Assembly: GCA_964648505.1 (NCBI GenBank)
Contig: CAZYMI010000006.1
Coordinates: 4,223 to 68,222, forward strand
Direction: 5' to 3'
Length of the DNA stretch: 64,000 nt
Origin: an uncultured Pseudobdellovibrionaceae bacterium
GTDB lineage: Bacteria; Pseudomonadota; Alphaproteobacteria; Micavibrionales; Micavibrionaceae
Shown: positions 1 to 64,000 of the stretch, in pieces
Layout: every line of letters begins with the position of its first letter
How positions within the stretch are numbered: position 1 is the first letter of the stretch
The notes under the pieces: model-generated
Databases searched by the model: none
What the model saw: the letters and a program-made list of their open reading frames with translations, nothing else
Told to the model about the DNA's origin: nothing
Translations under genes and position numbers: made by a program

Positions 1-132
1 ACCAATTGCCGTAACAATACCAAGCAAGGTAAAGCCTACAATATCCACTTTACGCCGCGCCGCAAGCAAACAGCCAGTAATTGCAAATGTTACGATACCA
101 AAATAATCAAGCAAGATAAGAAGGTCAGACAT
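1..132 (-). CDS. TRIC/UPF0126 (YadS-like) membrane protein, N-terminal part only; the gene runs off the left edge
   Basis: My own minus-strand translation from the ATG at 130-132 gives MSDLLILLDYFGIVTFAITGCLLAARRKVDIVGFTLLGIVTAIG. This is the hydrophobic N-terminal pattern typical of UPF0126 repeat proteins. It is absent from the ORF track because the window truncates it. Confidence 0.55.
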   Translation of the reverse strand, partial: MSDLLILLDYFGIVTFAITGCLLAARRKVDIVGFTLLGIVTAIG

Positions 133-293
133 TTTATAATCCTTAAGAGAATATGAATCGTCATTCTGAAAACTTAATAAATGTAACTTAATCTTTACCT
201 GATTTGCTTATGATGGAAAGTGAAAATGGGGAATTCTGGTCACAAGGCCGGGTCAAAAAATAAACGACAAAAAACCAAGGTATAAAAACAAAA

Positions 294-2489
294 ATGACAA
301 GACCTGTTCCACAATCAACCGCTTTGGGGGTAGGATATAGCGAACCTACGACTTTTTCATCCTCAAAAATGGATAGTGTTTCATCATCTGCCATGAGCTC
401 ATCTGCACCTTTATTCACAAGTTCTGCCCAGATCTGGAAAAGTCGTCTGTCTTGGCGTATTACACTTGCGGTGTTTTTAACCATCATGACTGTGCAGGCA
501 ACGATACTAGCCCTGACCTTAAAAGATTATCAGCAAAAGCAGCTTGATCTCATTTCACAGCTTGCAAAATCATCTTTGGTTCCTGCTGTCACAGACCAGA
601 CCAGCCCTTTTGAATCACCAATTGAGTCTTCTGTTGGAAATAAAATTATTGCGCATACAGTGATATCAGGCATGGCGATTTATGGCGGTGACTTGACCAC
701 ACTTGCCTTGCACGGGGAACCCGTTCGTACCGTTTTATCAACAAAAACAAATCTAAATAGTTCTTATCAATCCGCAGATGGAAAAATATATGAAGTTATT
801 TTCCGCCCGAAAGATTTGCAAGGAAAGCAATATTACATTGTTGCGCGCATGGACTCCACACAAGCAACAAATAACGCACAGCACTATGTTTATCAGTCTA
901 TCCTCATCATGTTTTTGCTTTCAGCTTTTGTCACAGCTGTTTTAATGGTTGCATTAGGACGCTGGCTTCTTGAGCCTATCTTGTTTTTACGCGATAACCT
1001 TAAATCAGCGTCATCAAACCCTGAATCACCAAAAATTATGCGCTCCCCTTATTCGCCTTTAGATGAAATTGGTGGCGCGATTGATCTCGCGCAAAACTTA
1101 ATTCGACAAAACGCAGAAAACTTACGCAAAACAAAAAGCTCTGCCCAAAACCAAATTCACAAGCTGGCTTATTTTGACCAGACAACTGGTTTGCCGAACA
1201 GAACATTATTCATCAAAAAACTTCAGGAATTCACGCAAAAATCGGGGAGTCTTTCTGGGCAACGGGTTGCCGTCGTAGCAATGGATCTTGACCATTTTAA
1301 AGATATCAACGATTCAATGGGGCATAATGTTGGCGATGCTATTTTACGTGGTGTTGGTAAAAGGCTCCGTTCAGCGTTACCAGAAAGTGCCATTGTAGCC
1401 CGATCCGGTGAGGATGAATTCGCTGTCTTTATGCCGCTTTCATCCGATATAAATTCTGCAAAAGATATTGCAGAACGCGTAATAGGTGTTATGCGCGCCG
1501 AACCCTTTAAAGTATTCAACGAAGCTTTCCAAGTGCGTGGGTCAATTGGTGTTGCCACATGGCCTGATAATGGCATTGATCCCGATTCTGTTCTTAAAAA
1601 TGCTGATATTGCGCTTAATCGGGCTAAAGAAGAAGGACGCGATACAATCCGGGAATACCTTGAAGACTTTGACCGTGCGGTACAGCAGCGTTTCCAGATG
1701 CTGCGTGATTTGCGCGATGCGCTTGAAAATGATCAGCTGTCTTTAAACTTTCAGCCGCAATTTGATCTGCGTACTGGCCAGATTATTGGTGCTGAAGCAC
1801 TTATTCGCTGGTGGAAACCCGATGCCAGCAAAGAAGGTGGTAGCTTTATTTCGCCCGGCATATTTGTGCCGATCGCAGAACAATCGGGCCTGATTGTTCC
1901 AATTGGTGAATGGGTCATGAAAAAAGCGTGTGAAACTGCAGCAAGCTGGCACAAAGCAGGTATTCCTATCAGGATTGCTGTCAACGTTTCCGGCGCTCAG
2001 TTCCACCAAAGCGATATCGTTGCTTTTACGTCAAAAGTATTGCGCGATACAGCCATACCACCCCATATGTTAGAACTTGAGGTAACTGAAAGCGTATTTA
2101 TGGATGATATTACCCAAACCATTAAAACCTTACAGGAACTGCATGGCCTGGGCGTTGAAATTGCGATTGACGACTTTGGTACCGGCTACTCGTCACTTTC
2201 ATATTTACGTCAGTTCCCAATTGATCGCCTGAAAATTGACCAATCTTTTATCAAGAATGCTCTCAATAATTCGGATGACGCGGCTATTGCACGCACAATT
2301 ATTCGTCTTGCAAACTCGCTAGGCCTTAAAGTGATCGCGGAAGGTGTTGAAACCGCCGATCATGAGAAATTTTTAATTCAAGAAGGGTGCGACGAAGTAC
2401 AGGGTTTCCGTTACTCTCGCCCGATCCCCAATGAAAAGTTTTTGACCTTTGCCCAAGGTTATTCTGGCCAGCTTTCTACTTTCGGGTAA
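294..2489 (+). CDS. Membrane-anchored GGDEF-EAL protein: degenerate GGDEF and intact EAL, so probably a c-di-GMP phosphodiesterase
   Basis: 731-aa ORF with two hydrophobic segments flanking a putative periplasmic region. The GGDEF position reads RSGEDEF (second Gly replaced by Glu). EAL-domain motifs are present: EALIRW, DDFGTGYSSLSYL, KIDQSFI, EGVET, QGF. The exact start is uncertain. Confidence 0.88.
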   Translation: MTRPVPQSTALGVGYSEPTTFSSSKMDSVSSSAMSSSAPLFTSSAQIWKSRLSWRITLAVFLTIMTVQATILALTLKDYQQKQLDLISQLAKSSLVPAVTDQTSPFESPIESSVGNKIIAHTVISGMAIYGGDLTTLALHGEPVRTVLSTKTNLNSSYQSADGKIYEVIFRPKDLQGKQYYIVARMDSTQATNNAQHYVYQSILIMFLLSAFVTAVLMVALGRWLLEPILFLRDNLKSASSNPESPKIMRSPYSPLDEIGGAIDLAQNLIRQNAENLRKTKSSAQNQIHKLAYFDQTTGLPNRTLFIKKLQEFTQKSGSLSGQRVAVVAMDLDHFKDINDSMGHNVGDAILRGVGKRLRSALPESAIVARSGEDEFAVFMPLSSDINSAKDIAERVIGVMRAEPFKVFNEAFQVRGSIGVATWPDNGIDPDSVLKNADIALNRAKEEGRDTIREYLEDFDRAVQQRFQMLRDLRDALENDQLSLNFQPQFDLRTGQIIGAEALIRWWKPDASKEGGSFISPGIFVPIAEQSGLIVPIGEWVMKKACETAASWHKAGIPIRIAVNVSGAQFHQSDIVAFTSKVLRDTAIPPHMLELEVTESVFMDDITQTIKTLQELHGLGVEIAIDDFGTGYSSLSYLRQFPIDRLKIDQSFIKNALNNSDDAAIARTIIRLANSLGLKVIAEGVETADHEKFLIQEGCDEVQGFRYSRPIPNEKFLTFAQGYSGQLSTFG

Positions 2490-2545
2490 GTTTGCATTTC
2501 AGGTAAGAAATCCTCATAATATATTGATAAAAAAATGAGGGTGCT

Positions 2546-4285
2546 ATGGCTGTGGCTGACAAAATAAGAAAAGACCTGATTAATATTTTATCAAAAGAAG
2601 TGCTTGTCCCCACACGCAAAGGTGGATCATCTTCTCAAATTCAAGATTTTTTTAAAAGATGCCTCAAAGAACTTGCCTGTGGCGATAACGCTGACATCGC
2701 CTATTACATGCTATTTGCAAGAACATGGAAACATATTGGCACAGATATTCTAAATTGGCATCAGGTTCGCGATCTTGCGAACAGATTTGAAAATACGAAG
2801 TGCAAGCATTTACTCTGGCTTCTTGGATTCTTACACGACCCAAACCAAAGCGAATTTCTGCCTTTATCTTTTTTGAATAGTTCAAAATCTCAGTCGTTTT
2901 ATAAAAAAGCGGCAGATCTTGGTGATACTATTTCTTGTTATTCAGTGGCCTATTCCGCGATCAATACAAACATCTCACACACAAAGGAAATGATCAGAAC
3001 GATCAACGCCTACCTTACAAAAGGCATAGAAGCACAATCCAGAGAATGCCTTCTTTTAAAAGCGCGCCTCTTGCTTGCTGGTCAAAAAGGAATAGACGGT
3101 GATTTATCTGACGCTATCAATTATCTTGAAGCTGGTCTCGCTTGCAAACCCGACCATTACTTAAGACAACATGCATCTGATGAAGATTTTAAGTTCTATC
3201 TTGGTCAGATTTATTTTGAGGGAATTGGTACTGACGTTAATATTCTAAAAGGACTTAAACTGCTTCGGGAAGCTTCTCTTTTTGGGCATTCAGGTGCCGC
3301 GCACTGGTACATAAGCAGAGATAAACCCCTGCCTGTTCCTCTCCAAAAATCAGCCCCATCAGATGGAAATACACCCCCAGATTTAAAAAATGTAGAAAAA
3401 AATGAGAAACCAGCAAATCCAATGTCGTTTTTTACAAAACCTAAACCCAAAAAAGACGCGGCAGACCCGTTAAATGACCTTATAGGTTTAGATACAGTAA
3501 AATCTCAATTAAAAAAATTCCTCAGTAAGCAAAAATCTGATGATTTGCGAGACAAGAGCAAACTCAAATCGGTGAAAACCTCAAGCCACATGATTTTTGT
3601 GGGCAACCCTGGTACAGGAAAAACTGAAGTAGCTGTACGCCTTGGTAAACTCATGCACGAAATGGGCATACTGAGGAAAGGCCATATTGTGCAGGCAAAT
3701 CGTGAAGATCTTGTTGGTGAATATATCGGGCAAACCGCCATTAAAACAAAAAAGCAAATTGAGAAGGCCGATGGCGGTATTCTTTTTATTGACGAAGCCT
3801 ACAGTTTATATAAAGACTCAAGTCGCGATTATGGCCATGAAGCCATAGAGACATTGATTGTCGAAATGGAAGCGCGACGCAATAATATGATTGTTATTAT
3901 GGCTGGATACCCAAACGAAACAGATCAGCTTCTCAGAAGCAATCCCGGGCTAGAATCGCGCTTTCCATACAGGATCGAATTTCCTGATTATAAACCAGAT
4001 GAGCTGTCAAAAATATTTGAAAACTTCTGTATAAAAAACGACTACATTGCAACAAAGGAAACAACTGAAAGAGTACACAAACACTACAAAGAACATTTAA
4101 AGAAACATTCGCATAAATTTTCAAATGCGCGCGATGTACGTAACTTATTTGAAAAAACAATTCAAAATCAAGCCTCAAGAATTCTTGAAGTTAAAAATCC
4201 TAAGAAATCTGATCTGGAAACTATTTTGCCGCAAGATCTCGCTTCAGATGTTCGTATTGAAAATGGGAACATTGTTTATCTATAA
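2546..4285 (+). CDS. Sel1/TPR-like repeat protein fused to a CbbX/SpoVK-type AAA+ ATPase
   Basis: The C-terminal half has Walker A GNPGTGKT, Walker B ILFIDEAY, and a CbbX/SpoVK-like run (VGEYIGQTAIKTKK, IVIMAGYPNE, RFPYRIEFPDY). The N-terminal half has Sel1-like segments (GQIYFEGIGTDVNILKGLKLLREAS..GHSGAAHWY). A Pro/Lys-rich linker joins the two halves. Confidence 0.82.
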   Translation: MAVADKIRKDLINILSKEVLVPTRKGGSSSQIQDFFKRCLKELACGDNADIAYYMLFARTWKHIGTDILNWHQVRDLANRFENTKCKHLLWLLGFLHDPNQSEFLPLSFLNSSKSQSFYKKAADLGDTISCYSVAYSAINTNISHTKEMIRTINAYLTKGIEAQSRECLLLKARLLLAGQKGIDGDLSDAINYLEAGLACKPDHYLRQHASDEDFKFYLGQIYFEGIGTDVNILKGLKLLREASLFGHSGAAHWYISRDKPLPVPLQKSAPSDGNTPPDLKNVEKNEKPANPMSFFTKPKPKKDAADPLNDLIGLDTVKSQLKKFLSKQKSDDLRDKSKLKSVKTSSHMIFVGNPGTGKTEVAVRLGKLMHEMGILRKGHIVQANREDLVGEYIGQTAIKTKKQIEKADGGILFIDEAYSLYKDSSRDYGHEAIETLIVEMEARRNNMIVIMAGYPNETDQLLRSNPGLESRFPYRIEFPDYKPDELSKIFENFCIKNDYIATKETTERVHKHYKEHLKKHSHKFSNARDVRNLFEKTIQNQASRILEVKNPKKSDLETILPQDLASDVRIENGNIVYL

Positions 4286-4331
4286 CGACAGAGCACCTTG
4301 AACTTTTGGCGCTGCGGGGTTATCACATTAT

Positions 4332-5690
4332 ATGACCTTTTCTGCTCCCAAACCGCTCACATCTTTTAAATCTGGCGCGCTCAGTGGCGTGGCGCGTGTG
4401 CCAGGGGATAAATCTATCTCTCATCGCGCATTGATGTTTGGTGCCTTAGCATCGGGGGAGACGATTATATCGGGCCTACTTGAAGGCGAAGATGTTATGA
4501 ACACCGCAGATGCCTTGCGCGCCATGGGCGCACGCATTACAACAAGCGGTGACGGCCTGTGGCGCATTTTTGGGGTTGGCGGAAATTTCCTAGAACCTAC
4601 CACAATTTTAGATATGGGGAATTCAGGTACTTCCACACGACTGCTGATGGGCCTTATTGCGGGATCATCCCTGACGGCAATTTTAACAGGCGATGCATCT
4701 TTATTAAAACGACCTATGGCCCGCGTGGTAACGCCGCTTGAAAAAATGGGCGTCACTTTTATGGGCCGTCATGGCGGCAAATTACCGCTTGCGTTATGCG
4801 GCGCAGACGATCTTAAGGCAATTAATTATACGCTGCCTGTTGCATCCGCGCAGGTAAAGTCAGCGATCTTACTTGCAGGCTTATCCGCTCGTGGCACGAC
4901 AACTGTAATTGAGCCAGAGAAAACCCGCGACCATACTGAAAATATGATCCGTCATTTTGGTGGCGTATGTACCATATCGGGTCACGAAATTTCAGTTCAG
5001 GGGGGGCAATCACTGCAAGGATGCGCCGTCGATGTGCCATCTGACCCAAGCTCCGCCGCTTTTATTGCAGTAGCTGCTACCCTGATCCCCGGTTCTAACG
5101 TGACGATTGCGCGTGTGTGCATGAACCCGACACGAACCGGCCTTTATAAAACCTTGCTTGAGATGGGTGCCGCCATCACTTACACAAATGAGCGGATTGA
5201 AGCGGGTGAGCCTGTTGCAGATTTAATCATAACAGGCGGGGCGCCTTTAAAAGGAGTGGATGTGCCACAAGAGCGCGTCGCTTCCATGATCGATGAATTT
5301 CCAATTCTCTCGATCGCGGCTTCCTGTGCACAAGGCACGAGTCATTTCAGTGGCTTAAAAGAATTACGCGTCAAAGAAAGTGATCGCCTTGCAAAAATAG
5401 CCGAAGGGTTAAATGCCTGCGGCGTTTCAATTGAACTTGGCGAAGACTGGCTGACTATTCAGGGCACAGGTAGGCCCCCTGAAGGCGGCGCCTTCATTGA
5501 AACTGCGCTTGATCATCGTATCGCGATGAGTTTTTTAATCATGGGACTTGTTAGTAACCAGCCTGTTACAATTGATGACCGCGCACCTATTGCAACAAGC
5601 TTCCCGAATTTTATTGATCTGATGCAAAGTATAGGTGCTAAGCTTGATACGCCGGATGGTGATGGTTTAATCGACTTTCGTACAGCATGA
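4332..5690 (+). CDS. aroA: 3-phosphoshikimate 1-carboxyvinyltransferase (EPSP synthase)
   Basis: 452 aa with VPGDKSISHRALMFGALASGET, LGNSGTS-type loop (MGNSGTSTRLL) and RVKESDRL motifs. Followed by cmk-rpsA, which is conserved synteny. Confidence 0.95.
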   Translation: MTFSAPKPLTSFKSGALSGVARVPGDKSISHRALMFGALASGETIISGLLEGEDVMNTADALRAMGARITTSGDGLWRIFGVGGNFLEPTTILDMGNSGTSTRLLMGLIAGSSLTAILTGDASLLKRPMARVVTPLEKMGVTFMGRHGGKLPLALCGADDLKAINYTLPVASAQVKSAILLAGLSARGTTTVIEPEKTRDHTENMIRHFGGVCTISGHEISVQGGQSLQGCAVDVPSDPSSAAFIAVAATLIPGSNVTIARVCMNPTRTGLYKTLLEMGAAITYTNERIEAGEPVADLIITGGAPLKGVDVPQERVASMIDEFPILSIAASCAQGTSHFSGLKELRVKESDRLAKIAEGLNACGVSIELGEDWLTIQGTGRPPEGGAFIETALDHRIAMSFLIMGLVSNQPVTIDDRAPIATSFPNFIDLMQSIGAKLDTPDGDGLIDFRTA

Positions 5691-6364
5691 CCAATTTATT
5701 TATCATTGCCATTGACGGGCCGACCGCATCAGGAAAAGGAACGCTTGCACGCCGCTTAGCCGTGCATTTTGATTGTGCCTATCTGGATACAGGTGCGCTT
5801 TATCGCCTTGTGGCACTTACCATGCTTCAATCTGGTCAAAACGTAGAAGATGAAAAATCAGCCCTTGAAGCGGCCAAAACTTTAACCGGGCACATCACCC
5901 CTGAAATGCTTTCCGACCCTGCCTTAAGAGACCACCGTATGTCGCAAGCTTCCTCAAAAGTGGCCGCCTTCACAGGCGTACGCGAAGCCTTATTGCAAGC
6001 CCAGCGAAATTTTGCAGCAAATCCGCCTAAAAAACCCGATGGAACAGCATATAAAGGAGTGGTACTGGATGGACGGGATATTGGCACACATATCTGCCCA
6101 GATGCTAAAATAAAGCTTTTTGTGACCGCAAATCCAGAAATTCGGGCAAAACGCCGCTTTCTGGAGTTGCAAACCAAATCAGCTTCTGTTAGTGAAATAA
6201 CCGTCTTAACAGACATCAAGGCACGGGATGATCGCGATACTAATCGTACCACCAACCCCCTGCGCCAAGCCGATGATGCGATTTTAATCGACACATCGAA
6301 CTTGAACGCAGACCAAGCTTTCGATGCAGCGCGTTCGATTGTTGAAAAACAGCTTCACGCTTAG
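5687..6364 (+). CDS. cmk: Cytidylate kinase
   Basis: P-loop IAIDGPTASGKGT. ATGA overlap with the aroA stop. Located in the aroA-cmk-rpsA context. Confidence 0.92.
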   Translation: MTNLFIIAIDGPTASGKGTLARRLAVHFDCAYLDTGALYRLVALTMLQSGQNVEDEKSALEAAKTLTGHITPEMLSDPALRDHRMSQASSKVAAFTGVREALLQAQRNFAANPPKKPDGTAYKGVVLDGRDIGTHICPDAKIKLFVTANPEIRAKRRFLELQTKSASVSEITVLTDIKARDDRDTNRTTNPLRQADDAILIDTSNLNADQAFDAARSIVEKQLHA

Positions 6365-6454
6365 TTTGAAAAGACACAGACGGTTACGGCCTTGATACAC
6401 CGCTTGCGGCAGGGTCCTCTGATCGATCTCAATAACTTCAAAGGAAAATATATC

Positions 6455-8182
6455 ATGGCTCATGCAGCTGCCAATCTACAGGATCGGGCGGAATCGTCCG
6501 ATTTTCTAAACTTACTCACTGAATCCCTCGGCGCAAAAAAATCATTCGAGGGGTCTGTCGTTAAAGGCCGGGTGATTTCACTCGGGGACGATTTTGTTAT
6601 GGTCGATGTCGGCCTGAAATCTGAAGGTCGTGTCTTGTTGCGCGAATTCACAAGCCCAGGGCAAGATCCGGAAATTCGTATAGGCGATACCGTAGAAGTC
6701 TATGTCGAAAAAATTGAAAACAAAAATGGCGAAGCGGTTCTAAGCCGTGAAAAAGCGCGCCGCGAAGAAGTATGGGGAACGCTTGAGCAATCCCATCTTA
6801 AAACAGAACGTGTTACAGGCGTCATCTTTGGTCGGGTTAAAGGCGGGTTCACTGTTGATCTGGGTGGCGCGGTTGCGTTCTTGCCAGGGTCACAAGTGGA
6901 TATTCGCCCCGTTCGCGACGTTTCACCGCTTATGGGCACACCACAACCTTTCATGATCCTTAAAATGGATCGTGCGCGTGGTAACATTGTTGTTTCTCGC
7001 CGTGCAGTTCTTGAAGAATCACGCGAAGAAGCACGTTCAGATATTCTGGGCACATTGCGCGAAGGCCAGGTCATGACAGGTGTTGTCAAAAACATCACCG
7101 ATTACGGTGCGTTTATTGATCTGGGCGGTGTTGATGGCTTGCTCCATGTGACCGATATTTCATGGAAGCGTATCAATAACCCCTCTGAAGTACTGACAAT
7201 CGGCCAATCGATTGAAGTACAGGTGATCCGTTACAACACAGAAAATGGTCGTATCAGCCTTGGTATGAAACAACTTGAATCTGATCCGTGGAAAGGTGTT
7301 GTTGAAAAATACACAACCGGCACACGTCTTTCAGGCAAGGTGACAAACTTAACCGATTACGGTGCGTTCATTGAACTTGAAACAGGCATTGAAGGTCTGG
7401 TTCACGTCTCAGAAATGTCTTGGACCAAGAAAAACGTTCATCCGAACAAAATCTTAAATTCTGGTGAGACCGTTGATGTCATGGTTTTAGATGTTGATAT
7501 GGATAAACGCCGTATCTCGCTTGGCTTAAAGCAGACTCAAGAGAATCCTTGGAAAGCTTTCGCCGAAAAATTCAAATCAGGCCAGGATATTGAAGGCGAA
7601 ATCCGCAATATCACCGAATTTGGATTGTTTGTTGCCGTTGATGGCGACATTGATGGTATGGTTCATCTTTCCGACATTAGCTGGGAAGATGCGACAGAAG
7701 ATGCGCTTAAAGCATACGCCAAAGGCGACATGGTCAAGGCACGTATCCTTGATGTTGACGCAGAAAAAGAACGCGTATCGCTTGGTATCAAGCAGCTGAC
7801 ATCCGATCCACATGAAGGCGCCCTTAAAGGCGTTGCCAAAGGCTCGACTGTCACATGCACGGTAACGGCAATTTCTGATAAAGGAATAGACGTTTTGGTG
7901 AATGAATCGCTTTCAGGTCATATCAAAAAAGCTGATCTGTCACGCGAGCGTTCAGAACAGCGCACAGACCGCTTTGCTGTTGGTGAAAAAGTGGATGCGA
8001 AAGTTACAGCCATCGATGCAAAAACCAAGAAGCTGCAGCTTTCCATCAAACAGCGCGAACTGGATGAGGATAAAGAAGCCATGGCCGCTTACGGATCAAC
8101 TGAATCCGGTGCGTCCCTTGGTGACATTTTAGGTGCAGCCCTTAAAGGTTCAGCCCCTGCAAAAGATGAAGCCAGCGAATAA
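6455..8182 (+). CDS. rpsA: 30S ribosomal protein S1
   Basis: Six S1-domain repeats (for example GxVxxITDYGAFIDLGGVDGLLHVTDISW). I moved the start to the ATG at 6455, which is preceded by AAGGAAAA. The ORF-track start at 6392 is a TTG extension. Confidence 0.95.
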   Translation: MAHAAANLQDRAESSDFLNLLTESLGAKKSFEGSVVKGRVISLGDDFVMVDVGLKSEGRVLLREFTSPGQDPEIRIGDTVEVYVEKIENKNGEAVLSREKARREEVWGTLEQSHLKTERVTGVIFGRVKGGFTVDLGGAVAFLPGSQVDIRPVRDVSPLMGTPQPFMILKMDRARGNIVVSRRAVLEESREEARSDILGTLREGQVMTGVVKNITDYGAFIDLGGVDGLLHVTDISWKRINNPSEVLTIGQSIEVQVIRYNTENGRISLGMKQLESDPWKGVVEKYTTGTRLSGKVTNLTDYGAFIELETGIEGLVHVSEMSWTKKNVHPNKILNSGETVDVMVLDVDMDKRRISLGLKQTQENPWKAFAEKFKSGQDIEGEIRNITEFGLFVAVDGDIDGMVHLSDISWEDATEDALKAYAKGDMVKARILDVDAEKERVSLGIKQLTSDPHEGALKGVAKGSTVTCTVTAISDKGIDVLVNESLSGHIKKADLSRERSEQRTDRFAVGEKVDAKVTAIDAKTKKLQLSIKQRELDEDKEAMAAYGSTESGASLGDILGAALKGSAPAKDEASE

Positions 8183-8214
8183 CGCCGCGGTTTAAGCTTT
8201 AGATAATTTAAAAC

Positions 8215-8244
8215 AGGCCCCGTTGAAATACGGGGCCTGTTTTG
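8215..8244 (+). terminator. Rho-independent terminator after rpsA
   Basis: 9-bp stem CAGGCCCCG/CGGGGCCTG with an 8-nt loop, followed by TTTT. Confidence 0.75.
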
Positions 8245-8331
8245 TATGTGCATTTGCAATAATAATATTGACATAATTTTAATGTTTCAAATATAGTCAC
8301 CCCTATAATATTGAAATTCAGGGCTCGATTT

Positions 8332-10275
8332 ATGCAGTTAATAAAGTTCCAAGAAGTCTATCGCGATGCCATTCAATCTTTGTTTGGCACCAACCCATCG
8401 GCTGACGAAATTATAACAGCACACCCAAACGCGCATTTAACCGGCGTCAGCTCCATTCAAACGGGTGGCGGAACCTTCTTTGATTTGTTTGCAAAAAAAA
8501 GGCGCGACGAGTGGAATGAAGTTGAAAAAATTATTTCTTTCTTTAAAGCGCTTAATGTTCGTCAATCCGCGCTGATACGTGGCGATTTTTTATTTAGCTA
8601 CGAACCGCAAGCGTATGACGTTGTACGCGCAACTGTTTTTGAATATGCCAAAATGGGTATGAATATTTTGCAGAATTTTCACGGCATGAATGATGCGCGC
8701 GCCTTAGTTGGTGTTGCGAAAGCTGTGAAAGAAGCACAAAGCCTTGGCTATGATATTATTGCCCAAGGCACGATTTGTATTGAAGATAGCCCAAATATCA
8801 CAATCCAGTCTTGTTTTCGTCACGCTGAAAAACTTGTTGAAATGGGGCATCAAGGTTTTTATTTAAAATCTGCAAGCGGGCGGCTAGACCCTCATTTTGT
8901 TGAAAAACTTGTGGGTGCGCTTTATGACCGCTTCCCCGACCAACCCATTACAATTCATGTCCACTCAACTTATGGCGAAGCGCCTATATGCTACATGGCA
9001 GCTGCAAAAGCCGCGGTTGAGCGCGGTCAGCCTATTACTATGGATGTGCAGCATCCATCCCTTGCAGGTTTAACGGCGCACCCAAGTATGGTGAAAATGC
9101 TTGAACTCATTCAAGACAGTCCCATTCCAGCGATTCGCGAAAATGCGCCACACTTAAATTTTGAAGCCTTACGTGCTGATGAGCGCACCCTTTTTGAAAT
9201 GCGGTTTCGCTATCGCCAATTTGAAACGCCTTATAGCCATGATGTTTTACTTGCGATGCGCGACGCACGCGCGGCAGGTGGAGCATCAGCTACACTGCGC
9301 AGCATACCAGGATTAGAGGATAATTTGGGCCGTTTACTTGGCACAAATGACTGGAACAAAATTCAAATAGCCATTTATAAAATGCAAGCACGCATTGACG
9401 CTGATTTGGGTTCTCCAACACAAGTGACGCCTTATGCAGCCAACACCACTGGCCAAGCGGCTATTTCGCTTTACCAAGAACTGATGGGTCACGACGTATA
9501 TAGCGTGCTCTACCCTGGCATTCAAAATTACTTAGTGGGTCGCCACGGCTTTGTACCGAAAAGCGTTAACCCTAAACTCCAGGCGCTCGCGCTCGAAAAA
9601 GCTGGTTTGCAAGCCCCTATTGATTACGTTCTTTCAACCGATCGCCCGCCAGTTTTAGATGCTGCCAAGGGTACTTTACGCGCCGCAGGAATCTCAGAAC
9701 CTACTGACAGACAAGCAATTTCAACAATAATTCTTTCAAACGGCTTAGCACATGTATTGGATTGTTATCACGGCAAAAACACACCACAAGAGCCGCCAGT
9801 GCTTCCAGTCTTCACACAAAAAACTGAGCCTGTTATTTTAGGGCAAGTCCGCGTCTATTCATACGGGCTATCACACTGGCTTGAAGCAATTGGCGGTTAC
9901 GGCATGCTGCAAAAAATCGCTGAGCAAGCTGTGCATATTAAACAGATTGATGACTCTTATTTTATCTTTCCAGACGACATGGATTATAAGCGCGATGAAT
10001 GGCGAAATAAGACGATCGCTGCACTTGCCAATTTTTTTGATGCAGTACCGCTAAGACTACAAGAACATGGTGTCCCGCGATTTCATTTTTTTAATGCTTC
10101 AGCAAAACCCTCTTTGCGTGTTCAATTCATTATGCATGACCTTCAAGGCCTTATAAAAGAAGCATGCGATAAACGTGGCGTCGGTGTGTATGATCATATG
10201 CGCGCTGCACTTCAATCTTACAGGCGCGCGCAACCCGCCCCTGACCCGAGCGCACATAAGATGATCCTTAACTGA
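8332..10275 (+). CDS. Divergent carboxyltransferase (OadA/PycB 5S-subunit-like TIM barrel) protein without a biotinyl domain
   Basis: Collinear with the oxaloacetate decarboxylase alpha / pyruvate carboxylase CT domain. Aligned motifs: YRDAIQSL (canonical RDAHQS), GGGTFFD, LIRG, LKSASG (canonical KDMAG), HVHSTYG, AAGGASATL, SPTQVTPYAANTTGQAA, GRHGFVPKSVN. No (A/E)MKM biotinylation motif. The likely start is the ATG at 8332, in frame with the TTG at 8311. Confidence 0.78.
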   Translation: MQLIKFQEVYRDAIQSLFGTNPSADEIITAHPNAHLTGVSSIQTGGGTFFDLFAKKRRDEWNEVEKIISFFKALNVRQSALIRGDFLFSYEPQAYDVVRATVFEYAKMGMNILQNFHGMNDARALVGVAKAVKEAQSLGYDIIAQGTICIEDSPNITIQSCFRHAEKLVEMGHQGFYLKSASGRLDPHFVEKLVGALYDRFPDQPITIHVHSTYGEAPICYMAAAKAAVERGQPITMDVQHPSLAGLTAHPSMVKMLELIQDSPIPAIRENAPHLNFEALRADERTLFEMRFRYRQFETPYSHDVLLAMRDARAAGGASATLRSIPGLEDNLGRLLGTNDWNKIQIAIYKMQARIDADLGSPTQVTPYAANTTGQAAISLYQELMGHDVYSVLYPGIQNYLVGRHGFVPKSVNPKLQALALEKAGLQAPIDYVLSTDRPPVLDAAKGTLRAAGISEPTDRQAISTIILSNGLAHVLDCYHGKNTPQEPPVLPVFTQKTEPVILGQVRVYSYGLSHWLEAIGGYGMLQKIAEQAVHIKQIDDSYFIFPDDMDYKRDEWRNKTIAALANFFDAVPLRLQEHGVPRFHFFNASAKPSLRVQFIMHDLQGLIKEACDKRGVGVYDHMRAALQSYRRAQPAPDPSAHKMILN

Positions 10276-10340
10276 TATAAAGTTATATAATATACTAGGA
10301 ATTTTGTCCTATATATGTTATCATCCACTCATCAACACCA

Positions 10341-10368
10341 CCCGTCTGCCTTGCGGGCGGGTTTTTTT
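10341..10368 (+). terminator. Rho-independent terminator
   Basis: Stem CCCGTCTG/CGGGCGGG (two G-U pairs) followed by T7. It sits about 65 nt after the stop of the preceding CDS. Confidence 0.65.
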
Positions 10369-10379
10369 ATGGAGACAAA

Positions 10380-10661
10380 ATGAGCCTGTTCAAAAAGTTA
10401 GCCGGATTCCTTACCGACAGCTTTGGCCCGCAAATGCCCAACGCGCCAGAAGACATTACACGCGCACGGCGCGGCTTTGAAGATATTGGATTTGAAGATG
10501 ACGCACCAAACTCGCCTTACATGACAAGAGGCCTTGCGCGAAATATCGAGCGTTTTCAAACAAACCAAGGCTTAAAACGCGATGGCATTATGCGCCCCAA
10601 CGGTGAAACAGAGCGCACTTTACTGCTTGCAAAAGAACGCAAAGACGACACAAAAGAATAG
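10380..10661 (+). CDS. Small protein with a peptidoglycan-binding-like (PG_binding_1-type) motif
   Basis: 93 aa. NIERFQTNQGLKRDGIMRPNGETERTL resembles the LQxxLGxxxDGxxGxxT signature. GGAG lies upstream of the ATG. Confidence 0.5.
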   Translation: MSLFKKLAGFLTDSFGPQMPNAPEDITRARRGFEDIGFEDDAPNSPYMTRGLARNIERFQTNQGLKRDGIMRPNGETERTLLLAKERKDDTKE

Positions 10662-11026
10662 GTATGAGGCCAAACTTGAATCAACATTTTCCTGATTTTC
10701 CTCCAACCGAACCACATGAGACGAATTCTCTACGATTCTTGAAAAGATAGACGGGTCAATACCGACATGGTCCAAAATAGGTGGCACTTTGCGCCCCACT
10801 ACTTGCAGCCAGTGTAAGAGCTTTCCTAAGCGTTCCCCTAACAGGACTAAAAATCATTTTTATAAATTATCATAATTTATATTATTATGCAAAAAACTTA
10901 AAAATGCACTTTTGTGCATAAAATTGACATTTCATTGGAATCGTACTAAGGTTTTTATCCTAATTTAATAATTAAGAAAGTCTTAAGACTTCACTCAAAA
11001 AACCGGGTCGGGGAGGCCCTTTGTCA

Positions 11027-11335
11027 ATGTGGTATATCCAACAAGCCGCCAATCAATCTGACAACTCCTTATCTTTTTTTGACTGTAAAGACCTTTACGA
11101 GAAAGCTTATGCGCATAAACGCCTGGTCCGTAATGCTGTCAGTGATTATTGTGCATGGATTATAGAAAACAAAAGCCTTACAGATCCCTTGGCTATTTCA
11201 AAATCTGTTATTTTAGGACGGGTTATGAAAGACAGGGCAAAATCGGAAATCCTTAAATTCCGACTAGAACTTGCCAAGGCTGAAGCTGCCGCAAACCAGT
11301 ATAAAGCACAAATTTCTGGGTCTATAGCTGCTTAA
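11027..11335 (+). CDS. Hypothetical protein
   Basis: 102 aa counted from the ATG at 11027, with GGGGAGG upstream. No recognisable motif. A TTGACA-N17-TAAGGT promoter-like sequence lies at 10924-10952. Confidence 0.45.
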   Translation: MWYIQQAANQSDNSLSFFDCKDLYEKAYAHKRLVRNAVSDYCAWIIENKSLTDPLAISKSVILGRVMKDRAKSEILKFRLELAKAEAAANQYKAQISGSIAA

Positions 11336-11498
11336 AAAGCTAAAAAATCTAATTCCTTCAAACAATTGCCTAAAGTTTTCCTTGACGCGCCAGGCTTTTC
11401 AGGGAATTCTGGCCTTCTCGCGGTCAATGTAGGTTTTATGTTTCATATCAACATGATAGTGACTTAATGCCACTGACCGTTCTTAGGAAGGAGACGCG

Positions 11499-11804
11499 AT
11501 GACCAAATCCGAATTGATCCAGATGCTGGCAGAACGTAACCCACATCTGTACTTACGCGACATTGAACGCATAGTCGAAACTGTGTTTGATGAAATGGCA
11601 TCAGCTCTTGCCAAAGGAGATCGCGTTGAATTGCGTGGCTTTGGTGCTTTTTCGATCAAATCCAGAGAGAGCCGAACAGGTCGTAACCCACGGACAGGCC
11701 AAAGCGTAAGCGTTACCGCTAAAAAACTACCTTTCTTTAAAACAGGAAAAGAACTGCGCGACCGCCTGAACGGAAAAATATCAGGACCTATGGACATCGA
11801 ATAA
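11499..11804 (+). CDS. ihfB: Integration host factor subunit beta
   Basis: MTKSELIQ...[52 protein letters not shown] is a classic IHF-beta/HU fold sequence. GGAAGGAG Shine-Dalgarno upstream. Confidence 0.93.
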
Positions 11805-12094
11805 TGCTTGCCATTATGAAGTGGGTTTTAACCACGCTGGGCTTTTCTGCCTTGCTGATATTTTGCATTTTTAACCGAAGCGATACATCGCTTACGCTTA
11901 ATCCATTTTCAACGCCCATGATCTTGCCGCTGGCTCTGGTTATTCTGGGGGGCGTTGTGGTTGGATTTATCTGGGGTTCTTTGATTGTCTGGATTCATAA
12001 CGGCAAGCTAAGACGATCTTATAAAATTGCTTTAAAAGAACTTCGCAATCTTGAAGACAGGCTTGCAGCCCAAAAAGCATCGCTGACACCATAA
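11804..12094 (+). CDS. lapA: LapA-family (DUF1049) inner-membrane protein
   Basis: 96 aa with two TM helices followed by a coiled C-terminus. TAATG overlap with ihfB. ihfB-lapA adjacency is typical. Confidence 0.72.
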   Translation: MLAIMKWVLTTLGFSALLIFCIFNRSDTSLTLNPFSTPMILPLALVILGGVVVGFIWGSLIVWIHNGKLRRSYKIALKELRNLEDRLAAQKASLTP

Positions 12095-12108
12095 AAAAGG
12101 ATAGCACC

Positions 12109-13122
12109 ATGAATTGGCTTTCAAACTTCATTCGCCCTAAAATTCAGTCATTCGTCGGACAGAAAGATGTGCCTGATAATCTATGGACCAAATGCCCTTC
12201 TTGTGAGGCTTTGCTTTTTCAGCGCGATCTTGTAGAAAATCTGCATGTCTGCAACAAATGTGATCATCATATGCGCATTGATGTGAAGCACAGGCTTGAT
12301 ATTTTGTTCGATCACTCATCATGGCACGAAGTGCCGGTCCCGAGCGTCCCGCTTGATCCTTTAAAATTCCGTGACAAAAAACGCTATTCCGATCGCCTGC
12401 GCGACAGCCAGGCAAAAACAGGGCGTAAAGATGCCATTGTAGTCGCCAAAGGCATGATCGGGGGCAACAAGGCGATTGTTGCCGCTTTTGATTTTGATTT
12501 TATGGGTGGATCAATGGGTGCAGGTGTTGGTGAAGGATTAGTAAAGGCTGCAGAAGTTGCTGTATCAGAAAAAGCAGCTTTAATTGCTGTGCCTGCTTCT
12601 GGCGGCGCACGTATGCAAGAAGGGGCTGTTTCTTTAATGCAAATGCCGCGCACAATTATTGCAGTGGAAATGGTTAAAAATGCCAAGCTTCCTTATATTG
12701 TGCTTTTAAGTGACCCAACAACGGGTGGCGTCAGCGCTTCTTTTGCTATGGTTGGTGACATACATATCGCTGAGCCGGGTGCTGTCATTGGGTTTGCGGG
12801 CAAACGCGTTATTGAAGAAACTATTCGCGAACAATTACCAGAAGGCTTCCAGACGGCTGAATACCTGCTTGATCATGGCATGGTTGATCTTGTTGTTCCG
12901 CGGTCTGAGTTGCGCAACAAAATCGGTATGATTTTAACAATCTTGATGAAATCAGGTAAAGACGCCAGTCGCAAAGGATACCCTGAAGCGCCTGTGTCTT
13001 TGGATTCTAAAGGTGCAATCATGTCTCATGCTGTTGAAGCTGCTGGCACTGTTGCAAGCCTTGATTCTTATAGAAAAAAAGAAAAAAGATCGATCCTGAA
13101 AAGGAATAAGACGGGCCGATAA
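12109..13122 (+). CDS. accD: Acetyl-CoA carboxylase carboxyltransferase subunit beta
   Basis: N-terminal Zn ribbon CPSCEALLF...CNKCDHH, then the FDFDFMGGSMGAGVGE carboxyltransferase core. Followed by folC. Confidence 0.95.
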   Translation: MNWLSNFIRPKIQSFVGQKDVPDNLWTKCPSCEALLFQRDLVENLHVCNKCDHHMRIDVKHRLDILFDHSSWHEVPVPSVPLDPLKFRDKKRYSDRLRDSQAKTGRKDAIVVAKGMIGGNKAIVAAFDFDFMGGSMGAGVGEGLVKAAEVAVSEKAALIAVPASGGARMQEGAVSLMQMPRTIIAVEMVKNAKLPYIVLLSDPTTGGVSASFAMVGDIHIAEPGAVIGFAGKRVIEETIREQLPEGFQTAEYLLDHGMVDLVVPRSELRNKIGMILTILMKSGKDASRKGYPEAPVSLDSKGAIMSHAVEAAGTVASLDSYRKKEKRSILKRNKTGR

Positions 13123-13124
13123 AA

Positions 13125-14393
13125 ATGTCGGCAGATGAAGCCCTTCAAGTAAAACTTGATTTTCTAGGAACATTGCACCCCAAAGTAATCGATCTGGGGC
13201 TTGAACGTGTTTATCGACTACTCAATGCGTTAGATAATCCGCATCTTAAACTACCCCCTGTCATTCACGTCGCTGGCACGAATGGAAAGGGGTCAAGCGT
13301 TGCAACACTTAAAGCAATCCTTCAAGCGCACGGAAAAACCTGTCATGTCATGACATCGCCGCACCTTGTTCGTTTCCATGAACGTTTTATTATACAAGAC
13401 GCAGAAATTTCAAGCGTCCATCTTTTAGATCTTCTTGAAGAAGTTGAGCATGCAAATAAAAGCGAACCAATTACTTTTTTTGAAATTATCACAGTTGTAG
13501 GTTTACTCGCTTTCTCACGCTCATACGCTGATTATACAATTCTTGAAACAGGTATGGGCGGCAGACTTGATGCAACAAATGTTATTCCCAACCCTGCGCT
13601 AACACTTATCACGATGATTTCTTATGACCACCAATCCTACCTGGGACACACGCTTACCGATATCGCCAAAGAAAAAGCCGGGATCATGAAGCTCGATACG
13701 CCTTGTATTATTGGCAAACAAACACCAGAAGCCAAAGCTCAAAATATTCCTGAACTATTTGTGCAGTATGGTGATTCTCTTAACTCATCTCTTTACAGAG
13801 CTGAGCATGAGTGGAGTATTCAAAAACAATCAGACAAGCTTTTATTCACCTTTGCCGGCACAACAGAAAAATTTCCCTTGCCTGTTTTACTGGGTGATTA
13901 CCAGCTTGATAATACTGGTAATGCGATTATGGCTGCTAAGCTTATTATTAATTCATCCCCTGACCTTATTGCAAAGGGGATCCAACAAACTTCATGGCCG
14001 GGCCGTCTGCAAAAAATGCAGGGATCTGATATTTATATTGATGGCGGGCACAATGATAGCGCCAGTGAGGCACTGGCACAGCAGGCGCAGCAATGGTACA
14101 ATCAAGACGGCTTAAAGCTTCATCTTGTGCTGGGCATGCTTTCCACAAAAGATCCTTCGTGCTTTATAAAGCCCCTTTTACCTTATCTGGAAAGTATAAC
14201 ATGCGTTTCCATCCCTGATGAACAATTGTCATTTGACGCTCAATCGCTACTGGATAAAATTTTGCCGCACGTAACGTGCCCGGTTCAAACTGCCTTACTT
14301 GATAAAGAAATGCTGTATCAATTGGCACATCAAAGGCGTGTTCTTGTAACCGGATCACTTTATCTGGCTGGCTGGATGCTAAAAAATTGGTAA
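13125..14393 (+). CDS. folC: Bifunctional folylpolyglutamate synthase / dihydrofolate synthase
   Basis: HVAGTNGKGS P-loop and Mur-ligase-like layout. Conserved accD-folC pairing. Confidence 0.9.
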   Translation: MSADEALQVKLDFLGTLHPKVIDLGLERVYRLLNALDNPHLKLPPVIHVAGTNGKGSSVATLKAILQAHGKTCHVMTSPHLVRFHERFIIQDAEISSVHLLDLLEEVEHANKSEPITFFEIITVVGLLAFSRSYADYTILETGMGGRLDATNVIPNPALTLITMISYDHQSYLGHTLTDIAKEKAGIMKLDTPCIIGKQTPEAKAQNIPELFVQYGDSLNSSLYRAEHEWSIQKQSDKLLFTFAGTTEKFPLPVLLGDYQLDNTGNAIMAAKLIINSSPDLIAKGIQQTSWPGRLQKMQGSDIYIDGGHNDSASEALAQQAQQWYNQDGLKLHLVLGMLSTKDPSCFIKPLLPYLESITCVSIPDEQLSFDAQSLLDKILPHVTCPVQTALLDKEMLYQLAHQRRVLVTGSLYLAGWMLKNW

Positions 14394-14402
14394 GATAGTT
14401 GA

Positions 14403-15104
14403 ATGAACAGAAACAAAATAACCCTTATTGATGATGACCGAAACATTGTGGCATCGGTTAAAATTCTTCTTGAGTCCGAAGGATATCAAGTTCAGTGCTT
14501 TTTTGATGGCGAAGAAGGCTTGGCCGGCGTTTTGGCAGACCCACCTCATCTTATATTGCTCGATATTAAAATGCCTCGACTTGATGGAACAGAAGTTTTA
14601 TCTCGCTTGCGTCAGTCTTTAAAAACACCTGTAATCTTTCTGACCTCAAAAGATGACGAGCTGGACGAAATCTTAGGTCTGCGCCTTGGAGCCGATGATT
14701 ATATAACCAAGCCTTTTTCTCAAAGACTTTTGCTGGAACGCATTCGCGCTGTATTACGTCGCAACGCCCCGCGTGAAATAACCGCAGAAGACCCTTACAA
14801 ACACACGGAAATTACTCGTGGTTCCTTAAGTTTGGATGAGGATCGGCATAGTTGTAAATGGAAAGGACAGGATATACCGGTTACCGTAACTGAATTTCTT
14901 CTTTTACGCGCCCTTTCAGATCGACCTGGCGTTGTTTTATCACGCGACCAGTTGATCGACCGCGCATACGGTGAGACACTCTATATTGATGACCGAACAA
15001 TCGACTCACATATCAAAAGGCTTAGAAAAAAATTCCGTGGAACAGACCCGTCATTTGACTCCATCGAAACACTTTATGGCGTCGGCTACCGCTACAGTGA
15101 ATAG
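14403..15104 (+). CDS. chvI: OmpR-family response regulator ChvI
   Basis: Very close to the ChvI/BvrR pattern (IDDDRNI..S....[54 protein letters not shown]). Followed by a ChvG-like kinase. Confidence 0.9.
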
Positions 15105-16647
15105 TTCTGGCAAAAACGCGCATGGGCTGAACAGTTTAACCTTGCGGCTGATGGGCGTTAATATTCTGGCCCTACTTGTCATTGGAATTGGTATTTTACA
15201 AACAGGCCAGTTTAGAACAGCTGTTATTACAACCGAACTCACATCGCTTGAAACGGAAATCAAACTCATTTCAACATCTTTGTCTGATCAAGCAGAGCGC
15301 GTTGAGCATCTTAAAGAACTCAACCCTTATTTAAGGAATTTATCAGAGGCTAATAATCGTTCAATTTTGCTTTATGATACAAGTTCCTTACCTATAGGAT
15401 TTGCACGCGTCAATAATTCTGCGATCCACCCAAACACAAGTGAGCTTTCGTCGCTTGAAGATATTGTCAATAAAATCTCTCTTATTCTGCCCATTGAATA
15501 TAAATTTCCAATTTATAAAGATAATACATCTGTTCCTCATCTCGCTCCTAACCGTATCCAAGCTTTAAAGGGGCAGATCACGGTATCAGCCTGGCAAAGC
15601 CCTGATGGGCGTCTTATTTTTTCTGCTGGCGCGCCAATCAAAAGAAATGGACAAATTATCGGTTCAATCGTTTTAATTAAAGACGAAACACAAACAGAAG
15701 CGGCCATGCTGCAAACGCGAGTTGACATGGCACGTACATTACTCGCCATTTTTGTAATCACTGCAATCATGCTGATTTATTTTGCTGCTGTTGTAGGAAG
15801 ACCTTTAAATAAACTTGTCGATGCCGCAGAAAAAATAAGCCGTAGCCGGAACAGATCTGTTGAAATACCTGATCTATCATACAGAAATGATGAAATAGGC
15901 ACGCTTTCAAGTGCGTTCCGTGATATGACCAGCGCTTTATGGACCCGTATGGACAGTATCGAACATTTTGCAGCAGACGTTTCACACGAATTAAAAAATC
16001 CCCTCACATCAATGCGCTCTGCTATTGAAACTCTGGAACGCGTTAAAACTGAAGATCAGAAAAAACAATTAATCAGCATTCTCTCACACGATATTCGACG
16101 GATGGACAGGCTGATTACAGATATCTCTCGTGCATCGCGGATCGATGCTGAATTATCACGCGAGAACTTAGGAGCGATTGACCTGGAGAAACTTTTTATC
16201 AACACACGCAATGCCCTACAAAGCCATATCCAGGATCGTGCGATCACACTTGACCTGATTCACAATGGAAAGGGCCCTTTTATTGCCCTTGGCGTAGAAG
16301 GGCGCCTTGCGCAAGTTTTTGAAAATATAATCATCAACGCACTTTCTTTCACCCTGCCGGCCTCTCAAATTCTGGTCACTTTAACCCGTGAAGAACATTC
16401 AATTCTAATTAGTTTCAACGACCAAGGCCCAGGCATCCCCCCCGGCAAGGAAGAAAAAATATTTGAACGTTTTTACAGTGAACGTCCTTCGCAAGAGAAA
16501 TTCGGCGAACATTCAGGACTTGGTCTTGCTATATGCAGGCAAGTCATATCAAGCTGTGGAGGAAAAATATGGGCTGAGAATATTACAGACGATTCAGGCA
16601 GAGTACTTGGCGCAAGTTTTATCATCTTACTTCGGGATGCTTCATGA
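15076..16647 (+). CDS. chvG: Sensor histidine kinase ChvG/ExoS-like
   Basis: Two TM segments, a HAMP-like linker, H-box [16 protein letters not shown], an N box and a G box (GLGLAI). The start is either the ATG at 15076 or the GTG at 15097. The ORF-track start at 14971 overlaps chvI and is unlikely. Confidence 0.87.
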
Positions 16648-17525
16648 ATACACCATCGAGCGATTGCAAAAAGATTCCTCTTATCCTGTTGACAGGGCTA
16701 TCAGGGGCCGGCTTATCATCTGCGCTAAAAAATCTTGAAGATCTGGGATTTGAAGCATTTGATAATTTTCCTTTAAGGTTGCTCGACCCTTTGCTCGGTA
16801 CGGCTGGTCATGCCTTAAACAATCCGGTCGCCATTGGTGTTGATGCCCGCACCCGTGATTTTTCTCCGGCATCAATGAAGCTTGTGCTTGAATCTCTCAA
16901 AGCGCGCGATAATCTTGATGTTTCTCTTGTTTTTCTTACCGCCGATGAAGCTGTGCTTTTAAAACGCTTCACAGAAACACGCAGAAGACACCCCCTTGCA
17001 GATGACAGGCCTATCGCGGACGGAATAAAAGTTGAACAACGCTGGCTTTATGATTTGCGTGAGATGTCTGACCATGTGATCGATACAACAGAATTATCTG
17101 TTCATGATTTAAAAAGAATTCTGCACGGGCATTTTTTAAAGCCTGACACAAAACTTCTGACAGTCTCAATTATTTCTTTTAGTTTTAAGCGTGGCATTCC
17201 ACGAGAAGCTGATTTGGTCTTTGATGTTCGGTTCTTAAAAAATCCGCATTGGGATGAAAATCTGCGTTTAAAGAACGGCACAAATACAGATGTTCAAGAA
17301 TATATCGCTACTGATACTTCTTTTGCCCCTTTTACGAACAGTCTTAAAGCGCTTTTACAACCCTTACTGCCACGCTACCGCGAAGAAGGAAAAGCGTATT
17401 TAACGATTGCTTTTGGTTGTACCGGCGGAAAACACAGATCCGTTTTTGTTGCGCATGATATTGGATCATGGCTAAAAAATCAGAACACACCAGTTACAAT
17501 TATTCACAGAGATATGAAAGATTAA
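16644..17525 (+). CDS. rapZ: RNase adapter protein RapZ (YhbJ family)
   Basis: P-loop LTGLSGAGLSSALKNLEDLGF, FSFKRGIP, and C-terminal GCTGGKHRSV. ATGA overlap with the chvG stop. Confidence 0.9.
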   Translation: MNTPSSDCKKIPLILLTGLSGAGLSSALKNLEDLGFEAFDNFPLRLLDPLLGTAGHALNNPVAIGVDARTRDFSPASMKLVLESLKARDNLDVSLVFLTADEAVLLKRFTETRRRHPLADDRPIADGIKVEQRWLYDLREMSDHVIDTTELSVHDLKRILHGHFLKPDTKLLTVSIISFSFKRGIPREADLVFDVRFLKNPHWDENLRLKNGTNTDVQEYIATDTSFAPFTNSLKALLQPLLPRYREEGKAYLTIAFGCTGGKHRSVFVAHDIGSWLKNQNTPVTIIHRDMKD

Positions 17526-17648
17526 GGCGTAACAGTCGGCTGTGCAGAATCAGGATAAGAGGTCGCCACAATCTCAGCCTCATTCAGCCCTGATTTCTGG
17601 GGATCAAGGGCTTTGGCAAATGCACCGCATACATTAATAAGATTCAGT

Positions 17649-18026
17649 TTAAGCATCATCCATCACTCCATTTTCCAGACACAAAATAGCATTTTCTTTC
17701 ACCATGCCCGACAATTCACGAGCCATAAAAACGATCTTTGTTTGTGTCACATCGGGCAGTTTAGGAACCCGGTGAAAGAAGATCCTTTTATCAGAAAGAT
17801 GCCCAAGCGGGATAACCTCTTCAGGCTTACCATTCATAAGGCTGGTCAAGTTTGTAACCTTCTTTTCGGTTAAAGCAGGGCCTTCTGCCTCGTCGAGAAC
17901 CAGGTACTCGCCGACAGGCTTAAAATCTTGATTTTGCTCACTTTTTTGAATAATTTGATAACATCTGGCTAAATACGGGTGTGGTCGCCAGCTAAAAATA
18001 CCTATATTGTCTGTGTGTGCCGTCAT
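17649..18026 (-). CDS. Hypothetical protein
   Basis: 125-aa ORF with no motif I recognise. Divergent from ahcY. It is followed by an overlapping 45-codon ORF (see findings). Confidence 0.45.
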   Translation of the reverse strand: MTAHTDNIGIFSWRPHPYLARCYQIIQKSEQNQDFKPVGEYLVLDEAEGPALTEKKVTNLTSLMNGKPEEVIPLGHLSDKRIFFHRVPKLPDVTQTKIVFMARELSGMVKENAILCLENGVMDDA

Positions 18027-18102
18027 TTTTATTCCTTAAAAAGTCTTGCAAAAGACTTCTCCCAAGCATAAATGATCGCAGAGATTTATTAATATCGCGT
18101 GA

Positions 18103-19440
<1,338 letters not shown>

Positions 19441-19450
19441 AAATCAGATT

Positions 19451-21862
19451 CTAGGCTCTTAAAGACGCGCCTGTTTTAGCGACAACAGCATCTATGACCT
19501 GTTTTGAAAGCGCTTCAATTTCTGCGTCTGTTAATGTTTTTTCAATCGGCTGAACAGTCATTGTCAACGCGACTGATTTCTTTCCGATTTCAACGCCTTT
19601 GCCTTGATACACATCAAAAATTTGTGCGTCTAAAATAAGCGATTTATTTACAGCGCGCACAGTACGAACGATCTGATCGGCTTCAATATGCGCATCAACA
19701 ATAAAGGCAAAGTCACGGTTTAGAGGCTGCAAGGCATTTAATTTCAATGCTGGCCTTGAAGACCCCGACTTTTTTCTGACAACAGGTAAGCGGTCAAGAT
19801 AGATTTCAAAAGCTATTATCGTTTCTGAGGATTCAAGTGCTTTTGTTATCGTAGGGTAAAGTTCACCAAAATACCCTATAGCCACTTGCCCAAGTTTTAA
19901 GGTGCCTGATCGGCCGGGGTGATACCATTGCGGCCCTCCAGCTGAAATCTGAAGCGAAGAACTGCTCAGGCCGCACGCCTCAAGAACACAAAGCGCATCC
20001 GCCTTTGCGTCATAAGCATCAACCTGACGTGATGTATGCGCACCCGACCAATGCCGAGGGTTGTAATTGCCTGCACGAATGCCTGCAGCAATTGTGCGCT
20101 GACCATCGGGCTTATTGTGCTCAAAAGCAGGCCCCACTTCAAATAAAGCTGTTGCCCCATAGCCCCGCGCCGCATTTCGAGAAGCCGCATGAACAAGATT
20201 AGGCAATGGCGTTGGACGCATCTGGTCCATTTCTGCATTTATCGGATTAGCAATTTTTAAAGACGGGTGTCCTCCGCCAAACATTTTGGCCCAATCTTCG
20301 GGAACAAATGACCATGTTATACATTCCTGCAATCCACGCGCTGCCAGCGATATTCGTGTACGGCGGCCACGATCGCCCCCTATTGTTTCAGCACGATCAG
20401 CAATAACTTGCTGGTGTGGCAACGAAACTGTCGGAATATGATCAAATCCATCAATACGCAAAAGTTCTTCGACAATATCTGACGCGCCCTCCACATCACC
20501 GCGCCATGATGGTGGATGAATAAGCCAAGGAGAAGATTGATCATTCACCTGAAATGACAGGGCAGATAAAATCTGTTTTTGACGCATCTGATCCATTTTG
20601 CGCCCGCCGAGCGTCTCAACCCGATCAGGATGATAAAAAATTTCTTTTTGCCAGGCTGGGATACGGCCCGCTACAACAATCTCACTCGCTTCACCCGCAC
20701 AACATTCCAAAATCATCTGTGTTGCAATCTCAAGCCCTGGGATCGTGAATTCTGGATCAATCCCACGTTCAAAACGATAGCGCGCGTCAGAATCAATTTG
20801 CAAAGCCCGGCCCGCACGCGCCACACGCAAGGGGTCAAAATAAGCAGATTCAACAAAAACATTCGTCGTTTCTTCACTGCACCCCGTGCTTTCACCACCA
20901 ATAATACCACCCAGACCAAGAAGACCAGAAGCATCGCATATCGCAATCATCTGATCTGACACTGTATAATCCTTGCCGTTGAGCGCCTTAAAACTTTCAC
21001 CATTTTTTGCAAATCTTACTTCAATATTACCTTGAAGCTTGTCTGCATCAAAAACATGAAGAGGACGATTAAAACCAATCGTCATAAAGTTTGTAATATC
21101 AACGAGAGCTGAAATAGGCCGCAAGCCAATCGCTTTTAAACGATCTTGAAGCCATTGAGGCGACGGCCCATTTTTTACATTCTTGATAAGCCGGCCAGCA
21201 AAAATTGGGCAGGCCTTTGCATCATCCGATGAGAATTTCAGATTAACACCAATTGAAGATTTAAAAGATCCGCTTACTGAAGAAGAATTTAAAGGTTTCA
21301 AAACCCCAAGCCCTGCAGCTGCAAGATCACGCGCAACACCATAAACACCACATGCATCAGCACGATTAGGCGTAATAGCAATATCGATCACTGGATCATT
21401 AAGGCCATAAATATCAGCAAGTGGCGTCCCGAGGGGAATATTATCCGCTATCTCAATAATCCCATCAGGCAAGGTAATTGGCAAAGCCATTTCTGCTTCT
21501 GAAACCATCATGCCATTTGATTCCTGCCCGCGAATATTTCCTTTCTTAAGAACAGACCCTGTTGCTGGTACAACAGAACCTGCGGGTGCAAAAATACCCT
21601 TCATGCCAGCACGCGCGTTTGGCGCACCACAAACAACTTGCAATTTCTCAATCCCCGTATCCACGATGCAGACCTTCAAGCGGTCAGCATCGGGATGTTT
21701 TTCAGCTTTTTCAATATAGGCCACCTTAAAAGGGGCGTAAGTAGCTGCACGGTCTTGAATGCTTTCAACTTCAAGCCCAACTTTAACTAATCCCTCTGCA
21801 ATTTGCTGAAGGTCTGCCTTTGTATCCAAATATTCTTTAAGCCAGCTTAATGTAAATTTCAT
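19451..21862 (-). CDS. pheT: Phenylalanine--tRNA ligase beta subunit
   Basis: 803 aa starting MKFTLSWLKEYLD, with a tRNA-binding domain, B3/4, B5 and a C-terminal FDX-ACB domain. Confidence 0.95.
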   Translation of the reverse strand: MKFTLSWLKEYLDTKADLQQIAEGLVKVGLEVESIQDRAATYAPFKVAYIEKAEKHPDADRLKVCIVDTGIEKLQVVCGAPNARAGMKGIFAPAGSVVPATGSVLKKGNIRGQESNGMMVSEAEMALPITLPDGIIEIADNIPLGTPLADIYGLNDPVIDIAITPNRADACGVYGVARDLAAAGLGVLKPLNSSSVSGSFKSSIGVNLKFSSDDAKACPIFAGRLIKNVKNGPSPQWLQDRLKAIGLRPISALVDITNFMTIGFNRPLHVFDADKLQGNIEVRFAKNGESFKALNGKDYTVSDQMIAICDASGLLGLGGIIGGESTGCSEETTNVFVESAYFDPLRVARAGRALQIDSDARYRFERGIDPEFTIPGLEIATQMILECCAGEASEIVVAGRIPAWQKEIFYHPDRVETLGGRKMDQMRQKQILSALSFQVNDQSSPWLIHPPSWRGDVEGASDIVEELLRIDGFDHIPTVSLPHQQVIADRAETIGGDRGRRTRISLAARGLQECITWSFVPEDWAKMFGGGHPSLKIANPINAEMDQMRPTPLPNLVHAASRNAARGYGATALFEVGPAFEHNKPDGQRTIAAGIRAGNYNPRHWSGAHTSRQVDAYDAKADALCVLEACGLSSSSLQISAGGPQWYHPGRSGTLKLGQVAIGYFGELYPTITKALESSETIIAFEIYLDRLPVVRKKSGSSRPALKLNALQPLNRDFAFIVDAHIEADQIVRTVRAVNKSLILDAQIFDVYQGKGVEIGKKSVALTMTVQPIEKTLTDAEIEALSKQVIDAVVAKTGASLRA

Positions 21863-21916
21863 AGGGGTCCTTTTATAATTAAAGCCCCTTCAATTAAGCG
21901 GATTACAGCCTAAATA

Positions 21917-23305
21917 TCAAGCGCCGGGGACCGGGGCATCTCTTAAATCTGATGAAGAGGCTAAAGGCCGAATAAATTCTTGTTCGATCGCTTGGACATA
22001 GGGTTTTTGATATGCGTCTGCGTATATACGGCGTGCTGAACTGATATAGTTTCTGGCATAGATCTGCGCGTTACGATCATCGCTAAACTTTCCTTTTGCT
22101 AACGCTGATTCAACCGCCAGTGCAAATATTTCCGGATGCTTCATCGCCATTGAATATTGCAAATATATGTCATTGCAGATCACTGCGTTTTTTCCTGACA
22201 AGCCTGAAAAAATATGACGCAAGATAGGTATCTCGGAGGTGGCGCAGCGCATATCACGAAAAATACTATTGCGCTGCCTGATCTGACTTGAAGCTGGGAT
22301 GTCTTCAAATGAAGCGGCTTTATCCAAAACAGGGATGAATTTTATCATCTCTGGCGCGGCAACATCATACATTCTATGAACAGCACTATAAATACTTTGG
22401 GCATAACGATTAACTTCCCCCAATGTGGGTTGATCAGACAAAGCGCCAAGATCTGGTAAATGCACATCTTTAAAATCATATTTATCAAGGGCCCTGCTGG
22501 CAATGATATTGTCTACATACATCAAAATACGTGTGTCTCTTAATCTAACATTATGCCCTCTCAATCTGCGAACACTTCGGTCAGCTTCCATTTCATGCCA
22601 GACCGACTTTGTTAGAGGAGAAAACGAGGATTCATTTATACCACCTTGATGACAATGGCTCAGTTCATGAAGGAGTATTTCTGCTTTAAATGCTTTATTT
22701 TCATGGATATTGATTCTATATCTTGAGAGCGTGTTTTCTGTACCAAAATCTATAGCAGAGATTACGCATAGATCATCGCCGGGTCTTGCATTCGGTCCCA
22801 TCAAAAATGAAGCTGTAATTTGTTTTTGAATTTGATCCATGAATAGAGTGATTTCTGAATAATCCATTTTTTTGATCAAAGATGAAAATTCAGGAATCAC
22901 ATCTCTGGTGGCCCTAGCAGCATAAATTTTATTTAATTCTGAATCAGGACCTGTAAAAACTGCCGCCCCCCCTTCATCCACGTAACGTTGCCAGACATTA
23001 TTACTTAGAATTAGAACTGAACGATTTCCCGTTGCTTCCAGCACATCATTTTTTGAAATACCTAAATCTTGAAGAATGGCAGGTTCTACATAAACACTGC
23101 CTGTACCAGATGCCTGAGGCGGTAAGATCCCCAGACGCTCATTACTACGCGCATCGGATCTATCAAGCCTTTCAAAATAAGGGCTATGAGTTACCGATGG
23201 CGGATCAGGCAAGTCGTTACCCCTTGAATATATATCAAGGGCAACTGCGCCCAAAAACAAAGTTGCGAGCTTCCTTTTAAAATATCTGGGTCGAGAAGAG
23301 GCCAT
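21917..23305 (-). CDS. Hypothetical signal-anchored protein with an HExxH zinc-metallopeptidase-like motif
   Basis: 462 aa with N-terminal basic and hydrophobic segment RKLATLFLGAVALDI and a single HELSH motif (LLHELSHCHQG). No other family signature recognised. It lies between pheS and pheT. Confidence 0.68.
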   Translation of the reverse strand: MASSRPRYFKRKLATLFLGAVALDIYSRGNDLPDPPSVTHSPYFERLDRSDARSNERLGILPPQASGTGSVYVEPAILQDLGISKNDVLEATGNRSVLILSNNVWQRYVDEGGAAVFTGPDSELNKIYAARATRDVIPEFSSLIKKMDYSEITLFMDQIQKQITASFLMGPNARPGDDLCVISAIDFGTENTLSRYRINIHENKAFKAEILLHELSHCHQGGINESSFSPLTKSVWHEMEADRSVRRLRGHNVRLRDTRILMYVDNIIASRALDKYDFKDVHLPDLGALSDQPTLGEVNRYAQSIYSAVHRMYDVAAPEMIKFIPVLDKAASFEDIPASSQIRQRNSIFRDMRCATSEIPILRHIFSGLSGKNAVICNDIYLQYSMAMKHPEIFALAVESALAKGKFSDDRNAQIYARNYISSARRIYADAYQKPYVQAIEQEFIRPLASSSDLRDAPVPGA

Positions 23306-23343
23306 AGAATGACAATAACGAAAATAGTAATATTATGTCAATA

Positions 23344-23790
23344 TTAATGATCTAATGGCCAGGCATGTAAGCTAAAATCCAGCCTTACGCCCAAGGTTTT
23401 ATATAAGGTTTGAGCGGCCTGGTTATGGGCGTCTGTTAACCAATATATACGGTGCCAATGCTCCGCCTTACCCTTTTCCCCTAAGGCAAGCACCAATTCA
23501 CGCGCAATGCCTTTACGCCGCATTTGAGGATCAACGAATAAATCCTGCATATAGCATACAGGCTGCAACGCCCCTGTCACATGATGAATAACGGCATGCA
23601 AAAACCCCACCATTTTGCCGTTTGAAAAAGCAGCCAGAGATTTAAAGGTGCCCTCAGGGTCATGTAAACGCTTCCAGGTTTCCTGCGTAATCACAAGCGA
23701 TACATTGCCCGCATTATTCGCAACCCAAAGCCTGTACCAGTCCTGATAGTCGGACATTTTAAGTGGTCTAATCTCAAGATCCAAAAGCAT
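23344..23790 (-). CDS. GNAT-family N-acetyltransferase
   Basis: 148 aa. Acetyl-CoA motif A: FVDPQMRRKGIARELV. C-terminal N..A..LY..LG pattern (HNQAAQTLYKTLGV). It starts 5 nt after the pheS stop. Confidence 0.85.
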   Translation of the reverse strand: MLLDLEIRPLKMSDYQDWYRLWVANNAGNVSLVITQETWKRLHDPEGTFKSLAAFSNGKMVGFLHAVIHHVTGALQPVCYMQDLFVDPQMRRKGIARELVLALGEKGKAEHWHRIYWLTDAHNQAAQTLYKTLGVRLDFSLHAWPLDH

Positions 23791-23795
23791 TCTTA

Positions 23796-24887
23796 CTATT
23801 CGTCCTGCACGCCGGTGGCGCGATTAGGACGATCAAGTGGAGAAAAACCATAGTGAGACAACCAACGTACATCGCTTTCAAAAAAAGTGCGCAAATCTGG
23901 AATGCCATATTTAAGCATTGTGATTCTTTCAACACCCATACCAAAAGCAAAGCCTTGATATTCATTAGGGTCAAGGCCGCAATTTCTGATCACATTAGGA
24001 TGAACCATACCTGACCCCAAAATCTCGAGCCAGTCTTTACCATGACCAATTTTAAGAGTGCCGCCTTCACGCGTACAGCCAATGTCGACTTCGGCTGAAG
24101 GTTCTGTGAAGGGAAAAAACGAAGGACGAAAACGAACTGGCAAATCATCAACACCAAAATAAGCGCGGCAAAAATCAACCAGACACCCTTTTAAATGAGC
24201 CATCGTGATATTTTTATCAATGACCATACCTTCCATTTGATGGAACATAGGCGTGTGCGTCATATCGTAATCAGACCTGTATGTGCGCCCCATGCATATC
24301 ATGCGGAAAGGCGGCTTATGGGTCAGCATATGACGAATCTGAACAGTTGATGTATGTGTACGCAGTAATTTGCGCTTATAATCACCTTCAGCATCCGGAT
24401 CATCGGGCATATAAAATGTATCGTGCATTTCGCGTGCAGGGTGACCGGGCGGGAAATTTAAGGCTGTAAAATTGTGAAAATCATCTTCAATATCCGGCCC
24501 TTCAGCAACCGTGAACCCCATCTGTGCGAAAATGGACACAAGTTCATCCATGGTTTGCGAAATAGGATGTATTGTGCCCCGACGTTCAGGGCGCGGCGAT
24601 AGGCTTATATCAATTGTTTCTTGGGCAAGCCTGTCTTTAAGGGCCTGTGCCTGCAACGCTTCGGACTGCCTATTGATAAGCGTTTCAATTTCATCTTTAA
24701 GGCGATTAAGCTCCTGCCCCTGAGATTTACGCTCATCAGGTGTTAAACTGCCAAGGGTTTTCATCAAATCAGTGATACGCCCTTTTTTTCCAAGCGCTGT
24801 AACGCGCGCAGCTTCAAGCGTATTTAAATCGCCTGCGGTATTTACAAGGGTAATCAATTCATCTTTAAGGGCATTAATGCTTGTCAT
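23796..24887 (-). CDS. pheS: Phenylalanine--tRNA ligase alpha subunit
   Basis: Class II aaRS motifs ([30 protein letters not shown]). Confidence 0.95.
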
Positions 24888-24925
24888 AGAATGCTTTTAC
24901 CACTGAATGACAATCGTTAAAAGTG

Positions 24926-24950
24926 GCCGTGAACGAATAAAAAAGCGGCC
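24926..24950 (-). terminator. Rho-independent terminator between the rplT/small-ORF unit and pheS
   Basis: The minus strand reads CGGCCTGTCGGGCCG followed by CTTTTTTATT. Confidence 0.6.
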
Positions 24951-24968
24951 CGACAGGCCGATTAAAAA

Positions 24969-25148
24969 TTAGCCTTGTGTAAACCTCAGCCCAAGTTTTG
25001 TTCTCAGGCCCCGAAGTGTCAGAAGACCCATTGTTTCCCAGACACGATCTTCTATTTCCATGCGATGTAGATATTTATCACGAGGAGTGACTGCGCCATC
25101 AAAAACACTGAAAATACTTGGTTTATTTTCTGGTTTTGGCTTGGACAT
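24969..25148 (-). CDS. Small hypothetical protein (59 aa) tightly following rplT
   Basis: MSKPKPENKPSIFSVFDGAVTPRDKYLHRMEIEDRVWETMGLLTLRGLRTKLGLRFTQG. Its ATG lies 1 nt after the rplT stop. The ORF-track version (81 aa) overlaps rplT and is probably too long. Confidence 0.4.
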   Translation of the reverse strand: MSKPKPENKPSIFSVFDGAVTPRDKYLHRMEIEDRVWETMGLLTLRGLRTKLGLRFTQG

Positions 25149-25149
25149 T

Positions 25150-25518
25150 TTAAGCTGCCTTTTTTGATAAAGCTGTTTTTGCCTGGTCAACGATTGATTT
25201 AAACACGTCAGCATCGTGATAAGCCATTTCAGCTAAAACTTTGCGATCTAAATCAAAACCAGCCAAACCAAGGCCATTCATAAATTGCGAATAGGTCATA
25301 CCATATTCCCGAACAGCGGCGTTGATACGCTGGATCCATAAAGCGCGGAAATTGCGTTTTTTCGCGCGGCGATCGCGGTAAGCATATTGCAACGCTTTTT
25401 CGACGCGCTGCAGCGCAGGGCGATGACAATTACCGGAACGGCCAACATAGCCTTTTGCCAGCTTAATAATCTTACGTTTTCTTGCGTGGGCGCGGGGGCC
25501 ACCTTTTGTGCGTGCCAT
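25150..25518 (-). CDS. rplT: 50S ribosomal protein L20
   Basis: [24 protein letters not shown]...[14 protein letters not shown]. Confidence 0.95.
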
Positions 25519-25530
25519 GATGAACTCTCC

Positions 25531-25830
25531 TTACGCTTTCTGAGATGCTTTTTTAGGTGCTTTAACAGCAACACTTGCTGATTTAAGCGCGGGATTTGTG
25601 ATTTTCTTTGCCTTAACCCGCTTAATTTTGCGTGAGTACGGCATGAAGTTATCGCGAATGATTTTCGCATCACATTCAGCCAAGATCATGGATCCACGCG
25701 TTTTACGTTTCATGCTGTTTGGCTTGTTCATCATCATGTGACGGGATTTGGCTGCTTTCGCTTTAACCTTACCGCCAGCATTAACACGGAAGCGCTTTTT
25801 AGCGCCCGATTTCGTTTTCATTTTCGACAT
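25531..25830 (-). CDS. rpmI: 50S ribosomal protein L35 with a Lys/Ala-rich C-terminal extension
   Basis: MSKMKTKSGAKKRFRVNAGGKVK...SRHMM is the L35 core. It then continues about 30 aa further (RKIKRVKAKKITNPALKSASVAVKAPKKASQKA). Confidence 0.9.
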   Translation of the reverse strand: MSKMKTKSGAKKRFRVNAGGKVKAKAAKSRHMMMNKPNSMKRKTRGSMILAECDAKIIRDNFMPYSRKIKRVKAKKITNPALKSASVAVKAPKKASQKA

Positions 25831-26109
25831 TTGGTCCTCTGAGGGTTAGATTTTATATACGCAGAACAAGGCATGTCGATGCGCCCGTCTGCTACAGCAA
25901 GGGGTTATAACGCCACATCCCTTTTGAAATCAAGTGAAATTAGCGCTTTTGATAAAAATCATCTTTTTAAAGTCAAAAATATCCCGAAAACCCTACCCTT
26001 AAAGAGCTTATCTTTTAAAAATCCCGCGTTTAAAGGTCTGACCTATTTTAAAAACAGACCTTATAAAAAATACATCTTGAATTGAAAAGTTTATAAATTA
26101 TGTAAAATG

Positions 26110-26526
26110 CTATAAAGAACGCTCTGTCTCATTCAAAGTAGCTGCGCTCATCACCTGCCACTTTCCATGACTATCAAGAACAACGCGGAACAGAATAATT
26201 GATTTCTTTCCATTAACATCCTGAACCTCAACTCTGTGAATGATAGAATTTTCTGATCGTGTACTGCCCAAAAGCCTGACTGCAATATGGCTGTATAAAG
26301 GATGGTCTTTAAATCTTATGTCACGCAAATAGGCTTTTGCGTCTGCAAATTTCTTTTGAAAGGACGGCGCAATCAAAGAAAAAGCAAGGGCTGCATCACG
26401 ATTTCTGACCGCCTCAAGCTGTTCTTGCACCACTAAAAATGACGGATCATTAACGGGTGCGTTCTGCGCATAAGCAGGAGCAAATAAAAAACCCGCCATC
26501 AAAAAAGCAACAAAAAGCACACGCAT
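26110..26526 (-). CDS. Secreted DUF4864-like (NTF2-fold) protein
   Basis: Signal peptide MRVLFVAFLMAGFLFAPAYA. The body pattern (VRNRDAALAFSLIAPSFQKKF...HRVEVQDVNGK...VVLDSHGKWQV) is typical of DUF4864. Confidence 0.7.
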   Translation of the reverse strand: MRVLFVAFLMAGFLFAPAYAQNAPVNDPSFLVVQEQLEAVRNRDAALAFSLIAPSFQKKFADAKAYLRDIRFKDHPLYSHIAVRLLGSTRSENSIIHRVEVQDVNGKKSIILFRVVLDSHGKWQVMSAATLNETERSL

Positions 26527-26584
26527 AAAAAAACTATACCAAAAAGGCCTTAAATCAGCCTTAACACACCTTCCTGGTTTTTAA

Positions 26585-27331
26585 TTACGGAGATTTTTTT
26601 ACAGGCTGCGGGATAAGTTTTTGCGGTGTTGAAGAAGGGGTAGGGGCAGCTTCTTTTTTAAGGTCTGCATCAGCTTTAGCGTCTGCTTTTTGAGAATCAA
26701 CCTGCGCATCTGGCTTATCCCCCGTTTTATCGTCTACATTTTCTTCGGTTTTCGGAGGTGCCGCAGCCGCAGCTTCTTTATCAATATCTGCTTGAGACGG
26801 TAAGGCTGCAGGGCTGTCAGATAATGTACGAAGCCATGCGATCAGAGCGGCACGATCCTCAGGCTTTTTCACCCCAATAAAACTCATTTTTGTGCCCGGG
26901 GCATAGTCCTTTGGCTTCCATAAGAAGTGATTAAGATCATCATATGTCCAAGTGCCATTACCAACTTTAATAAGCTCACCTGAATAGGCAAACCCTGCGA
27001 TATGATGCTTTTTGTTCCCTACAATGTTCCACAAATTAGGTCCAACACCGTCAGCGCCGCCCTTGTCAAAGCTATGACAAGCCGTGCAAACTTTATGCAC
27101 TTTCTCGCCTTTTGCTGTATCGGCGGTTGCCAGAAGTGCCAAAATTGGCTCAGGCGCAGCGACTGCTGCCCCCCCGCCAGATACAGGGCCTGCTGCTGCC
27201 TCAACGCTCACAGCATCCTGTTCCATATGCTCTGGGGCAACAAGCGTTCTTGCAACAAAGCCACATAACATAGCAACGATACCTGCCACCAAGATAGCAG
27301 CAAAGATTTTATTATTCTCAAGATTGTTCAT
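26585..27331 (-). CDS. Membrane-anchored class I cytochrome c (CycM-like) with a charged Lys/Ala/Pro-rich tail
   Basis: N-terminal TM helix, heme motif CTACHSF, distal Met region GTKMSF. Divergent arrangement with pheA. Confidence 0.85.
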   Translation of the reverse strand: MNNLENNKIFAAILVAGIVAMLCGFVARTLVAPEHMEQDAVSVEAAAGPVSGGGAAVAAPEPILALLATADTAKGEKVHKVCTACHSFDKGGADGVGPNLWNIVGNKKHHIAGFAYSGELIKVGNGTWTYDDLNHFLWKPKDYAPGTKMSFIGVKKPEDRAALIAWLRTLSDSPAALPSQADIDKEAAAAAPPKTEENVDDKTGDKPDAQVDSQKADAKADADLKKEAAPTPSSTPQKLIPQPVKKSP

Positions 27332-27432
27332 TGAAAGACGAGCCTGTATTTCTTATGGTGATTAAAGCTTGAAGCTGTCATAGCTTTATAGCCAATTTTG
27401 ATCAATCCTGAAATAGATTGCGCACAAATACA

Positions 27433-28305
27433 ATGACAAAAATTCAACCAAATGACCCCCTGAACTGGGCTAAAACGATTAGTTTTGCCGGCGTGCATGG
27501 GGCTTTTGCCGATATTGCCTGCCGTACTGCCTGCCCGGGGCTTAAAACCATACCGTTTGAAACCTTTGAAGAGGCCGCAAACGCCCTTTCCCACAATAAG
27601 GCTGATCTGGCCATGATCCCGATTGACAATACCATCGCAGGACGGGTGGCCGATGTATACCATCTGATCCCACGCGCTGGGTTACATATTATAGGTGAGC
27701 ATTTCGAACCCATCCGAATGAGTCTACTGGCATTAAAAGGGACAAAGATATCGGCTGTGTCTGATGTCTATTCTTATATCCATGCCTTAACTCAATGCCG
27801 AAAATTCATCGCAGCTAAAAATCTGAAAGCGCATAACCACTATGACACAGCTGGTGCAGCTGCCGATATTAAAAGCTGGGGGGATCCCTCTAAAGCCGCG
27901 ATCGCTTCTAGTCTTGCAGGTGAGATTTATGGGCTCGATATTCTGGCAGAAAATATTCAAGATCAGGAAAATAATGTCACCCGCTTTTTAATGCTGGCGC
28001 CAAAACAAATTATACCAAACCTTCAAAGCACACCCGCAATGACAAGCTTGCTTTTTTCTGTGCGCAACATACCGGCTGCGCTGTATAAGGCATTAGGCGG
28101 CTTTGCAACAAACAATGTCCAGATCACAAAACTTGAAAGTTATTTTGACGATAGTTTCTCTGTTGCGCGTTTTTACATTGATGCCCAGGCACACATAGAA
28201 AGCATTGAAATGAAGCTCGCACTTGAGGAGCTGCGTTTTTTTGCAGCAGAACTCAGTGTGCTTGGCTGTTATCCTGCCCACCCCTTCCGTCTTCAGAAAG
28301 GTTAA
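27433..28305 (+). CDS. pheA: Prephenate dehydratase
   Basis: PDT domain (ISFAGVHGAFADIA, TRFLML) plus an ACT domain (SLLFSVRNIPAALYKALGGFA..NVQITKLES). Start moved to the ATG at 27433. Confidence 0.9.
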   Translation: MTKIQPNDPLNWAKTISFAGVHGAFADIACRTACPGLKTIPFETFEEAANALSHNKADLAMIPIDNTIAGRVADVYHLIPRAGLHIIGEHFEPIRMSLLALKGTKISAVSDVYSYIHALTQCRKFIAAKNLKAHNHYDTAGAAADIKSWGDPSKAAIASSLAGEIYGLDILAENIQDQENNVTRFLMLAPKQIIPNLQSTPAMTSLLFSVRNIPAALYKALGGFATNNVQITKLESYFDDSFSVARFYIDAQAHIESIEMKLALEELRFFAAELSVLGCYPAHPFRLQKG

Positions 28306-28308
28306 ATC

Positions 28309-28491
28309 ATGCCTATTACACATGCTGAACTTGCAGCGAGACTTTTACGTGATGCCGCAGAGTTTTTTATTTCAGTTGGTATTGAAAACCCCATTCTTAA
28401 AGAACAGATGGATGAAAACGCACGTGTATTTAATGGCGTCGCTGATATGGTCCAAACTGACCCAACGGGCGTTTTGCCTGATGAAGGCTAA
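28309..28491 (+). CDS. Small hypothetical protein (60 aa)
   Basis: The ATG is 3 nt after the pheA stop. The sequence is acidic and helical. No motif recognised. Confidence 0.4.
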   Translation: MPITHAELAARLLRDAAEFFISVGIENPILKEQMDENARVFNGVADMVQTDPTGVLPDEG

Positions 28492-28494
28492 AGA

Positions 28495-28839
28495 TTAAGA
28501 AACAACCAACTGCCTAAACCAGAAAAACACAGTCTGCAATAATCCACGCAAACCACGCGACCGACCATCGTAAATCCTGACGGTTTCTTCCTGGAACTGA
28601 TTACGAACCTGGCAATGCCAGCGTTTCTTGATTTCAACCCGGCTGACATCTGCGCGCTGCGCAAGATGATGGGCCATATTAAGGGCTTTCATCAAGTGAT
28701 CGGTTGTTGCCGACAAGGCCCATCTTTTATGGGCAAGTGCGTAATTTTTATCAGGCGGCGTGAAGGTATATATAGTGTAAAGAGTTGTCTGGAGAATATG
28801 GTTACGGCGCGTGTTCGCGGATGTCAGCATGGACATCAT
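28495..28839 (-). CDS. Hypothetical protein
   Basis: 114-aa ORF with AGGAAAGGG upstream of ATGATG. A competing plus-strand ORF at 28615-28929 has no Shine-Dalgarno sequence. Confidence 0.4.
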   Translation of the reverse strand: MMSMLTSANTRRNHILQTTLYTIYTFTPPDKNYALAHKRWALSATTDHLMKALNMAHHLAQRADVSRVEIKKRWHCQVRNQFQEETVRIYDGRSRGLRGLLQTVFFWFRQLVVS

Positions 28840-29052
28840 ACCCTTTCCTGTTATCCTTGGTTGAAAAATAATCAGACGTTTCTTTTCTTACTTAATACAT
28901 CTACACAAAATACTTTAAAAAAGTCTTAAAATATTCTTAATACCCTGAAATAAAACGATTTTAATACCACTTCATTTATTGAGTTTTCAGCAAAGCACAC
29001 GTACAATCATCTTATCGGTTTTCTCATTCACACCATCAAAAAAGTTTAAAAT

Positions 29053-31467
29053 ATGGCCACTGCCAGACGATCACCCAAAGCATCGGAAGGTCTGATGCGT
29101 TTTATACCCACCACGGTACAAAGTTTTTGTGCACGGCGAATTATTGACGTCCTTGCGCTTACACTGATTTTTGCAGGGGTTTTTACAGGTCTGGCGCTTA
29201 TAAGCTATAACCCAACTGATCCTTCTTTTAATACAGCGTCCTCGCATATTTCAAACTGGAGCGGATTACTGGGCGCCAAGATTGCAGATTTATTTTTACA
29301 AACAGTAGGTCTTGGTGCGATCTTTTTTGCTTTGCTTCCTTTTGTGTGGGGCTTGCGCTTATACTTTCGAAAAAAATTATCTTTTATGCCGATGCGATTC
29401 GCACTTTTGCTTGCCAGCACCATTTTAGTTGCTTGTGGCTTGGCGCTAATCCCTTCTTTTGGATGGCTTACACAACCTTCACTGGGTGGCGCTGGCGGAC
29501 CTATCGTTCTTAATAGTTTAAGCGCCATCTTACCAACCAGCATCTCTGCGGGATGGGGTATTGTTTTTATAGGTTTGCTTTGCGCTTTTATCGGGCTTGC
29601 ATGCGCTGCACTAGCAACCGGACTCGACCGTTACGAATGGCACGATGTGTTCAGTTCTGCTGCACATTCCTTTTCTGTCGCTAGTCAGAAAATCTTGAAC
29701 TTTATTCATTGGATCAGATTTCACAATCAAGCTGATTATTCACCGCGCCAGAAAGTAACGCTAAAACGCACACGCCCTCAGCGTCGTGTTACCCTTGTTG
29801 AAAGCGATAATGAATATGACGACACCAACGAGGATGATGAAGAAACTGCTGAGGATATAGCTGCGCCTATACCACCTCGCGCTATTGCTGGATCTATCAA
29901 AGTTGTTCGGCCTGCCATGTCTAAAGATAAAGCGGGGCGGGATTTAAGACAAAAATCATTCTCGTTGCCAGAAGGTGAATGGGAGCTGCCTGCTCATGAT
30001 TTATTACAAGACCCCCCCAAGCAAGCCGATGCCGACAAGGTTGACGAAAGCGGTTTGCGCAAAAATGCCGAAATGCTGCAAACGGTTTTGAATGACTACA
30101 ATATAAAAGGTGATATTGTTTCTATTCATCCTGGACCTGTTGTTACACTCTATGAACTTGAACCGGCACCCGGCACAAAATCATCTCGCGTCATAGGTCT
30201 TTCGGATGATATTGCACGCTCAATGGCCGCTGTTTCTGTTCGCGCAGCTGTTGTCCCAGGACGCAATGTGATCGGCATTGAATTGCCTAACAAGCGCCGT
30301 CAGACTGTCTACTTAAAAGAACTTTTAGCTTCAGAACTTTACGAGCAATCCACAACCAAACTTCCCCTTGTTCTTGGTAAAGATATCGGCGGCCAGACAA
30401 TTATAGCTGATCTTGCACGCATGCCGCATCTGCTGGTGGCCGGTACGACGGGCTCTGGTAAATCTGTGGCGATTAACACCATGATTTTATCCCTTGTCTA
30501 TCGTCTGCCGCCAGAAAAATGCCGCTTTATTATGATTGATCCGAAAATGCTTGAATTATCGGTTTATGATGACATTCCCCATCTTTTGACGCCTGTTGTC
30601 ACAGAACCCGGCAAGGCGATCGTTGCGTTAAAATGGGCTGTGCAAGAAATGGAGAATCGCTACCGGGCTATGTCTAAAGTTGGCGTGCGTAACATCGAAG
30701 GATACAATACGCGTCTTCAAGAAGCGCGTGATAACAATGAAACCCTAATGCGTAAAGTGCAGACAGGTTTTGATTCGGAAACCGGTAAACCTGTTTACGA
30801 AGAACAAGCGATTGATTTGACCGAGCTTCCTTATATCGTCGTTATTGTTGATGAATTTGCTGATTTGATGCTGGTAGCTGGCAAAGATGTTGAAAATGCT
30901 ATTCAACGTCTGGCACAGATGGCACGCGCTGCTGGTATTCACCTCATCATGGCAACACAAAGACCATCGGTTGATGTAATCACAGGGGTTATTAAAGCTA
31001 ATTTTCCAACAAGAATCAGTTTTCAGGTAACGTCAAAAATTGATAGCCGCACCATTTTAGGGGATAGCGGCGCTGAACAGCTTCTAGGCATGGGAGATAT
31101 GCTTTATATGGCTGCAGGGGGCCGTATTACACGCGTCCATGGCCCTTTTGTGACCGATAACGAAGTTGAAAAAGTTGTCAATCACCTCAAAGCCCAAGGT
31201 GAGCCGGAATATCTTGAAGATGTTACAGAAGGTGATGGCACTTTCGGGGATGGCGGGGAAGATGACAGCGAAGGCCCTGCAATTGATGACCTTTACGATA
31301 AGGCCGTTGCCCTTGTAGCGCGGGAGGGTAAGGCATCGACCAGTTTTATCCAAAGACACCTGCAAATTGGGTATAACCGTGCCGCCCGTATTATTGAGGA
31401 AATGGAAAAACAAGGTGTGGTTACAACAGCTAATCATGTCGGTAAAAGGGATGTGCTGGTACGCTAG
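29053..31467 (+). CDS. ftsK: DNA translocase FtsK
   Basis: Four N-terminal TM helices, an acidic linker, a motor domain (GTTGSGKSV, VVIVDEFADLM, ATQRPSVDVITG) and a C-terminal gamma winged helix (ASTSFIQRHLQIGYNRAARIIE). Confidence 0.95.
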   Translation: MATARRSPKASEGLMRFIPTTVQSFCARRIIDVLALTLIFAGVFTGLALISYNPTDPSFNTASSHISNWSGLLGAKIADLFLQTVGLGAIFFALLPFVWGLRLYFRKKLSFMPMRFALLLASTILVACGLALIPSFGWLTQPSLGGAGGPIVLNSLSAILPTSISAGWGIVFIGLLCAFIGLACAALATGLDRYEWHDVFSSAAHSFSVASQKILNFIHWIRFHNQADYSPRQKVTLKRTRPQRRVTLVESDNEYDDTNEDDEETAEDIAAPIPPRAIAGSIKVVRPAMSKDKAGRDLRQKSFSLPEGEWELPAHDLLQDPPKQADADKVDESGLRKNAEMLQTVLNDYNIKGDIVSIHPGPVVTLYELEPAPGTKSSRVIGLSDDIARSMAAVSVRAAVVPGRNVIGIELPNKRRQTVYLKELLASELYEQSTTKLPLVLGKDIGGQTIIADLARMPHLLVAGTTGSGKSVAINTMILSLVYRLPPEKCRFIMIDPKMLELSVYDDIPHLLTPVVTEPGKAIVALKWAVQEMENRYRAMSKVGVRNIEGYNTRLQEARDNNETLMRKVQTGFDSETGKPVYEEQAIDLTELPYIVVIVDEFADLMLVAGKDVENAIQRLAQMARAAGIHLIMATQRPSVDVITGVIKANFPTRISFQVTSKIDSRTILGDSGAEQLLGMGDMLYMAAGGRITRVHGPFVTDNEVEKVVNHLKAQGEPEYLEDVTEGDGTFGDGGEDDSEGPAIDDLYDKAVALVAREGKASTSFIQRHLQIGYNRAARIIEEMEKQGVVTTANHVGKRDVLVR

Positions 31468-31498
31468 ACTTCTTTAATAACTGTGCTAGGTTCTGGCT

Positions 31499-32119
31499 AT
31501 GAAGCTCTTTGCTATTATATTTTTTACATGCCTGATCGCTCCTTTGTTCGCTTTTGCGCAACCCGCACCTATTGTTCAAAATGTTGTGCGTGACGCGGAA
31601 GCCTATTTACAAAAGCTTGATACTGTTAAAGCGCGCTTTATCCAAACGGCGCCGGACGGATCCCAAGTTTCGGGTACATTTTATCTAGATCGTCCGGGAA
31701 AACTGCGCTTTGAATATGACCCCCCCATTAAAGATTTTGTTGTTGCAGATGGTGTATTTATTTATTTTTATGATGGACAGATCAAACAGCAATCCAATGC
31801 ACCCATAGGCCAAACTCTTGCTGATTTTCTTTTGCGTAAAAACCTTCGTCTTTCAGGTGATATTATCGTCACCGAAGTCAAAAGACGCGGTGGCCTGCTA
31901 CAAATTACAGCCGCCCAGAAAGCTGACCCAAACGCAGGGAAAATTACTTTAGGATTTGAAGAGACACCAAAACTTGAGCTAAAAAAATGGCGAGTTTTGG
32001 ATTCGCAAGGTCAAATTACTGAAGTTGAGTTATTTGACAGCGTTCGTGATTTAAAGTTTCCTGCTGCACTTTTTTCATGGCGTGATCCTAATAAAGTTAT
32101 TGGCGGCGTTAACAAGTAA
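31499..32119 (+). CDS. lolA: Outer-membrane lipoprotein carrier protein LolA
   Basis: Signal peptide, then F.Q......G.....G.....RPGK.RFEY. Conserved position after ftsK. Confidence 0.85.
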
Positions 32120-32718
32120 TGTCAGCGGATCCTTTTGATCATCTTATTCGGCACCTTTCAGCATTACCGGGCTTAGGCCCTCGATCAGCGCGACGCGTTG
32201 CGCTTTATTTACTCATGCGCAAAGACCAGCTGATGATACCCCTTGCACAAACCTTGCAGCATGCCGCAAGTGCTATAAAAACCTGCACTGATTGCGGAAA
32301 CTTCGACACTTCAGAACCTTGCAGAATTTGTACAGATTCGCGCCGCGATTTAGGATTAATCTGCGTGGTTGCCACAGTTGCAGATTTATGGGCAATTGAA
32401 CGTGCGCACGCGCATCGTGGCGCTTACCATGTTCTGGGAGGGGTATTGTCTGCGCTTGATGGGATCCGGCCTGACGATCTTAAAATTGCACAGCTTCTCT
32501 CACGAATTGAAAACAATAACATCACAGAAATTATTTTAGCCTTACCAGCAACAGTCGATGGCCAAACAACCGCACATTACCTAACTGACAGGCTTCAAAA
32601 TATACAGATAAAACCAAAAATTACGCGCCTTGCGCATGGGCTTCCTGTAGGTGGTGAGCTCGACTATCTGGATGATGGCACAATAACAACAGCGTTAAAA
32701 TCCAGATCATCCGTTTAA
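32119..32718 (+). CDS. recR: Recombination protein RecR
   Basis: [11 protein letters not shown] helix-hairpin-helix, C4 zinc finger [16 protein letters not shown], and a Toprim domain. Confidence 0.95.
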
Positions 32719-34115
32719 CGTTCCCCCATCGATGTCGTCATTGTTCTGATAAATGGCTTTAAAATATACTGCATAATTGTTCGCTGACCCGTCATAATAT
32801 CAACCGTTGCCACCATGCCAGGGATAATTGGTAGCACTTCACCTTTACGTTTCAGCATATTTTGTTCAGTGCGTACTTTAACCCTGTAAAAACTTTCGCC
32901 TTTTTCATTTTGAATACTATCAGCTGATATCTCGACAACTTTGCCCTTTAAACCACCATAAATTGAGTAATCATACGCTGTTATTTTTACAACAGCATTC
33001 TGCCCGGGATGTAAAAATGCAATATCAGAAGGCCTTACTCTGGCTTCAATTAATAACTGATCATCCATAGGAACAATTTCCATGATTGGATCGCCCGGCT
33101 TTACGACGCCCCCTACAGTCATAAAGCGCATATCTTTTACGGTGCCATTTACAGGGGATTTTATTTCTGTCCGATCTTTCCTGTCTGTAAGGGCAGAAAG
33201 CGTCTCCTTAATTGTGTTCATTTCAGTTAGTTTAGATGATAATTCCATCTGGGCTTGCGCCTGCGCACTTGTAATCAATTCGCTTAATCTTGCCTGCGCC
33301 TCTGAAATCGCAGAATTAGCACGCGGTATCGCCTGACGAACGCCATTTAATTCTGTACGCCTTTCTTGAATACCCCTTTCAAGTTGAATTAATTCAATTT
33401 TAGGAGCAGATCCTTTTGCTACAAGCGGCGCGATCATATTTTTTTCCTGCTGAGATAAAGATATCTCACGATTAATATCAGCTGCCTTTTGTTCAAGTTC
33501 ATTGACTTCCTGACGACGCTGAGCGAGTTGTTGGTCCAAAACCATACGTTGTCCGAAAATTTTTTCGCGGTTCGCACGAAATGCGTTTAATTCTTCTGTA
33601 ACACTTTGCGGGACTTTTTTCATGATTTCTTGATCAAATTCAACAGTCTCTTTGCCTTCTGATTCCGCCTGCAAGCGCGTAATAGTGGCTTTTAACCCGA
33701 GATATCTTGCCTCATTCGATCCCAAATCAGATGAGGCATCAATGTTACGAAGCTGAATTAATGTCTCACCCTTTTTAACGGCCTGACTTTCACGAACAAA
33801 AAATTTATCAATGATCCCACCTTCAAGGGACTGGATTACTTGAATTTTTGCTGTCGGAATTATTTTTCCCTCTCCGCGGGTAACCTGATCTATGCGGGCA
33901 AGAGAAGCCCAGACAATAAATAAGAAGAAGAAAGTGGCAATTGAAATAAGTAAAATATGTCGTGATGCTGGCAATTCTTCATCCGAAATAAAGTAGGCAT
34001 CGGCGTGCGCCTGCAACACATCAATGCGCGTTTTAAGCCAGTTTTCTTGTATAGCAAGCCAATCTGCTGGCTTATTAATCTTAAGATTTTCTTCGAGCTT
34101 TTTTTGGTCAGACAT
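32715..34115 (-). CDS. Type I secretion membrane fusion protein (HlyD family)
   Basis: N-terminal TM, a long coiled-coil, and beta-barrel/lipoyl motifs ([18 protein letters not shown]). The start is taken at the ATG at 34113-34115, 1 nt after the ABC gene stop. Its stop overlaps the recR stop convergently. Confidence 0.9.
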
Positions 34116-34116
34116 A

Positions 34117-36369
34117 TCAAGCTCCTGCCTTATCAGACCCGGCATAGTCACGATTTTGCAATTGCCTGATAATTTCATCGCGTGGGCCGAAAGCTAATAT
34201 TTTACCACGATCCATCAGAATGATTTTATCAACCAGCGAAAGCATGCTGCCTTTATGCGTGATAAGAATGGTTGTCTTTCCGTTTGTTAACTTCTCCAGA
34301 TGCCCCTTAAGACGCGATTCTGATGCGGGATCCATAGATGCTGTAGGTTCATCAAGAATAATAACAGGGGGATCGTACAAAAGTGCGCGCGCGATAGCGA
34401 TTGCCTGTCTTTGTCCGCCTGAAAGTTGCTCGCCTCTCTCCCCCACTTGGGTATCAAGCCCATGTGAGGAATCTTTGAGAAAATCCATGACGCCAGAAAG
34501 CTCAGCTGCGCGAACAACTGCGCGATCAGAAGCTGTTTCATGACCCATTGTAATATTTTCACGCACAGACCCATAAAAAAGCTGCGGCGTTTGCTGAACA
34601 ACACCAATGTTACGACGTAAATCGCCAGGATCAATTTGACGCACATCTGTTCCATCAAGTTGTACAGAACCTGATTGTGGTTCAAACTTATTCAGTATCA
34701 AACGCTCCAGCGTTGTTTTCCCTGAACCTACCGCCCCAATAATACCAATATGTTCACCCGCCTGAATTTCAAAACTTACATGGTTCAGAGCTGGTACTGA
34801 TGATCCGGGATAAGCAAAAACAACATCTTTAAAAACAAGCTGACCTTGTATTGCTGGCATTGCAATAAAGGTTTTACCTACGGGCCGTTCAACCGGTTTT
34901 TCCATCAATTCATTGAGTTGACGAAGCGATTCACGCGTTTGATTAAACCTTATCATAAGGCCAGAAAATTGGGTGAGCGGCGCTAACGCGCGACTGGAAA
35001 GCATCACAGTTGCTATGAGCGCCCCCATTGTTATATGTGCGTTTGAAATCAGAACAACGCCAAAGCCAACAATTGCAATTGTGACCATGTTTTGCAGAAA
35101 ATAAGAAATATTTAAGGCAAAGTTTGAAACGCGTTTTGATTTAACGGAAGTACGCGATGATTTTTCACACAGTTCTTCCCAACGTCTTTGCACATGTCCC
35201 TCAGATGCCTGAGTCTTGATTGTTTCAAGCCCTGTTATAGTTTCAAACAACAATGCATTTTTCAAAGCATTTTCGTGTAATGATTCTTGTGTAATTTTCT
35301 TCATCGGTTTTTGTAAAACCCAGCCTGTTCCAATTATAAGTGGAACAGCAACAAGCGGAATAATAGCCAGAGGACCCGCAATAACAGCAATCAGCAAAAT
35401 AAAAAGTAGGCAAAAAGGTAAATCAATTAAAGCCGCAAGAGTTGCGGAGGTAAAAAAATCACGAATACTCTCAAATTCACGCATATTCGCAGCTAAAACA
35501 CCTGCTGACGCTGGACGAGAAGACATTGTCATACCCAGCAATTGTTCAAAAAGTTTTCCTGATAATTTAACATCTGATTTTCTGCCTGCATAATCAAGAA
35601 AATGTGCACGAAGACTTTTGATAACCAGATCAAAAAATAAAACAACCGCAAGGCCAATTGAAAGCACCGCTAATGTTTCATAAGCGGCATTTGGGACAAC
35701 ACGATCATAGATGTTCATCGTATAAAGCGGCATCGCGATTGCAAACAGATTAATCATTAATGCGGCAAGCCCTACTTCATAATATATTTTTCTGTTCTGC
35801 CAAATGGTAGACCAAAACCAATCTTTGGCATTATCAATACGCGCGGGTCCCGCACGATCATCAACCCTTGCAACAGGGCGCACATAAAAAGCATATCCGG
35901 TGTAAATTTTCTTAAGATCTTCAAGTGAAATTATTCTTTTCTCCGACGCGGTCTCAGGAAATTGAACGCTAAATTCAGTTTTATCGCCAGGTGCGGGTTT
36001 TTTATCGGCATAGAGAACACCCCATAAAATACAAGCCTGCCCTTGTTCAAGAACGAGGATGCAAGGTGTTGATGGTGCGATCGCAATCCCCTCAAGGGCT
36101 CTGTCTACCAATTTGATATCAAGGTCTGCTCTCTCGGCTGCGCGCACCATTAACGCAGGGGATATGCCTGTTTTAGGTAATGGCAAGCCTGCTGTTAAAC
36201 TTTCACGACTGGTGCGCCTGCCAAAATGACCCGCGATAATTTGCAAACACGCCACAAGCGGATCACCCAATGATGCGCGATCGGCCTGCAATGGCCACGG
36301 GTCAAAATCGGCAACGCCTTTAACGCTACTGATTTTATTGTCTTTTGCGATACTGTTTGGCTCACTCAT
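34117..36369 (-). CDS. Type I secretion ABC transporter (permease/ATPase) with an N-terminal C39-like domain lacking the catalytic Cys
   Basis: Walker A GAVGSGKTT, signature LSGGQRQ, Walker B IILDEPT, and six TM helices. The N-terminal roughly 130 aa look C39-like, but the Cys position of the canonical (E/Q)CG..C motif reads DPLVACL (Cys replaced by Pro). Confidence 0.9.
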   Translation of the reverse strand: MSEPNSIAKDNKISSVKGVADFDPWPLQADRASLGDPLVACLQIIAGHFGRRTSRESLTAGLPLPKTGISPALMVRAAERADLDIKLVDRALEGIAIAPSTPCILVLEQGQACILWGVLYADKKPAPGDKTEFSVQFPETASEKRIISLEDLKKIYTGYAFYVRPVARVDDRAGPARIDNAKDWFWSTIWQNRKIYYEVGLAALMINLFAIAMPLYTMNIYDRVVPNAAYETLAVLSIGLAVVLFFDLVIKSLRAHFLDYAGRKSDVKLSGKLFEQLLGMTMSSRPASAGVLAANMREFESIRDFFTSATLAALIDLPFCLLFILLIAVIAGPLAIIPLVAVPLIIGTGWVLQKPMKKITQESLHENALKNALLFETITGLETIKTQASEGHVQRRWEELCEKSSRTSVKSKRVSNFALNISYFLQNMVTIAIVGFGVVLISNAHITMGALIATVMLSSRALAPLTQFSGLMIRFNQTRESLRQLNELMEKPVERPVGKTFIAMPAIQGQLVFKDVVFAYPGSSVPALNHVSFEIQAGEHIGIIGAVGSGKTTLERLILNKFEPQSGSVQLDGTDVRQIDPGDLRRNIGVVQQTPQLFYGSVRENITMGHETASDRAVVRAAELSGVMDFLKDSSHGLDTQVGERGEQLSGGQRQAIAIARALLYDPPVIILDEPTASMDPASESRLKGHLEKLTNGKTTILITHKGSMLSLVDKIILMDRGKILAFGPRDEIIRQLQNRDYAGSDKAGA

Positions 36370-36470
36370 AACGGCCCATTGTGCGCTTAGAAAAGTAAAC
36401 AAAAAGAAAAGACGGCCAAATATGTTGGCCGCCTGAAATCAGATTGAAATATAGCAAAGGCAACAAGTCC

Positions 36471-37805
36471 CTAGCCTTTTGTTGCAGGATCAGACCCCTG
36501 AGGATTGGCCACTTGCAGCGTTGGTAAAAGTTGGCCCTTAATTGCCAGAAGACGATACATAGCAAAAAGCTCAAGATACTCTGTACTAATCATATTTGAA
36601 CGAGAAACAAAAAATTCGTTTTGCGCGTCAAGAACATCAAGCAGGGTACGACGATCTAGGTTAAACTGATCAAGATAGGCATCAACAACCTTCTGGTTCG
36701 CTTCTGACTGCTCCCGGAATTCTTTTGCACGTTCACCAGCTGAAATCATTCGTGCCCATGTCTGCCGAACGTCATCTTCAACAGTGCGGGCATTTTGGGC
36801 CGCAATCTCTTTTGATTCTTGCTGACGAAATGTCAACTCCCTCACACGCGCCTGATCGGCTCCACCGCGATAAAGATTCCAATTCATCACAACAAGTGCA
36901 GATGCAGACGTATTTGAATCATTGATGCCGCCCTGATCTTCACCTGTCTGACCGTTAAGCTGTAAATCAAAACGCGGATAGTAAGGTGCCTTTGCCGCTT
37001 CTTTTTCAGCCTGTGCTGTCCGAATATCGGCATCACGCGCAGACAAAGCAGGGCTTTGAGTAATTGCACGATTAACTTCTTCTTCGACATTGGCTGCTAA
37101 AACACCTGCTGGCGCTGGAGGCCTTTGTAATGTTGTTGGTGAATTACCAACATTAAGAATGTATTGAGATTCAGAAATACGCAAAGCTTCACGAACACTA
37201 TCTTCCGTTGATCGCGCAACGTTCAAACGTGCTTTTGCCTGCTCAACATCAGCTTGAGTTGAACGCCCTGCCGATGCCCCGTCAATCATTTGCGCTAGAA
37301 TAGACTCGTGCTTTTGTACGTTTTGTTGGGCAATCGCCAATGTTTCGCGCTGACGCAAAACATTCAGGTAGGATTCAATAATATCAAGACCAACAAATTC
37401 ACCCGTTTCAATAACACGGTTACGTGCAGATTCCTGACGATTTGCCTGACGTTCATTTTCACTTTTTGCACCAAACCCATCAAACAAAAGCTGGGTCAAC
37501 GTCAGGCCAACAGTGCGGCGGAACAAGTCTTCGTTATCTGATGTGGAATTATCTGTAAATTCCCATCCCGCATCAGCATTAGCATCAATACGCGGAAGGA
37601 ATAATGATTCAGCCTGACGCTTTTCCTGATCTGTTGCGTATCTGTTGTTCACAATTGAACTGAAGCGTGGGCTTGCTGTTAAACCAACCTGCAAAGCTTC
37701 TTGCAAGCTGACAACACCGCTATCTTGCGCGAAGGCGGGAGCAAATGTCATCGACCCAATAACGGCGCATGCTAACATAAGCGATCTGAAACGAGATGCC
37801 TTCAT
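36471..37805 (-). CDS. TolC-family outer-membrane efflux protein (T1SS OMP)
   Basis: Signal peptide MKASRFRSLMLACAVIGSMTFAPAFA and two TolC repeats. Start taken at the ATG at 37803-37805. Confidence 0.9.
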   Translation of the reverse strand: MKASRFRSLMLACAVIGSMTFAPAFAQDSGVVSLQEALQVGLTASPRFSSIVNNRYATDQEKRQAESLFLPRIDANADAGWEFTDNSTSDNEDLFRRTVGLTLTQLLFDGFGAKSENERQANRQESARNRVIETGEFVGLDIIESYLNVLRQRETLAIAQQNVQKHESILAQMIDGASAGRSTQADVEQAKARLNVARSTEDSVREALRISESQYILNVGNSPTTLQRPPAPAGVLAANVEEEVNRAITQSPALSARDADIRTAQAEKEAAKAPYYPRFDLQLNGQTGEDQGGINDSNTSASALVVMNWNLYRGGADQARVRELTFRQQESKEIAAQNARTVEDDVRQTWARMISAGERAKEFREQSEANQKVVDAYLDQFNLDRRTLLDVLDAQNEFFVSRSNMISTEYLELFAMYRLLAIKGQLLPTLQVANPQGSDPATKG

Positions 37806-37958
37806 AAATAGTCTCCTGGTGAAGTAGCCGAAACAAAACGACTGAAATTTGAAATAATTGTTCATAGTTTATGCCTTATTTTAGCGCATACCGCAAGTAA
37901 AAATATCAAAAAGCGCATGCTAATATTCTGATAATAAACGCAAATTTCTCTTTGCCGA

Positions 37959-37984
37959 AAAGCCGGACCTCTCGGCTCGGCTTT
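37959..37984 (-). terminator. Weak hairpin (possible partial terminator or attenuator) between the adhesin gene and the transporter genes
   Basis: The minus strand reads AAAGCCG-12 nt-CGGCUUU followed by UCGG. It has a 7-bp stem and a short U tract. Confidence 0.3.
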
Positions 37985-38015
37985 ATACGTTTATTCTTGT
38001 AAAATTAGTCCTGTT

Positions 38016-41000
38016 TTAAGCCGTTGCTATTGCGCTTGTAACCAAGTGCTGCACATGGTCATCAAAATTATCGTTAATAGGCGTATTGTACGTTATAGAA
38101 GTTGAAGCTACAGCACTCACGACAGATGATGACGCTTGCGTATCGTTTGTTGTCGTCTGGGTAATGAAATTATTGATACCCACCTGAAGATCATCATCAA
38201 ATGAAATCACATCAGCCACGCCGCCCGCAATGGATGATTTTGCACTTGCAGTAGAAAGCGCTGTCGCAATCGTCTGCGCTTGCGCAACAGATTGCGTGCC
38301 TGCAAAAATACTCGTATCAACAACATTCGTGTTAATATTAATATTCGTGTTGGTATTCGTATTTGTGTTCACATTTGTTGATGTACCGAAACATCCGCAA
38401 TCCCCATCATTTCTAACAGCAAAAGTTCCTGTAGCCACATCATGATCGCTATCACGCACTGAGTACGTAAAATAATCAATATGCTGTCCTGTTTGGCCCG
38501 GATTAACGGTGTACTTATAATTACCATTGGATGCAATCTCAAGAACACCATATTGGCCAACAATCGTTGTTGCATGGCTTCCGGCGGGCACATTAAATGT
38601 AACGCCATTATACTGCACTTGGAATAAGGCATTTGCATTTACATCATTACCAATATGATCGTTAGCAACAATATTGCCATAGATGCATTCGTAATGAAGT
38701 GCGTCAATATAATCACTGACAACAACAGGTGCGTCGTCTTTGACGCCGATGATCAGGTTTGCAGTGGCAAGATCGCCATCGCAATCCACAACATCCACAC
38801 AAAATGACAGGTTAATCACGTCATTCGCATTTGTTCCATCTGCATGATCAAGGGCACGGAACTGTCTGAAGCTATAAGCGCCCGCATTATCAATCGTCAC
38901 TTCAAACACCGTCACGCCGCCCGCTGTACCAACATACTTGCCGCCCACAAGCGCCACGCTCACCGCAACGCCATTCGATGTTAACGTACCGCCCTTAAGC
39001 GATCCCGATGCCACAAAACCCGTAAACCCTTGCGGCGCCACTGTAAAGTAAGTCGAACCCGCACCATCTGTGCCATATGATCCATTGAATGTTCCGCTCA
39101 CCATATTGCTCAGCGTTGTCTCATCCACCATGTTCAAGGTATTGGTCGCTGATGGCGCACCGTCAGACACGCTCAGTGTCAGGGTCGCTGTATCAACATC
39201 ACCATCAAAATCACGCAAAGTATAGCTAAAGCTATCTGTGCCATTTGCATGATTGTTCGCAACATAACTATAAGCACCATTAGCCGCAATCGTCAGAACG
39301 CCATGGCTGCCTGTAACCACCAGATTACCCGATGCAGGAACTGTATGATCCACACCGCCAACTGTCACTTTGCTGATCGTGTTACCAACATCGTTCGATA
39401 CATCATCATTGCTCAGCACATTGCCGGCTACCTGTGGGGCGCAGCCCGTCACAGATCCAACATCCGCACGCGCATCAACACCATCATCCCGCACTGTAAC
39501 AACAATCGCGCCGGCATCCGTATCACCATCCGCATCCGTAATTAATGTACCGAAGTTCAGGTTGATCGCATCATTCGCATTCGTCCCATCCGCATGATCA
39601 AGCGGTCTGTTCAAGGTGAAGCTGTACGTCCCGTTCGTATTCACCACAAGGGTAAACACCGTCACGCCGCCCGCTGTACCCGTATAGGTATTCCCCGCAA
39701 GCGCTACGCTCACCGGAACGCCGCCCGATGTTAAAGCGCCGCCCAGTAATGACCCGCCCGACGTAAAATTATTCACAGCCGCAATCGATCCCGTCGTCCC
39801 CTGGCCATCTGTGCCATAGTTAAAGCTATAGCTGCCATTCACTGTAATCGGTCCCAACCCCGTCTCATCAACACTTGAACTCGCATCCCCAATAACAGGA
39901 AGGCCATCCGCTGTTGTAAATGAAACTGTCGCGCTTGATGTATCGCCATCCCCATCACGCAAAGTATAGGTGAAGCTGTCCGTCCCCGTTACTCCATTTG
40001 TTGCGGCATAGCTGTAGGTCCCGTTCGGATTGATCGTCAATACACCAAACGCGCCGTTGATCACAGTCGCACCTGTTACGTTCGTAACAGCATTACTGCC
40101 AAAGCGTATCCCCGATACAACATTGCTGATATCGTTCGATATATCATCATTGCTCAGCACATTGCCAACAGCCAGATTCGTGACACCATTCACAACGCCA
40201 ACGTCATTCACCGCAACAGGTGCGTCGTCTTTGACGCCGATGATCAGGTTTGCAGTGGCAAGATCGCCATCGCAATCCACAACATCCACACAAAATGACA
40301 GGTTAATCACGTCATTCGCATTTGTTCCATCTGCATGATCAAGGGCACGGAACTGTCTGAAGCTATAAGCGCCCGCATTATCAATCGTCACTTCAAACAC
40401 CGTCACGCCGCCCGCTGTACCAACATACTTGCCGCCCACAAGCGCCACGCTCACCGCAACGCCATTCGATGTTAACGTACCGCCCTTAAGCGATCCCGAT
40501 GCCACAAAACCCGTAAACCCTTGCGGCGCCACTGTAAAGTAAGTCGAACCCGCACCATCTGTGCCATATGATCCATTGAATGTTCCGCTCACCATATTGC
40601 TCAGCGTTGTCTCATCCACCATGTTCAAGGTATTGGTCGCTGATGGCGCACCGTCAGACACGCTCAGTGTCAGGGTCGCTGTATCAACATCACCATCAAA
40701 ATCACGCAAAGTATAGCTAAAGCTATCTGTGCCATTTGCATGATTGTTCGCAACATAACTATAAGCACCATTAGCCGCAATCGTCAGAACGCCATGGCTG
40801 CCTGTAACCACCAGATTACCCGATGCAGGAACTGTATGATCCACACCGCCAACTGTCACTTTGCTGATCGTGTTACCAACATCGTTCGATACATCATCAT
40901 TGCTCAGCACATTGCCGGCTACCTGTGGGGCGCAGCCCGTCACAGATCCAACATCCGCACGCGCATCAACACCATCATCCCGCACTGTAACAACAATCGC

Positions 41001-43790
41001 GCCGGCATCCGTATCACCATCCGCATCCGTAATTAATGTACCGAAGTTCAGGTTGATCGCATCATTCGCATTCGTCCCATCCGCATGATCAAGCGGTCTG
41101 TTCAAGGTGAAGCTGTACGTCCCGTTCGTATTCACCACAAGGGTAAACACCGTCACGCCGCCCGCTGTACCCGTATAGGTATTCCCCGCAAGCGCTACGC
41201 TCACCGGAACGCCGCCCGATGTTAAAGCGCCGCCCAGTAATGACCCGCCCGACGTAAAATTATTCACAGCCGCAATCGATCCCGTCGTCCCCTGGCCATC
41301 TGTGCCATAGTTAAAGCTATAGCTGCCATTCACTGTAATCGGTCCCAACCCCGTCTCATCAACACTTGAACTCGCATCCCCAATAACAGGAAGGCCATCC
41401 GCTGTTGTAAATGAAACTGTCGCGCTTGATGTATCGCCATCCCCATCACGCAAAGTATAGGTGAAGCTGTCCGTCCCCGTTACTCCATTTGTTGCGGCAT
41501 AGCTGTAGGTCCCGTTCGGATTGATCGTCAATACACCAAACGCGCCGTTGATCACAGTCGCACCTGTTACGTTCGTAACAGCATTACTGCCAAAGCGTAT
41601 CCCCGATACAACATTGCTGATATCGTTCGATATATCATCATTGCTCAGCACATTGCCAACAGCCAGATTCGTGACACCATTCACAACGCCAACGTCATTC
41701 ACCGCAACAGGTGCGTCGTCTATCACATTAATTGTGATTGTTGTATTTGCAACGTCACCGTCGCTATCTGTGCCTTGAACACCAAACACAAGATTAATTG
41801 CATCGTTGGGATTGGAAGCATCCGCATGATCAAGTGGTCTTGCTTGCGAAAATGTATAAGCGCCATTCGCATTAATCGTAATTGTAAATACTGTCTGGCC
41901 ACCGGCTGTGCCTGTGTAGGTGTTTCCAGACTGGGTAACAATAACGGCAACACCATTTGATGTCAGGGCCGCACCTGTTGAACCATTAAAGCTAAACGAT
42001 CCGTTGGCGACAAAAACGCCAGGACCATCTTGACCAAAAGTACCCGAAACTGTGCCTGTTAAAGTTGCAGGCTGACCCGCTGTTTCATCCACAACGTTAA
42101 TCGCAGGAGTTAATGTTGGTACGTCATCTTGCGTGATCACAAGCGTTACTTGCTGTGATGTGTTTGCGTCATTGTTTAAAAGATTTGGTTCCATACCCGA
42201 TGTGTTCACTTCACGCACATAGGAGGTTACGGTCAGATTATAAGTACCAACCGATCCGTCTGTTGTATTCAGCCTCAATCCTGAAAGCTGATCTTGGGTT
42301 AAAACCCAGCTACCATCTTGCTGTAAAATCCCAGCAGAAAGGGTAACGCCAACCGGAACCCCGGTGATGACAACGCGGATAATTTCTTCTGATCCATCTG
42401 TATCGGTTACGGCTGTTGTGATCGGAAAATTGATCATCATGCCTTCTTCAATTGTCAGATTTGAAACGGTTAGTGTTGGCGCATCAGCAACTGCATCGAT
42501 ACAAACATCAAATGTTGCCTGTTGCGCTGACGTAAGATTACTTGAAGCCGTTACAGTTAAAACAGGGCTGTCTACATCAGAATTTGCAGGGGGACTGAGC
42601 AAAAGATCGCCTGTAAAGTTCTGGCCTGCTGGTAGAGTAATTGTCCAAGTACCGTTGGCTGCATCATAAGTGCCGTTTGTATTTAAAACCGTCCAGCCTG
42701 ATGGAATACCTGAAATTGTAACAGTCAGAATTTCAGCCGGGTTACCATTTGTCAGCGCGATATTAAAAGGAACTGTGGCAACGTTATCTTCTTCTATACA
42801 AATACTTTCAACTGTAATCGTTGGCGGCGTGAGAACAGGAGGAGGAGGAACAACAACTGTGGTTTGCTGAGACTGGCCAAGAATTGGCGGCACAAAAGGA
42901 GGTGCACCATTCAGATCCGTTGGCGCAATAGGGCCAAGAGGATTTAACCCACCAAGGGCGATTACATCACGATCACTTGAGTATCCGTAACCACGATTTG
43001 GGCCACCGCCTGCATCGCCGCCTGCGGCCGGTTCAATATTCGCAAGGCTTTCAGCCGCCGATGCCAATTGATCACCACCAGAAGCCGTTTCAATTTGCGC
43101 TACTTTCGTCGCAATTTTCGACTGAACAACAGGGGTTTCATCGCCCGCAGCCGGTTCAATCGCTGACGCAGCTAAAGCCGCAAGCTTTGGCATATCAACT
43201 GCGCAAGCAGCTGTGATCAAAGAATTTGAATCAACAACTGTACCATCTGCTAAAGTTAAAGCTGGCGGCAATTCGCCTGCTGTCACAGCAGCATAGTCGC
43301 GCAAAATCATGATCCCGCCATTACGGAATGACAAAATTAAATTATCGCCATCAATTGTTTTGCCGACCTGGTCAATATCAAAATTAACCAGGTAATTCAT
43401 GCCCGGTTCCATAACGACTTCTTTTGTCGCATTGGCTGTTGGAGCATTGAGCGCGATTTCATTGTCATTTGCTGATCGGTCTTCAAAACGACCCGCCATC
43501 GATTTTACAAGATTGATTAAGCTAAATCCTTCAGGGCCGGCTTTGTCATCGAGTAAAAGAACGGCTGAGTCTTCTCCGCATATATCTTTGGAATTCACCA
43601 GATCTTTGAAGTTTTCGATCACGACAACCGAATTGTTGGAGAGTTTCAATTCCAGCGAACCGTCTGCACGGGGCGTTGCATTGATAATGTCACTGAGCTT
43701 AAAGCCAAATTGATGCGCCGTACCAGGTTCAAGCTTGATGCTTTGTGTCGTGCCTGAAGCGGGGGTGAGGATGGCGTTGGCAATAGACAT
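38016..43790 (-). CDS. Giant repeat adhesin, the putative T1SS substrate (VCBS-like and T1SS-143-like repeat modules, no canonical RTX nonapeptides)
   Basis: 1924 aa. The N-terminus has two 'GD.L.L.....V.I.NF'-type segments, like the prefix/retention modules of Bap/Lap-type adhesins. Five modules end ...DSF(T/S)YT(L/V)RD.D(G/H)D (VCBS-like). They alternate with five modules VDET....LTS.GV.V.V......Y.GTAGG.TVF...........F...R.LDHAD..N.ND.I.L.F......D.DGD. The C-terminus is Ser/Thr/Ala-rich and acidic. GGGAGAA Shine-Dalgarno upstream. Confidence 0.9.
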   Translation of the reverse strand: MSIANAILTPASGTTQSIKLEPGTAHQFGFKLSDIINATPRADGSLELKLSNNSVVVIENFKDLVNSKDICGEDSAVLLLDDKAGPEGFSLINLVKSMAGRFEDRSANDNEIALNAPTANATKEVVMEPGMNYLVNFDIDQVGKTIDGDNLILSFRNGGIMILRDYAAVTAGELPPALTLADGTVVDSNSLITAACAVDMPKLAALAASAIEPAAGDETPVVQSKIATKVAQIETASGGDQLASAAESLANIEPAAGGDAGGGPNRGYGYSSDRDVIALGGLNPLGPIAPTDLNGAPPFVPPILGQSQQTTVVVPPPPVLTPPTITVESICIEEDNVATVPFNIALTNGNPAEILTVTISGIPSGWTVLNTNGTYDAANGTWTITLPAGQNFTGDLLLSPPANSDVDSPVLTVTASSNLTSAQQATFDVCIDAVADAPTLTVSNLTIEEGMMINFPITTAVTDTDGSEEIIRVVITGVPVGVTLSAGILQQDGSWVLTQDQLSGLRLNTTDGSVGTYNLTVTSYVREVNTSGMEPNLLNNDANTSQQVTLVITQDDVPTLTPAINVVDETAGQPATLTGTVSGTFGQDGPGVFVANGSFSFNGSTGAALTSNGVAVIVTQSGNTYTGTAGGQTVFTITINANGAYTFSQARPLDHADASNPNDAINLVFGVQGTDSDGDVANTTITINVIDDAPVAVNDVGVVNGVTNLAVGNVLSNDDISNDISNVVSGIRFGSNAVTNVTGATVINGAFGVLTINPNGTYSYAATNGVTGTDSFTYTLRDGDGDTSSATVSFTTADGLPVIGDASSSVDETGLGPITVNGSYSFNYGTDGQGTTGSIAAVNNFTSGGSLLGGALTSGGVPVSVALAGNTYTGTAGGVTVFTLVVNTNGTYSFTLNRPLDHADGTNANDAINLNFGTLITDADGDTDAGAIVVTVRDDGVDARADVGSVTGCAPQVAGNVLSNDDVSNDVGNTISKVTVGGVDHTVPASGNLVVTGSHGVLTIAANGAYSYVANNHANGTDSFSYTLRDFDGDVDTATLTLSVSDGAPSATNTLNMVDETTLSNMVSGTFNGSYGTDGAGSTYFTVAPQGFTGFVASGSLKGGTLTSNGVAVSVALVGGKYVGTAGGVTVFEVTIDNAGAYSFRQFRALDHADGTNANDVINLSFCVDVVDCDGDLATANLIIGVKDDAPVAVNDVGVVNGVTNLAVGNVLSNDDISNDISNVVSGIRFGSNAVTNVTGATVINGAFGVLTINPNGTYSYAATNGVTGTDSFTYTLRDGDGDTSSATVSFTTADGLPVIGDASSSVDETGLGPITVNGSYSFNYGTDGQGTTGSIAAVNNFTSGGSLLGGALTSGGVPVSVALAGNTYTGTAGGVTVFTLVVNTNGTYSFTLNRPLDHADGTNANDAINLNFGTLITDADGDTDAGAIVVTVRDDGVDARADVGSVTGCAPQVAGNVLSNDDVSNDVGNTISKVTVGGVDHTVPASGNLVVTGSHGVLTIAANGAYSYVANNHANGTDSFSYTLRDFDGDVDTATLTLSVSDGAPSATNTLNMVDETTLSNMVSGTFNGSYGTDGAGSTYFTVAPQGFTGFVASGSLKGGTLTSNGVAVSVALVGGKYVGTAGGVTVFEVTIDNAGAYSFRQFRALDHADGTNANDVINLSFCVDVVDCDGDLATANLIIGVKDDAPVVVSDYIDALHYECIYGNIVANDHIGNDVNANALFQVQYNGVTFNVPAGSHATTIVGQYGVLEIASNGNYKYTVNPGQTGQHIDYFTYSVRDSDHDVATGTFAVRNDGDCGCFGTSTNVNTNTNTNTNININTNVVDTSIFAGTQSVAQAQTIATALSTASAKSSIAGGVADVISFDDDLQVGINNFITQTTTNDTQASSSVVSAVASTSITYNTPINDNFDDHVQHLVTSAIATA
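38723..41721. repeat. Perfect tandem duplication inside the adhesin gene: 2 x 1491 bp plus 17 bp of a third unit
   Basis: 38723-40213 matched 40214-41704 at every block I compared line by line, at an offset of 1491. The match continues 17 nt into 41705-41721. The unit encodes an identical 497-aa block, which itself consists of two diverged half-units of about 248 aa. Confidence 0.95.
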
Positions 43791-43950
43791 AATGTTATTC
43801 TCCCTTTGAGACGATGGGCTTGAAACCCGTAAGTATTTAACAAAATATTAATGAGATCGCACTCTTTTTTAATTCATTATTAACAAAAAGTCAATGTTTA
43901 TGTTAAAGAGTATTCGATCGTGCTAATATAGCTCTCAAGTTCTGCTATCA

Positions 43951-45348
43951 TTATGAGGCTCCAATAAGTCGGTATTGAAGGGTTACATACTCCTCAAACC
44001 CCCATTTTCCGCCCTCGCGCCCGAAACCTGAATGCTTTATACCCCCAAAAGGGATCTGCGGCATGGCCAGCGATACCTCATTAACCCCGACCATTCCAAA
44101 GTCCAGACCGGCGCAAACCCTTTGTGCCCGCATTAGATCTTTAGTGAAAACATAGGCTGCAAGGCCATAAGGGGTTGAATTAGCCCGCGCGATCACCTCT
44201 ACTTCATCAAAAAAAGAAAACAAGGCTGCAACAGGCCCAAAGGTTTCCGCACAGGCTGGCAGCATATCATCGGCCATATCAGCAAGAAGTGTAGGCTCAA
44301 AAAATGTCCCGCCTAAAACATGTTGTTTACCACCACATAAAATTTTTGCCCCACGCGCAACTGAATCCGTAATATGGCTTTTCACTTTCTCAATCGCCGC
44401 ACTGTCTATAAGCGGCCCTATTTTAACGCCTTCTATATTTCCGGCACCTACTTTAAGAAAACCGATTTGTTTTTGCAGTTCAACCGCAAGGGCACTGTAA
44501 ATTCCCGCCTGAACATAAATACGATTTGCTGAAACGCATGTCTGCCCAGCATTGCGGAATTTACTGGCTATTATTCCTGATGCTGCGTCTTGCACGTCAC
44601 AATCATCAAAAATAATAAACGGTGCATTGCCACCAAGCTCTAAAGAAAGCTTTTTTAAAGTCGGGGCGCATTGGGCCATCAGCAATTTGCCAATTTCTGT
44701 CGAGCCCGTAAAAGAAACCTTACGAATTCTATCATCAGCACATAGCACCTGACCGACAGCCTCAACATTTGATGCAGAACTCGTTAAAAGAACAAGCACA
44801 CTCATAGGTATATCGGCCTGATATGCTAAATCAACCAATGCTTTTGCAATCAAAGGCGTTTGTTCTGCCGGCTTTAGAATAACGCTGCAACCAACCGCCA
44901 AAGCCGGGGCAATTTTACGCGTAACCATTGAGGCCGGAAAATTCCATGGTGTAATAGCCACAACCGGCCCAATCGGCTTTTTATCAATCATGGCTATTGT
45001 GTTTGGCCTTGAAGACGCAACCGTTTCACTTTTTAAGCTTTCTGAAGCATGATCAGCGCACCATTTTATGGTCGCAACGCAGCCTGTTATTTCTGAATGC
45101 GCTTCTGGGATTGGCTTACCCTGCTCGGCTGACAAGAGCGCACAAAGCCGATCACTTTCCCGTTCAATAAAATCAGCCCAGCGCATCAATCGCGCGCAAC
45201 GTTCTGATAAAGCAAGCCCCGACCAGACTGGAAACGATTTTGTAACTTTTTCTATAGCATGTGTGGCGTCTTCAGGCCCTGCATCAAGGATACTGCCAAT
45301 ACAAGATCCATCTGCTGGATTAAAAACCTGAAACTGTTTAGTTGTCAT
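43951..45348 (-). CDS. gabD: NAD(P)-dependent succinate-semialdehyde dehydrogenase (aldehyde dehydrogenase family)
   Basis: ALDH motifs LELGGNAP and FRNAGQTCVSANR (catalytic Cys), with a GabD-like overall pattern. Confidence 0.85.
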   Translation of the reverse strand: MTTKQFQVFNPADGSCIGSILDAGPEDATHAIEKVTKSFPVWSGLALSERCARLMRWADFIERESDRLCALLSAEQGKPIPEAHSEITGCVATIKWCADHASESLKSETVASSRPNTIAMIDKKPIGPVVAITPWNFPASMVTRKIAPALAVGCSVILKPAEQTPLIAKALVDLAYQADIPMSVLVLLTSSASNVEAVGQVLCADDRIRKVSFTGSTEIGKLLMAQCAPTLKKLSLELGGNAPFIIFDDCDVQDAASGIIASKFRNAGQTCVSANRIYVQAGIYSALAVELQKQIGFLKVGAGNIEGVKIGPLIDSAAIEKVKSHITDSVARGAKILCGGKQHVLGGTFFEPTLLADMADDMLPACAETFGPVAALFSFFDEVEVIARANSTPYGLAAYVFTKDLMRAQRVCAGLDFGMVGVNEVSLAMPQIPFGGIKHSGFGREGGKWGFEEYVTLQYRLIGAS

Positions 45349-45376
45349 CGATTGTTTTCAACGCTAATGATAAGAG

Positions 45377-45856
45377 ATGCGTCAACACTATAATCAGTAT
45401 TTCCTGCTTCTTGCATTGATTCTTTTGATGCAAGCAATAAGTGGCATTATCGGGGTTTTCACCGCGCCTATCAATGATATTTGGTACGAAAGCTTAGCCA
45501 AATCATCGCTGACACCTGCTGGTTGGGTTTTTGGCGTTGTCTGGCCCCTGTTATACGCAATGATTGCCGTGGCCGGATGGTTGATCTGGAAAAAACGTAA
45601 CCACAAGGGCGCGTCTACGATCATCACCTTGTTTGTCATTCAGCTAGTTCTAAACTGGGGCTGGAGTTTTGTATTTTTTACGTTCCACCAGACTGCGCTT
45701 GGTTTGATTTGGATTATTACAATTCTAGTCATTGTTATTATTTTACTTTTAAAGCTGTATAAATTTTGTTTTCCTGCTTTTGGGCTGCTCGCGCCTTATG
45801 CGCTATGGCTTGGCTTTGCAAGCTACTTATCATTTATTATTTGGCTTCAGAATTAA
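45377..45856 (+). CDS. tspO: TspO/MBR family tryptophan-rich sensory protein
   Basis: Five TM helices. W-rich pattern WYESL.K....P.GWVFGVVWPLLYAMIAVAGWLIW. Confidence 0.87.
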   Translation: MRQHYNQYFLLLALILLMQAISGIIGVFTAPINDIWYESLAKSSLTPAGWVFGVVWPLLYAMIAVAGWLIWKKRNHKGASTIITLFVIQLVLNWGWSFVFFTFHQTALGLIWIITILVIVIILLLKLYKFCFPAFGLLAPYALWLGFASYLSFIIWLQN

Positions 45857-46680
45857 TTGTAAATATAAGATAGCCTGCGTTTTGAAAAGTTCCACACTGG
45901 AAAGGCATGAGCCGTATAAGGCCCGTGCACAGTGACGCATGTTCCTGCTGAACGAAAAAGCGGTGTACATGATGTTCTTCCATTTATTCTTATGCGCCCG
46001 TCTTCAGGATCTAAACTGTTGCTAGTACTTAAAACATCAACATCAGTGTAAGGCGTGCCGTCTTGGTAATCTGGATCATAGCGCTCAATATACACTCGCC
46101 TATAATCACAATGAGAATGCTGTGCTACAACCCCAAATTCATCTTTAAGATTTATACTTGAAAGTCTAAAAATTCGTCCATGGACAAATGATGCGCCAGA
46201 TAAAAGTATGGAATTGTAAGCTTGCACACGCGCTTCAATAAAATATTTGAGATTAGATTGATTACTTAAATATTGTAATCGATCTTCTAAATATTTACGC
46301 ATGCGTTCTACAGCTGTTTTGCGTTCGTGATCAAAGTTTTTGTGGTTTCCGCTCAATAATATCGAGGTTAAAGTCTTAAGAATCCCCGGAAGTTTTCGTG
46401 CTCGCTTTATATCGGGACATTTTTCTAAACGAAAAGCTTCTGTCAGCATTGTAAAATCATCTTCACCAGCCTCAGTGATTGCCCAGCGCGCAAATTCTTC
46501 CGCTTCCGGAATATTATCGCGCCGCCAAAGCCCAACGTAATTTTCTGCGTCAGGACGAAATGATAAGGCTGACGCATCATCGCCACGCGTTTCCTTATAG
46601 GCATAACCCGCAGGCGGCATGATAAGTAAATCACGACTATCGCCATATAAAATACGCTCAGAAGCTATTAGATTTTTCAT
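45853..46680 (-). CDS. Hypothetical protein (275 aa)
   Basis: Long ORF with no signal peptide and no recognisable motif. Its stop overlaps the tspO stop convergently by 4 nt. Confidence 0.55.
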   Translation of the reverse strand: MKNLIASERILYGDSRDLLIMPPAGYAYKETRGDDASALSFRPDAENYVGLWRRDNIPEAEEFARWAITEAGEDDFTMLTEAFRLEKCPDIKRARKLPGILKTLTSILLSGNHKNFDHERKTAVERMRKYLEDRLQYLSNQSNLKYFIEARVQAYNSILLSGASFVHGRIFRLSSINLKDEFGVVAQHSHCDYRRVYIERYDPDYQDGTPYTDVDVLSTSNSLDPEDGRIRINGRTSCTPLFRSAGTCVTVHGPYTAHAFPVWNFSKRRLSYIYN

Positions 46681-47154
46681 CTTGATCGAAGCCTATAAAA
46701 TCTATTGAGCTTATGTCAATTAATTTACATGAGATGGATACAAAAAAACGTAATTTTATTGCTTTTTTAGGGGGTGGATTCGTGGGCAGGCTGTGGATTG
46801 TTTTGTGTATTTTCTTAAAAAAACCTTGCCTGTCAAATTTATGGCAGCATGCTTTTTTATTTTTATTCTGCAACACAACATCATCAAAAATCAGACAAAA
46901 AGACTCGACACAAAAAGCGCGGCCTGTCTTACTGTTCTTATCAAGCAACGTACAGATCAACATCGCAGATCGCCAAAGATCGTTGTTTAAAGGTACCGGT
47001 TGGTCACTGGTGCCCGGTTTAAATAAATCACTTTCAGCTGACGGGCTGATAAATTTATTAAAGCTGAAGGGACAAGCGTTCCACCACCGGCCAAAAACAG
47101 ACCCATATGACTCGTGGTCGTGCACGTAAAAACATTTGCAGGGTTTTGTTTTTG

Positions 47155-47507
47155 TCGAAAGCCGGAGGTGCTGGCAAGTTCCGAATTATCGGGAAGCTGT
47201 ATAAACAGAATTCCAGCCCCGATGCGTGGTGTGACACGCCACGATAAAGAAAGTGAACAGTCTTGGGACTTCGGGACTGTTCTGCGCCTCGGGCCGCAAT
47301 CTGAAATGGTTGCGTGGGATGAAAAACCCGTATGCCAGGGGAAGAGTGATGAAGTCATGTGCGATGTGAGCCTTGGGCCCCTTGCCGGAAAGGGCAGCAT
47401 CCTGCGGGACGCGTCTGGCAAGATTGACCCAAGTGATTTCCCAAACGGCCCCGGCTTTGTTCGCTTTATTCAGTAATGAATATCGCACAGCAAAGCCGGG
47501 GTTTTTT
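47155..47507 (+). ncRNA. Candidate structured RNA or cis-regulatory leader of unknown family
   Basis: Locally GC-enriched block with open frames on both strands but no credible CDS. Many nested helices: ATCGGG/CCCGAT 47188-47223; CGTGGTGT/ACGCCACG 47225-47243; ACAGTC/GACTGT 47257-47280; CTTGGG/CCCAAG 47372-47433, which encloses CTTGCCGGA/TCTGGCAAG (G-U in place of one pair) and GCAG/CTGC. It ends in a strong terminator. The 5' boundary is not defined. Confidence 0.35.
47449..47507 (+). terminator. Strong intrinsic terminator with a large loop
   Basis: 11-bp stem CCCCGGCTTTG (47449-47459) / CAAAGCCGGGG (47491-47501) followed by T6. The 5' arm can alternatively pair with AAAGCCGG at 47158-47165. 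Confidence 0.7.
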
Positions 47508-47669
47508 ATTCCCCACAATCTGTACAAACATTCAACTTTTGACTTTTATCTTAAGTATAGGGTCTTCTTGCCTGCTCTTTTTTAGACTTGCCGACTGCAT
47601 GCTCCGGTGTTTATAGCTATTGCTTAATGAGTTATAATTTTTCGAATCAGCATTAGCGGTAACTAATTT

Positions 47670-48200
47670 ATGGGTTTCAAATTTGAAAAAATGTCTGTGC
47701 TTGTTGTTGAAGACAATGAGCCTATGCGCCGGTTAATCGTTTCAGTCTTAGAAACGCTCGGTGTTGGCCGTATATTACAAGCAAGCGATGGTGAAAAAGG
47801 CCTGAGCGTTTATCAAACCAACAAACCTGATGCGATTTTGCTTGATTGGGAAATGATGCCCATGAACGGGATCGAAATGATCAGGCGTATCCGCTATACC
47901 CCTAATATGCCTAATCGATATGTCCCTATTATTTTAATTACGGGCTATGGGGCGCTGTCTCGCGTGACGCAAGCGCGCGATGCGGGGGTTACTGAATTTC
48001 TGGTCAAGCCTTTTACAGCAGGTGATCTTGCACGAAGGCTTGCTTACATCATTAATAAGCCTCGTGATTTTATCGATGCGCAGGATTATTTTGGGCCTGA
48101 CAGGCGGCGAAAAGCTGCTGATGACTACAAAGGCCCCAAACGTCGTCAAAACGACACAGATCAAGATCAAGAAGCAGAAAACTGGTATATTGGACGATGA
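47670..48200 (+). CDS. CheY-like single-domain response regulator with an Arg-rich C-terminal tail
   Basis: Receiver motifs VVEDNE, LLDWEMMPMNG (phospho-Asp), IILITG and VKPF. A roughly 45-aa tail reads FGPDRRRKAADDYKGPKRRQ. Confidence 0.87.
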   Translation: MGFKFEKMSVLVVEDNEPMRRLIVSVLETLGVGRILQASDGEKGLSVYQTNKPDAILLDWEMMPMNGIEMIRRIRYTPNMPNRYVPIILITGYGALSRVTQARDAGVTEFLVKPFTAGDLARRLAYIINKPRDFIDAQDYFGPDRRRKAADDYKGPKRRQNDTDQDQEAENWYIGR

Positions 48201-48706
48201 CAAGCTCAGAACAAAAAACACCAAAAGCACGCATTATTTCCGCCAATTATGATTTACAAAATCGTGTCGGCGCAGGCCCTCTTGATGAAAAGAAAGTGCA
48301 AAGGGCAGAAGAGGTTATTCAGAACAATACGGTTGATTTTAAACCTATGGCGCTCGGCTTTTTACAAGAATTGATTGACGGGACAAATACAGCAAAGCAA
48401 TCCGATCTTCCACTTAAAGACAGGCTTGCTGCAATGACGCGGCCCGTTATGAACTTAAAAGCAAATGCCGGAATGTTTGGCTACACCCTTGTCACTAAAC
48501 TTACAAATGTCATGCTCGGTTTTCTTGAACATATTGATGATCTGGACAAGGATGCGGTTGAAATTGTCGCCGCCCATCATGCTACCCTGACATTAATCGT
48601 CACGCGCAGCATGAAAGGCGATGGCGGGCCGGATGGCGATGCTTTGGTGAAAGAACTGACCGAAGCTTGTAAACGCTATTATTCCCGCAAAGGGCTAAAA
48701 ACCTAA
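48197..48706 (+). CDS. Hypothetical helical protein, weakly Hpt-like but without the phosphorylatable His
   Basis: ATGA overlap with the response regulator gene. The segment MNLKANAGMFGY resembles the Hpt motif HxLKGxxxxxG, with Asn in place of His. Confidence 0.6.
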   Translation: MTSSEQKTPKARIISANYDLQNRVGAGPLDEKKVQRAEEVIQNNTVDFKPMALGFLQELIDGTNTAKQSDLPLKDRLAAMTRPVMNLKANAGMFGYTLVTKLTNVMLGFLEHIDDLDKDAVEIVAAHHATLTLIVTRSMKGDGGPDGDALVKELTEACKRYYSRKGLKT

Positions 48707-48847
48707 AATTCGATTTAAATTTTATATTTACCAACTAAAACAATAAGTTAACCAAATTTTGATTTTTTGTTGTTACATTTAGAATATCAGTTTGATTGTT
48801 AAGCGCGCATAACGCAACAAGGACAAACGGTGAATAGGGTGTCACAG

Positions 48848-48875
48848 ACCGCCGGGAAACCGGCGGTTTTTTTTT
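48848..48875 (+). terminator. Rho-independent terminator, about 140 nt downstream of the nearest stop
   Basis: ACCGCCGG-GAAA-CCGGCGGT followed by a T run of 9 (the first T also closes the stem). Confidence 0.7.
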
Positions 48876-48922
48876 AAACAAAAAATGTTAGGGTACACAA
48901 CTGATCAGCGTAAGGTGCCCCT

Positions 48923-49516
48923 ATGACCCGTAAAATAATCTGTAAATTTTCTGTATTCTTTTTAATAGTGCTTAGCTTTTTCTCTGTTCCAGCTTTTGCG
49001 CAAGACTTACAAAAAGACCCTGAAAACCCTATTCAAATTTTAAAAGACCGGACTGATGTTATTTTAAAAGATCTGGATGAAAATCAAACCAGACAATTTC
49101 AAGCGATCCGCGCTTCTTATGGCACCATTCGTGGCGTTCAAGATGTTCGGGCACTTTTATTACGTGCGGTAAAAGCCTGCACTGAGAAAAACCCAGAACT
49201 CAAAGACCGGCTTGAAACACGCTTTACCAGCTGGACCGATACCGTTGACCCCGTCATCAGACAAGGAGAAAACCGACTAGACAAAATGATTTTACTACAA
49301 AGCTATGCTAAACCATCGGAAGTGCGGGCTTACTTGCAAGCTTTTGATGAAGCTGTTATCTGGCGAACAGAAAACGCAAAAACGGTGCCTGTATCTGACA
49401 AGAATGGCTGCGAGAAAATGATTCAATCAATGGATTCAACTCAAACCGAGCTTCCCGAACTTCTGACAAAAACGCTTAAGCTAGACAAGCCCCTGATTAT
49501 CCAACAAAGAAATTAG
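48923..49516 (+). CDS. Secreted hypothetical protein
   Basis: Signal peptide FSVFFLIVLSFFSVPAFA-QD. 197 aa, helical, no motif recognised. Confidence 0.62.
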   Translation: MTRKIICKFSVFFLIVLSFFSVPAFAQDLQKDPENPIQILKDRTDVILKDLDENQTRQFQAIRASYGTIRGVQDVRALLLRAVKACTEKNPELKDRLETRFTSWTDTVDPVIRQGENRLDKMILLQSYAKPSEVRAYLQAFDEAVIWRTENAKTVPVSDKNGCEKMIQSMDSTQTELPELLTKTLKLDKPLIIQQRN

Positions 49517-49524
49517 CTCTACCG

Positions 49525-50586
49525 ATGAAAATTCTGCAAGTCATGGCTGGTGCTAAAACTGGCGGGGCAGAAACAGCTTATGTCGATATGTGTCTTGCGC
49601 TGCACAACGCAGGGGCAGAAGTTATCGCCGCCACGCGAAAAAACACGCCGCGCACAAAACGTCTGACTGATGCAGGTATTAAAACCTACCTTCTTCCCTT
49701 CGGCGGTTTTATTGATTTTTATACACCTTTTATGTTGCGCCGTATAATCAAATCAGAAAAACCTTCGATTGTTCAATGCTGGATGAGCAGGGCAGGCCAA
49801 AAAACACCCGGCAGCCCAATTGATAATCATCATTTCAAAAAAGTGTGCCGCTTGGGCGGATATTACAAGCTTAAATATTTTCCTCACACAGATCATTTTA
49901 CAACAATCACCCCCATGATCCGCGACTGGTTGATTACACAATCTATAGACCCTGATAAAATAACCCATATCAATAATTTCGCTGACGTTGATCAAGTCAA
50001 ACAGCCTGTTAATCGAAGCAAACTCGAAACGCCACAAGATGCTTTTGTTTATCTTGCGCTTTCAAGGCTTCATAAGTCGAAAGCAATCGATACACTTTTA
50101 GCAGCTGTTGCTAAGACACCTTCTGTTTATTTGTGGATCGCTGGGGATGGTCCTGACCGCGAAGCGCTTGAAAAACTTGCACACACACTTGGTATTCAAG
50201 ATCGAGTTCGGTTTTTAGGCTGGCGTGATGATCGCGGTGCCTTGCTGGCTGCTTGTAATGCCGTTGTTTTTCCATCGCGGTATGAACCTTTTGGGACGGT
50301 ATTTGTTCAAGCCTGGGCAGCGCAAAAACCTGTGATTGTTTCAAACGCTGATGGGCCCAGACAATTTGTAACCCCAGACGAAGACGCCTTAATGTTCACA
50401 ATCGATGATATTGATACTCTTTCAAGCTATATGAACACGCTCGCGCATGATTCTGATTTGCAGGAAAAGCTTGTTGCTAGTGGCCTAAAACGCTACCGCG
50501 ATGAATTTACCAAGCAAAGCACTGTGCAGGCATATTTGGATCTTTACACAAAGCTATTATCTAATAAAAACAATATATTAACATAA
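49525..50586 (+). CDS. Glycosyltransferase family 4 (GT-B, GT1 superfamily)
   Basis: MKILQV..G...GGAE N-terminus, and a C-terminal E(x7)E-type region PSRYEPFGTVFVQAWAAQKPVIVSNADGPRQFV. Confidence 0.87.
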   Translation: MKILQVMAGAKTGGAETAYVDMCLALHNAGAEVIAATRKNTPRTKRLTDAGIKTYLLPFGGFIDFYTPFMLRRIIKSEKPSIVQCWMSRAGQKTPGSPIDNHHFKKVCRLGGYYKLKYFPHTDHFTTITPMIRDWLITQSIDPDKITHINNFADVDQVKQPVNRSKLETPQDAFVYLALSRLHKSKAIDTLLAAVAKTPSVYLWIAGDGPDREALEKLAHTLGIQDRVRFLGWRDDRGALLAACNAVVFPSRYEPFGTVFVQAWAAQKPVIVSNADGPRQFVTPDEDALMFTIDDIDTLSSYMNTLAHDSDLQEKLVASGLKRYRDEFTKQSTVQAYLDLYTKLLSNKNNILT

Positions 50587-50655
50587 ACTACTAGACAAAA
50601 TTGCATTATGTCTATAATGTACTTCCATATTCATTCATTTTTCACAGGATAAAAA

Positions 50656-51514
50656 ATGTCACCTTTAAAACGTCAGGTAGTTGCACTTGCACTTCTTACA
50701 ACAGCTTTCTCGGGCCCTGCACAAGCGCAAAGCGCTGGTGATATAGCCAGAGGAATTATGGGAAACGGTCCGGCCGGTGATCTCGCAAACCAGGCCGTTA
50801 ATGGACTGATCGGCATGTTCAAGAAGAAACCAACGTTGCAAATCACAGACATGGTAGCCGCGCCCGCGTTAAAAGACCCAGAAAAATATAGCAGCCTTAT
50901 CGCAATGAGCACAGCTGACTACAACAGCCTTATTGCACAATGCGATTCAGGCAAACCAAGCGGTGCGCTTAAAAGAACCTGCAAAACAACAGTTGAATTC
51001 AGAAAATGGCAAGACACCCGAAAAACACTCGGCTTTGACGTGGTTCCTTCAATCATCGAGGGACAATTTGCTTATGCACCTGCCGGTACAACAGATAGTG
51101 TTTTTAACTGGACCGCAACAACAACGACAACAAAGGCAAAAAAAGGCACCCCAGCTTCAACCACAACCGCCCTGCCTTTTTTAGCTGGAACAAAATTTTT
51201 ACCTGTTATTGGAGCAGATGGAAATAAAAGTAATGTTGAAATCTCAACGCTGCAAACCATGGCACAGACCGGCGCTTTAAACGGATTTAAAATTGAACGT
51301 GTCACCGATGCGGAAGGCCGTAAGATTGGTGACGGAAATATTCTTCGCCTTACAGCTTTTCAAGGTGAAACACTTGGAACAACACTTTACGTCGATAAAA
51401 ATGACCTGATGCGTATTGTGCCCAGAAACACACTGACATCTTGGCTTGGTATAACAGATCCAAGACCACAGGCAGCCCCTGAACAGCGCACACCGGCTGG
51501 GCCGACTATTCCAA

Positions 51515-51522
<8 letters not shown>
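50656..51522 (+). CDS. Secreted hypothetical protein with a Thr-rich segment
   Basis: Signal peptide VVALALLTTAFSGPAQA-QS. TATTTTTKAKKGTPASTTTA low-complexity stretch. No motif recognised. Confidence 0.62.
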
Positions 51523-53620
<2,098 letters not shown>

Positions 53621-53651
53621 ACTAAACCTCTAAATTTATTATGAGTTAACG

Positions 53652-54440
53652 ATGAGCCTAACATTCGACATACCGCAAACTGCTTTGTTTGCTTACAAAA
53701 CCTTATGGACACAACGGCATTATACCGCGCGATTGATTGCAATTCCGTTACTTTTAAAATTTGTCTGTGCGGTGGCTGTTTTACTTTCTGGCGCAGGGAA
53801 CGACTTTATCCGCCAATCAATCATCATGCTGCCTTCTTACTTTGCTGAAGGCTGGATGATCGCGCAATACCTGCGTACGCAGCTAACCGGAGAACGCTGG
53901 CCCTATCCAGTTGATCTTTCAAGTGTTGCCAATGAAGTTAAAATTATTCGCCGTGTGCGGGGGCTGCTGGCTTGTATTATTTGTTATGTTCTTACCATGA
54001 TGGGCATTGCCCTTATTGCATCTTTAACACTCAACGTTGCTGGCACCACCGGTTTAAGCGGTGAAACAAGACTTTCCCCAGACAAGCAGGCTATGATTAC
54101 CGGGATTATGATCGCTTCTATCTTTTTGTTTCGGTTTATGTGGTTGCCTTTACCCCTTGTGGTTAACACGCCTATTGCGCATTACATTTCAATTACAAAG
54201 GGCTTTTTGCCCTCTGTAAAGCTTTTTGCCTTATGGCTTCTGGTGACTTTATCGGCTGTTATCACTTTTATCGGCAGCCTATCGATTATTATGAGCTTGC
54301 TTGTTTCGGGCCCTTCTATTCAGTCGCAACCCACACTTATTTTTCTAACTTTAATTGAATCGTTTGCATTGATTATTATAAAAATATTATCCATGTCTGC
54401 GATAGCACAAGCCTTAAAACCGCACCTTATTATAAGCTAG
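53652..54440 (+). CDS. Polytopic membrane protein, function unknown
   Basis: 262 aa with about six hydrophobic helices. It sits between the FNR and ferredoxin genes. Confidence 0.6.
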   Translation: MSLTFDIPQTALFAYKTLWTQRHYTARLIAIPLLLKFVCAVAVLLSGAGNDFIRQSIIMLPSYFAEGWMIAQYLRTQLTGERWPYPVDLSSVANEVKIIRRVRGLLACIICYVLTMMGIALIASLTLNVAGTTGLSGETRLSPDKQAMITGIMIASIFLFRFMWLPLPLVVNTPIAHYISITKGFLPSVKLFALWLLVTLSAVITFIGSLSIIMSLLVSGPSIQSQPTLIFLTLIESFALIIIKILSMSAIAQALKPHLIIS

Positions 54441-54442
54441 CC

Positions 54443-54790
54443 ATGACCGATACGCCTTTAGATATCACCCTAGAAATAATCGTAAAAGATCTTGATGATA
54501 CCGTACACACAATTCCTGCTTTAGCTGGATGGAGCGTTATGGAGATTATTAAGGATGCCAAACTACCTTTGAAAGCTGAATGTGGCGGCGCATGCGCCTG
54601 CGGAACATGCCATGTCTATATCGACGAAAACTGGCTTCAAAAACTTCCGCCCCCCAATGACGAGGAAATCGAGCGTCTGGAAAATGACGCCTTTTTTGTG
54701 CGTAATAATTCCCGCCTTTCCTGCCAGATCATCATGGCTGACAACATGAATGGCTTGGTTGTTTCGCTTGCAAAAACCGACTTTGCCTAA
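54443..54790 (+). CDS. 2Fe-2S ferredoxin (adrenodoxin/putidaredoxin type)
   Basis: Cluster ligands CGGACACGTCHV ... LSCQ. 115 aa. Confidence 0.9.
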   Translation: MTDTPLDITLEIIVKDLDDTVHTIPALAGWSVMEIIKDAKLPLKAECGGACACGTCHVYIDENWLQKLPPPNDEEIERLENDAFFVRNNSRLSCQIIMADNMNGLVVSLAKTDFA

Positions 54791-54811
54791 GCAAGTGAAT
54801 TAACGGGCTTT

Positions 54812-55081
54812 TTATTGCAACGATCCTGTGAAACCAATCGCTTCAAATTCAGCAGGTGTCATCAATCCTTTATGCGCCAAGCGCACGGAATGCAGTTTCC
54901 CTTCCAAATTATGCGACCAAAACTCAAGGAATCTTTTTAAACTTGGAAATGTGGGGGCATGGTCGTAATCTTGCCAGATATAGGTTTGAAGAAGCGCCGG
55001 ATGATCGGGCATGTGATAAAGTATTTCGGCTGTCGTTAATCGATAATTTTTCAGAACGACAATTTCTACATCATTTCTCAT
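54812..55081 (-). CDS. usg: Usg-family protein
   Basis: YRLTTAEILYHMPDHPALLQTYIWQDYDHAPTFPSLKRFLEFWSHNLEGKLHSVRLAH matches the Usg-like family pattern. Confidence 0.78.
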   Translation of the reverse strand: MRNDVEIVVLKNYRLTTAEILYHMPDHPALLQTYIWQDYDHAPTFPSLKRFLEFWSHNLEGKLHSVRLAHKGLMTPAEFEAIGFTGSLQ

Positions 55082-55164
55082 AATATACCTCCTGGTTTTT
55101 TGCTCTGTTAGGCCTGTTCTGGGCCTTCTAATATTAATTATACCCTAATAATCCTTAAAAAAGC

Positions 55165-55193
55165 CTTGAAATGCTTCGCCATCAGGCTTATAT
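55165..55193 (+). promoter_or_regulatory. Alpha-type sigma32 (RpoH)-like heat-shock promoter for groESL
   Basis: CTTG (55165-55168), then N18, then CTTATAT (55187-55193). This fits the alphaproteobacterial CTTG-N17/18-CYTATNT consensus. Confidence 0.5.
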
Positions 55194-55196
55194 GAT

Positions 55197-55223
55197 CTGG
55201 CACTCGGGCGGGTTGAGTGCTAA
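55197..55223 (+). promoter_or_regulatory. CIRCE operator (HrcA binding site)
   Basis: CTGGCACTC-N9-GAGTGCTAA versus the consensus TTAGCACTC-N9-GAGTGCTAA. It lies between the promoter and groES. Confidence 0.8.
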
Positions 55224-55275
55224 CAGGCTCATACCGTCCCTTGGTTCAACCGAACAAGCTGAAAAGGAGCTTAAA

Positions 55276-55566
55276 ATGAACTTCAGACCACTACACGACC
55301 GCGTTCTCGTTCGCCGTATTGAAGCGGGCGATAAAACCAAAGGCGGTATTATCATTCCAGAAACAGCCAAAGAAAAACCAATGGAAGGCGAAGTTGTCGC
55401 TGCTGGTTCAGGCGCGCGTGACGAAATGGGAAAACTCATCCCACTTGATGTCAAAAAAGGCGACCGGATCATTTTCTCAAAATGGTCAGGCACAGAAATC
55501 ACCATCGAAGGCACAGAAATGTTGGTGATGAAAGAATCCGACATTCTTGGCGTTATGGCTGCTTAA
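55276..55566 (+). CDS. groES: Co-chaperonin GroES
   Basis: [41 protein letters not shown] Shine-Dalgarno at 55264-55269. The ORF-track start at 55171 spans the CIRCE element and is rejected. Confidence 0.95.
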
Positions 55567-55591
55567 CTTTAACTGAATACAAAAAGGATAA

Positions 55592-57382
<1,791 letters not shown>

Positions 57383-57461
57383 AGCATTTTATATTGACAC
57401 TTTGACAAATGAACGGCTAATAGAAGAGAGAATAAAATTAACTTACAAAGACTCATTTTCA

Positions 57462-58181
57462 ATGAATTTCAGCACATCATCACAACAAGCTGGCGACCTT
57501 GTAGATCCGCGCTCGATTACTGGAGGCGTTCCAAGGGCTTATGAGGCTTACACCACTATACCTGCTGATGTTACAAAAGTGCGCCAAGCATTTGACCGGC
57601 ACAAAACTATACAAGTTGCACTAAGAAAAAAAGATATCTTTAACCAGGCTGCAAGAGATGGTCGATTTATTATATTAGAAAATGCTTGGGCCAATATATC
57701 TGCGGGCGTGGCTCTGTATAATCATCAAACTGAATCTGGCGTAAATATAACTGAAATAGGGTCGGCCTTTATTGTCGAAAGCGATAAGGGGCAGGATCTA
57801 TTTCGTAAGTCTATAGCTTTTGCTCTTTTAAAAGCCGCAAACGATCATCCCAACAACTTACTCGTGTCTGCTGTTTTCAGTGATAACGAAGCCTCTAAAA
57901 AACGCATGCGCGAACTCGGTTGGACACCAATAGAAGAAGACGCTGAAATTGATAGAGCCTGCAAAAGATCTTATCAAACTAAATCTACAAGAACGAGCTT
58001 GGATTGGTTTGTGTTCCGTCCTGAGTCCGTCCGTGAATACGCGCCACAATTGATTAACATCATTCGATCAGGAAGTTTTGTTGTGCCATCTGACGACTTG
58101 AATGATATTCTGAGCGCATACCTTATGCCACAAACGCACAGAAGACATAGAAGACTCGTTCCACAAAACGTTGCTGCTTAA
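57462..58181 (+). CDS. GNAT-fold protein with an unknown C-terminal extension (paralog A)
   Basis: Aligns with paralog B at 58785-59531: PRAYEAY.....V, GRFIILEN, EIGSAFI, N.AS..RMRELGW. The start is probably the ATG at 57462; the ORF-track TTG at 57402 overlaps the TTGACA promoter-like hexamers. Confidence 0.62.
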   Translation: MNFSTSSQQAGDLVDPRSITGGVPRAYEAYTTIPADVTKVRQAFDRHKTIQVALRKKDIFNQAARDGRFIILENAWANISAGVALYNHQTESGVNITEIGSAFIVESDKGQDLFRKSIAFALLKAANDHPNNLLVSAVFSDNEASKKRMRELGWTPIEEDAEIDRACKRSYQTKSTRTSLDWFVFRPESVREYAPQLINIIRSGSFVVPSDDLNDILSAYLMPQTHRRHRRLVPQNVAA

Positions 58182-58335
58182 CCTGAAACGTTCGCAGCTG
58201 ATTTCCACAAAACTTCAAATTGCCTTTTATACGCATGATGAAGTAATTGATCTTTAATCACATAAATAACAAGATCTTTCTTATCAAACAAAACGAAGGC
58301 CAATTTTTCGTGGTAGACCACAAAAGAGACGGAAT
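58178..58335 (-). pseudogene. 3'-terminal remnant (about 50 codons) of an XRE-regulator paralog, truncated at the duplication junction
   Basis: My minus-strand translation is [52 protein letters not shown]. It aligns with the C-terminus of the 59536-60180 protein (TIYVFADKIAFLNFSDDDVLVLMISQKDIADSFRIMFDISWNNVAFIK*). It has the same convergent position relative to the GNAT-like gene. Confidence 0.5.
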
Positions 58336-58572
58336 CAAAAAGATCCAAATTTTGGTTTTGATGCTCAAAACGACAGCTATGGCGATATGGTTAAAGCAGG
58401 TATTATTGATCCTGTGAAAATCGTTCGTACTGCCCTTCAGGATGCGGCGTCTGTTGCAGGTCTTCTGATCACAACAGAAGCCATCATCACAGATGCGCCA
58501 AAATCCGAAAAATCGGGTGGCGGTATGCCAGGCGGCGGCATGGGTGGCGGCATGGGTGATATGGATTTCTAA
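58336..58572 (+). pseudogene. Duplicated 3' fragment of groEL (last 79 codons), with no 5' part
   Basis: Identical to 57011-57247 except for one substitution (Thr to Pro codon). The 61-aa track ORF at 58387-58572 is simply the in-frame Met inside this fragment. Confidence 0.9.
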
Positions 58573-58610
58573 AATCCTATCCCAAGCTTTTATTCCGAAA
58601 GTTACAAAAA

Positions 58611-58632
58611 CCCCGAGAAATCGGGGTTTTTT
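58611..58632 (+). terminator. Duplicated copy of the groEL terminator
   Basis: Same CCCCGA-GAAA-TCGGGG plus T6, inside repeat copy 2. Confidence 0.75.
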
Positions 58633-58784
58633 ATTATATTGAGTAATAAAATTATAAATTACGTTAAATATATTTGAATTAAAAATACCATTTGATGCAT
58701 AAAAAATGTATTTTTCGTTGACAGTTATGACTTTTAGCCTTAAGAATGCCTCTGAAATAAAAGGATAACTCTTTTTAAAAAATC

Positions 58785-59531
58785 ATGGCCGACATCGAAC
58801 TAGATCTAAATAGCGCCTTTAAAGATAGCGTGAGTGAAACCCCAAGGTTTCGCGCGCGTATGTCAACACACGCCGACCTAGAAGCCGTGATCGCTTTTTT
58901 CAAAAGCCATACTGACCCTAATGTTCATATCCGAACACTTGAAGCAATCGAAGAAGCTTGCAAAAAAGGTCGCGTTATCATCCTGAAGGACAGTAACGAT
59001 AAGATGATCGGGATGTCTGCTCGATACGCACACAATATGAATGGCTTTTCATTCCAAGAATTGGGCTCTGTTATGATTGATAAATCAGCAACGCGCCAAG
59101 GTCTTTCAAGCCAAATGGTTGCGTTGCAAGTTGCCGCAGCCTACTTCCTTGATAAAGAAAAGCCAAATATTTTGGTTGCTGACTTTGTTGAAGGCAATTT
59201 AAACGCTCAAGATATGTTCAGAAAGCTAAACTGGAAATTATTTGATGATGCAGGTGCTATCCGCGAGCAGTGCTACACGACACATACGGAAGCATTTGAA
59301 GGTAAAACAAATTGGTGCATGTTCTCGGAAAGCGATCTTTTTGGAATGGCCCGTAAAATGATTCAGATTTTTACATCTCGAAACAACTTAACACCTGTTG
59401 AGCCTTTATTTACAGCCTATAATCGATTAGTTGAGATTGCACTATCATCAGATGAGCGGCCTGACCCTGCACACTTTGCGGCCATCAAAGCGGCTCAACG
59501 AAAATTAGGTATAGATAGAGCCGTCGCTTAA
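58785..59531 (+). CDS. GNAT-fold protein with an unknown C-terminal extension (paralog B)
   Basis: GNAT-like core: ELGSVMIDKSATRQGLSSQMV (motif A-like R.QG) and NLNAQDMFRKLNW. A TTGACA-N17-TAAGAA promoter-like sequence lies at 58718-58746. Confidence 0.68.
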   Translation: MADIELDLNSAFKDSVSETPRFRARMSTHADLEAVIAFFKSHTDPNVHIRTLEAIEEACKKGRVIILKDSNDKMIGMSARYAHNMNGFSFQELGSVMIDKSATRQGLSSQMVALQVAAAYFLDKEKPNILVADFVEGNLNAQDMFRKLNWKLFDDAGAIREQCYTTHTEAFEGKTNWCMFSESDLFGMARKMIQIFTSRNNLTPVEPLFTAYNRLVEIALSSDERPDPAHFAAIKAAQRKLGIDRAVA

Positions 59532-59535
59532 TTTT

Positions 59536-60180
59536 CTATTTAATAAAAGCGACATTGTTCCACGAGATATCGAACATAATTCTAAAGCTGTCCGCGATAT
59601 CCTTTTGAGAAATCATAAGAACAAGAACGTCATCATCGCTAAAATTCAAAAAAGCTATCTTATCTGCAAAAACATAAATTGTTCTGTCTTTAAAAAGCTT
59701 TGATGGAAACCATTTATACTCAGCAAATCCACCTGCAATAAAATCTTTTTCGTTTTCCTGAACAATAATTCTAAAATTTGGTCTTTGTTTTAGTTCCTTC
59801 ATGCGCGTAGCATGCATAATATACCATTCTTCACCACACCATTTTTTGATCAGCTTTGGTACACCATTAAAAAGACAGATATCATCAGACGTCTCTTTTG
59901 CAGCCTGATAAACCTCGTCTATGAACTTTCTAAAACCATCCTGACCCTGATAGCTCATGACGTTCACCTTGCGGCGACGAACACCTTCTGTATCAAGAAA
60001 TTCAATGCCTACTTTTGTGAAAGCCTGAATCATCTTTGATGATGTTTCACTATTTGGCTTACTCTCTCCGTTCTCAATACGGGCAATGCCGGTTTGGGAA
60101 AGGCCCGCTGCTGAAGCTAAATCGGCCTGTGACCAGCCCAAAAGCGCGCGAGCTGCTTTAATTTGCTCAATTGTTGGCAT
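59536..60180 (-). CDS. XRE-family helix-turn-helix regulator with a roughly 150-aa C-terminal domain of unknown function
   Basis: N-terminus IKAARALLGWSQADLASAAGLSQTGIARIENGESKP...GIEF. Convergent with paralog B. Confidence 0.83.
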   Translation of the reverse strand: MPTIEQIKAARALLGWSQADLASAAGLSQTGIARIENGESKPNSETSSKMIQAFTKVGIEFLDTEGVRRRKVNVMSYQGQDGFRKFIDEVYQAAKETSDDICLFNGVPKLIKKWCGEEWYIMHATRMKELKQRPNFRIIVQENEKDFIAGGFAEYKWFPSKLFKDRTIYVFADKIAFLNFSDDDVLVLMISQKDIADSFRIMFDISWNNVAFIK

Positions 60181-60319
60181 TAAAATCGCCTTTTTCTTAA
60201 AAAATCTATTATTTTCAGACTGTTAGTAATTATTACGTTTATTCTAGCCCTTTTAAAAAAAAAGACAAATACGCAAAATATTTATTGACGTAATACAAAT
60301 AATGCTATAAAAAATACAC

Positions 60320-60434
60320 AGAAGTACGAATTTTATGCATCCCCTCCTGAGCGATCAGGTCCGCATAGGTTCGGATTTCCCCCACACACGTTAACTTTTC
60401 GCCGCATCGCCTTCGGGCTTTGCGGCGTTTTTTT
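60320..60434 (+). ncRNA. Candidate small RNA (about 115 nt) with C-rich single-stranded motifs
   Basis: Promoter-like TTGACG (60285-60290) with an A/T-rich -10 around 60306-60313. Hairpins: CCTGA-GCGA-TCAGG (60346-60359) and TCCG-8nt-CGGA (60360-60375). CCCCUCC and UUCCCCC tracts. Terminator at 60400-60434. No downstream plus-strand gene. Confidence 0.35.
60400..60434 (+). terminator. Rho-independent terminator
   Basis: CGCCGCA-14 nt-TGCGGCG followed by T7. Confidence 0.75.
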
Positions 60435-60472
60435 GCCCTAACGGGCAAGGGGCGGCGTTTTTTTGCCCTAAC
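60422..60472. repeat. 21-bp direct repeat GCGGCGTTTTTTTGCCCTAAC x2, 30 bp apart
   Basis: Copies at 60422-60442 and 60452-60472. The intervening TTGCCC-TAAC-GGGCAA hairpin plus the second T7 tract looks like a second, tandem terminator. Confidence 0.8.
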
Positions 60473-60486
60473 CTACACTCTACGCT

Positions 60487-60858
60487 CTAACGACAGCGGG
60501 CAAAAAGCTTTGTTCTTCCATCTTCTGTAGGCAAACGTTCTACAATCACGTCCCCCTGCGCGATTGTTTTACATTCAAATACCGGCATTAATGTGCGCAA
60601 TACCAAACGCAACCGATCCCCTTCAAAAAAGGGGCCTTCTGAACAGACCTTAAGGGCTACTGTATCGCCATCTGGAGTCAACGTGAAATTCATACGCTGG
60701 GGGGCTATATCACCATCTGGTGCGGTTGCAACTTGCCCGTGGACTGTTCCTTGCGTCTGATTAACCAGTCTAAAACATTTTTTTTGAAGACTTGTCTGCG
60801 CAAATGCAGGAAGCCCAAAGCATATTAAAAGAATAAAACTGCAAATTAATTTTATCAT
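60487..60858 (-). CDS. Small secreted Cys-containing protein (123 aa)
   Basis: Signal peptide ILLICFGLPAFA-QT and four Cys in the mature part. ATGA overlap with the upstream FNR paralog. Confidence 0.6.
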   Translation of the reverse strand: MIKLICSFILLICFGLPAFAQTSLQKKCFRLVNQTQGTVHGQVATAPDGDIAPQRMNFTLTPDGDTVALKVCSEGPFFEGDRLRLVLRTLMPVFECKTIAQGDVIVERLPTEDGRTKLFARCR

Positions 60859-61865
60859 AAAGGTAAGCCTTTGGTTGTTGAATATTCCATGTGCAAAGGC
60901 TTGTCAGGATACAAGCGACGATAAATACTATGCGCAGCCTGAGCAGCCTCAGCAAATCCTGTTAAAATCAATTTTAATTTATGTGGATATGATGCAATGT
61001 CGCCAACTGCGTAAATGCCGGCTTTTGAACTCTCAGATGTTTCTTGCGTAATCAGGATCGCGTTTCTATCAAGGCCCAAACCCCATTGTGCAATAGGCCC
61101 AAGTGACGCTGTAAGACCAAAAAATGGTAATAAAATATCAGCTTCAATTAACCTCGTCTGACCATCTATCGCAGCAACAATAACTTTTTTGATCTGGGCA
61201 TTATCCCCTTCCAGCCCTTTAAGTTGATAAGGCGTAACCAAATCAATTTTACCTTGTTGCGCATATTGTTTAACACGGCTTAGGGTTTCAGGCGCGGCGC
61301 GAAACTGTTCTCGCCTGTGTACAATGCTCACCGACTTTGCAATATCAACAAGCGACAAAGCCCAATCCAATGCCGAATCACCCCCCCCTGCAATCACAAT
61401 GCGTTTGTCTGCCAAGCTTGTACGGTTACGAACCGCATAGAAAACACTTGTTCCTTCAAATTGCTCGATATTATCAATTGGTGGGCGATTAGGCCCAAAT
61501 GACCCTGCGCCTGCTGCAATAATAACAGCGCTTGTTTGAAACTGAGTGCCGGTTGATGTTTGCAGGTAGAACCCGTTATCTTGTTCATGTAGTTGCTCAA
61601 GGGTCTGGGAAAGATGAAAGACAGGCTTAAAAGGTGCAGCCTGTGCTTCAAGACGTGCAATCAAATCGGCTGCCTGAATGGTTGGGCAGGCTGGAATATC
61701 ATAAATCGGCTTTTCGGGATAAAGCGCCGTACACTGCCCGCCAATTTCCTCAAGGCTATCCACAACGTGGCATTTCAGGCCCAGCATACCACATTCAAAA
61801 ACAGCAAAAAGGCCCACCGGCCCTGCACCAATAATCACAACATCTGTGGAAATGCGTTTCTTCAT
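60855..61865 (-). CDS. Thioredoxin-reductase-type ferredoxin--NADP(+) reductase (paralog 2)
   Basis: [50 protein letters not shown]. About half of the positions are identical to paralog 1, by eye. Start at the ATG at 61863-61865 or at 61896-61898. Confidence 0.88.
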   Translation of the reverse strand: MKKRISTDVVIIGAGPVGLFAVFECGMLGLKCHVVDSLEEIGGQCTALYPEKPIYDIPACPTIQAADLIARLEAQAAPFKPVFHLSQTLEQLHEQDNGFYLQTSTGTQFQTSAVIIAAGAGSFGPNRPPIDNIEQFEGTSVFYAVRNRTSLADKRIVIAGGGDSALDWALSLVDIAKSVSIVHRREQFRAAPETLSRVKQYAQQGKIDLVTPYQLKGLEGDNAQIKKVIVAAIDGQTRLIEADILLPFFGLTASLGPIAQWGLGLDRNAILITQETSESSKAGIYAVGDIASYPHKLKLILTGFAEAAQAAHSIYRRLYPDKPLHMEYSTTKGLPL

Positions 61866-61896
61866 ATTTTCGTCCGGCTTTGTTTTAGATATAACC

Positions 61897-62340
61897 ATGA
61901 GTATGACCCTAAAACAATTACCTATTCATTCTATAAGTGCCCTTGAAGAATTTGCAAAGCAACTTGAAGCTGTGCTCCCCGCACAGGGGATTGTTTTATT
62001 ATCGGGCGATTTAGGATCAGGAAAATCAACGCTTGCACGCGCGCTGATTAGAAGACGCGCTGATAACAATACCCTTGACGTACCAAGCCCTACCTTCACC
62101 CTTGTTCAAAACTATGAAACACCAAAAGGTACAATTAGCCATTTTGATTTATATCGCCTAAAATCATCTGACGATATTTTTGATTTAGGTTTTGAAGATG
62201 CAATTGCAGAAAACCTTGTGCTTATTGAATGGCCTGAAAAACTGGGCACTTACAGGCCTAAAAATGCAGCCTCGATAACTATACGTGGCCCTTTAAATGA
62301 TGAAGGACACAGAATTATTGAACTGGATTTGCCATGGTAA
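61897..62340 (+). CDS. tsaE: tRNA threonylcarbamoyladenosine biosynthesis ATPase TsaE
   Basis: LSGDLGSGKSTLARALI P-loop, SPTFTLV, HFDLYRL. Start moved to the ATG at 61897. Confidence 0.87.
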   Translation: MSMTLKQLPIHSISALEEFAKQLEAVLPAQGIVLLSGDLGSGKSTLARALIRRRADNNTLDVPSPTFTLVQNYETPKGTISHFDLYRLKSSDDIFDLGFEDAIAENLVLIEWPEKLGTYRPKNAASITIRGPLNDEGHRIIELDLPW

Positions 62341-63053
62341 CCGCTCTACCAAAAACAGCTTTTATTCTTGCTGCAGGTCTGGGTACACGCTTGCGCCCTA
62401 TAACCGATACACAACCCAAACCCCTTGTGTGTATTGCAGGAAAACCGATTATCGGTCACGTGCTGGATAGACTATATGAAGCTGGTATCAGCCGTGTCAT
62501 TGTCAATACACATCATCATGCAGAAAAAATGCAAGACTATCTCAGTCAAGAAAAACGTTTTGATCTGCATATATTATATGAAAGTGCAATCCTGGAAACA
62601 GGCGGGTCCCTCAAAAATGGACTTGCTCTTATCGGTGATCAACCGTTCTTTGCTATTAATGGCGATGCTTTTTGGAACGATCTGCCAAACCAAAATATAT
62701 TGCACACAATGGCCCAGCATTGGGATTGTGATAAAATGGATATTCTTCTTATGTTATATCCCTTAGGCCGTATGATCACTCCGGGTACAGGGGATTACGA
62801 TATGAAGCCAGGTGGACATCTGCTTCGTGCCCTTGATAAAAAAGGTGCCTATATGTTTGCCAGCATTAGGATCTGTCATCCAAAAATTCTACATGAAGCC
62901 CCAGAGGGAAAATTCTCGTTTCTGACACTAATGGATGAGGCGCAGAAAAAAAATAAACTTTTTGGCATTACCCATTCAGGGCGCTGGTATCATGTCAGCA
63001 CACCAGACGATTTAAACTCTATTGAAAGATTTATAGCCGATGGACAGGGCTAA
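62334..63053 (+). CDS. Sugar-1-phosphate nucleotidyltransferase (MurU-like)
   Basis: AFILAAGLGTRLRPITDTQPKPLV signature. Located between tsaE and addB, as in many alphaproteobacteria. Confidence 0.83.
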   Translation: MVTALPKTAFILAAGLGTRLRPITDTQPKPLVCIAGKPIIGHVLDRLYEAGISRVIVNTHHHAEKMQDYLSQEKRFDLHILYESAILETGGSLKNGLALIGDQPFFAINGDAFWNDLPNQNILHTMAQHWDCDKMDILLMLYPLGRMITPGTGDYDMKPGGHLLRALDKKGAYMFASIRICHPKILHEAPEGKFSFLTLMDEAQKKNKLFGITHSGRWYHVSTPDDLNSIERFIADGQG

Positions 63054-64000
63054 AATATCAACCATTCCATTTGGCATCTCTTTTCTTGATGCTTTGGCAT
63101 CAGGTATTTTGCAGCAAACGGATCGTAACCAATTTGACCTGTCTGACATCAAGATCTTACTGCCGACCAGAAGAGCGTGTCGTATTTTACGAGAACGCTT
63201 TTTAATCGTAGCAGGTGATCAGCCTTTAATTCTTCCAAGGCTCACGGCCATTGGCGATGTTGATAGCGATGAACTTGATATCTGGCTTACCGCTGAAATA
63301 GCACCCAATAGTACTGAAGAAATTCCCCCTGCTATCAATGGATTTGAACGTATTCTTCTTCTCGCTTCATTGATTGAAAAGCGGGCTGATTTTAAAAATC
63401 AGCCTGTTCGGGCTTTTGCACTGGCTCAAGATTTGGCCGCTTTAATGGACTCTGTAACAATTGAAGGTTTATCTTTCGAAAATTTACACAATATTGTTCC
63501 TTCAGAATTTGCAGAGCATTGGCAGGTGACAGTTCAATTCCTGTCAATTTTATGGCAGGAATGGCCAAAAATTCTTTCCGAACATGGGCACATTGAAGCT
63601 GCACAAAGACGCAATATGCTTCTTGACCGTCTGGCACAATACTGGCTTAGAAACCCACCACAAAATCCAATTATTATTGCAGGGGTTACGGGTACAATTC
63701 CAGCAACTAAAACCCTCATGAAATCTTTACTTGGCTGCCAGAAAGCACACATTATATTACCGGGCGTTGATCTGGATCTGGATGAAGAAAGTTGGAACGG
63801 CTTAATCGAAACACATCCTCAATTTTCATTAAAATCTTTACTCACTCATCTTGGCATTGAACGCAAAACAATTAATCTGTGGCAAGGTCAAGTTTCTACA
63901 GGGTCTCAAGCTGATCTTGTACCAGAGAGTTTAAGAAAAAAAATTAGATTGGACCGTGAAAAACTTTTTCGTGAGGTGATGCGACCAACACATACCTCTT
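63040..64000 (+). CDS. addB: Double-strand break repair protein AddB (alphaproteobacterial type), N-terminal 320 codons; continues beyond the window
   Basis: My own translation from the ATG at 63040: MDRAKISTIPFGISFLDALASGILQQTDRNQFDLSDIKILLPTRRACRILRERF... The frame stays open to position 64000. It is absent from the ORF track because there is no stop. It overlaps the preceding gene by 14 nt. Confidence 0.78.
   Translation, partial: MDRAKISTIPFGISFLDALASGILQQTDRNQFDLSDIKILLPTRRACRILRERFLIVAGDQPLILPRLTAIGDVDSDELDIWLTAEIAPNSTEEIPPAINGFERILLLASLIEKRADFKNQPVRAFALAQDLAALMDSVTIEGLSFENLHNIVPSEFAEHWQVTVQFLSILWQEWPKILSEHGHIEAAQRRNMLLDRLAQYWLRNPPQNPIIIAGVTGTIPATKTLMKSLLGCQKAHIILPGVDLDLDEESWNGLIETHPQFSLKSLLTHLGIERKTINLWQGQVSTGSQADLVPESLRKKIRLDREKLFREVMRPTHTS

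What the first reader, a model, noticed from the sequence alone, without database searches (positions are those of the whole stretch)
47155..47507. Unassigned 350-nt GC-enriched structured element with terminator/anti-terminator geometry
The roughly 1-kb gap between the 275-aa orphan gene and the CheY-like regulator has no credible CDS, even though ORFs are open in several frames on both strands. That pattern is typical of a compositionally distinct RNA gene.

I can draw many nested helices by hand; they are listed under the feature. The block ends in an 11-bp-stem terminator followed by T6. The 5' arm of that terminator (CCGGCTTT, 47451-47458) is also complementary to AAAGCCGG at 47158-47165. 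Pairing those two would close the entire structured domain like a riboswitch P1 helix and prevent terminator formation. This is the logic of a ligand- or factor-controlled attenuator, but the domain is unusually large.

I looked for hallmark strings of RNase P (GGAAAGUCCGG), tmRNA (GGGG...UUCGA...CCACCA with a G3:U pair), the SRP domain IV motif, and the cobalamin, TPP, glycine and FMN riboswitch cores. I found none on either strand.
Basis: partly seen in the sequence, partly recalled or inferred. Interest (0 to 1): 0.62.

Follow-up and report, generated by a model that had tools for sequence, protein, structure and literature searches.

The report
New large RNA in Micavibrio relatives

Summary
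The structured block at 47155-47507 is real, but it is only the 3' part of a larger unit. That unit is a stand-alone RNA gene, about 46940-47507 on the + strand. It has its own promoter (A-tract plus CTCGAC -35 box at 46897-46909) and a covarying intrinsic terminator (47447-47507).

Homologues of 468-708 nt occur once per genome in 85 of 237 genomes of the same family (34 of 60 genera) and in a second family of the order. None were found in about 400 other Alphaproteobacteria.

On 43 distinct sequences, 18 of 23 tested core pairs show compensatory changes. These include a compact H-type pseudoknot with no exceptions.

Rfam 15 gives no match. RNase P RNA, tmRNA and 6S RNA lie elsewhere in the genome, and no ORF is conserved.

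Two homologues are held by at least 29 metatranscriptome runs between them. Contigs laid from nine runs cover only the RNA, at assembler depths up to about 5000 where a gene about 650 nt upstream had 3.6 and the downstream CheY gene none.

Half of the homologues are not followed by the CheY gene, so the attenuator reading fails.

One hairpin always carries a self-complementary loop (CGCG, UGCA, CAUG, GAAUUC and others). In OLE and GOLLD RNA this pattern marks intermolecular kissing, so dimerisation is my favoured but unproven mechanism.

The parts
46897..46909 (+). Promoter: A-tract plus -35 box (AAAAAGACUCGAC at DNA level; -35 = CTCGAC, 46904-46909).
   Evidence: AAAAA[ATG]GACTCGAC is nearly invariant and starts 33 of 39 non-redundant homologous loci. 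The mapped 5' end of the L040 homologue lies 31 nt after this box, so the box is promoter and not RNA. Its resemblance to the alphaproteobacterial CTTGAC -35 consensus is from my own knowledge.
46927..46932 (+). Inferred -10 hexamer (TCTTAC), 17 nt after the -35 box.
   Evidence: Inferred from spacing only. The position aligns with CAATCT, TCATCA or TAAATC in homologues. It is a weak match and not tested.
46940..47507 (+). The whole RNA gene (about 568 nt). The start is inferred to within about 3 nt.
   Evidence: nhmmer homology runs from 46756 to 47513 in the closest relative. The 5' end is transferred from L040, where adapter-flanked cDNA ends at L040:2755. The 3' end is the terminator. G-U pairs fix the strand.
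46943..46988 (+). P1: AAGCAACG (46943-50) pairs with CGUUGUUU (46981-88), enclosing a variable hairpin.
   Evidence: An alignment-free zone test gave 7.5 pair-units in the window against 4.7 in shuffles (p = 0.007). Homologues use different sequences at the same place: CUUCGGG/CCUCGAAG, CCGGAC/GUCCGG, CCAAGAC/GUCUUGG. Overall the mean was 6.5 against 5.3. Support is moderate.
46992..47014 (+). P3 hairpin: GGUACCGG, loop UUGGUCA, CUGGUGCC.
   Evidence: The same hairpin, with a conserved (U)UGGUC(A) loop and 4-6 different pair types at each of the five loop-proximal stem levels, was found in 30 distinct sequences. The hairpins were picked by search, so the 100% pairing is by construction.
47022..47059 (+). 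P4: AAUAAAU (47022-28) pairs with AUUUAUU (47053-59), enclosing hairpin 47034-47049.
   Evidence: The helix sits in the same place in homologues with unrelated sequences: UUUUCGG/CCGGAAG, GGGUAGAUGGG/CCCGUUUGCUC, UCUUGCGGA/UCCGCGAGG. The mean was 6.3 against 4.8 in shuffles, and 9 of 34 sequences had p < 0.05.
47063..47072 (+). Conserved purine-rich motif GCUGAAGGGA (consensus GCUUAAGGGR), probably unpaired.
   Evidence: Present in nearly all homologues. Its partner is unknown. Pairing with the 3' UCCC motif was examined and is not supported by the variation.
47113..47135 (+). H-type pseudoknot. S1 is CGUG (47113-16) with CACG (47123-26). S2 is GUG (47120-22) with CAU (47133-35). The A-rich loop 3 is UAAAAA.
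   Evidence: On 43 distinct sequences S1 is 98.8% paired (CG 19, UA 19, AU 3 at the outer pair; one GC to CG swap). S2 is 100% paired (CG 27 / UA 16 and GC 33 / AU 10, with no exception).
47179..47187 (+). Conserved single-stranded motif UUCCGAAUU (consensus YCUGAAAU).
   Evidence: Alignments A1 and A2.
47188..47223 (+). P-pal hairpin: AUCGGG/CCCGAU and GCUG/CAGC, with a 14-nt loop that holds the palindrome GAAUUC (47208-13).
   Evidence: All five base pairs show compensatory changes. Every one of 43 distinct sequences has a self-complementary tetramer at the apex or in the loop: CGCG 17, UGCA 16, and GAUC, UUAA, ACGU, CAUG, UCGA, AAUU for the rest. 39 of 43 have a palindrome of at least 6 nt, against 2 of 43 and 5 of 43 in two other hairpins of the same RNAs.
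47226..47248 (+). PC hairpin, GUGG (47226-29) with CCAC (47239-42), followed by the invariant GAUAAA.
   Evidence: 100% paired on 43 sequences. One sequence changes both inner pairs together (GUCA/UGAC).
47255..47282 (+). PG hairpin, GAACAGUC with GACUGUUC. The loop holds GGG (consensus loop NGGGUU).
   Evidence: All 7 modelled pairs show compensatory changes and 98.3% are paired. The GGG loop may pair with the GRCCC just 5' of the pseudoknot. One compensatory case (L010) was seen, so this is tentative.
47283..47434 (+). GC-rich 3' domain, expanded in this lineage.
   Evidence: The distance from PC to the CUUCCC motif is 189 nt here against about 120-145 nt in most homologues. The conserved CCUGCR...YGCAGGAGCAUGC helix of relatives is not recognisable here, and the window has the lowest model score (76 bits against about 76-134 in the other loci).
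47435..47446 (+). Conserved pre-terminator motif GAUUUCCCAAAC (consensus GCUUCCCAAA).
47447..47507 (+). Intrinsic terminator: stem 47447-47459 / 47491-47503, then a U-tract to 47507.
   Evidence: 12 consensus pairs, 10 of them with compensatory changes and almost none broken, in 30 sequences. Metatranscriptome contigs of homologues end inside this hairpin.

Best explanation
Window 46940-47507 (+) is a stand-alone gene for a large (about 570 nt; 468-708 nt in relatives), multi-domain, pseudoknotted non-coding RNA. It is confined to Micavibrio-like Alphaproteobacteria.

Shown:
- It has its own conserved promoter and a conserved, covarying Rho-independent terminator.
- It is single-copy.
- At least six helices are kept by compensatory changes.
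- It belongs to no Rfam family, and is not the genome's RNase P RNA, tmRNA or 6S RNA.
- Homologues accumulate as a discrete transcript that far exceeds the neighbouring mRNAs.

Inferred:
- It acts in trans as a stable structural RNA (RNA-only or ribonucleoprotein scaffold), not as a cis regulator of the CheY-like gene that follows it here.
- It pairs with a second copy of itself through the self-complementary loop of hairpin 47188-47223, forming a symmetric dimer or higher assembly in the way OLE, ROOL and GOLLD RNAs do.

Its cellular role is unknown.
For: Conservation and extent:
- nhmmer homology covers 46756-47513 in the nearest relative.
- There are 39 non-redundant full-length homologues with the same block order.

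Structure:
- On a model-guided alignment of 43 distinct sequences, 96.8% of cells are paired against 81.4% in shuffles and at most 49% with slid partners.
- 18 of 23 pairs have changes on both sides.
- The pseudoknot's stem 2 has no exception.
- The terminator has 10 of 12 pairs with compensatory changes.

Distribution:
- One copy in each of 85 of 237 family genomes (34 of 60 genera).
- 13 genomes of a second family also hold it.
- Among 401 genomes drawn from across the class, the only matches were the window's own genome and one of its family.
- A strict pattern over 185,579 species' genomes found 37 loci, nearly all labelled Alphaproteobacteria or Micavibrio.

Not a known RNA:
- Rfam at E up to 10 found nothing on the window, and at E up to 1 nothing on 11 homologous loci.
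- RNase P RNA is on contig C22, alpha tmRNA on C19 and 6S RNA on C9.

Not coding.

Expression:
- The L040 homologue is in at least 14 RNA runs and the L055 homologue in at least 15.
- The laid contigs, 100% identical, cover only the RNA.
- Depth reached 4982 and 3591, where a gene about 650 nt upstream had 3.6 and the downstream CheY gene had no contig.
- Contigs matching the tmRNA and RNase P RNA of a complete genome of the same genus whose RNA core scores identically had depths of 383 and 137.

Independence from CheY.

Self-complementary loop:
-.
- Switching among palindromes is used as evidence for intermolecular kissing in OLE L9.3 and GOLLD L21a (bioRxiv 10.1101/2024.12.08.627333).
Against: - No RNA run holds the window's own copy, so expression is shown only for homologues.
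- Contig depth is a rough measure, and the genome used for the tmRNA and RNase P comparison may not be the exact strain in those samples.
- Dimerisation is inferred from sequence pattern alone. In the short variants the palindrome is just a 4-nt loop on a perfect hairpin, which is small for a kissing loop.
- A palindrome could instead be a DNA-level binding site for a dimeric protein.
- The RNA is missing from about 60% of family genomes at this sensitivity. That includes 13 loci that keep the CheY pair, so it is not essential to the lineage.
- The 5' and 3' domains are only partly solved. P1 and P4 rest on a zone test of modest strength.
- The window's copy is the most divergent one.
Confidence: 0.8

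Rival explanations
1. The element is a cis-acting leader of the CheY-like operon: a very large riboswitch-like or factor-controlled attenuator. A closing helix (47158-65 with 47451-58) would compete with the terminator and decide read-through into 47670.
For: - The RNA lies 160 nt upstream of, and on the same strand as, the CheY-like gene.
- The 8-nt complementarity is present, and within this one RNA only 7% of shuffles give as long a match.
- The CheY pair follows the RNA in about half of the independently found loci.
Against: - The pairing is absent from the other 38 homologues analysed.
- 12 of 23 unbiased loci have other downstream genes, some of them convergent.
- A promoter-like site (TTTATA-17-TATAAT, 47610-47638) lies between the terminator and CheY.
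- No contig runs from the RNA into CheY, although the RNA reaches depth about 3600-5000.
- No aptamer family matches.
- 13 loci keep the CheY pair without the RNA.
Confidence: 0.03
2. The RNA is a protein- or small-molecule-sequestering 'sponge'. Possibilities are a 6S-like RNA polymerase decoy, a Csr/Rsm-type decoy, or a ligand sink like the massively expressed orphan c-di-GMP riboswitch (merRNA) of the predator Bdellovibrio. On this reading its abundance is the point.
For: - Abundance is very high relative to neighbours and to tmRNA and RNase P RNA.
- Several invariant unpaired motifs could be binding sites.
- The organisms are predatory, and the RNA often sits beside a signalling pair.
- The merRNA parallel is from my own knowledge (Karunker et al. 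2013) and was not read here.
Against: - A(N)GGA motifs are not enriched: 4.3 per RNA against 4.7 in shuffles.
- The genome has an ordinary 6S RNA elsewhere.
- No known aptamer is detectable.
- A 500-700-nt multi-domain fold with a pseudoknot is far more elaborate than known sponges need.
Confidence: 0.12
3. The RNA is a ribozyme or the RNA subunit of an unrecognised ribonucleoprotein enzyme. Its invariant unpaired nucleotides (GAUAAA, CUGAAAU, GCUUAAGGG, the pseudoknot) would form an active site.
For: - The pattern of short invariant single-stranded blocks held between covarying helices, plus a pseudoknot, is what large ribozymes show.
- The size and single-copy, housekeeping-like expression fit.
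Against: - No processing junctions, self-cleavage products or joints appear in the contigs.
- The RNA is absent from most genomes of the family, which argues against a core enzymatic role.
- No conserved partner gene was found.
Confidence: 0.08
4. The block is a small or decayed protein-coding gene. The candidates are the 120-aa ORF 47114-47476, which stops in the terminator loop, or the minus-strand 113-aa ORF.
For: - An open frame spans almost the whole block and ends at the terminator.
- A gene caller has called an 84-aa product here.
Against: - No family hits.
- No homologue other than the window's own product among 5.8 billion proteins.
- No tblastn conservation in the 38 homologous loci; the best E-value is 0.06, and only the pseudoknot nucleotides match.
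- Homologues differ by indels of all lengths, and their median longest open frame is 68 aa.
- Variation follows base-pairing and not codons.
Confidence: 0.01

Closest known systems
OLE RNA (ornate, large, extremophilic; about 600 nt, Bacillota)
   Same: - Similar size, with many covarying helices interspersed with invariant unpaired blocks.
- Stand-alone and highly expressed.
- A hairpin loop switches among palindromes. In OLE (L9.3) this marks a symmetric intermolecular kissing loop in the cryo-EM dimer.
   Different: - No sequence or structure match to the Rfam model.
- Different phylum and lifestyle.
- No oapA-like partner genes are seen next to it.
- Here dimerisation is only inferred.
ROOL and GOLLD RNAs (RNA-only nanocages)
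   Same: - Large ornate RNAs of unknown function with pseudoknots.
- Self-interacting kissing loops supported by covariation.
- Very abundant transcripts.
   Different: - Those are mostly phage or prophage-associated and often lie next to tRNAs. This RNA is single-copy at a syntenic chromosomal site with no phage genes or tRNAs nearby.
- No model match.
Transcription-terminating riboswitch or attenuator
   Same: Structured RNA ending in an intrinsic terminator, upstream of and co-oriented with a gene in this window.
   Different: - The alternative pairing is not conserved.
- The downstream gene is not conserved.
- The transcript accumulates as a stable end product.
- It is three to five times larger than typical aptamers.
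Bdellovibrio merRNA (massively expressed orphan c-di-GMP riboswitch). From my own knowledge, not read here.
   Same: An orphan, extremely abundant structured RNA in an obligate bacterial predator, ending in a terminator with no ORF of its own.
   Different: merRNA is a recognisable GEMM-I aptamer of about 150 nt. This RNA has no GEMM or other aptamer match and is about 570 nt.
preQ1-I-type compact H-type pseudoknots (topology only, from my own knowledge)
   Same: The 23-nt element 47113-47135 has a 4-bp stem 1, a short loop 1, a 3-bp stem 2 formed by the 3' tail, and an A-rich loop 3.
   Different: - There is no match to the preQ1 models at E up to 10.
- It is embedded in a large RNA and is not next to a ribosome-binding site.
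- Ligand binding is untested.

Membership tests
Terminator-type riboswitch / attenuator | Sits in the 5' leader of the regulated gene in most members. | tested here: not met
   Only 11 of 23 independently found loci with enough downstream sequence have the CheY pair downstream. The others have different genes, some of them convergent.
Terminator-type riboswitch / attenuator | Conserved mutually exclusive pairing between the sensor domain and the terminator's 5' arm. | tested here: not met
   The 8-nt pairing occurs only in the window. Homologues have 3-6 nt, which is like shuffles.
Terminator-type riboswitch / attenuator | Recognisable aptamer core. | tested here: not met
   No Rfam riboswitch family matched at E up to 10 on the window or at E up to 1 on 11 homologues.
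Terminator-type riboswitch / attenuator | Conditional read-through transcripts. | tested here: inconclusive
   No contig extends past the terminator in 4 runs. However, contigs drop rare forms and the conditions are unknown.
tmRNA (including two-piece alpha tmRNA) | tRNA-like domain plus tag reading frame; one gene per genome. | tested here: not met
   ARAGORN finds nothing here. The genome's alpha_tmRNA is on C19 at 238 bits.
RNase P RNA (bacterial type A) | Match to the conserved P4 / CR-I to CR-V core. | tested here: not met
   No match here. The genome's RNase P RNA is on C22 at 308 bits.
6S RNA | About 180-nt rod with a central bubble; matches RF00013. | tested here: not met
   6S RNA is on C9 at 62.5 bits. 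There is no match here.
OLE / ROOL / GOLLD / raiA / HEARO and other catalogued large RNAs | Match to the family covariance model. | tested here: not met
   cmscan against all 4227 Rfam 15 families gave only chance-level hits, for example LOOT at 16 bits, E = 6.6.
Large ornate RNAs as a functional kind (works like, not membership) | Longer than 450 nt, several covarying helices, a pseudoknot, invariant unpaired blocks, abundant stand-alone transcript. | tested here: met
Large ornate RNAs as a functional kind (works like, not membership) | Homo-oligomer through symmetric kissing loops. | not testable with these tools
   Only the sequence signature is seen: palindromes switching among 8 tetramers in 43 sequences, with the logic taken. 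Native gels, SEC-MALS or cryo-EM are needed.
Csr/Rsm-type protein sponge | Many GGA motifs in loops, enriched over chance. | tested here: not met
   4.3 A(N)GGA per RNA against 4.7 in shuffles.

The most novel reading that the evidence does not exclude
This would be a new class of self-assembling ornate RNA specific to predatory Micavibrio-like bacteria. The abundant roughly 550-nt RNA would form a symmetric RNA-only dimer or larger particle through its palindromic kissing loop, as OLE, ROOL and GOLLD do. It would have a role in the predator's life cycle, and it would be the first such RNA in Alphaproteobacteria and at a chromosomal, non-phage locus. Because it already dominates wastewater metatranscriptomes, it could be taken directly to cryo-EM from an in vitro transcript.
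Probability: 0.35. Interest if true: 0.85.

Novelty: new variant of a known kind. Interest (0 to 1): 0.72.

Why it matters
Large, intricately folded bacterial RNAs of unknown function number only about a dozen classes, to my knowledge. Each one so far (RNase P RNA, tmRNA, OLE, ROOL, GOLLD, HEARO) has turned out to do something unexpected.

This one comes from a poorly studied group of obligate bacterial predators. It shows clear compensatory changes in the tested core and terminator pairs (28 of 35), including a very compact pseudoknot. It also carries the same sequence signature that recently revealed RNA-only quaternary assemblies.

By assembler depth it exceeds the tmRNA and RNase P RNA matched to a genome of the same genus, in several independent wastewater and bioreactor metatranscriptome studies. 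It has therefore been sequenced heavily without, as far as I could find, being named.

It is directly testable: in vitro transcription and native gels or cryo-EM for assembly, pull-downs for partners, and read-level metatranscriptomics for expression dynamics.

For annotation, the finding removes a spurious 84-120-aa hypothetical protein. It also shows that the CheY-like operon here has no leader-based control.

Tried and rejected
1. Protein gene. ORFs on both strands have no family, no homologue and no tblastn conservation.
2. tmRNA, RNase P RNA and 6S RNA. Each was found elsewhere in the genome. ARAGORN found no tmRNA anywhere in the genome, which is a false negative of that tool for this two-piece gene.
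3. Any Rfam family. None matched.
4. Repeat or mobile element. The region is single-copy in its own genome and in every positive genome.
5. It is not conserved.
6. My first reading of GACUCGAC...GAGUC as the RNA's first hairpin. I dropped it after cDNA ends placed the 5' end 31 nt downstream of the box, which makes the box a -35 element.
7. Pairing of GCUUAAGGG with the 3' CUUCCC motif. Purine changes on one side are not matched on the other.
8. A naive all-against-all helix scan. It was swamped by G/U-rich conserved motifs and was not used.
9. MAFFT plus RNAalifold on the full length and on the 5' domain. It recovered only part of the helices, so I used a covariance-model alignment for the core and an alignment-free zone test for P1 and P4.
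10. Csr-type sponge. GGA motifs are not enriched.
11. Three raw-read RNA runs (X41-X43) held no reads of the L040 homologue, so exact ends and strand could not be read from reads.
12. No RNA run holds the window's own sequence.
13. Literature. No paper in the library combines Micavibrio with ncRNA terms beyond the ARL-13 genome paper, which does not mention such an RNA.
Full report
**What is in the window.** The interval 47100-47500 is GC-enriched (0.49-0.56, against 0.34-0.41 in the flanks; the genome is 0.444). It ends in a strong hairpin followed by U6. It folds better than shuffles (z = -4.0), but so does the opposite strand (z = -4.4), so folding energy alone decides nothing. A 120-aa ORF (47114-47476) spans the block and stops in the terminator loop. 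That ORF and the other ORFs have no Pfam or NCBIfam family. The only relative among 5.8 billion proteins is the window's own 84-aa call. Rfam 15 at E up to 10 gives nothing relevant on 46000-48500, and ARAGORN finds nothing. The stretch is single-copy in its 1.9-Mb genome, a MAG seen in biofilter, wastewater and biofilm metagenomes.

**How the homologues were found.** A DNA search in relatives gave only 25-36-nt matches around 47108-47145 in three genomes. In two of them (G015, G017) the match lay about 1.1-2.2 kb upstream of an orthologue of the 169-aa gene that follows the CheY-like gene.
- An nhmmer search of 46700-47669 against the regions upstream of those orthologues showed homology across 46756-47513 in the closest relative (E = 7e-17). 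More distant relatives shared shorter cores.
- The conserved blocks appear in a fixed order: AAAAAGACTCGAC; a hairpin with a UUGGUC loop; GCUUAAGGG; CGUGGUCGYRCACGUAAAAAYRU; YCUGAAAU; a hairpin; GAGUGGUU...GCCACGAUAAAU; a hairpin with an NGGGUU loop; GCUUCCCAAA; and a terminator.
- A strict two-block pattern run over one genome for each of 185,579 species found 37 loci. Nearly all are labelled Alphaproteobacteria, Micavibrio sp. or Rhodospirillales.
- After removing duplicates I had 39 full-length sequences. From the inferred start they measure 468-708 nt, with a median of 535 nt.

**Structure.** I built a covariance model of the core (164 positions; window 47110-47275) and aligned 62 hits, 43 of them distinct.
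- With the pseudoknot added, 96.8% of cells form standard pairs, against 81.4% in column shuffles and at most 49% when partners are slid by 1-3 columns.
- 18 of 23 pairs have changes on both sides, and no shuffle reached any of the five measures.
- The element at 47113-47135 is a compact H-type pseudoknot. Stem 1 is CGUG/CACG, with CG 19, UA 19 and AU 3 at the outer pair and one GC-to-CG swap. Stem 2 is GYR/YRU, with CG 27 / UA 16 and GC 33 / AU 10 and not one exception.
- The terminator has 12 consensus pairs, 10 of them with compensatory changes.
- In the 5' domain the UUGGUC-loop hairpin recurs with 4-6 pair types at each stem level (the hairpins were picked by search, so full pairing is by construction).
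- Two enclosing helices, P1 and P4, recur at fixed places with unrelated sequences. An alignment-free test gives 6.5 against 5.3 and 6.3 against 4.8 pair-units for observed against shuffled, which is moderate support.
- G-U pairs in several helices fix the + strand.

**Ends and promoter.** No RNA run holds the window's own sequence. The homologue L040:2279-2799 is held by at least 14 metatranscriptome runs from about ten studies.
- In five runs, a single contig of 422-476 nt, 100% identical, covers only 2315-2755, and the flanks have no contig.
- One of these contigs carries sequencing adapters at both ends (2327 and 2755). A second contig also ends at 2755.
- That places the 5' end 31 nt downstream of the GACTCGAC box. 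The nearly invariant AAAAA-GACTCGAC is therefore a promoter (A-tract plus a CTCGAC -35 box), not RNA. I dropped my first drawing of it as a hairpin.
- Transferred by alignment, the window's RNA starts at about 46940, with a weak -10 (TCTTAC, 46927-32), and ends in the U-tract at 47502-47507. That gives about 568 nt (coordinates read).

**Abundance.** A second homologue (L055), which has the same RNA-then-CheY layout as the window, is held by at least 15 RNA runs.
- Contigs cover 6813-7283 only, at assembler depths of 54.6, 4982, 25.5 and 3591.
- In the run with depth 4982, a contig over a gene about 650 nt upstream has depth 3.6. No contig lies over the CheY gene in any of the four runs.
- I then took the tmRNA and RNase P RNA of a complete genome of the same genus whose RNA core scores identically. 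Near-identical contigs of these have depths of 383 (tmRNA, same run as 4982) and 137 (RNase P RNA, same run as 3591).
- Contig depth is a rough measure and strain identity is not certain. Even so, the RNA is clearly a discrete, very abundant product.

**Is it a leader of the CheY operon?**
- Among the 23 pattern-found loci with enough downstream sequence, 11 have the CheY and 169-aa pair downstream and 12 do not. Among those 12, several have a convergent gene a few tens to about 400 nt beyond the terminator, including a serA-like gene in a few.
- Thirteen loci keep the CheY pair but have no RNA.
In the other 38 sequences the best match between the equivalent region and the terminator's 5' arm is 3-6 nt, and whole-RNA matches are no better than shuffles.
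- A promoter-like site lies between the terminator and CheY.
- The attenuator model is therefore not supported.

**Is it a known RNA?**
- Rfam finds nothing on the window or on 11 homologues.
- The genome has its RNase P RNA (C22, 308 bits), two-piece alpha tmRNA (C19, 238 bits) and 6S RNA (C9, 62.5 bits) elsewhere.
- GGA motifs are not enriched.
- The paper library holds nothing that links Micavibrio with such an RNA. The ARL-13 genome and RNA-seq paper does not mention one.
- Earlier notes of this scan hold no look-alike.

**Distribution.**
- One copy each in 85 of 237 genomes of the family, or 74 of 185 good-quality genomes and 34 of 60 genera.
- Thirteen genomes of a second family of the same order also have it.
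- Among 401 genomes drawn from across the class, the only matches were the window's own genome and one of its family.
- These searches score only the best dozen candidates per genome, so the counts are lower bounds.
- The window's copy is the most divergent, at 76 bits. Its 3' domain carries about 50-60 extra GC-rich nucleotides and lacks the CCUGCR...YGCAGGAGCAUGC helix of relatives.

**A lead on mechanism.** The hairpin at 47188-47223 has a covarying base. In every one of 43 distinct sequences it also has a self-complementary tetramer at its apex or inside a large A-rich loop.
- The tetramers are CGCG (17), UGCA (16), and GAUC, UUAA, ACGU, CAUG, UCGA and AAUU for the rest.
- They often extend to 6-8 nt: AUCGCGAU, AUUGCAAU, and GAAUUC in the window.
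- 39 of 43 sequences have a palindrome of at least 6 nt, against 2 of 43 and 5 of 43 in two other hairpins of the same RNAs. Shuffles give a mean longest palindrome of 3.4 nt.
- Adjacent bases cannot pair within one chain. Kretsch et al. used exactly this pattern, loops switching among palindromes, as evolutionary support for the intermolecular kissing loops seen by cryo-EM in the OLE dimer and the GOLLD cage.
- I therefore favour a symmetric dimer or higher assembly. This rests on sequence pattern only. A DNA-level protein site, or an unusual tetraloop, remains possible.

**Verdict.** The element is a new family of large, ornate, highly expressed bacterial RNA. It works like OLE, ROOL and GOLLD in its general features but is a member of none of them. 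Its function is unknown, and a testable prediction of self-association exists.

Noticed in passing
own genome, contig C19:11134-11507 (outside the window): ARAGORN run on the whole 99.98%-complete genome reports no tmRNA at all. Infernal finds a clear two-piece alpha tmRNA at 238 bits. So ARAGORN misses the permuted tmRNA of this lineage.
   Followed up: partly
L041, about 25 nt before the pseudoknot motif: One homologue carries a tandem duplication of the 25-nt pseudoknot element (GTGGTCGCACACATAAAAATGTTTG followed by GTGGTCGCGCACATAAAAACGT). Each copy keeps its own covarying stem 2.
   Followed up: no
L008 and L072, downstream of the RNA: The CheY-like gene plus 169-aa gene pair is present twice in tandem in two relatives. 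The 169-aa protein has 1-6 paralogues per genome in 109 of 121 family genomes, yet it has no Pfam or NCBIfam family.
   Followed up: partly
window 43951-45348 (-), and loci L046, L053, L040, L056, L058, L064, L066: The upstream neighbourhood is syntenic. An aldehyde or succinate-semialdehyde dehydrogenase-like gene, or a giant 980-1960-aa protein beginning MAN(E/P/Q)..., lies on the opposite strand upstream of the RNA in several relatives. In some (L037, L046, L056, L058, L062, L066) a serA-like gene is convergent downstream.
   Followed up: partly
window 46700-46890: An AT-rich (about 34% GC), roughly 200-nt spacer lies between the divergently oriented 275-aa orphan gene (start at 46680) and the RNA promoter. 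It contains a -35/-10-like site on the minus strand (46836-46809) and a small terminator-like hairpin (46830-46847).
   Followed up: no
family genomes G031, G101, G129 (complete, 2.5 Mb) and genus g54: Whole genera with complete genomes lack any match to the RNA core, and 13 loci keep the CheY pair without it. The RNA has either been lost repeatedly or replaced by something the model does not recognise.
   Followed up: partly
loci L043, L048, L054: Three MAG records that carry the RNA are labelled Pseudobdellovibrionaceae or Bacteroidetes. At least one (L043) is the same contig as a genome of the window's family, so these labels look like mis-assignments.
   Followed up: no
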